A stretch of 28,182 nt of DNA, counting the filler, from Candidatus Babeliales bacterium (GTDB lineage Bacteria; Babelota; Babeliae; Babelales; JABCYS01), in assembly GCA_016929235.1 (NCBI GenBank). It is 2 parts of 2 records of this genome, joined end to end, with 100 filler letters (N's around TTAATTAATTAA, not from the genome) between each part and the next. Parts side by side here need not be neighbours in the genome. Positions count along the whole stretch, not along the records: positions 14,087 to 28,182 come from JAFGJD010000003.1; 1 more part is not named here. One strand, given 5' to 3'. The number at the start of each line of letters is the position of its first letter. Positions within the stretch are counted from its first letter, which is position 1. Under the pieces are notes generated by a model that saw only the letters and a program-made list of their open reading frames with translations, was not told where the DNA came from and ran no database searches. A program made the position numbers and the translations under genes. Positions 1 to 28,182 of this stretch are shown piece after piece.

Positions 1-21
1 ACTCAATCCACAAAGTTTTTT
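1..21 (+). repeat. 21-nt contig-end overlap (reverse complement of 14087-14107)
   Basis: ACTCAATCCACAAAGTTTTTT (1-21) is the exact reverse complement of AAAAAACTTTGTGGATTGAGT (14087-14107). Confidence 0.95.
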
Positions 22-124
22 AGCGATAGCGGCTGCAGATATTGATGGTGACGGTGAACTCGATATCATCGGAATTAATGAAAAACATGAAATTATTATT
101 CTTCAGGATGATCTAGCTGATTAA
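2..124 (+). CDS. pilA: C-terminal 40 aa of the type IV pilin whose 5' part lies at 14087-14466 (-)
   Basis: Frame 2 reads LNPQSFLAIAAADIDGDGELDIIGINEKHEIIILQDDLAD* (TAA 122-124). LNPQSF is identical to the last residues of the truncated pilin, via a 21-nt exact overlap. Not in the ORF track. Confidence 0.9.
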   Translation, partial: LNPQSFLAIAAADIDGDGELDIIGINEKHEIIILQDDLAD

Positions 125-858
125 AATAAAAGCAAGAGTAGTTGTGTTTCTAGTAGTACATAGGTCATTGCTCCTAATGCCAGAAACGGCCCGAACGGAA
201 TTAGCCGCCTGTGGGTGATAAGTTGAATCATAAGACCAACGATACTGCCAAAGAGAGAACCGACGAGTAGTGTGATCCAGCATCCCAATGGACCAAGAAA
301 TGCCCCGATCAATGCCATGAGTTCCATATCGCCCTCGCCCAGGCCATCCTTTGAGGTTACGACTTTGAATAGCTTTGCGACCGTCCATAAAATGCCATAA
401 CCAAGTACCGATCCTGTAAGGCTTTCATACCAACTAATAGGAAGATAACCCAATAAACTTAACCCAAATCCAAGTGGGACCAAGGTGAGGGTCATAAATC
501 GTGAAATAAGCATAGTTTCGAGATCAGTTCTCAATGTGACTATAAGCGCAGAGAAGAAGATAAAATAGGGCCAAAAATAGATCGTTGGGACAGTTCCATA
601 GAGGCATGTGATCATGGCTGCTGTTATGATTTCAATAAACGGATAGAGAATCGAGATGGGTGCAGAACAGGTGCGACACTTTCCTCTGAGAACAACCCAG
701 GAGATGACCGGTATTGTATCGTGCCATGCAATGGTTGTGTCACAATGCGGACAAAATGATCGTACGCGCCACAGATGGGCGAGGTGAAGTAAGCGATATG
801 CTATGACATTGAGATATCCACCCCAAGCAAGGGCCAGGAAAAAAATAAAAGCGTTTAT
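121..858 (-). CDS. pilD: Prepilin peptidase/N-methyltransferase (A24 family), ~245 aa, probable ATA start
   Basis: The frame stays open upstream of the track start (615) and encodes GGYLNVIAYRL...RSFCPHC...IPVISWVVLRGKCRTC..PISILYPFIE (N-terminal Zn domain). The C-terminal part has TDLETMLI, GLGEGDMELMA and IPFGPFL. There is no in-frame ATG/GTG/TTG between the upstream stop (922-924) and 615; ATA at 858-856 overlaps the rbfA stop. Confidence 0.9.
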   Translation of the reverse strand: MNAFIFFLALAWGGYLNVIAYRLLHLAHLWRVRSFCPHCDTTIAWHDTIPVISWVVLRGKCRTCSAPISILYPFIEIITAAMITCLYGTVPTIYFWPYFIFFSALIVTLRTDLETMLISRFMTLTLVPLGFGLSLLGYLPISWYESLTGSVLGYGILWTVAKLFKVVTSKDGLGEGDMELMALIGAFLGPLGCWITLLVGSLFGSIVGLMIQLITHRRLIPFGPFLALGAMTYVLLETQLLLLLF

Positions 859-1217
859 AATTTCCCTTCCTTTTTGAGGGACTCTAGGAGAGATTCTACT
901 TCTTGTTGTTTTGCAAACTGATCATCGTAGCGAAAGATAAAGTCTGGTGTATGGCGTGTTTTGATTTCTTTTGAAATAGAAGCTCGAAGTGATGGCTTGT
1001 AGAGTTTTAATAGTGGTAGTTTTTGTTCAAAATACTCCTTGCCATGCGGAGTAATAAAAAAAACCGTGCATATGCTTGTATTTGCTGCGAAGTGGACTCT
1101 GTTAGGATATAGATCTACAAGCTCAGGGTTATCCTGGGCTGCTTGTAAAAAGAGTTGAGAAATAGTACGCAGAAAGAGAGATTCCTTCTGTGCTCGTCGA
1201 ATTGACATATCTTTCAC
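855..1217 (-). CDS. rbfA: Ribosome-binding factor A
   Basis: 120 aa with N-terminal RRAQKES and C-terminal LRASISKEIKTRHTPDFIFRYD, matching RbfA R.P.L.F..D. Start may be ATG at 1208. Confidence 0.85.
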   Translation of the reverse strand: MKDMSIRRAQKESLFLRTISQLFLQAAQDNPELVDLYPNRVHFAANTSICTVFFITPHGKEYFEQKLPLLKLYKPSLRASISKEIKTRHTPDFIFRYDDQFAKQQEVESLLESLKKEGKL

Positions 1218-1246
1218 TTGAGCACCTCATGTCTGAGGGAATAATA

Positions 1247-1483
1247 TTAATCTTGTAGTAGACCCTGTGATGCCATACGAAGCAGATTTTGTTTGATAGC
1301 TCGGATCATGCGCTTACGGCGTTTTTGGGTAGGGGATTCAAAGTAAACGAGGCGTTTCATATCACGAGATATACCTTCTCGCTCTATCTTCTTTTTGAGT
1401 TGTCGCAATGCCTTATCGAGATTGTCGTTCACCGTTATAGAGATATTTGCCTTTTGGGACTTTGACATGGAAAATTCAGCCAT
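1247..1483 (-). CDS. rpsU: 30S ribosomal protein bS21
   Basis: NLDKALRQLKKKIEREGISRDMKRLVYFESPTQKRRKR matches the S21 signature. Start may be 1468. Confidence 0.92.
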   Translation of the reverse strand: MAEFSMSKSQKANISITVNDNLDKALRQLKKKIEREGISRDMKRLVYFESPTQKRRKRMIRAIKQNLLRMASQGLLQD

Positions 1484-1533
1484 CCTTAATCAATTCTTCA
1501 AGAGGTTTGTGAGATATTTACTAGAACGTTTCC

Positions 1534-1562
1534 ATTCTAGGGAGATTTGGCTTCTTTGTCTA
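1534..1562 (-). promoter_or_regulatory. Putative sigma70 promoter for rpsU-rbfA-pilD
   Basis: Minus strand reads TAGACA-17 nt-TAGAAT (5/6 and 5/6 to consensus), ~50 nt upstream of rpsU. Confidence 0.6.
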
Positions 1563-1593
1563 GGTTCTTCAGGGTGCGAGGGGGAGAGTTGGG

Positions 1594-2994
1594 CTAAAAA
1601 TTGACTGCAACTGTCCCATACAAACCACCTATTCGAGGTGCATTGCGATTGCTTGAAAGTGGAGCTTGCCATAAGATGCCCGCGTTAACGTTTGGTGAAA
1701 TGTCATAATGGAGTGAGGAGAGAAAATAACGTTGATTCCACTTGGATTGCTTTTCCAGCATGGAGGGGATAAAGCCGAGGGTTGAATCTGCTACACGGAT
1801 AGTATCAGCCTGGTGGTTAACCTGGGCATACTGGATGAAGAATGATAGGCGACGCAGGAAGTGGCGTGCATGAATTGTTGCTAAGAAATGCCAGTTGGCG
1901 CCTGGGCTTATGCAGGCTGTGGTTGTGCATGGGAAGATGCCACTTTGTTCTTTATGGTTGGGTATGCGGAGGTTGCATACCGTTCTATCCATGAATACGG
2001 TTCCCCCTGCCTCAAATCCAATCTCTACTCGATCATCAAAGTCTAGGGTAAATCCAGTGTTGATTCCGAATGCGTGATGTCCATTATTTCCATGTGAGAC
2101 AGCAAACTGAATGCTTGGATCCTTTTCTGGTCCCGTTGCGATGGTTCCAATGAGCTGTATAAATGGCATAAAAAGAAACTGAGACCAGCCGTTACGGTCT
2201 TGGTTAACCTCAACTGCATGTCGCCAGAAAAGCTGCAGTCGCATGTCTTCAAAACTAGTCTTATGGAAGTTATTGATGTTCAGCCCTATTTCACTGGCAA
2301 TATCGTGTATCTTGTCTTCACTGGTAAGGAGTCGATAGACATTGCGTTGATTAGTGCCTTCGCAGGTTGCTTCGCCACATCCAGTACCGTTGTTGTCCCT
2401 AAATGCTGTAACTGTGAACTGAAGATCTGAGACGCCAAACTGGGCCTTGAATCCAAGATCCTCAAGCAGCATGATGGCTGTCTCGAAGCGTACGCCATAG
2501 CGGCGGTATTCTGCCGGCACTTCAACCTGTCCAAAATTTGATCCCGTATTACAAATGACGGCAGTGTAGGTGAAGGCTGTATCATCATTAAAATAGAGCG
2601 GAGTGTCGGTTCCCGTTGGGTTACAGGCATATTCTTGAGCTGCGGCAGCCGCTAGGTTAGTGCCTAGAGACGAGCTAGTGGGGCAGGTTGTATAGGTGAG
2701 TGCGAGCATGTTCCATAGACCGTGGATGTTACCAAGTTGTATTTCTTCTTGGTCAATATCTTTGGCTCGTTTTGAGCGTTGGCCGAATGGCGTAATGGTG
2801 AAATTGAAACGTTCATCTTTTTGTTCAGATTTTAGCCCACGCATGATGTCTTTTCCAAAATCGTAGAGGAATTCATGTGGGTTGGCTGTTGAGTAGATCG
2901 GAAGTGCATCGAAATAATTATTTGATGTCATGCCATGAATCAAGGATGTGCTGGCAAGAAATCCTATTGCACCTGCACAAATCTTGTACTTCAT
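1594..2994 (-). CDS. Secreted Cys-rich protein, probable outer-membrane beta-barrel (paralogue of 26233-27654)
   Basis: 466 aa with an N-terminal signal peptide, many alternating polar/hydrophobic strands, and C-terminal LYGTVAVNF (beta-signal-like terminal Phe). Shares the GTI(A/P)TG......FA...G...(H)..FG motif with the paralogue. Confidence 0.7.
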   Translation of the reverse strand: MKYKICAGAIGFLASTSLIHGMTSNNYFDALPIYSTANPHEFLYDFGKDIMRGLKSEQKDERFNFTITPFGQRSKRAKDIDQEEIQLGNIHGLWNMLALTYTTCPTSSSLGTNLAAAAAQEYACNPTGTDTPLYFNDDTAFTYTAVICNTGSNFGQVEVPAEYRRYGVRFETAIMLLEDLGFKAQFGVSDLQFTVTAFRDNNGTGCGEATCEGTNQRNVYRLLTSEDKIHDIASEIGLNINNFHKTSFEDMRLQLFWRHAVEVNQDRNGWSQFLFMPFIQLIGTIATGPEKDPSIQFAVSHGNNGHHAFGINTGFTLDFDDRVEIGFEAGGTVFMDRTVCNLRIPNHKEQSGIFPCTTTACISPGANWHFLATIHARHFLRRLSFFIQYAQVNHQADTIRVADSTLGFIPSMLEKQSKWNQRYFLSSLHYDISPNVNAGILWQAPLSSNRNAPRIGGLYGTVAVNF

Positions 2995-3144
2995 TACATC
3001 CCTTTTTGCCGTAACACCCTACTTTGGTTCCTTTGATCAAGATATACCACTCCAGAGATTCACCAGTCAATTAAAAGGTTGCTGGGTTGTGGGTTTGTTG
3101 TGATCGCTTTACACTTGAGCTAATTGTTACCCGGGGAAGGCTCT

Positions 3145-3666
3145 ATGAGACAGTGGATTGTATGTGTAATGCTGAGTATGACATCCTGCGTGAGTGGGCA
3201 TGAGTCATCAGATAATGACAGGCATGAAGATTCTCGTGCGGTTGGTGGGGGCAGTTCTTCACCTCAACAGAAAGCAGCGCTAGTAGTTCCTGGTATCCTA
3301 ATTGGAGCTGGAATCACATTGCTTGGGACTCGACATAAAGGTCTGGAAAAACCTTCAAGATGTGACTCGGCGAAGCGGCCGCTTCGTTTGCAGCTTGAGC
3401 CTGCGGATGACTTTGTGAGGCGGTTGGACCCTGATTTTGTGTTGTGGTTTGCTAAGAACATGAGCGAATTTGCGAACAATAATACGTTGGTTAAGTGGTT
3501 GGCAGAGAAGCCTGAGGGCGAGCGATTCGGGGCTCAACGAGTAATCGGTGATGAGATTGAACCAGCGTTTCAAGTTGCTCGAAACAAGGGATCTTCATGT
3601 GGGCCGTATCAGTATCAAATGGTTGAAGTCATGATGTTCGGGTTGTTGCATCCAACATCTAGATAG
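3145..3666 (+). CDS. Hypothetical exported/membrane protein
   Basis: ATG 3145 follows GGGGAAGG. Signal-like N-terminus, acidic stretch, then a Gly-rich hydrophobic helix (VVPGILIGAGITLLG) and basic residues. Confidence 0.6.
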   Translation: MRQWIVCVMLSMTSCVSGHESSDNDRHEDSRAVGGGSSSPQQKAALVVPGILIGAGITLLGTRHKGLEKPSRCDSAKRPLRLQLEPADDFVRRLDPDFVLWFAKNMSEFANNNTLVKWLAEKPEGERFGAQRVIGDEIEPAFQVARNKGSSCGPYQYQMVEVMMFGLLHPTSR

Positions 3667-3773
3667 TCGAAAGGTGTGGGCTGAAGACCAGAATAGAAGG
3701 AATTGAGGAAACTTATATTATGCTGTAGGGTATATAATGGCAGCGGAAACAATTGATGATAAGCAAATGAGGG

Positions 3774-4376
3774 ATGATGGTGAAATTAAAAGGCATCTAT
3801 TTCGTGAGTGTAATACTATGGGGGTTCAATCTTCTTGCGGGAACTGATACTACAGATGATGTAATGAATTGTCAGGATGAAACAAGTGTTAGTTCTGATC
3901 ACTTGTCATGGTCATGGTATGTAGCTGGTGGCGCAGTTGTGTTCGGTTCGGCACTATTTGGATATCGCATGTATTCTAAGAAGCAGAAGAAGTGTAAGCA
4001 ATCTTTTGTTCCCTTCTACGGGGGGGAGGCATTCGATGTGGAAATAGGTGCAATACTTAATGCAGAGGCGGCAAAGGCGGAGGCAGAGGAGAGGGAAGCC
4101 CAGGAGCGATTTCCAGCAAGTGAAGTGCACAGAAAAGAATTGTGGCAAGAATTGCAAGGGGAAGGGCTTTTTCCCTTTAATTGGATACGTCATTCCGATG
4201 TAACGGGACGAGAATGTTCCCAAGCGGCGTTTGTTATTCGCCGTAGCCTTGGTTTTCTAGACCAAATTGGGCATATAAGATGGCTTATAAAGCAGCCAGT
4301 CCCTGAAGGACGTTCGACGCTTGGTGTCGTGGTAGAGTACTTGCGGGGTGAAGGCTACAAGGAGCTTCAAGATTAG
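3774..4376 (+). CDS. Hypothetical exported/membrane protein
   Basis: 200-aa ORF with GAGGG SD-like sequence, signal peptide, acidic stretch, TM helix WYVAGGAVVFGSALFGY, and KKQKK. Confidence 0.65.
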   Translation: MMVKLKGIYFVSVILWGFNLLAGTDTTDDVMNCQDETSVSSDHLSWSWYVAGGAVVFGSALFGYRMYSKKQKKCKQSFVPFYGGEAFDVEIGAILNAEAAKAEAEEREAQERFPASEVHRKELWQELQGEGLFPFNWIRHSDVTGRECSQAAFVIRRSLGFLDQIGHIRWLIKQPVPEGRSTLGVVVEYLRGEGYKELQD

Positions 4377-4437
4377 TGGACGGGTTAGAAGCTTTTAGGG
4401 TTACCAAGCTGGCGCCTCAATGGTACGGGTTATAAGT

Positions 4438-4689
4438 ATGTATTGTTCTTATTATCAAGCATCTATACCAAGGGCAACGACAGGATTGTTTGTTGCCATG
4501 TTACGCGCGCATGAACATTTATGTTTTGATAGAACGTATGACGTTGAGAATGGTACTTTTGAGTTTTTTGTACCACTCGGCCTTGAGAAGACGTTTGAAC
4601 ATTTTATGACCGGGATGTGCTCAAAAAAGATTGTGACCATGTTTCAACGTATGCCTAATCGATTGGCAGAAACTGTGCACAATTTCTAG
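4438..4689 (+). CDS. Small hypothetical protein, DUF4911-like
   Basis: The pattern F.A.LR.HEHLCFDRT.D...GTFEFFVP resembles small DUF4911-type proteins (by eye). Overlaps the gltX stop by 4 nt. Upstream ATG at 4420 is possible. Confidence 0.55.
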   Translation: MYCSYYQASIPRATTGLFVAMLRAHEHLCFDRTYDVENGTFEFFVPLGLEKTFEHFMTGMCSKKIVTMFQRMPNRLAETVHNF

Positions 4690-6122
4690 TCGAGCACAGA
4701 ATGAATTCTTTTTTTGACCTCTTCAATGCCAAGCAGATCGATTATGTCATGAATTCCCATACCCTCTACATTCCCAGTCAAAATGAATCGGACACTACTC
4801 CAGAGCTCCTTGCTATTGATGCCGGAAGATTTTGCCTTTTGTTTTGTGAGTTCCATATATGTATCTGGATTATCTAGGGAAACAACCGTTTCTTTGAGAA
4901 TCGCAATCAATGCTTCATGTTTTTCTGGTCGAATCGTTTTTTTAAGCTGTTCTTGTTTTACTGAAGGAGTTTCAAAATAGAATCGTATTAGTTCAACACA
5001 ATCATTGAGGGTTACAAGTTCTGGTTTGATGATGCCGATGAGATGGCGCATAGTCTCAGGGTTGACCGCCTCAGCGATAGGATAAGCTTCAATCAGCCTT
5101 GGTAAACACATGTCAGTTAGTTGAGCTGTATCATACGAACTAAGCCACTTGTGGTTGATCCATTTCAATTTTTCAACATCGTACTTAATGTGTCCAGTAG
5201 AGTGAATGGCATCAAATGGAAATAGCTGTACCAGCTTTTCCAACGACATGATTTCTTGTTCGAATGAACCGCCGATGATTCCCAGATAGTTCAGGATTGC
5301 TTCTGAAATAAAACCGGCGTCTTGCAGGTCCTTGAGTGAGAACCCAAAGTCACGCTTAGAAAGTTTTTTACCTTCGATATTGCACATGATCGGAATATGC
5401 CAGAATGTTGGGACTTGGAGGCCAAGCGCTTCGTATAATACAACCTGTGATGTGGTATTACTGATATGATCCTCGCCACGCAGTACGTGCGTGATCTTCA
5501 TGAGCCCATCGTCAACGCAGTTGGCAAAGGTGAATGTGAAGCTTCCATCAGTTCTCGTCAGAGGAATATCTGAGAAATCTTTGAGATGAAATTCCATGGT
5601 TCCCCGGGCCATATCATTAAACGTGATGGTTCGATTATCTGTGGTATTGAGTCGCCAGATGAATGGGGCCTCGGTATCAAGTTTTTGAGCGATCTGTGTG
5701 TCAGTAAGATGCAGACAGGTTTGGTCATAGCGAGGAGGTCGTTTTAGTGCGAGTTGTCGTTTTCGCTTGCGCTCTAACTCTTCTGGCGTACAGAAGCAAC
5801 GGTATACGGCGTTTTTATCTTGCAACTCTTGGAGCTTTTTGGCGTAGAGATCAGATCTTTTTGATTGAAAGTATGGGCCATAGGGGCCGTCCACACGCGG
5901 GCCCTCATCGTAGGTGAGCCCAAGCCATATAAGGTCATTAATGATATGGGTTGCATTTGGATCAAAATTACGCTCAGGATCGGTATCTTCGATTCTCAAT
6001 ACAAAGGTTCCGCCTTTTTGGTGTGCAAAGAGGTAATTAAGCAAGGCTGTTCTGATATTTCCAAGATGCATCATCCCGGTTGGTGATGGTGCAAAGCGCA
6101 CACGAGGCTTGGTGTGAGTCAC
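4686..6122 (-). CDS. gltX: Glutamate--tRNA ligase
   Basis: RVRFAPSPTG.MHLGN (HIGH motif), LRIEDTD, YRCFC Zn site, ITHVLRGEDH, KLSKR (KMSKS motif). 478 aa with an anticodon-binding domain. Confidence 0.97.
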   Translation of the reverse strand: MTHTKPRVRFAPSPTGMMHLGNIRTALLNYLFAHQKGGTFVLRIEDTDPERNFDPNATHIINDLIWLGLTYDEGPRVDGPYGPYFQSKRSDLYAKKLQELQDKNAVYRCFCTPEELERKRKRQLALKRPPRYDQTCLHLTDTQIAQKLDTEAPFIWRLNTTDNRTITFNDMARGTMEFHLKDFSDIPLTRTDGSFTFTFANCVDDGLMKITHVLRGEDHISNTTSQVVLYEALGLQVPTFWHIPIMCNIEGKKLSKRDFGFSLKDLQDAGFISEAILNYLGIIGGSFEQEIMSLEKLVQLFPFDAIHSTGHIKYDVEKLKWINHKWLSSYDTAQLTDMCLPRLIEAYPIAEAVNPETMRHLIGIIKPELVTLNDCVELIRFYFETPSVKQEQLKKTIRPEKHEALIAILKETVVSLDNPDTYMELTKQKAKSSGINSKELWSSVRFILTGNVEGMGIHDIIDLLGIEEVKKRIHSVLD

Positions 6123-6311
6123 AATCTAATCCTTTTTTTACTATACGCAAAAGAGGTAATTTTGAGCATGTGTTCAGTCTATCTAGATGTGATCGTAAGT
6201 CCAGTTGTATAAAAAACAGTGCAAGATTTTGACCTTTGTTCCTCATATTTGTTAGCTTGGTCGCACATGTGAGAGATCATGGAGGGGTAGAGCTAACCAG
6301 AGGAGGGTTTA

Positions 6312-6590
6312 ATGAAGCAATGCCTTCGTATTTCATTCATCGCTACTATGCCCAAGGATTTTTTGGAGACGTTTATCCAAAAATATGCGCGTAAGCTGCA
6401 TTTGGAAGGCACTGCGCAATTGGTGGGTGATGATACCGTTCATATTGCGGCATGTGGTCCCAAGGGCGCTTTAGAAGAATTTCTAGACATGCTTCACAAA
6501 GGAACTAAGACGGTGAAGCCGCATGATATATCGCTTGAACCATTTTTGAAAACTAAGGACTATCGAGGCGTGTTCAGAATTATTGAATAA
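6312..6590 (+). CDS. Acylphosphatase-fold protein, catalytic residues apparently absent
   Basis: 92 aa. QKYARKLHLEGTAQLVGDDTVHIAACGPKGALEEFLDMLHKG aligns with the AcyP core but lacks the VQGVGFR loop and the catalytic Asn. Strong SD (AGGAGG). Confidence 0.75.
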   Translation: MKQCLRISFIATMPKDFLETFIQKYARKLHLEGTAQLVGDDTVHIAACGPKGALEEFLDMLHKGTKTVKPHDISLEPFLKTKDYRGVFRIIE

Positions 6591-6655
6591 TCATTTACCA
6601 TAGCTTGTGGTACACTGGCACTCACATACACTATCAGCTATGAGTAGGTGCTAGG

Positions 6656-9547
6656 GTGCTTCGTTTTGTCCATGCGATCGTATCATTATATATCTGTTGC
6701 TTGTGTCTAGGTGTATATGCACACCAATCATCAGCAACATTTGTATTTCAGGATCTTGAATCTGCACGAACAACTATTACTGCTCTATTTCCGGTACCAG
6801 TGCGACTTGCTGGTAAAATATATGAAGAATGTGGTGGTGTCTCAAAAGATGAACTTGAATATCTTATTGATCTTGATCCAGGAGATGAGATTACAAGTGA
6901 CACTGTCTACAAGGCGTTGACGTACCTTGCTAAAAAAACAGTCTTTCATTCAGTGAATTTATCTCGGTATGATCGTGGTGATGGTACGGTTGATCTAATC
7001 TGGAGATTTAATCGTGCCTGGACATTTAGGCGTTTGAAGATTTTGGGAGTAAGACGTGAGCGAGATAGTTATCGACAATATTATCTTCTTGAGCCTGGAG
7101 AACCCTTTGACGCTATTAAGCATAGACATTCCGTTGAGATTCTCCGTGATGCTCTTAAAAAAGAAGGATACTTGCAAGCTCAAGTCACACCGACATTAAT
7201 TCGCGATTATCAAGCAAAGTCGCTTGATGTACATCTAAAACTCCATCGTGGCAATGTGTTTCGTATTCGACCAGTAAGAGTTGCTGTGCAACAGGGTTCA
7301 TTAGCCCGTGAAGAACATGCTGAGTTGACCGCAGCAGTAGCATCTGTGGCCTATCATAACTTGCGAGATAAACGGTATACCCAAGATGTTCTGGATAAGT
7401 GTGGAAGCAAGATTAATGCTTTGCTCTTAAAACGGGGGTTTTTACAGTCATCCATATCGCTTAAGGAGGAGATTGATTTTGATACAGAGTCGGTGGGGCT
7501 TGTGGTTGAAATTGATCCTCATACCAAACGTGAGTTTGTTTTTTTTGGCAACCACTTTTTTTCTGATACACAGTTGCTTGATGAGCTTCTGCAATTTGGT
7601 CAGTCAATCTGGTTGATTCCACTTACATTATTAAAAGAAGAGATCATGCGTTCGTATCATAAGAAGGGATTTTGGAATTGTAAGGTTGAAGCATATGAAG
7701 ATTATGGCACATTCTTTTTTGTCATTACCGAAGGTCCACGTGCGCGCATAACATCCATTGCTGTTCATGGTATTCAGGTATGTGATTCGTCACAGATTAT
7801 AGCCAGATTTTTTACGCCACGGCTTCATGGCGTGCCCTATGATGCCACAGAGATTCAAGCATCGTTAGATGCCCTCGCGCAGTGGTACAAAACAGAAGGG
7901 TTATGGGATATGCAGGTGGTGCATCATGAGTGTCTCTGTATACATGAAGACGAATATGAAGTGTTGATTCATATTGATGAAGGTAAACGCAGATATCTGC
8001 GCTCAGTTACTATTCCTGATTATCCTGAGCTGGAATCAAAAACCCTTTTTATTTCTAATACAGATGAGCCCATGCCATTTGATGCTTTTTTAATTGCGCG
8101 ACAACGGCGGTGGTTGTTGCAGTACCTCCAGGAACATGGATATTTATATTCTGATGTTTCATACGAGTTATTATCTGATGTTGCGGATTCGTGTGTCTTG
8201 GATGTTGTGTGGCATGTGATCAAACAGGTTGACAAAGTAACATTTGGTAAAACCGTCATTTCAGGAGCAAGCTCGTATGCATTTGCCAAGGTTATGCGCG
8301 AGTTAGAGTATAAACAGGGTGATACGTGGAATAAGGATGCGCTCTCTCGATCATTAACGAATCTCAGATCGTTGGGTGTATTTGAGAGCGCGCATTTGTA
8401 TCCATACGATATCGGTGACCCTGAGCCTTCAAAGCCATTGTTGCTTAGATTGGTTGATGATGATCCGTTTGAAGTGCGACTTAGGGCAGGTGTCCTTGGG
8501 GTATCGAAAAATTTTAGTTATCGTGATGGTGCGACGTATGTATGTGGTGGTTCTTTTGTCTATAAAAATCCATTCGGTGATGGTGGGCGACTTCAGTTTG
8601 ATGGTGATGTAACACGATTTGAGCGTCGCATTACAGGCTGGTACGAAGTTCCATGGTTCATGAATCGCCGCATTAAGACGAGACTTAAAGGGTACTCAAA
8701 TAAGTATGAACAGCCATTATTTATCGGTAGCAAAGATACGTTATACACGGTTGGACAGCATGGTGTTTTGTGGAACGCCTGTGTATCGCGAAATACAATG
8801 ACAGGCGCACTAACCGCTGGCACAGAATGGATGAGAACCAATGAGCTCAATACGCAGGTAGCTGAAGCGATTGATTTTGAGCCAGATCTTATTGATATTA
8901 TGGTTCCTTATCTTTTTATAGAGCCATCACTTGTGATGGATGCGCTTGATAACACGCTTAATCCTAAGCGAGGTTCATTTACTGTTATTTCATTGAAAGC
9001 GATGTTTCCCGTTCGTGATGATGTATCATATTTTGTGCGTATGTTACTAGAGCAATCGTTTTTTAGGTCGATTGGGCCGATCGTTGCGGGTATGCGTATT
9101 CGTATGGGACATATCTTTAATCAGGTTTTTTCTCAGATTATGCCCACCGAACGTTTTTATTTGGGGGGGGCATATTCATTGCGAGGGTATCAACCTGATT
9201 TTGCACCACCACTTGGTACGTACTGCCGAGATGGGCAGGTTGAGTTTGCGCCGCAGGGTGGTAAATCAATGCTCAACATCAATGCAGAATTGAGGTTTCC
9301 AGTTTACGGTAATATTGGAGGCACTGTGTTTCAAGATGCAGGGGTGCTTGTGGGGGATTCGCTTGAGCATGCTCACGATGAGGCCGTGGCCGCTACCGGT
9401 ATTGGCATTCGTTATGATACGCCCATTGGACCATTCAGACTCGATGTTGGATTGAGGTGGCGTTCCAAGGTAGAGGACCTTTTTAAGGTTGCAGAGCGTG
9501 ATGTCGCTCGAACCACATGGTTCTTCACGTTGGGTAACGCATTTTAA
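6656..9547 (+). CDS. Omp85 (BamA/TamA family) outer-membrane protein with a long POTRA region
   Basis: 963 aa. Repeated POTRA-type GY/GF helices and EG.R motifs; barrel with RFYLGGAYSLRGY loop, GGKSML..NAELRFP, GIRYDTPIGPFRLD and C-terminal FFTLGNAF. Confidence 0.92.
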   Translation: MLRFVHAIVSLYICCLCLGVYAHQSSATFVFQDLESARTTITALFPVPVRLAGKIYEECGGVSKDELEYLIDLDPGDEITSDTVYKALTYLAKKTVFHSVNLSRYDRGDGTVDLIWRFNRAWTFRRLKILGVRRERDSYRQYYLLEPGEPFDAIKHRHSVEILRDALKKEGYLQAQVTPTLIRDYQAKSLDVHLKLHRGNVFRIRPVRVAVQQGSLAREEHAELTAAVASVAYHNLRDKRYTQDVLDKCGSKINALLLKRGFLQSSISLKEEIDFDTESVGLVVEIDPHTKREFVFFGNHFFSDTQLLDELLQFGQSIWLIPLTLLKEEIMRSYHKKGFWNCKVEAYEDYGTFFFVITEGPRARITSIAVHGIQVCDSSQIIARFFTPRLHGVPYDATEIQASLDALAQWYKTEGLWDMQVVHHECLCIHEDEYEVLIHIDEGKRRYLRSVTIPDYPELESKTLFISNTDEPMPFDAFLIARQRRWLLQYLQEHGYLYSDVSYELLSDVADSCVLDVVWHVIKQVDKVTFGKTVISGASSYAFAKVMRELEYKQGDTWNKDALSRSLTNLRSLGVFESAHLYPYDIGDPEPSKPLLLRLVDDDPFEVRLRAGVLGVSKNFSYRDGATYVCGGSFVYKNPFGDGGRLQFDGDVTRFERRITGWYEVPWFMNRRIKTRLKGYSNKYEQPLFIGSKDTLYTVGQHGVLWNACVSRNTMTGALTAGTEWMRTNELNTQVAEAIDFEPDLIDIMVPYLFIEPSLVMDALDNTLNPKRGSFTVISLKAMFPVRDDVSYFVRMLLEQSFFRSIGPIVAGMRIRMGHIFNQVFSQIMPTERFYLGGAYSLRGYQPDFAPPLGTYCRDGQVEFAPQGGKSMLNINAELRFPVYGNIGGTVFQDAGVLVGDSLEHAHDEAVAATGIGIRYDTPIGPFRLDVGLRWRSKVEDLFKVAERDVARTTWFFTLGNAF

Positions 9548-9563
9548 CTGTATAGGCTCACTT

Positions 9564-9582
9564 TATATTTATAATCATTATG
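9564..9582 (+). promoter_or_regulatory. Fur/PerR-like operator overlapping a perfect -10 (TATAAT 9570-9575)
   Basis: TATATTTATAATCATTATG matches the classical Fur box GATAATGATAATCATTATC at 15/19 positions. The context is AT-rich, so a chance match is possible. Confidence 0.4.
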
Positions 9583-9634
9583 GGTACTCTGTACATTCTA
9601 CAGTGTATTACTCTGAGCCTTTGGAAGGAGACCT

Positions 9635-10309
9635 ATGCGTCAGCATCATCATGATCACGGGGCCCACGGAGATTCATTCTCTAGTGAGCTCATTCACCAT
9701 TTTCCCTATGCTATCTTTTCGGTGTGCATTAGCCTTATTACGCTGAGTATACTCTCCAATGTTATTGGCGGTGGCGAAAATCCTGCACTGGTTAAGAGTG
9801 CCTCACATACCTTATTTCATAGCTTCCATTTCTTGCATTTAGTTTTTGCTGCTACAGGAACAGTGCTTACTTTTATGCGATTTTCTAAATCGTGGATTTT
9901 AGGGGTCCTGATTGGTTTCCTATCGCCAGCTGTCTTTTGTACGATTTCCGATTCCTTGCTTCCGTATCTTGGCGGACGAATCATGGGCATACCCATGCAC
10001 TGGCATTGGTGTTTTTATTCGGAGCTGATTAACGTCCTTCCATTTTTGACGGTAGGTGTTTTGAATGGATTTATAATGGGTCGGCATCATTCTTCTGATT
10101 TGCCGTCATACTCTGTCCATTCTCACTTTGCACATGTATTGGTGAGTTCATTGGCATCAAGTTTGTATCTACTTGCACATGGATTTTTTACATGGGATTC
10201 GCATATCGGGGTTGTTTTTTTGTATCTTGTTTTTGCGGTACTTATTCCTTGCACGATCTCCGATGTCTTGGTACCAATGTTTTTTGCCAAAAGGAGTAGG
10301 CGTACATGA
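9635..10309 (+). CDS. Uncharacterised His/Cys-rich polytopic membrane protein with a two-fold internal repeat
   Basis: 224 aa with an AAGGAG SD, N-terminal HHHDHGAH and ~6 hydrophobic helices. Repeats: HSFHFLH...CTISDSLLP and HSHFAH...CTISDVLVP. Stop overlaps the potA start (ATGA). Confidence 0.85.
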   Translation: MRQHHHDHGAHGDSFSSELIHHFPYAIFSVCISLITLSILSNVIGGGENPALVKSASHTLFHSFHFLHLVFAATGTVLTFMRFSKSWILGVLIGFLSPAVFCTISDSLLPYLGGRIMGIPMHWHWCFYSELINVLPFLTVGVLNGFIMGRHHSSDLPSYSVHSHFAHVLVSSLASSLYLLAHGFFTWDSHIGVVFLYLVFAVLIPCTISDVLVPMFFAKRSRRT

Positions 10310-11397
10310 TCGGAATTAAATTAGAGAATGTGACCAAGGCATACCGAGGCGGTGAAATCTTAAGGGATTTTAATCTGAATATTCCTGAAGGAACATTTTT
10401 TGCGCTGCTCGGTCCCAGTGGCTGTGGAAAGACCACGATACTTCGTTTGATTGCGGGTTTTGAGTCAGCTGATGCGGGATCTATTTATGTTGGATCGGAT
10501 GATGTGACACATGTTCCCGTTCACAAACGCGATGTGAACACGGTATTTCAAAGCTATGCGCTCTTTCCGCATCTGACTGTGTTTGATAATGTTGCCTATG
10601 GGCTTCGTATCAAGAAGTTATCACCAGATTTGATTAAACAAAAAGTCTCCAAAATGCTGAAAACCGTTCATCTTGAACGGCATGGGAATAAGCTGATTAA
10701 TCAGCTCTCTGGAGGACAGCAGCAGCGTGTTGCGCTTGCTCGAGCAATGGTAAATGAACCAGAAGTATTGCTCTTGGATGAACCACTGGCTGCGCTTGAT
10801 GTGCAATTGCGAGAAAAGATGCTTTTGGAGCTGATTGATCTCCAGGAGAATTTTAGGACGACTTTTGTGTATGTGACACATGATGCACATGAAGCCCTTA
10901 CGGTTGCGGACCAGATGGCGATCATGAATCTTGATGGAGAGATTGAACAAAGTGGTGAGCCAAAAAATATCTATGAATTTCCCGAAAGTGCTTTTGTTGC
11001 TCGCTTTGTTGGCGCAACTAATATTCTTCGTGGAATGCTGTCATGGGTAGGTGGTATTCCCATGTTCAAAGTTGGTGGGCTTGATCCACTTAAAGTTGTG
11101 GTGCAAAAAAAAGCATCATGGGCTGTTGATGGCGAACATGCCTTATTAAGCATTCGCCCTGAAAAGATTGCGCTCAGCAAGAAGTTGCTCGAGGGATTTG
11201 ATAATCACGTCACAGGAATTGTAGAGGCGATTGCCTACCAGGGGCGTTCGACCGAATATAAAATTCGTGTTGACAATAGTTTGCTTCTCCAAGTGTTTGA
11301 ACAGAATGAAGAGCACTTCGTGCATGAAGAGATTGATTACTACGATGAAGTACACTTGTATTGGCAAAAAGAAAATGCAGTTTTGCTGCGCAAGTAG
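10306..11397 (+). CDS. potA: Polyamine-family ABC transporter ATPase
   Basis: GPSGCGKTT, VFQSYALFPH, LSGGQQQRVALARA, LLLDEP, YVTHD and a C-terminal TOBE region with RPEKI. Confidence 0.93.
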   Translation: MIGIKLENVTKAYRGGEILRDFNLNIPEGTFFALLGPSGCGKTTILRLIAGFESADAGSIYVGSDDVTHVPVHKRDVNTVFQSYALFPHLTVFDNVAYGLRIKKLSPDLIKQKVSKMLKTVHLERHGNKLINQLSGGQQQRVALARAMVNEPEVLLLDEPLAALDVQLREKMLLELIDLQENFRTTFVYVTHDAHEALTVADQMAIMNLDGEIEQSGEPKNIYEFPESAFVARFVGATNILRGMLSWVGGIPMFKVGGLDPLKVVVQKKASWAVDGEHALLSIRPEKIALSKKLLEGFDNHVTGIVEAIAYQGRSTEYKIRVDNSLLLQVFEQNEEHFVHEEIDYYDEVHLYWQKENAVLLRK

Positions 11398-11403
11398 AGG
11401 ATA

Positions 11404-12288
11404 ATGCTAGTGAAAGAACGAATTAAAACTTGGTATGATCGCGTCTCTGATGAGACAGCATTCTTTCTTGCTAGTCCTGCTGTGATATGGCAAGTGCTGT
11501 TTTTGTATGTGCCTATTTTATTTGTAGTTAGTGCAAGTTTTTTCCGTGTATGGGGTTCGTTCCATTTGTACGATGTGACCTTAGAGCATTTTCGTGCTGT
11601 GTTTACCAGTGAGCATATCAAGGTAATTATTGCTTCGTTAGCTATATCATTGGGAACGGCGTTGACATGCCTAGTGATCGCGTATCCTGTGGCATACACA
11701 CTCGTACTAAAAACACAAAAATATCGTACAATATTTTTTGCTTTGATCTCATTGCCATTTTGGACAAATTTTCTTGTGTTGGCTTATTCATGGTTTTTTG
11801 TCCTTGGCACGACAGGCGTTGTGAATCGAATCCTTATATACTTTCATATTATAAGTGAGCCCATAGCCTTTTTGAATTCTCCGTTGGCAGTTGGCATTGT
11901 CATGATTTACTGTTACTTGCCATTTATGATTATGCCGCTGTATACCTCTATGGAGCGCTTGGATATACGTCTTCTAGAAGCATCTCGTGATCTTGGGGCA
12001 ACACCACGAAAAACATTTTTTGATGTAACACTTCCATTAACGATGAGCGGGATCAGAAATGGTTTTTTATTGGTGCTTGTTCCTGCATTTGGTGAGTATG
12101 CTATTCCCGCATTATTTGGCGGGGGCAAGAAGCTTTATGTTGGTACCTTGATAGCAGAGTATTTTTTGAGTCCTCGTAGCGCACCCCAGGGTGCAGCCTT
12201 TACGATTATGGGATCATGTGCACTGCTTGCAGCTATCGTGTTCTCATCTCGCCTTTTTAGAATGAGTCACGATGAGGAGGAAGAATGA
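11404..12288 (+). CDS. potB: Polyamine-family ABC transporter permease
   Basis: LPFWTNFLV, YCYLPFMIMPLY and the EAA loop LEASRDLGA. Confidence 0.92.
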   Translation: MLVKERIKTWYDRVSDETAFFLASPAVIWQVLFLYVPILFVVSASFFRVWGSFHLYDVTLEHFRAVFTSEHIKVIIASLAISLGTALTCLVIAYPVAYTLVLKTQKYRTIFFALISLPFWTNFLVLAYSWFFVLGTTGVVNRILIYFHIISEPIAFLNSPLAVGIVMIYCYLPFMIMPLYTSMERLDIRLLEASRDLGATPRKTFFDVTLPLTMSGIRNGFLLVLVPAFGEYAIPALFGGGKKLYVGTLIAEYFLSPRSAPQGAAFTIMGSCALLAAIVFSSRLFRMSHDEEEE

Positions 12289-13061
12289 ACCGGTCTGATT
12301 GGATATTGCCGCTTTGGACATTGGTTTCATATGTCTTTTTGTATGTGCCAATTATCATTTTAGTGATCTATTCCTTTAATGATGCCGCGTTGTCATTTAC
12401 CTGGTCAGGATTTACGACTAAATGGTATAGGCATCTTATACATGAACCAGAGCTCCTAAGAGCGCTCTACAACAGTATTGTAGTAGCGGCCTTAGCAGTG
12501 GTGTTCAGTTTGACATTGTCATTTTTGTTTGTGTTTTATAACAAACGTGCACGACTTGCGCGGTATGTTTCTCTGTTTTATGGTGGTGCGGTTTTGCCTG
12601 ATATTGTCATGGCAGTTGGATTATTGAGCTTCTTTGGTTTTTTTAAGATATCATTGGGAATTACTACGCTTGTCGTGGGGCATACATTGATTGGGATAGC
12701 ATTTGCACTGCCTATTATTAGGGCGCGCTTTGAAGAAATCGATGTTCGTGTTCTTGAGGCATCGGCGGATTTGGGAGCATCAGAACGACAGACTATTTTC
12801 AAGGTCTTGATTCCTATTTTACGACCAGCATTGCTTTCTGCCGGCCTGCTTGTGTTCATTATTTCTATGGATGACTTTTTGGTTTCTTTTTTTTGTACAG
12901 GAAGTGAAACACAAACCCTGCCTTTGTATATTTTTTCCATGATTCGATTGGGTGTTTCTCCTGTAATTAATGCGCTTTCAACGGTTTTACTTGCTGTGAC
13001 GAGTGCTGTCGTGATGGTGTTATCAAGTTTCAATATTAAAAGCAGGATTATGGAATCATGA
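12285..13061 (+). CDS. potC: Polyamine-family ABC transporter permease
   Basis: FLYVPIIILVIYSFN, WSGFTTKWY, EASADLGA, SMDDFLVSFF, TLPLYIFS and P.INALST. Confidence 0.93.
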   Translation: MNRSDWILPLWTLVSYVFLYVPIIILVIYSFNDAALSFTWSGFTTKWYRHLIHEPELLRALYNSIVVAALAVVFSLTLSFLFVFYNKRARLARYVSLFYGGAVLPDIVMAVGLLSFFGFFKISLGITTLVVGHTLIGIAFALPIIRARFEEIDVRVLEASADLGASERQTIFKVLIPILRPALLSAGLLVFIISMDDFLVSFFCTGSETQTLPLYIFSMIRLGVSPVINALSTVLLAVTSAVVMVLSSFNIKSRIMES

Positions 13062-13986
13062 TGGCCATTAGACGATTTTTGCTAACGCGTGGTATCCTGG
13101 CACTTTTTTGGACAGCACTCTTTCTGGGTGGCTTGTATGTTAGCCGCGTGATTCCTCGTGGTTTTTTTAAAAAAAATATTAATATCATTGCTTGGGTTGA
13201 GTTGTTGGATGCACACAAAATTGCAGAGTTCGAACGTGAAACGGGCATCCAAGTTAATATTTCGTACTATGATAATAAGGACGAGCTGTTGACCAAGTTG
13301 CAGGTCGGTGGTGGTGGCAATTATGACATGATCATTACGACGGGATATGTTGTTGATACTCTAATTCGCAAACAGATGTTGCAACCAATGGATCGATCTC
13401 GTTTATCTTTTTTGGCTGCCTTGAATCCTGCTCTTTTGCGCCATTATTATGATCCTAAAAATGAGTATTCTATTCCATATTCCTGGAGTGTGTATGGTGT
13501 TGGTGTGGATGTTCGGATGATTCCTAATTATCAAGAGATAACATGGAAAAAATTGTTTGATCCTGCGCAGCTTTCAGGGAAGCGCACTGTTATGGATGAT
13601 CCTCGCGAATTATACACGATGGGAGCTTATGCATTATATGGTTCTAGTGACGCATTGAATAAGGATACATTGTATGAGGTACAGAAGCTTCTTGTAAAGC
13701 AAAAACCAGCGGTTGAAGCGTACACAGATAGTGGCAGCGCATATTTGCTTGCATCAGGGCAAACGCAGATGACAATTACAGAAGGTGCATATGTCATGCG
13801 ACTCATGAATAATTACCCACATATAAAATTTTGGGTTCCTAAAGAGGGATCGTTTATGACTATTGAAAGCGTTGTGATCCCGCGATCAACAAAAAAACTT
13901 GATCGAATTTATTCTTTTATTAATTTCTTATTTAAAACCGATATTATGAAGCACCATGCACAATTATTTTATTTTTTGCCATCGCG
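13058..13986 (+). CDS. potD: PotD/PotF-family substrate-binding protein, 3'-truncated at the contig end
   Basis: FERETGIQV, YDPKNEYSIPYSW, DDPRE, PKEG and FINFL motifs, with an N-terminal hydrophobic anchor. The ORF runs into the N linker. Confidence 0.88.
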
Positions 13987-14086
13987 NNNNNNNNNNNNNN
14001 NNNNNNNNNNNNNNNNNNNNNNNNNNNNNNTTAATTAATTAANNNNNNNNNNNNNNNNNNNNNNNNNNNNNNNNNNNNNNNNNNNN
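13987..14086. other. Artificial contig linker
   Basis: Exactly 100 nt: 44 N, TTAATTAATTAA (stops in all six frames), 44 N. Confidence 0.97.
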
Positions 14087-14466
14087 AAAAAACTTTGTGG
14101 ATTGAGTCTACTTTGTTTAATTTCAGACAGATGAGCACCAAGCTTTCCCGTAAAAAACTGTTCACCCTCTTTACCATGACAAAAACCATAAGAATAGTAA
14201 AATCGCTCCTTTTCACCACCACCTGAATAGCCCTCAGGCTTCCACCCGGCCCCACATGAACCGCACAGTTTATCCGTAAATATACCGTGTTCGGCCCAGT
14301 AAACTTTTTCTGCTGTATACAATGAACCAAGATTCATAAAAGCCTCGGCACGTTTTGCCTTTGCCAAGTAGCGCATAAAACTCGGTGTGGCAATCATAGA
14401 AAGAAGTGCAACAATAGCAACAACGACCATGAGCTCCAATAGAGAAAAGCCTTGCTTCTTACTCAT
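14087..14466 (-). CDS. pilA: Type IVa pilin, N-terminal part (continues at 22-124 on +)
   Basis: Class III signal MSKKQG|FSLLELMVVVAIVALLSMIATP (G-1, F+1, E+5, P22), with a GGGAGGG SD upstream. Confidence 0.93.
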
Positions 14467-14504
14467 TAGGACCCTCCCGCATATGTTAGTCTGGTTTTAC
14501 AACA

Positions 14505-15140
14505 TCACCCTACAAACATAACCCCCGCAATTTTTTCTAACTCTTCAATCGGATATGCTCCTTGCCTAACAACTTTGATCTTTGAACCGCTACAGTCAAG
14601 AATTGTTGAAGGCTTCTTAAAAGCATCACCAATTGGCCCATCTATTAATGCCGCAGCTTCCTGCACTATTTCAGGATTAAGGTCTTTTATCTGTGTCGGA
14701 ACAAAATCACCTGCCCTATTTGCACTAGTAGAAAATAACCCTCTAAAATGTTTCGCAACCGCACGAAGACCTTCATGATTAGGAATCCGAACAGCAACCG
14801 CATGCAAATCACTTGTAATAAATGACTCTAAACTGTCATGTGCAGGAATAATCAATGTTACCGGACCAGGCCATGCACGATCAATCAACGCCTGGACCGA
14901 TCGAGGCAAATGTGGACGAGCAAATGCGTATGCTTGCTTTGGAGAATCAACAAGAATAAGATATGGCTTTCCAGATCGCTGCTTAATATGGTTTAAACGT
15001 TCAAATCCTTTTTTTGTTACCGGCGCAAGCAATCCAATGACAGTATCAGATGCGCCAACAAGCACCTTATCTTGTTTGAGCAACGACGCAACTGTCTGCC
15101 AATCACGAACATTATTCCAATGCAACATTTTGCTATTCAT
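14505..15140 (-). CDS. tsaC: L-threonylcarbamoyladenylate synthase (TsaC/Sua5, YrdC domain)
   Basis: SDTVIGL, IKQRSGKP, WPGPVTLI, VAVRIPNH, STSANRAG, PSTILD and VRQGA. Start chosen at ATG 15140 (15128 or 15200 possible). Confidence 0.9.
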   Translation of the reverse strand: MNSKMLHWNNVRDWQTVASLLKQDKVLVGASDTVIGLLAPVTKKGFERLNHIKQRSGKPYLILVDSPKQAYAFARPHLPRSVQALIDRAWPGPVTLIIPAHDSLESFITSDLHAVAVRIPNHEGLRAVAKHFRGLFSTSANRAGDFVPTQIKDLNPEIVQEAAALIDGPIGDAFKKPSTILDCSGSKIKVVRQGAYPIEELEKIAGVMFVG

Positions 15141-15193
15141 TTTCTGATCTTTTGTAAATATAAAAATAGGCCCACTACAATATAATTTCTCCT

Positions 15194-15221
15194 TTGACAT
15201 TTTCAGAATATATCCTATTTT
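15194..15221 (+). promoter_or_regulatory. Putative sigma70 promoter for the folC-like/atp operon
   Basis: Perfect TTGACA (15194-15199), 16-nt spacer, then TATTTT. Confidence 0.4.
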
Positions 15222-15285
15222 TAGCTCCGTGTCATATTGAACCTTGCATCAGACAAAAATAAATGTTCGTAGGTGGAGAAATACA

Positions 15286-16701
15286 ATGGCCACAATTGTA
15301 AAACAGGCGGCTCAGAGTAAAAATATTGTCCAAGCACATCGTTCCTACGAAGATATTATTCATTTTCTCGATACAAATTGGCACACAAAAACATCTCATT
15401 CACTCGACGCAATCAGACAACTAGACGCTCTTTTGGATTACCCGTCCCGAGCACAACACACTATTCTCATCAGTGGTACAAACGGAAAAAGTTTAACCGC
15501 ACATTTTCTCACATCATTGTTGCATGAAGAAGGCATCACCGCTGGCATATATACGGCACCACATATACACACATATAATGAGCGGCTTTCTTTGCGCAAC
15601 GAACATATCAGTAATGAACTGTTTACACAGTTTGGCAATAGCATTTTGACTATCGCAGAACACGAAAAGATTAATCTTTCATCTTCAGAATTGCTCACGC
15701 TTATGGCCCTCTTATATTGCAAGCATGCTGGCGTCGATGTCGCTGTACTAGAGGTTGCAACATACGATGCCGACCCAACCTTTGTATGTACACCACAAAT
15801 CATGGCAATTACACGCCTCACCGAAACTAGTGAGATCCACCAACAACAAACCGCGCAGATAATGCAGACCCTCACACGCGCGCTTTCAAAAGATAGTTGG
15901 GTTGTCTCTGCCGATCAAAGCAAATTAAATCTGCAAATCATGGCTGACTGTATACAGCAGCATGGCTGCAACTGGGCAATGCCTATCAGAAAACTAACCG
16001 CACTACCATATCCGTTTGAGCAACTTCATGGACGTGCAGCTGCGCTCGCAGAACGCATTGCACATCTATATGTCACCAATTTCGTACTGCCACATGAGAC
16101 AATTGTAAACGAAAGTTTATTGGTAAAGCCTAAGGGGCATCGTGGGCGTCCAACACTAGAAGCAAAAAGGAACTCAGAGTTAAATCCACGTCGCTCACTC
16201 ACCAACTTCTGGCAAGAAACAGCAACACCACCAACAGGTCGATTTCAAATCATCGAACAAGAGCATCCAACCGTTCTTCTTGATAATGCAAGTAATCTTG
16301 ATGCGCTTAAAAATCTTCTTCTTGGCATTCGTTTACTCCACTATCAACGCCCCATCAAAGGTCTAGCATTAATCATGGGATGCCATGCAGACACGCTGGA
16401 ACGCGAAGAATTTCTTAAAGTCATTCGCTACTTCTTTAAAAAAACAAGCGGTCATATCATCTTCTACCCGGTAGCACCAGAAACACGCGATTCACGCGGA
16501 ACAAAAATTTCATGGAACGTTGAACAGATAACAAACTCCGTAAAAAACATGAAAATGAAAGCCCGCGCTTCAAAAAGCTTTGAAGACGCTTTTTCATATG
16601 CAATAAAACATGCGGATGAACGGAATGGATTGATCGTTATTTCTGGCTCTAATATGGCTCTGCGCGAATATTGGAACTATAGAACCGCACGCGACGCGTA
16701 A
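15286..16701 (+). CDS. Divergent FolC/Mur-ligase-family protein
   Basis: ISGTNGKS P-loop, GIYTAPHIHTYNER, VDVAVLEV, GRFQII, VLLDNASN and IVISGS. ATG 15286 follows AGGTGGAG. Several FolC motifs are degenerate. Confidence 0.8.
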   Translation: MATIVKQAAQSKNIVQAHRSYEDIIHFLDTNWHTKTSHSLDAIRQLDALLDYPSRAQHTILISGTNGKSLTAHFLTSLLHEEGITAGIYTAPHIHTYNERLSLRNEHISNELFTQFGNSILTIAEHEKINLSSSELLTLMALLYCKHAGVDVAVLEVATYDADPTFVCTPQIMAITRLTETSEIHQQQTAQIMQTLTRALSKDSWVVSADQSKLNLQIMADCIQQHGCNWAMPIRKLTALPYPFEQLHGRAAALAERIAHLYVTNFVLPHETIVNESLLVKPKGHRGRPTLEAKRNSELNPRRSLTNFWQETATPPTGRFQIIEQEHPTVLLDNASNLDALKNLLLGIRLLHYQRPIKGLALIMGCHADTLEREEFLKVIRYFFKKTSGHIIFYPVAPETRDSRGTKISWNVEQITNSVKNMKMKARASKSFEDAFSYAIKHADERNGLIVISGSNMALREYWNYRTARDA

Positions 16702-16704
16702 CTC

Positions 16705-16932
16705 ATGATATACCCTCTCTTCATCTCGAGTGTCAGCGGCATCGTTTATGGTTGGTGGTATACACGTATCTTTATTGCTAGACACAAGAGATTTACTATC
16801 GGAGCATTAATCCCAATCTTATTGCTTGCCGGGATCTTATACCTTTTATTGCTCTCTGGAACGAAGAATCTTATACTCTTTGCTGTAACGTTTTTTATGA
16901 CCTTTTGGGTAATAATCTTAAAGAAGGCATAG
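16705..16932 (+). CDS. Small hydrophobic protein, AtpI-like by position
   Basis: 75 aa with three hydrophobic segments, directly upstream of atpB. Confidence 0.55.
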   Translation: MIYPLFISSVSGIVYGWWYTRIFIARHKRFTIGALIPILLLAGILYLLLLSGTKNLILFAVTFFMTFWVIILKKA

Positions 16933-16939
16933 GAATGCG

Positions 16940-17689
16940 ATGGAAGGTCTTCAGATCCTAACATATAATCGCTGGTACCCACTTAGATTTCTTGGGTTTA
17001 CCGATCCTTTTTGGAGCGTACACGAAGAGACCATCCTGGCAACATGGATCGTGCTTGGCATCTTACTATTCACAAGTATCCTTATTCATATAGGCGTTAA
17101 AAAGAATCATCCTTATCTACGTTACCTAGCTATGGAGTACGTACGTTTCTTCAAAGGAACCTACACTGAAGCGACCGGGCTATATAACTATAACAATATC
17201 GTTTTTTTGATTGCGTTATTTAGCTTTATCATGCTATGTAACATTGCCGCCGCATTCATTCCGTGGATTGAAGAGCCTACAAGCGATGTCAATACAACGC
17301 TTGCATTTGGCATTACATCATTCTTATATGTGCAAGGCGCAAGTATTACAGCTATCGGCATTCGAGCCTATGTTAAAGAGTACTTCACTCCGGTCTTTCT
17401 TTTTCCGCTACATGTCGTTGGTAAACTGGTTACGATTGTTTCACTATCATTTCGTTTATTCGGTAACATTTTTGGAGGCTCTGTCATTACAAAGATTTAT
17501 AATGCCATGAAGCTTAATTCCTTTATTGGTGAAATGATCGGTATGATGATCGGAACAAACCTTGTAGTAACTTACTTTTTTGGTATCTTCGAGGGGCTCA
17601 TTCAGGCATATGTCTTTTGTACGCTTACATTGACGTATCTTGCTATGGGCGTACAGCACAATGATGAATCCTCCGGAGAGACTGTATGA
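16940..17689 (+). CDS. atpB: F0 ATP synthase subunit a
   Basis: PTSDVNTT, SLSFRLFGNIFGG (essential Arg) and EGLIQAYVF.TLT..Y. Confidence 0.95.
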   Translation: MEGLQILTYNRWYPLRFLGFTDPFWSVHEETILATWIVLGILLFTSILIHIGVKKNHPYLRYLAMEYVRFFKGTYTEATGLYNYNNIVFLIALFSFIMLCNIAAAFIPWIEEPTSDVNTTLAFGITSFLYVQGASITAIGIRAYVKEYFTPVFLFPLHVVGKLVTIVSLSFRLFGNIFGGSVITKIYNAMKLNSFIGEMIGMMIGTNLVVTYFFGIFEGLIQAYVFCTLTLTYLAMGVQHNDESSGETV

Positions 17690-18645
17690 CATATGCCCCC
17701 TACCTGTTAACGGTTCTTGTTATTGTTCTACCTCTTCTTTTTGCAGTCATCGGAACATCGCTTGGTCAGGGATTCAGTGCCTACTGGAGTCTCAGAGCAA
17801 CCAATATTCAGCCGGCATCACAACCAGAGATTGCACGCATTAATCTACTTGGATCAGCGCTCCTGGAAAGCTCTCTTGTTCTTGGTTTACTTCCAAGCAT
17901 CTTTCTTATCTTTGATCAAACTAAGACCACTCCAGAGTTTTATCCAAGTATCGCGCGACTAGGAATTTTATTTAGTTCAGGACTTGTCTGCATGATTGCT
18001 CCGGCTGTTTCATGGCGCAGCATCAAAAAAGCTTGTCTTGCTGCGTCACGACAACCTTTTTTTGGCACCAAAATTTTTCAGCTTCTTCTGCTTACCATGG
18101 CACTATTACAAACACCGGTCTTTTTGAGTTTTATGATTACGTTCTTCGCTCGCCACCGAGCACTTACAATTACAACATTAGGCGAATGTTTGCAGATACT
18201 AGCTAGTGGAATAGCGGTAGGGCTCGGTAGCATCGGCCCTATGATTGGACTCGCACATGTTATTAGAAGTGCCATTCAAGGAGTTGGAAGAAATCGTTCT
18301 GCACTTGAAGGACTACGTACATTTACCTTTTTGAGTGAGGGTCTTTTGGGCACACCAATCGCATTCTCATTTATTACAGCATTACTTATCCTGCTACGCA
18401 CCACTACAAATCCATCACTACTACAAGGCATATTATTTATGAGTGCAGCGTTAACCATTGGACTTGGAACGATGCTACCTGGCATTGCATCGGGGCGCGT
18501 AGCATCAACTGCATGTAAAGAAATTGCGCATGATCCAGCAAATCTTACACCAATCCGTACCGCTAGCTTCTTAAGCCAAATCTTTCTAGAATCTCTTACG
18601 GTATATGCATTTTTAGTTACACTAATTCTGCTTTTTTTTGCATGA
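17686..18645 (+). CDS. atpE: F0 ATP synthase subunit c, four tandem fused hairpins
   Basis: 319 aa = 4 x ~80 aa. Loops IQP43, RQP124, RNR204 and HDP284; residue +18 is E61, Q142, G222 and E302. Gly-rich inner helices; ATGA overlap with atpB. Confidence 0.9.
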   Translation: MTYAPYLLTVLVIVLPLLFAVIGTSLGQGFSAYWSLRATNIQPASQPEIARINLLGSALLESSLVLGLLPSIFLIFDQTKTTPEFYPSIARLGILFSSGLVCMIAPAVSWRSIKKACLAASRQPFFGTKIFQLLLLTMALLQTPVFLSFMITFFARHRALTITTLGECLQILASGIAVGLGSIGPMIGLAHVIRSAIQGVGRNRSALEGLRTFTFLSEGLLGTPIAFSFITALLILLRTTTNPSLLQGILFMSAALTIGLGTMLPGIASGRVASTACKEIAHDPANLTPIRTASFLSQIFLESLTVYAFLVTLILLFFA

Positions 18646-18654
18646 GATACGCAC

Positions 18655-19800
18655 ATGTCACTTAATGTTTTATACATCGTCACCAAACTCGAACTCGGCG
18701 GCGCACAAAAAGTATGCCTCTCCTTATTTGATGGCATTCGCACACGTGGCGGAACAAGCTTCTTAATCTCAGGAGCCGAAGGAACGCTTGCGCCTGCAAT
18801 GCAGGGGCAACCGAACGTCATATTATTGGACAGCTTTAAGCGTGAATTTTCACTATCGTGCATTTGGACAGAATTCAAAAATTTCGTCTCACTTATACGC
18901 ACGATTAGGAGTCTAAAAAAGAAAAATCCCAACCTTATTGTGCACACGCATAGTACCAAAGCGGGACTTGTTGGTCGCTGGGCAGCACTATTTGCCGGTG
19001 TTTCACATCGCGTTCATACCGTGCATGGTTACGGATTTCATCCATATCAATCACACTTCTTTTGGTTTGTAACGTTCTTTCTTGAGTGGGTTACCTGTCT
19101 TATCACGACACACTATATCTGTGTTTCATCTGCAGATGCACGCATTGGCATCAAGCGATTCCCTCGATTTTCAAAAAAATACTCAATCATCCGCGCTGCC
19201 ATTGATTGGGAACAATTTTATATTCCTGCACATGCAGCTCCAGTATTTCCAGAACAGCATGAACCATTTATTTTTGGAACGGTATCCTGTTTTAAAGAAC
19301 AAAAAAATCTCTTCGATCTTTTAAAAGCATTTGACTGGGTTCATAGACGTAACGCACAAACTAGACTCGAATTGGTCGGGGATGGCCATCTAAGGCCTGA
19401 TATAGAAGAATGGATTAAAGAACACAATTTGCGCGATGCTATTACACTTCATGGATGGCAAGATCATGTTGCACCCTTTATGATGAATTGGCACGCATTT
19501 ACCCTCAGTTCGCTTTGGGAAGGATTGCCATGTGCATCAGTCGAGGCACGACTGCTTCGTCTTCCTGTTTTAAGCTACAACACAGGTGGCATCAGCGACA
19601 TAATCAAACATGGTAAAAATGGTTTTTTATATCCGCAACAAGACTGGCAAGCTCTCGCACATGGCATGCTTGAACTCACACAAAAAAAAGAGCTTATTCG
19701 AGCGCTTACGATGTATCAAGAAGATCTTTCAGACTTCAATAACGAAGTCATGGTTCAAAAGCATATCTCCTTGTATACAACACTTGCCACTCAAGAGTGA
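18655..19800 (+). CDS. Glycosyltransferase family 4 (GT-B)
   Basis: LELGGAQ, VHTHSTKAG, HTVHG, KEQKN, VGDG and SSLWEGLPCASVEA (EX7E motif). Confidence 0.92.
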   Translation: MSLNVLYIVTKLELGGAQKVCLSLFDGIRTRGGTSFLISGAEGTLAPAMQGQPNVILLDSFKREFSLSCIWTEFKNFVSLIRTIRSLKKKNPNLIVHTHSTKAGLVGRWAALFAGVSHRVHTVHGYGFHPYQSHFFWFVTFFLEWVTCLITTHYICVSSADARIGIKRFPRFSKKYSIIRAAIDWEQFYIPAHAAPVFPEQHEPFIFGTVSCFKEQKNLFDLLKAFDWVHRRNAQTRLELVGDGHLRPDIEEWIKEHNLRDAITLHGWQDHVAPFMMNWHAFTLSSLWEGLPCASVEARLLRLPVLSYNTGGISDIIKHGKNGFLYPQQDWQALAHGMLELTQKKELIRALTMYQEDLSDFNNEVMVQKHISLYTTLATQE

Positions 19801-19807
19801 TTTTATC

Positions 19808-19836
19808 GTGACATTTGCTAGACGGTCCATTATAGT
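19808..19836 (+). promoter_or_regulatory. Putative sigma70 promoter for the cysteine synthase-family gene
   Basis: GTGACA-17 nt-TATAGT (5/6 and 5/6 to consensus), ~37 nt upstream of the start. Confidence 0.5.
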
Positions 19837-19872
19837 AATCGAAAATTTATTTTTCTTTACAAAACGGAGTGC

Positions 19873-20847
19873 ATGATGACAAGCCACATCAAAACCCCCC
19901 TTCCATCAAAGCAACCGACAATCTATCGTGAAAAAAAATACGCCAATGTCATAGATGCCATTGGCAACACGCCACTAGTAGAAATTGATCTTGGAACAGA
20001 AGCAACGCTCTTGGCAAAACTCGAGTTCCTTAATCCTGGAGGGAGCATCAAGGATCGCTCAGCTCGATACATGATCGAAGATGCAGAACAAAAAGGGCTC
20101 CTTCAACCGGGAGGAACTCTCATAGACGCATCATCCGGCAACCAAGGGATTGCGACGGCAATGATTGGGGCATACAAGGGATACAAAGTTATCATCACCG
20201 TCTCTGAAAAAATTAGTAAAGAAAAAATGGATACACTCAAGGCCTATGGCGCAGAAGTCGTCGTATGTCCATGTACTGATACCCTTGAAGACCCAAACAG
20301 TTATCACTCTCGTGCACTCGCACTGCAAAAAAAAATCCCCAACTCGTTCATGCCGAATCAGTATTTCAACGTTGCCAATGCATGGGGACATTATCATTCA
20401 CTTGGTCCTGAAATTTGGAGTCAAACCAATGGTACCGTGACACACTATTTTGCAGCTGCCGGAACTGGCGGACATAGTACTGGTGCAGGTCGTTATCTCA
20501 AAGAAAAGAACCCTAACATCAAAGTCATTGCTCTTGATTCAGCAACATCATGGCGCTCCACAAATGGATGTCCACAGCCATATAAGCTTGAAGGAATCGG
20601 CATTGATTTCGAGTCGCCTGTCTTTGACAAAGCCGTCATTGACGAGATTGTTGGTGTTCACGACGACGACGCAATTGCTATGCTCAAGCATATGGCACGC
20701 AAGCACGGCTTACTTCTAGGAACTAGCAGTGGAGCTGTAGTATATGCAGCAAAAGAATATGCTAAAAATTTATCAAGCGATGCTGTTATCGTTATGGCGC
20801 TGGGTGACTCAGGACGCGCTTACTTGACTAAAGGTTTTTACGATTGA
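19873..20847 (+). CDS. PLP-dependent cysteine synthase / cystathionine beta-synthase family enzyme
   Basis: IGNTPLV, AKLEFLNPGGSIKDR (PLP Lys), SSGNQG, GTGG, LEGIG, GTSSGA and DSGRAYL. Confidence 0.92.
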   Translation: MMTSHIKTPLPSKQPTIYREKKYANVIDAIGNTPLVEIDLGTEATLLAKLEFLNPGGSIKDRSARYMIEDAEQKGLLQPGGTLIDASSGNQGIATAMIGAYKGYKVIITVSEKISKEKMDTLKAYGAEVVVCPCTDTLEDPNSYHSRALALQKKIPNSFMPNQYFNVANAWGHYHSLGPEIWSQTNGTVTHYFAAAGTGGHSTGAGRYLKEKNPNIKVIALDSATSWRSTNGCPQPYKLEGIGIDFESPVFDKAVIDEIVGVHDDDAIAMLKHMARKHGLLLGTSSGAVVYAAKEYAKNLSSDAVIVMALGDSGRAYLTKGFYD

Positions 20848-21834
20848 AAGATCAATCCATGTTGGCTTAAATGTATATGAAGATCCAAATTTCATCGATA
20901 GCAACTGTTTATCTGCAACGCGATCTTTACTACGCTGCCACCATGCATGAATCCTGCGCAATGGCGTAATGAAGGTATCTTTACCAAAGTAAAACGTTCC
21001 CCAGTGCATTGGTATCAGCGCCTTCGCTCGCAAGTCAAGAAATGCTTCTCCCGCCTCTTCAGCATTCATGTGAGTATGCTTCATAAGCTCACGCGGCTCG
21101 CATGGTGCAATGGGAAGTAGTGCACAATCAATTGACGGAAAACTTTTCGAAATAAAACTAAAATGATTTGCATAGGCAGAATCTCCACCGAAGTATAGTG
21201 TAAATCCGTTATGTTGAATCATCCAACTCCCCCACAATGCTTTATTGTAGTCAAGCAGTCCACGCTGGGACCAATGATAGGCAGGTAAAAAGGTTGCAGT
21301 ACAAGTATGATGTTTTCGATATTGCCACCACGAAAATTCCTCAATATTGGCATACTTGTGCCGTCTAAACCACGGCCCATCACCCTGGGGAACGCAGATA
21401 ATTGCATCAGGTTTTAAAAACTTCCTGATCAAGCGCAAGGAATTTGCATGCATATGATCAAGGTGGTTATGTGAAATAAGGATCATATCAATTGGAGGTA
21501 AATCACGAAAGCGAACACCTGGCGGAAAAATTCTTGGGAAAAAAACTGTCACATCAGTAAAGACAGGATCCGTTAAAATATTCATCCCGCCGACTTGAAC
21601 CAAAAATGACGAATGGCCAATCCATGTCACAATAGGCTCATACGATTGTTCAACTGGGATATGGTACCGATGCCATTGCCGAGTCGATAATGATGGAGTA
21701 AAAATCCGATGGTTCCATGAGTCAGAAAGCATGTGTGCTACGCGAGATAGCACACCACCCCGCTCCTCGTTTTTGTTATTCGCAAAGCGGCCATCTTTAT
21801 TACAGGGAGAGAATTTTTTTTCGTGCGAATCCAC
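20809..21834 (-). CDS. Metallo-beta-lactamase-fold hydrolase, NAPE-PLD/RomA-like
   Basis: TWIGHSSFL, ILTDPVF, ISHNHLDH (HxHxDH), PAYHWSQR, LWGSW, YFGGDSAY, HMNAEEA and IPMHWGTF. Confidence 0.92.
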   Translation of the reverse strand: MDSHEKKFSPCNKDGRFANNKNEERGGVLSRVAHMLSDSWNHRIFTPSLSTRQWHRYHIPVEQSYEPIVTWIGHSSFLVQVGGMNILTDPVFTDVTVFFPRIFPPGVRFRDLPPIDMILISHNHLDHMHANSLRLIRKFLKPDAIICVPQGDGPWFRRHKYANIEEFSWWQYRKHHTCTATFLPAYHWSQRGLLDYNKALWGSWMIQHNGFTLYFGGDSAYANHFSFISKSFPSIDCALLPIAPCEPRELMKHTHMNAEEAGEAFLDLRAKALIPMHWGTFYFGKDTFITPLRRIHAWWQRSKDRVADKQLLSMKFGSSYTFKPTWIDLSIVKTFSQVSAS

Positions 21835-21862
21835 TGAATCAATCTACCTTTTTTAAACGATA

Positions 21863-21947
21863 CCCCCGCCCAGACAGAATGTCATGGACAGGGGAAATGG
21901 AGGTTATCGAAAGCTAACGTCATCATGATCCTAGATCACTGATGACG
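21863..21947 (-). other. Cluster of stem-loops between the GT4 and MBL genes (candidate terminator or structured leader)
   Basis: 13-bp hairpin at 21918-21947, short hairpin at 21903-21918, and a 14-bp hairpin at 21863-21894 that pairs fully (with two G-U pairs) only on the minus strand. Confidence 0.5.
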
Positions 21948-21986
21948 GAGTAAACAATACACAAACTGATTATAAATATCAACAGA

Positions 21987-23090
21987 TTAGACCAGGGAGC
22001 GAAACATCTTTCTATACGAATCAACCATCTTATCGGCAGATCGCTCGTGCAATACGGTCTTATACCCTTCTTCGCCTATTTTTTTGCGAAGATTTTTTTC
22101 TCGCATAATGTTACACATAGTCATAATCATAGTCTCAAAGTCACCACATTGTACAAGAATGCCATTATTCCCTGAGATGATGACTTCGTGCTCGTTTTGC
22201 TCTGCCGTTACAATACATGGTAGCGCAAAACTCATGGCTTCCAGCAATGCTATAGACAGTCCCTCCTGGAGCGATGGCAAGATAAAACAGTCAAACATAG
22301 GGTAGTACCCATAGGCAGACTGGCCGGTCACGAAACGAACTGTATCCGTAAGGCCCAATGCAGCTGCTTGATCCTTCAATCGTTGTTCCTCTGGACCGGT
22401 CCCCACAATGACCAACCGAGCTTGTGGTCGCTGTGCTATCACCTGCGCGAAACAAGTCAGTAAAAATGAAAAATTCTTTCGGAGAATAAGACGACCAACA
22501 GTTCCGAATATTTCATGGGCCTCATTAAGACCAATCTTTTCTCGAATAACACATTCCTCTTTACCCAGTTGCATAATCTTGGCTGCATGAATACCATTTT
22601 GAATAATCTGCACATCATTCACAGGAAACAGCCTACGGCGCCCAATGCTATAGGCAACATCATGAGAGACGGCAACCACTTTTGTCGCCATATGAAACGT
22701 ATACCGATCAAAAAATCCACGAATCAATCCATCTTGATTCACGCCCAAATGAATCGCACATACAACAGGAACATTAAGTAATCTTCCAACAACTCTTCCA
22801 GAAAAATTAGCAGCCCAGAGTGCCGTATGTATGAGATTGGGAGAAAGCATTTTTACTAGCCGGTATAATCTTGCAAAAAACCACGGATCATATCGCGAAA
22901 TCATTCCGCAAATCTGATATGTGGGAATCGAACACTGCTTCAGCCTTTGCACATGGGGCCCGTCATGAAAATAGATCACATGTTGCTCAAATTCATCGGC
23001 TAATTCATGAACGAGATCAACAAGAAGAGCTTCTGCTCCACCACGTTTCAACCCAGAAATGACATGAACAAGTCGTTTTTTTTCTGACAT
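21987..23090 (-). CDS. Glycosyltransferase family 4 (GT-B)
   Basis: LKRGGAE, IQNGI, VGRLILRKN, VGTGP and PSLQEGLSIALLEAM. ATG 23090 preferred over TTG 23105. Confidence 0.92.
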   Translation of the reverse strand: MSEKKRLVHVISGLKRGGAEALLVDLVHELADEFEQHVIYFHDGPHVQRLKQCSIPTYQICGMISRYDPWFFARLYRLVKMLSPNLIHTALWAANFSGRVVGRLLNVPVVCAIHLGVNQDGLIRGFFDRYTFHMATKVVAVSHDVAYSIGRRRLFPVNDVQIIQNGIHAAKIMQLGKEECVIREKIGLNEAHEIFGTVGRLILRKNFSFLLTCFAQVIAQRPQARLVIVGTGPEEQRLKDQAAALGLTDTVRFVTGQSAYGYYPMFDCFILPSLQEGLSIALLEAMSFALPCIVTAEQNEHEVIISGNNGILVQCGDFETMIMTMCNIMREKNLRKKIGEEGYKTVLHERSADKMVDSYRKMFRSLV

Positions 23091-23162
23091 CTTTTTTATT
23101 TCCAAACTATGATCGAATCATGGAACACAAGGTATACAAGAATTGAAATCACGGCAAAATTA

Positions 23163-24773
23163 TTACTCGTCACTTGATGTATGTATCATTTTGCGCAGCT
23201 CTTTTTTATCGAGCTTGCCCAGTGACGTTTGCGGCAACTCATCAAGTACTTTAATATCGCGAGGAACTTTATACCCACCCAAATTCTGTTCACAGAGCTG
23301 CTTTAATTCCGCCTCGATATCATGGGATGCCTTCTTAAGTTGCACAAAGGCCACGGGAACCTCTCCATCCTCATCTGGAACACCAACAACAGCCACCGCA
23401 CGTACCTGCGCATGAGTCATAATAATATTCTCAATTTCTTGCGGATAAATATTAAACCCCTTATGAATGATTAGATCCTTTTCACGTCCAGTAATAACTA
23501 CGCGCCCTGCTTGATCAAGGTACGCACAATCTCCCGTACAGAGCCAACCATCCTTAAGCACTTCCTCAGTTGCTTGAGGAGCTTTATAGTATCCCAACAT
23601 AATATTGTCTCCTTTCACCCATAACACGCCAATCGTTCCATGAGGAACATCATTGCCATGTTCATCTCGGATCGAAAGCGTAATACCTTGAAGTGGATAA
23701 CCCGCAGTATCTGACGGCAATATATCATCTTGCAAGGTTGCTGCCACCACAGGCGATGCTTCTGTCAGCCCATACCCATTGGCTATCTTGCGGCCATACA
23801 CCATAGCAAATCCACCACGAATCTTGTCTGGTAACGCATCGCCACCACACAAAAAATATTCAACGGAATCGACGGGTGCATTACGTAAAAGACACAAACC
23901 CCCATATAAAGCTGGTACGCCTAAAAATATGGTTGGTTTCTGTTCGAGACCAGTCACGATATATTTACGCTCTATCTTAGGAATAATGATCGCTGTTGCT
24001 TGTGCGAACGGAGTTGCCCAAACACATGTTACCTGAGCAAAGCTATGGAATAATGGAAACACTCCAAACACGCGCTCCTCGCCAACAAATCCAAATCTCG
24101 CAATCACCTGTAAAACATTGGTCATGATATTTGTATCACTGAGCATCACGCCCTTCGGCGTTCCTGTTGTCCCCGACGTATAAAGCAATACTGATAGCTC
24201 CTCTGGCTTGCGCTCAATAATCTCAAACTCACTGTCGTTCTTGGTAATATCTTTTGGTAGAAAATCCTCTTCTAGTAAAACCGTAACGGCAGCGCCTTTG
24301 AGTACATCTAAAAACGATTTCGATGTTAAAATGAACTTTGGTTCCGCATCCGCAAGAATCTGCTCCAATTCTTTTGCATGCAAGAATGTGTTGAGAGGCG
24401 CAACAACCGCGCCCGTCTGCCAGATGCCGTAGTAAGCAATGAAAAATTCAATAGAATTATCAAGTAATATAAAGACCGTCTCGCCTGGCTTTACGCCTTT
24501 TGCAACAAGAAAATGACTCACATAACTTGCGTGCCCATATAAGTCACCATATGTAATTGATTGATTATCACAGATCAGCGCAACATGTTTAGGAACATCC
24601 TTGGCTGCACGCTGTAGCGAAGCGGCCGGAACAACACGGTGGTCCCCATTCAAAAAATGTTTGCAAAAAAGAGCATATCTCTCAGCTTCTGTTCTGACTT
24701 GTCCCACAAAATCGTTCAAGTGCTTCACAAATACTACTCCACTTACTAGTAGGCTCCTCAGGAACCCAACCAT
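23163..24773 (-). CDS. fadD: Long-chain fatty acid--CoA ligase (ANL family)
   Basis: YTSGTTGTPKG, PLFHSFA, GYGLTEASP, GWLCTGD, GREKDLII..GFNIYPQEIE and LPQTSLGK. Start uncertain. Confidence 0.88.
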   Translation of the reverse strand: MVGFLRSLLVSGVVFVKHLNDFVGQVRTEAERYALFCKHFLNGDHRVVPAASLQRAAKDVPKHVALICDNQSITYGDLYGHASYVSHFLVAKGVKPGETVFILLDNSIEFFIAYYGIWQTGAVVAPLNTFLHAKELEQILADAEPKFILTSKSFLDVLKGAAVTVLLEEDFLPKDITKNDSEFEIIERKPEELSVLLYTSGTTGTPKGVMLSDTNIMTNVLQVIARFGFVGEERVFGVFPLFHSFAQVTCVWATPFAQATAIIIPKIERKYIVTGLEQKPTIFLGVPALYGGLCLLRNAPVDSVEYFLCGGDALPDKIRGGFAMVYGRKIANGYGLTEASPVVAATLQDDILPSDTAGYPLQGITLSIRDEHGNDVPHGTIGVLWVKGDNIMLGYYKAPQATEEVLKDGWLCTGDCAYLDQAGRVVITGREKDLIIHKGFNIYPQEIENIIMTHAQVRAVAVVGVPDEDGEVPVAFVQLKKASHDIEAELKQLCEQNLGGYKVPRDIKVLDELPQTSLGKLDKKELRKMIHTSSDE

Positions 24774-24862
24774 CTACTTTTCTTAAAACATAGGGTATAG
24801 TATAAACTCATAGCATGTCATTTGCGTACTGTATACTTATTCATTGATTAGGAAACGTTACT

Positions 24863-25510
24863 ATGCAAAATCTGACCAAAGGCACTCTTATAGCCATTGA
24901 GGGGACAGATGGCTCTGGCAAATCAACCCTTGCACGACGCCTCCATGAGCTCTTGGCCAAGCACCAATTTCCAACAGTATTAACCAAGGAATTTGGTGGA
25001 ACGCCTCTGGGTAAAAAAATCAGAGAAATGCTTCATCAGCGTACCGTACCAATGTCCAACAAAGCCGAATATCTATTGATTGCAGCGGACCGCGCACAGC
25101 ATTCTGCAGAAGTAGTCATGCCAAGTCTTGAAAAAAATATGCTCGTTATATCTGACCGCATGGGCGACTCATCATTAGTCTATCAAGGGCATGCTCGCGG
25201 TCTTGACATGAACATGATCCGTGCCGTGAACTTTTGGGCAATGAATAATAAAACTCCTGATCTCACCCTCTACGTACGTCTCGATCTCGAAACCGCTATG
25301 GATCGAGTGAAAACGCGCAACAAGCGCCTTACCGACTTTGAAAAAGAAAGCACTGCCTTTTTTGAACGTGTCATCAATGGCTACGATTCATTGTACCATG
25401 AACGTGATGATGTCATTATTCTTGATGGGATATTACCGCCAGAAGAACTTGCACAAAAGGCATACACCGAGGTACTACAATGGCTCGAGAACAACGAAAG
25501 CGAAAAGTAA
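24863..25510 (+). CDS. tmk: Thymidylate kinase
   Basis: IAIEGTDGSGKST, AADRAQH, ISDR..SSLVYQG and PDLTLY. Confidence 0.95.
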   Translation: MQNLTKGTLIAIEGTDGSGKSTLARRLHELLAKHQFPTVLTKEFGGTPLGKKIREMLHQRTVPMSNKAEYLLIAADRAQHSAEVVMPSLEKNMLVISDRMGDSSLVYQGHARGLDMNMIRAVNFWAMNNKTPDLTLYVRLDLETAMDRVKTRNKRLTDFEKESTAFFERVINGYDSLYHERDDVIILDGILPPEELAQKAYTEVLQWLENNESEK

Positions 25511-26223
25511 TACCACAGGCACAGCTATTTATCGGAAGACCCGATACACTCGAAGCTGAGACCATTTCATACTTGCAACGTGCATTCTGCCAACGTAACG
25601 GTTGCTCAATTTGTACAACATGCACACAGCTACACTCACACTCCCATCACGCTGTGCTATGGCTCGCACCGGAGCGCACATATACAGTTGAACAACTTGA
25701 ACCAATATTTGAACGCGCAGTATTTGCACTTGACAATGATGAACACTTTTTCTTTGTTCTCTACGATGTCGACAGGCTAACTCCAGCCTGCGCAAATCGT
25801 TTATTAAAGTTAATTGAAGAACCGCCTCCTGGTTATCATTTTCTTTTGCAAGCACAACGGCTTGACCTGGTATTACCAACTATACGCTCACGATGCATGA
25901 CAACAACGTATTATTCGCAACAAGAGCAGACACAAACACACACTCTTTTCCCCTATTTTACGTCCGCATTGCGCTTTGATCCTGGATCATTTTCAAAAAC
26001 ACTTGAGACAAGTAAGATCACAGAACACGAATCAGAGCTGCTCATCAACGATGTTCTTGCGTACTGGATTGCAGCATATAACTTTAAGCCACATGCTATC
26101 ACAGCACACATCGTACATATTTTGCAGCGGCATCTCAAACGGCCCATCATGCCAGGAAGCAGTAAGCTCGTTATACGCACACTCTTTCTGGATCTAGCAC
26201 CTCATCTCACATTACAAAAATAA
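25480..26223 (+). CDS. holB: DNA polymerase III delta' subunit (short form)
   Basis: Zn motif C...GCSICTTC, ANRLLKLIEEPP and LPTIRSRC (SRC motif); conserved tmk-holB order. Confidence 0.85.
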   Translation: MAREQRKRKVIPQAQLFIGRPDTLEAETISYLQRAFCQRNGCSICTTCTQLHSHSHHAVLWLAPERTYTVEQLEPIFERAVFALDNDEHFFFVLYDVDRLTPACANRLLKLIEEPPPGYHFLLQAQRLDLVLPTIRSRCMTTTYYSQQEQTQTHTLFPYFTSALRFDPGSFSKTLETSKITEHESELLINDVLAYWIAAYNFKPHAITAHIVHILQRHLKRPIMPGSSKLVIRTLFLDLAPHLTLQK

Positions 26224-26232
26224 ACCTCACCA

Positions 26233-27654
26233 CTAGAATGCTACGCTAATATTACCCCAAAGCCCCCATTGTTCCAGCGCTTTATGTGCCGCAAATTCAT
26301 ATGAACCACCAAAACCAACCTTCCCCCAATCATTGTCATATGCAAAAGCACCATAAATCTTGTGACTCCATGAAGATGGGTGTGCGCCAGAACAGAGATT
26401 AAGATCAGAAGTTTGAATCGTGGTAAAACTTGCATCACTTGTAGCAACATTGGTACCAGCTGCCGACATAGTAATATTGGCAGTGCCTGCCGATACTGCA
26501 CTACCTGCCAATGCTCCCGCCATATCAAAAATACCAACGCCATTATCAGTAATAGTACAACAACTGCCAGTCGTTATTTTTTCTGACTGACGCCACCAAA
26601 AAACATAACCCGTCTCAAAATTCCAATGCGTATGCCAGGCAATATGAAGTGCATTCCAAAAATCAATCGTACTCCGTGGTGCAATATCAGCAGAACATGT
26701 GAGATAGTTAATAGCAGGTTGTGAATCTAAACGAGATGCATTGGTAACAACTAATAAGTAACGTGACCAATCGCCATTATTTGTCAGATCAAATGAGCGC
26801 ATTTCGTGGTGAGAGAATACGTATCGATATTTTAGATCACTCATGAATGACATCCTCACACGATCCCTCTTGAGCAGCTCTACATCACCATAAGCCCCTA
26901 GGCCAAAGCTCCCGTTCTTACTGCCAACTACTGGTGCAAACATGTTAACAGCGCTGCGATCTCTTCCAGTTGGAATCGTTCCTACAAGGTAGAATCCCAA
27001 GTGACCGTTATCACGCTTGACTGGTGTGTAACCAATCTTACATTGGATATCATCAAGCCCAACTTTATCACGTTCAACTGAATCAATCCGCCCATAATTT
27101 GGACCATATGTTGCATCGGTATTTTTGAAATAGTTGGTCAGTGTTTCAAAACCACTTGTCGTTCCTTGATTGATAATTGATGTTTCTGAAAGATTTGCAT
27201 CGTGTTCCACACCGATCAGCGATGTCGTAACATTTGCCCAAAACTTTTTCCAAGATGCATACCATGCAGGAACAATACCCCATACATGCCGCTCAGGAAA
27301 AAGTGTTAGGGTCGAACTATAGCTAGCTCCCGATGCAGCAATTGTCTGAAACCACAATGATCCAAGATCCCCTGTACCATTCTCTCTCACTGCTAGTGAG
27401 CATTTATTATCCTTGAGAAAATAACGCGCAAGCTCTTCTTCATTCGTAGAGTTTTGGTAGACAATATTGGCGGTAATATCTGAGTAAAATTTATCAGTAT
27501 CAACATCTTCACGATACATATGTTGAAAATAATTCAATCCCAGCTCAAACGTTGGATCAGTTGTAATCTGCCGAGGCACAAAGAAGCTTGAACTTGCGCC
27601 CATCGCTTGAATTGCACACAATCCTACAATGTATCCTGTGTTTTTTATCCTCAT
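26233..27654 (-). CDS. Secreted protein, probable outer-membrane beta-barrel (paralogue of 1594-2994)
   Basis: Signal peptide, amphipathic strands, GLDDIQCKIGY...VGTIPTG...MFAPVVG, and C-terminal GGSYEF...WGLWGNISVAF. ATG 27654 follows AAGGGA. Confidence 0.72.
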   Translation of the reverse strand: MRIKNTGYIVGLCAIQAMGASSSFFVPRQITTDPTFELGLNYFQHMYREDVDTDKFYSDITANIVYQNSTNEEELARYFLKDNKCSLAVRENGTGDLGSLWFQTIAASGASYSSTLTLFPERHVWGIVPAWYASWKKFWANVTTSLIGVEHDANLSETSIINQGTTSGFETLTNYFKNTDATYGPNYGRIDSVERDKVGLDDIQCKIGYTPVKRDNGHLGFYLVGTIPTGRDRSAVNMFAPVVGSKNGSFGLGAYGDVELLKRDRVRMSFMSDLKYRYVFSHHEMRSFDLTNNGDWSRYLLVVTNASRLDSQPAINYLTCSADIAPRSTIDFWNALHIAWHTHWNFETGYVFWWRQSEKITTGSCCTITDNGVGIFDMAGALAGSAVSAGTANITMSAAGTNVATSDASFTTIQTSDLNLCSGAHPSSWSHKIYGAFAYDNDWGKVGFGGSYEFAAHKALEQWGLWGNISVAF

Positions 27655-27680
27655 TTCTTTTCCCTTTTTTATAGACACAA

Positions 27681-28037
27681 TTATGAAGCGTATTTAGCAA
27701 TCAGTGCTGCAACAAATGTTGATGCTCCAACGGTTGTTGGCCCGCTATAACGGACCACCATAAAATCATTATTGAAACCATCCTTTTCAGAATCACTATT
27801 ACTCAATGCTAAAGGCTCTGCATTAGCAAAGGCAGAATCAACTTGTGCTGCAATAGAGCTAGAAAGACGAAGATCCGCATCTAGATTTTCTTCCTCATCT
27901 ACTGCTATTGTATATTTGGCTACACTAGCTTCCCTGTCATCTGTAGAAAAGATGGCATCTAAGGCTTCCGACTCTGCACATACAAAGCTAACCATCATGG
28001 AAGCACTAAAGGTCCACAGCATTTTTATCCGCTTCAT
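27681..28037 (-). CDS. Hypothetical acidic exported protein
   Basis: ATG 28037 follows GAAGGGGA. Signal peptide ending VCA, then an acidic mature region. Sits tightly between the archease and barrel genes. Confidence 0.6.
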   Translation of the reverse strand: MKRIKMLWTFSASMMVSFVCAESEALDAIFSTDDREASVAKYTIAVDEEENLDADLRLSSSIAAQVDSAFANAEPLALSNSDSEKDGFNNDFMVVRYSGPTTVGASTFVAALIAKYAS

Positions 28038-28054
28038 TAGATCCCCTTCTATCA

Positions 28055-28180
28055 CTACACATCAAATACAATGTCAACCCGCCAACCATCTTCTCCGTTA
28101 TTGACGGTCAATCCGTAATAACTAACAGCCTTAATCGAAACACCATCGAATCTATCGACGCGACAGCCTTTGAGTACCCC
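28055..28180 (-). CDS. Archease, C-terminal fragment (5' end outside the window)
   Basis: Minus strand reads GVLKGCRVDRFDGVSIKAVSYYGLTVNNGEDGWRVDIVFDV* (TAG 28057-28055), matching the archease signature IKAVTYH.L......W....FDV. Not in the ORF track. Confidence 0.85.
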   Translation of the reverse strand, partial: GVLKGCRVDRFDGVSIKAVSYYGLTVNNGEDGWRVDIVFDV

Positions 28181-28182
28181 CT

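Follow-up and report, generated by a model that had tools for sequence, protein, structure and literature searches.

A conserved four-hairpin F-type subunit c in Babelota and its probable role as an insert in a hybrid rotor ring

Gene context and fold of the four-hairpin subunit c

The window analysed here, a stretch of 28,182 nucleotides (filler included) joined from two records of the Candidatus Babeliales assembly GCA_016929235.1, contains a short series of F-type rotor genes. The gene coding for subunit a (atpB, 16940-17689, + strand; 249 aa; PF00119, E 1e-30), whose product displays the essential arginine motif R-L-F-G-N, is followed by an ORF of 319 aa (17686-18645, +), the start of which overlaps the atpB stop by 4 bases. 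Upstream of atpB, a membrane protein of 75 aa is encoded at 16705-16932 (+). This ORF gave no Pfam or NCBIfam match of its own. It was assigned as AtpI-like, a probable assembly factor of the c-ring, from its match (E 2.5e-13) to a profile of small hydrophobic ORFs located upstream of atpB. Such an ORF was present in 74 of the 91 loci with room for it, and ATP-synt_I produced weak matches to six of twelve of them (E 0.0007-0.066), all below the cut-off. An assignment as the AtpR gene of N-ATPases was ruled out, as no such match was obtained. A divergent Mur-ligase/FolC-like protein is encoded directly upstream of the AtpI-like gene (15244-16701, +). Other ORFs of the window showed no Pfam match, namely 26233-27678 (-), 1594-2994 (-), 3124-3666 (+) and 3774-4376 (+), with 481, 466, 180 and 200 aa, respectively. 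The 481-aa product begins like a signal peptide and ends in Phe, as outer-membrane barrels do.

Pfam analysis of the 319-aa ORF with ATP-synt_C matched four stretches (E 1.1e-21, 77.2 bits for a cut-off of 24). The AlphaFold model, obtained from a 32-row alignment (mean pLDDT 94.8, pTM 0.91), consists of eight long transmembrane helices, the fourth of which is interrupted at residue 142. Profile match and helical hairpin fold place the protein in the F-type subunit c family (PF00137) and confirm the description of four c hairpins given in the earlier note, including E61, Q142, G222 and E302 at the four carboxylate positions.

Hairpin 1 (17707-17916, +; limits taken from the helices of the model) carries Q28, E61 (codon 17866-17868) and the loop residues Q42-P43, and has no Tyr at position +5 from the site. 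According to the residue table it is predicted to form the acceptor half of a Na+ site. Hairpin 2 (17959-18162, +) is without an ion site, has Q142 (codon 18109-18111) followed by Pro at +2, and contains the best conserved loop, R122-Q123-P124. Hairpin 3 (18178-18396, +) displays G222 (codon 18349-18351), which is Glu in most relatives, with Pro at +2 and Phe at +5. Hairpin 4 (18418-18639, +) combines E302 (codon 18589-18591) with S303 and Y307; its carboxylate is not accompanied by a helix-1 Gln, and the hairpin is predicted to be the donor half for the site of the next subunit.

Two changes would be needed to turn the Gly codon 222 into a Glu codon. A public contig spanning 16700-18700 showed zero differences to the window; it may originate from the source sample and is therefore not independent. 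The absence of the hairpin-3 Glu, the long branch of hairpin 1 (2.14 in the hairpin tree described below) and the identity of 29-39% to relatives could indicate that the copy in the window is decaying and is no longer part of the motor, and the Na+ motif of the single-hairpin c of the same genome is eroded too. Such a decay is very improbable, considering that the frame is open and full-length, that all eight family-invariant columns are intact, that the fold was modelled with the high pLDDT given above, and that the identical E-Q-G-E pattern is found in two genomes of another family.

The remaining motor subunits, the host and the spread of the gene

The genome of the window has a size of 809 kb and is 99.27% complete. 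It harbours a separate atpE gene coding for a single-hairpin c of 84 aa, located on a contig other than that of the fused gene; downstream of it lie two b-like ORFs and the genes for delta and alpha. Gamma is encoded elsewhere in the genome, as is beta together with an epsilon-like ORF. Subunit a (PF00119), alpha, beta and gamma gave one match each. Delta passes TIGR01145, the epsilon match (E 3.7e-4) is below the cut-off, a b-like ORF of 120 aa has no family match, and a fifth c match in this genome is weak (E 0.065). Subunits a, b, delta and F1 of the F-type are hence encoded in the same genome as the four-hairpin c. V-type subunit I (PF01496) gave no match in this 99%-complete genome, and the head is of the alpha/beta and not of the A/B type, which sets the enzyme apart from V/A-type ATPases. 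Alpha and beta score above the canonical atpA/atpD cut-offs but below those for N-ATPases (511.7 < 750.5 and 583.2 < 752); with a canonical head and a separate delta, the enzyme is no N-ATPase either. As one subunit a and one F1 are encoded along with two c genes, the two kinds of c would serve one motor, and the genome displays the combination of fused and single c for one F1Fo that is typical of hybrid rotors. A conventional atpE forming most of the ring had been named in the earlier note as one of the observations that would overturn its proposal. The existence of such a gene was established, here and in all 31 genomes of a sample spread over the families; its share of the ring is a matter of the stoichiometry considered below.

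Three ORFs for Tlc nucleotide translocases were identified in the genome, as well as a membrane pyrophosphatase passing both the Na+ model (834.6 > 546) and the H+ model (720.1 > 651.9). The search for respiratory components in this 99%-complete genome yielded no heme-copper oxidase, bd oxidase, Rnf/Nqr or membrane subunit of complex I/Mrp. Across the same 31 genomes, which include that of the window, heme-copper oxidase was detected in 2, bd oxidase and Rnf/Nqr in 0, and a complex I/Mrp membrane subunit in 2. The bacterium is an ATP-importing parasite of protists, in agreement with the intracellular lifestyle presumed earlier. One heme-copper oxidase subunit I is located at a contig start in the family of the window (G126:C5:3-896); it is rare in the sample (2/31) and may be contamination.

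In 201 Babelota genomes, Pfam c matches amounted to five in 182 genomes, four in 17, two in one and six in one, summing to 986 and thus to the reported total. A profile of the four-hairpin family gave two matches per genome in 121 of 121 genomes. The full-length protein was obtained in 120 of them, and in the remaining one the fused match is cut at a contig end. The second profile matches listed (n=29) were all in frames of 83-110 aa. One fused match counted as full-length has an internal stop codon (G056:C12:283470-284411). The layout of one single plus one four-hairpin c gene is phylum-wide in Babelota and present in almost all sampled members, so that the suggestion of a lineage-wide trait held. 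The genomes being related and not independent, these counts and those of the loci represent one conserved trait and not many events. Named homologues came mostly from TM6, Dependentiae, Babeliales or Babelota records, including one of Vermiphilus pyriformis. Other records are titled uncultured bacterium or Pseudomonadota, and one Alteromonas. Four of these oddly titled records were checked and belong to genomes of 0.8-1.1 Mb with the one-plus-four layout too; the non-Babelota titles appear to be mislabels.

The fused c gene is located immediately 3' of atpB in 127 of 131 loci, the others being two contig ends and two unresolved cases. Both genes overlap in 48 of 101 loci and are separated by 20 bases or less in 90 of 101. 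No single c gene was seen in the flanks (1-4 kb) of the 131 four-hairpin loci.

A tree of individual hairpins (82 rows and 78 columns, with random draws of 10 from each Babelota group and of 8 sulfate-reducer-type proteins) separated the four Babelota positions into four groups of their own with supports of 100/99, 100/99, 99/98 and 88/0. Position-specific groups, three of them strongly supported, fit a single origin of the fused gene before the sampled lineages split. A common origin of the Babelota and the sulfate-reducer-type series is not resolved by this tree. In profile comparisons the first, inner and last hairpins of one series pair up with the first, inner and last of the other, and the single c of Babelota scores equal or higher for hairpins 1, 3 and 4. 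The four hairpins share 21-28% identity, and their conservation reaches 35-49% vs 55% for the single c.

Ion-site residues and the coupling ion

Site residues were tabulated for 53 relatives (the 30 best and 20 weakest full-length profile matches and three more, the window's own copy left out). Another 78 loci had been collected with a pattern requiring the hairpin-3 Glu and were excluded from conclusions on carboxylates. Hairpin 1 has Glu in 50 and Asp in 3 relatives, hairpin 2 Gln in 41, Glu in 11 and Leu in 1, hairpin 3 Glu in 50, Gly in 2 and Ser in 1, and hairpin 4 Glu in 26, Asp in 25, Gln in 1 and Gly in 1. Three carboxylates per protein were counted in 41 relatives, four in 9 and two in 3. 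Among 131 full-length representatives, which include the window's copy and at least four non-Babelota-like proteins, 99 have three carboxylates and 24 have four. G222 is therefore an outlier, with Glu at this position in 50 of the 53 relatives and 124 of the 131 representatives. The earlier idea that half of the ion sites are lost does not extend to the phylum, as three or four carboxylates are present in 50 of the 53; two of four is a trait of the window's copy and the two genomes sharing its pattern. The most divergent layout seen was D-E-S-G (L183, genome G110). E218 was considered as a stand-in for the lost Glu and rejected, since 46 of 53 relatives have Glu or Gln at this position, and Glu 222 is also present in nearly all of these.

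The Na+ site spans neighbouring hairpins: one provides the Glu and the helix-1 Gln/Glu, and the preceding one the Ser/Thr and Tyr (bioRxiv 10.64898/2026.10.01.756066). The acceptor half (Glu and Gln) was identified in 47, 0, 12 and 0 of the 53 relatives for hairpins 1 to 4, and the donor half (Thr/Tyr) in 0, 0, 0 and 44. In the fused protein, one half of the Na+ motif is thus found in hairpin 1 and the other in hairpin 4, and just these two outward-facing halves of the site appear to be retained. The inner hairpins share Pro at +2 from the site with 4-6-hairpin proteins of the sulfate-reducer type. From the residue pattern, the carboxylates of hairpins 3 and 4, having no Na+ partners, seem unexplained under a pure Na+ model.

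Single c sequences were scored for Gln/Glu in helix 1 plus E[STQ][STQ]xxY in 30 of the 31 genomes of the family-spread sample; this recount replaced a set of 28 sequences (alignment A3) composed mostly of top Pfam scorers. The motif was full in 14, near-full in 5 and absent in 11. All four genomes of the window's family have a single c without the Na+ motif and without the Tyr. In the genome of the window the +2 Ser/Thr and the Tyr are lost, so the ion used there may be H+. Na+ coupling seems to be the ancestral state, which has been eroded in places. The helix-1 Gln is missing from the single c in two of 30 genomes (loci L228 (G007), L229 (G037), L192 and L194). In G007 the fused protein has no hairpin-3 Glu, like the window's copy, and this joint loss possibly reflects a shift from Na+ to H+.

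Shine-Dalgarno strength was the same for single and fused c genes (36 and 106 genes; median of -5.8 kcal/mol each, p 0.70), and GC3 was low in both (0.29 and 0.31) and uninformative. The sequencing runs listed as containing the sequence included none of RNA. In 20 of 36 loci, the gene immediately upstream of the single atpE is one which we take from its sequence to be deoxynucleoside-kinase-like (L014:8631-9353 (-), L017-L046 and L157-L161).

A probable hybrid ring of fused and single c

We consider it likely that the four-hairpin c and the single c form a hybrid ring, the former as an insert, in an ATP-driven pump that was Na+-coupled in origin. Several lines of evidence support the hybrid ring: both c genes are kept throughout along with one a/F1 set; the site polarity is common with that of c1 from Acetobacterium woodii (PDB 4BEM chain J), the best match in both sequence (E 5.9e-23) and fold (E 1.8e-4); and the fused gene is tightly coupled to the one-copy gene of subunit a. 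A complex prediction of the fused c with four single c subunits gave weak support, with a score of 0.40 compared with 0.00 for the best of three controls, a contact agreement between runs of at least 93% and a partner pLDDT of at least 74. The calibration set comprised 157 solved pairs, of which 116 passed the mark, and 215 mismatched pairs, of which 2 passed; those passing with 0.60 or below were 18 solved pairs and the 2 mismatched ones. The resemblance to c-rings of known structure may account for the 0.40.

The insert would be a longer counterpart of A. woodii c1 in a heteromeric F-type c-ring, one copy (possibly two) occupying four hairpin positions and AtpE filling the remainder. Hairpin 1 would give Glu and Gln to a site completed by the Ser/Thr and Tyr of the preceding subunit, and hairpin 4 would give its Ser/Thr and Tyr to the following one. 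No complete Na+ site is predicted within the insert: hairpin 2 would be blank, hairpins 3 and 4 would usually present a bare carboxylate, and that of hairpin 3 would be missing as well in the window's copy. Assuming a ring of 11 hairpins with one insert, 8-10 ions would be transported per turn instead of 11, the window's copy leaving 9 carboxylates. With fewer sites per turn, a larger gradient could be held and fewer ions would be moved per ATP. The enzyme is most likely a pump fed by imported host ATP, a direction already proposed for Babelota from the absent respiratory chain (PMC4776705, PMC6561590). Lifestyle is the reason for preferring this direction, the low number of sites alone not being decisive. 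The argument that few sites force pumping did not survive, given that ATP synthesis starting at about 87-90 mV is reported for an enzyme containing a V-type c subunit (PMC9171764).

Several observations count against the hybrid ring. The polarity equally fits a homo-ring in which the hairpin 4 of one copy donates to the hairpin 1 of its neighbour, the single c gene is absent from all 131 four-hairpin loci, unlike in the acetogens with a hybrid ring, the equal Shine-Dalgarno strength gives no indication of a higher expression of the single c, the Na+ motif is full only in the above-mentioned minority of single c, and the carboxylates of hairpins 3 and 4 are not accounted for by Na+ alone. A ring of the four-hairpin protein alone, as put forward in the earlier note, would transport 6 ions per turn with three copies of the window's protein, and it was weakened by the 84-aa atpE and the single a/F1 set. 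A related reading, in which the four-hairpin protein forms its own 8- or 12-hairpin ring, the single c another, and both rotors are swapped on one a/F1, is unlikely. Head-to-tail self-assembly is permitted by the polarity, the two c genes are adjacent in none of the 131 loci, and R-Q-P is kept in hairpin 2 and rare in the single c; yet swappable rotors should have been lost singly in some genomes of 0.8-1 Mb, where both persist, the hairpins are little alike and less conserved than the single c, and the closest solved case is a mixed ring.

The loop residues may point to a function beyond ion transport. In the 53 relatives, the loop of hairpin 2 has Arg in 53, Gln in 46 and Pro in 53, and that of hairpin 1 has Gln in 53, whereas the single c loop (n=30) has the Arg in 2 and the Gln in 1. 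We take R-Q-P to be the contact motif to gamma and epsilon of F1; a literature search gave no confirmation of this contact. F1 may thus dock preferentially on the fused protein. From here it could be argued that the insert is mainly structural, a fixed sector docking gamma-epsilon or seeding assembly together with AtpI and subunit a, the ion number being a by-product, or even a scaffold absent from the finished ring. Retention of the loop motif in hairpins 1 and 2 next to its erosion in the single c, the close coupling to the AtpI-like and atpB genes, the requirement of the A. woodii hybrid ring for its own AtpI (PMC8904574) and the range of two to four carboxylates among relatives speak for it. 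The carboxylate of hairpin 1 in 53 of 53 relatives and the donor half of hairpin 4 in 44 of 53 suit a working rotor element, and the mainly structural reading is accordingly held to be improbable. Docking as such is compatible with the hybrid ring; only the scaffold form is a true rival.

Since the carboxylates of hairpins 3 and 4 are conserved without Na+ partners, a rotor with two chemistries was also considered for the whole phylum. Complete Na+ sites (single c and hairpin 1) and carboxylate-only sites of the proton type (hairpins 3 and 4) would be combined in one sectored ring, hairpins 1 and 2 fixing the register of the central stalk. This elaboration is speculative, with a low probability of being correct. 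If true, Na+ and H+ would leave the cell together in each ATP-driven turn, the protein sequence would determine their ratio, and lineages would adjust this ratio by losses of single carboxylates, as in the window's copy.

Among known systems, the proposed hybrid ring compares best with those of A. woodii and Clostridium aceticum, where a fused F-type c also follows atpI-atpB and a single-hairpin c is encoded in the same genome. The ends of A. woodii c1 are shared as well, with E-T-S-x-x-F in the first hairpin and Q-T-T-x-x-Y in the last (Glu without Tyr, and donor Thr/Tyr). In contrast, c1 has two hairpins with one site, and the Babelota protein four with two to four carboxylates, usually three. 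Both acetogens carry the c genes in one operon (PMC7911925), unlike Babelota, whose single c belongs to another cluster. The ring composition of A. woodii is reported as 9:1 (PMC9171764, PMC8904574), and A. woodii is an acetogen making ATP, as opposed to an ATP-importing parasite. The design is probably an extension of the hybrid rotor known from this one acetogen group.

The next-best fold matches, Enterococcus hirae K and c/c'/c'' of eukaryotic V-ATPases, also display fused hairpins and lost carboxylates. V/A-type proteolipids differ in having two hairpins in the solved cases, and the partners in Babelota are all F-type, without subunit I; none of the solved rotor chains in the fold-search list exceeds 204 residues. 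Archaeal c subunits can have more than two hairpins per chain (1, 2, 3 or 13, as in Methanopyrus kandleri; bioRxiv 10.64898/2026.10.01.756066, PMC9171764). These belong to A-type enzymes, and the hairpins of Babelota are position-specific. The multi-hairpin c of methanogens consists of near-identical repeats. Near-identical hairpins, unlike those of Babelota, were also found in P0131 (1139 aa, Asgard archaea records), with 12 proton-type hairpins (E-A-L-x-I-Y). P0114 (968 aa, cluster of 12) has 13 detected c hairpins, nearly all with Glu/Gln and E-S-x-A-I-Y, and may represent an entire ring of the bacterial type within a single chain. The presence of Trp at expected Gly positions suggests a TGA=Gly code in P0114, presumably as in Gracilibacteria/Absconditabacteria.

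F-type c proteins with 4-6 hairpins, several named Desulfobacterota or Deltaproteobacteria, were retrieved as P0194-P0308 (best 120 of 3155 matches, E <= 1e-20). Among the matches listed, they share with Babelota the Glu (120/122) and the Phe at +5 (118/122) of the first hairpin, the Tyr of the last hairpin (122/122) and the inner Pro at +2 (338/391). They differ by an inner Gln (379/391 among the matches listed), where the third hairpin of Babelota has Glu and the fourth Asp/Glu, and by a variable number of hairpins, which is fixed at four in Babelota. Most of these best 120 of 3155 have either a single Glu, located in the first hairpin, or a second one in the last hairpin as well. N-ATPases share a Na+-type c motif with many of the relatives and presumably the pumping direction; the canonical alpha/beta, the separate delta and the scattered atp genes found here distinguish the two.

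The open literature covered, to which a review on the distribution of hybrid rotors does not belong, gave no account of F-type c subunits with four hairpins or of the c genes of Babelota. Babel-, Dependentiae and TM6 are absent from the main text of bioRxiv 10.64898/2026.10.01.756066, the supplements of which may list such proteins. The four-hairpin c of Babelota is thus real, conserved and phylum-wide, and apparently undescribed in print.

Hybrid F-type rotors are experimentally known in acetogens, where they are read as an adaptation to ATP synthesis at low energy. Here, a whole phylum of ATP-importing parasites, with genomes of about 1 Mb, retains a version with four hairpins. Cultured members of Babelota exist, and expression of the genes in a laboratory host is feasible. 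With the natural variants carrying two, three and four carboxylates, it could be examined how many silent positions are compatible with a working rotor, how the number of ions sets the pumping force, and whether a fused sector fixes the ring size or the register of the stalk.
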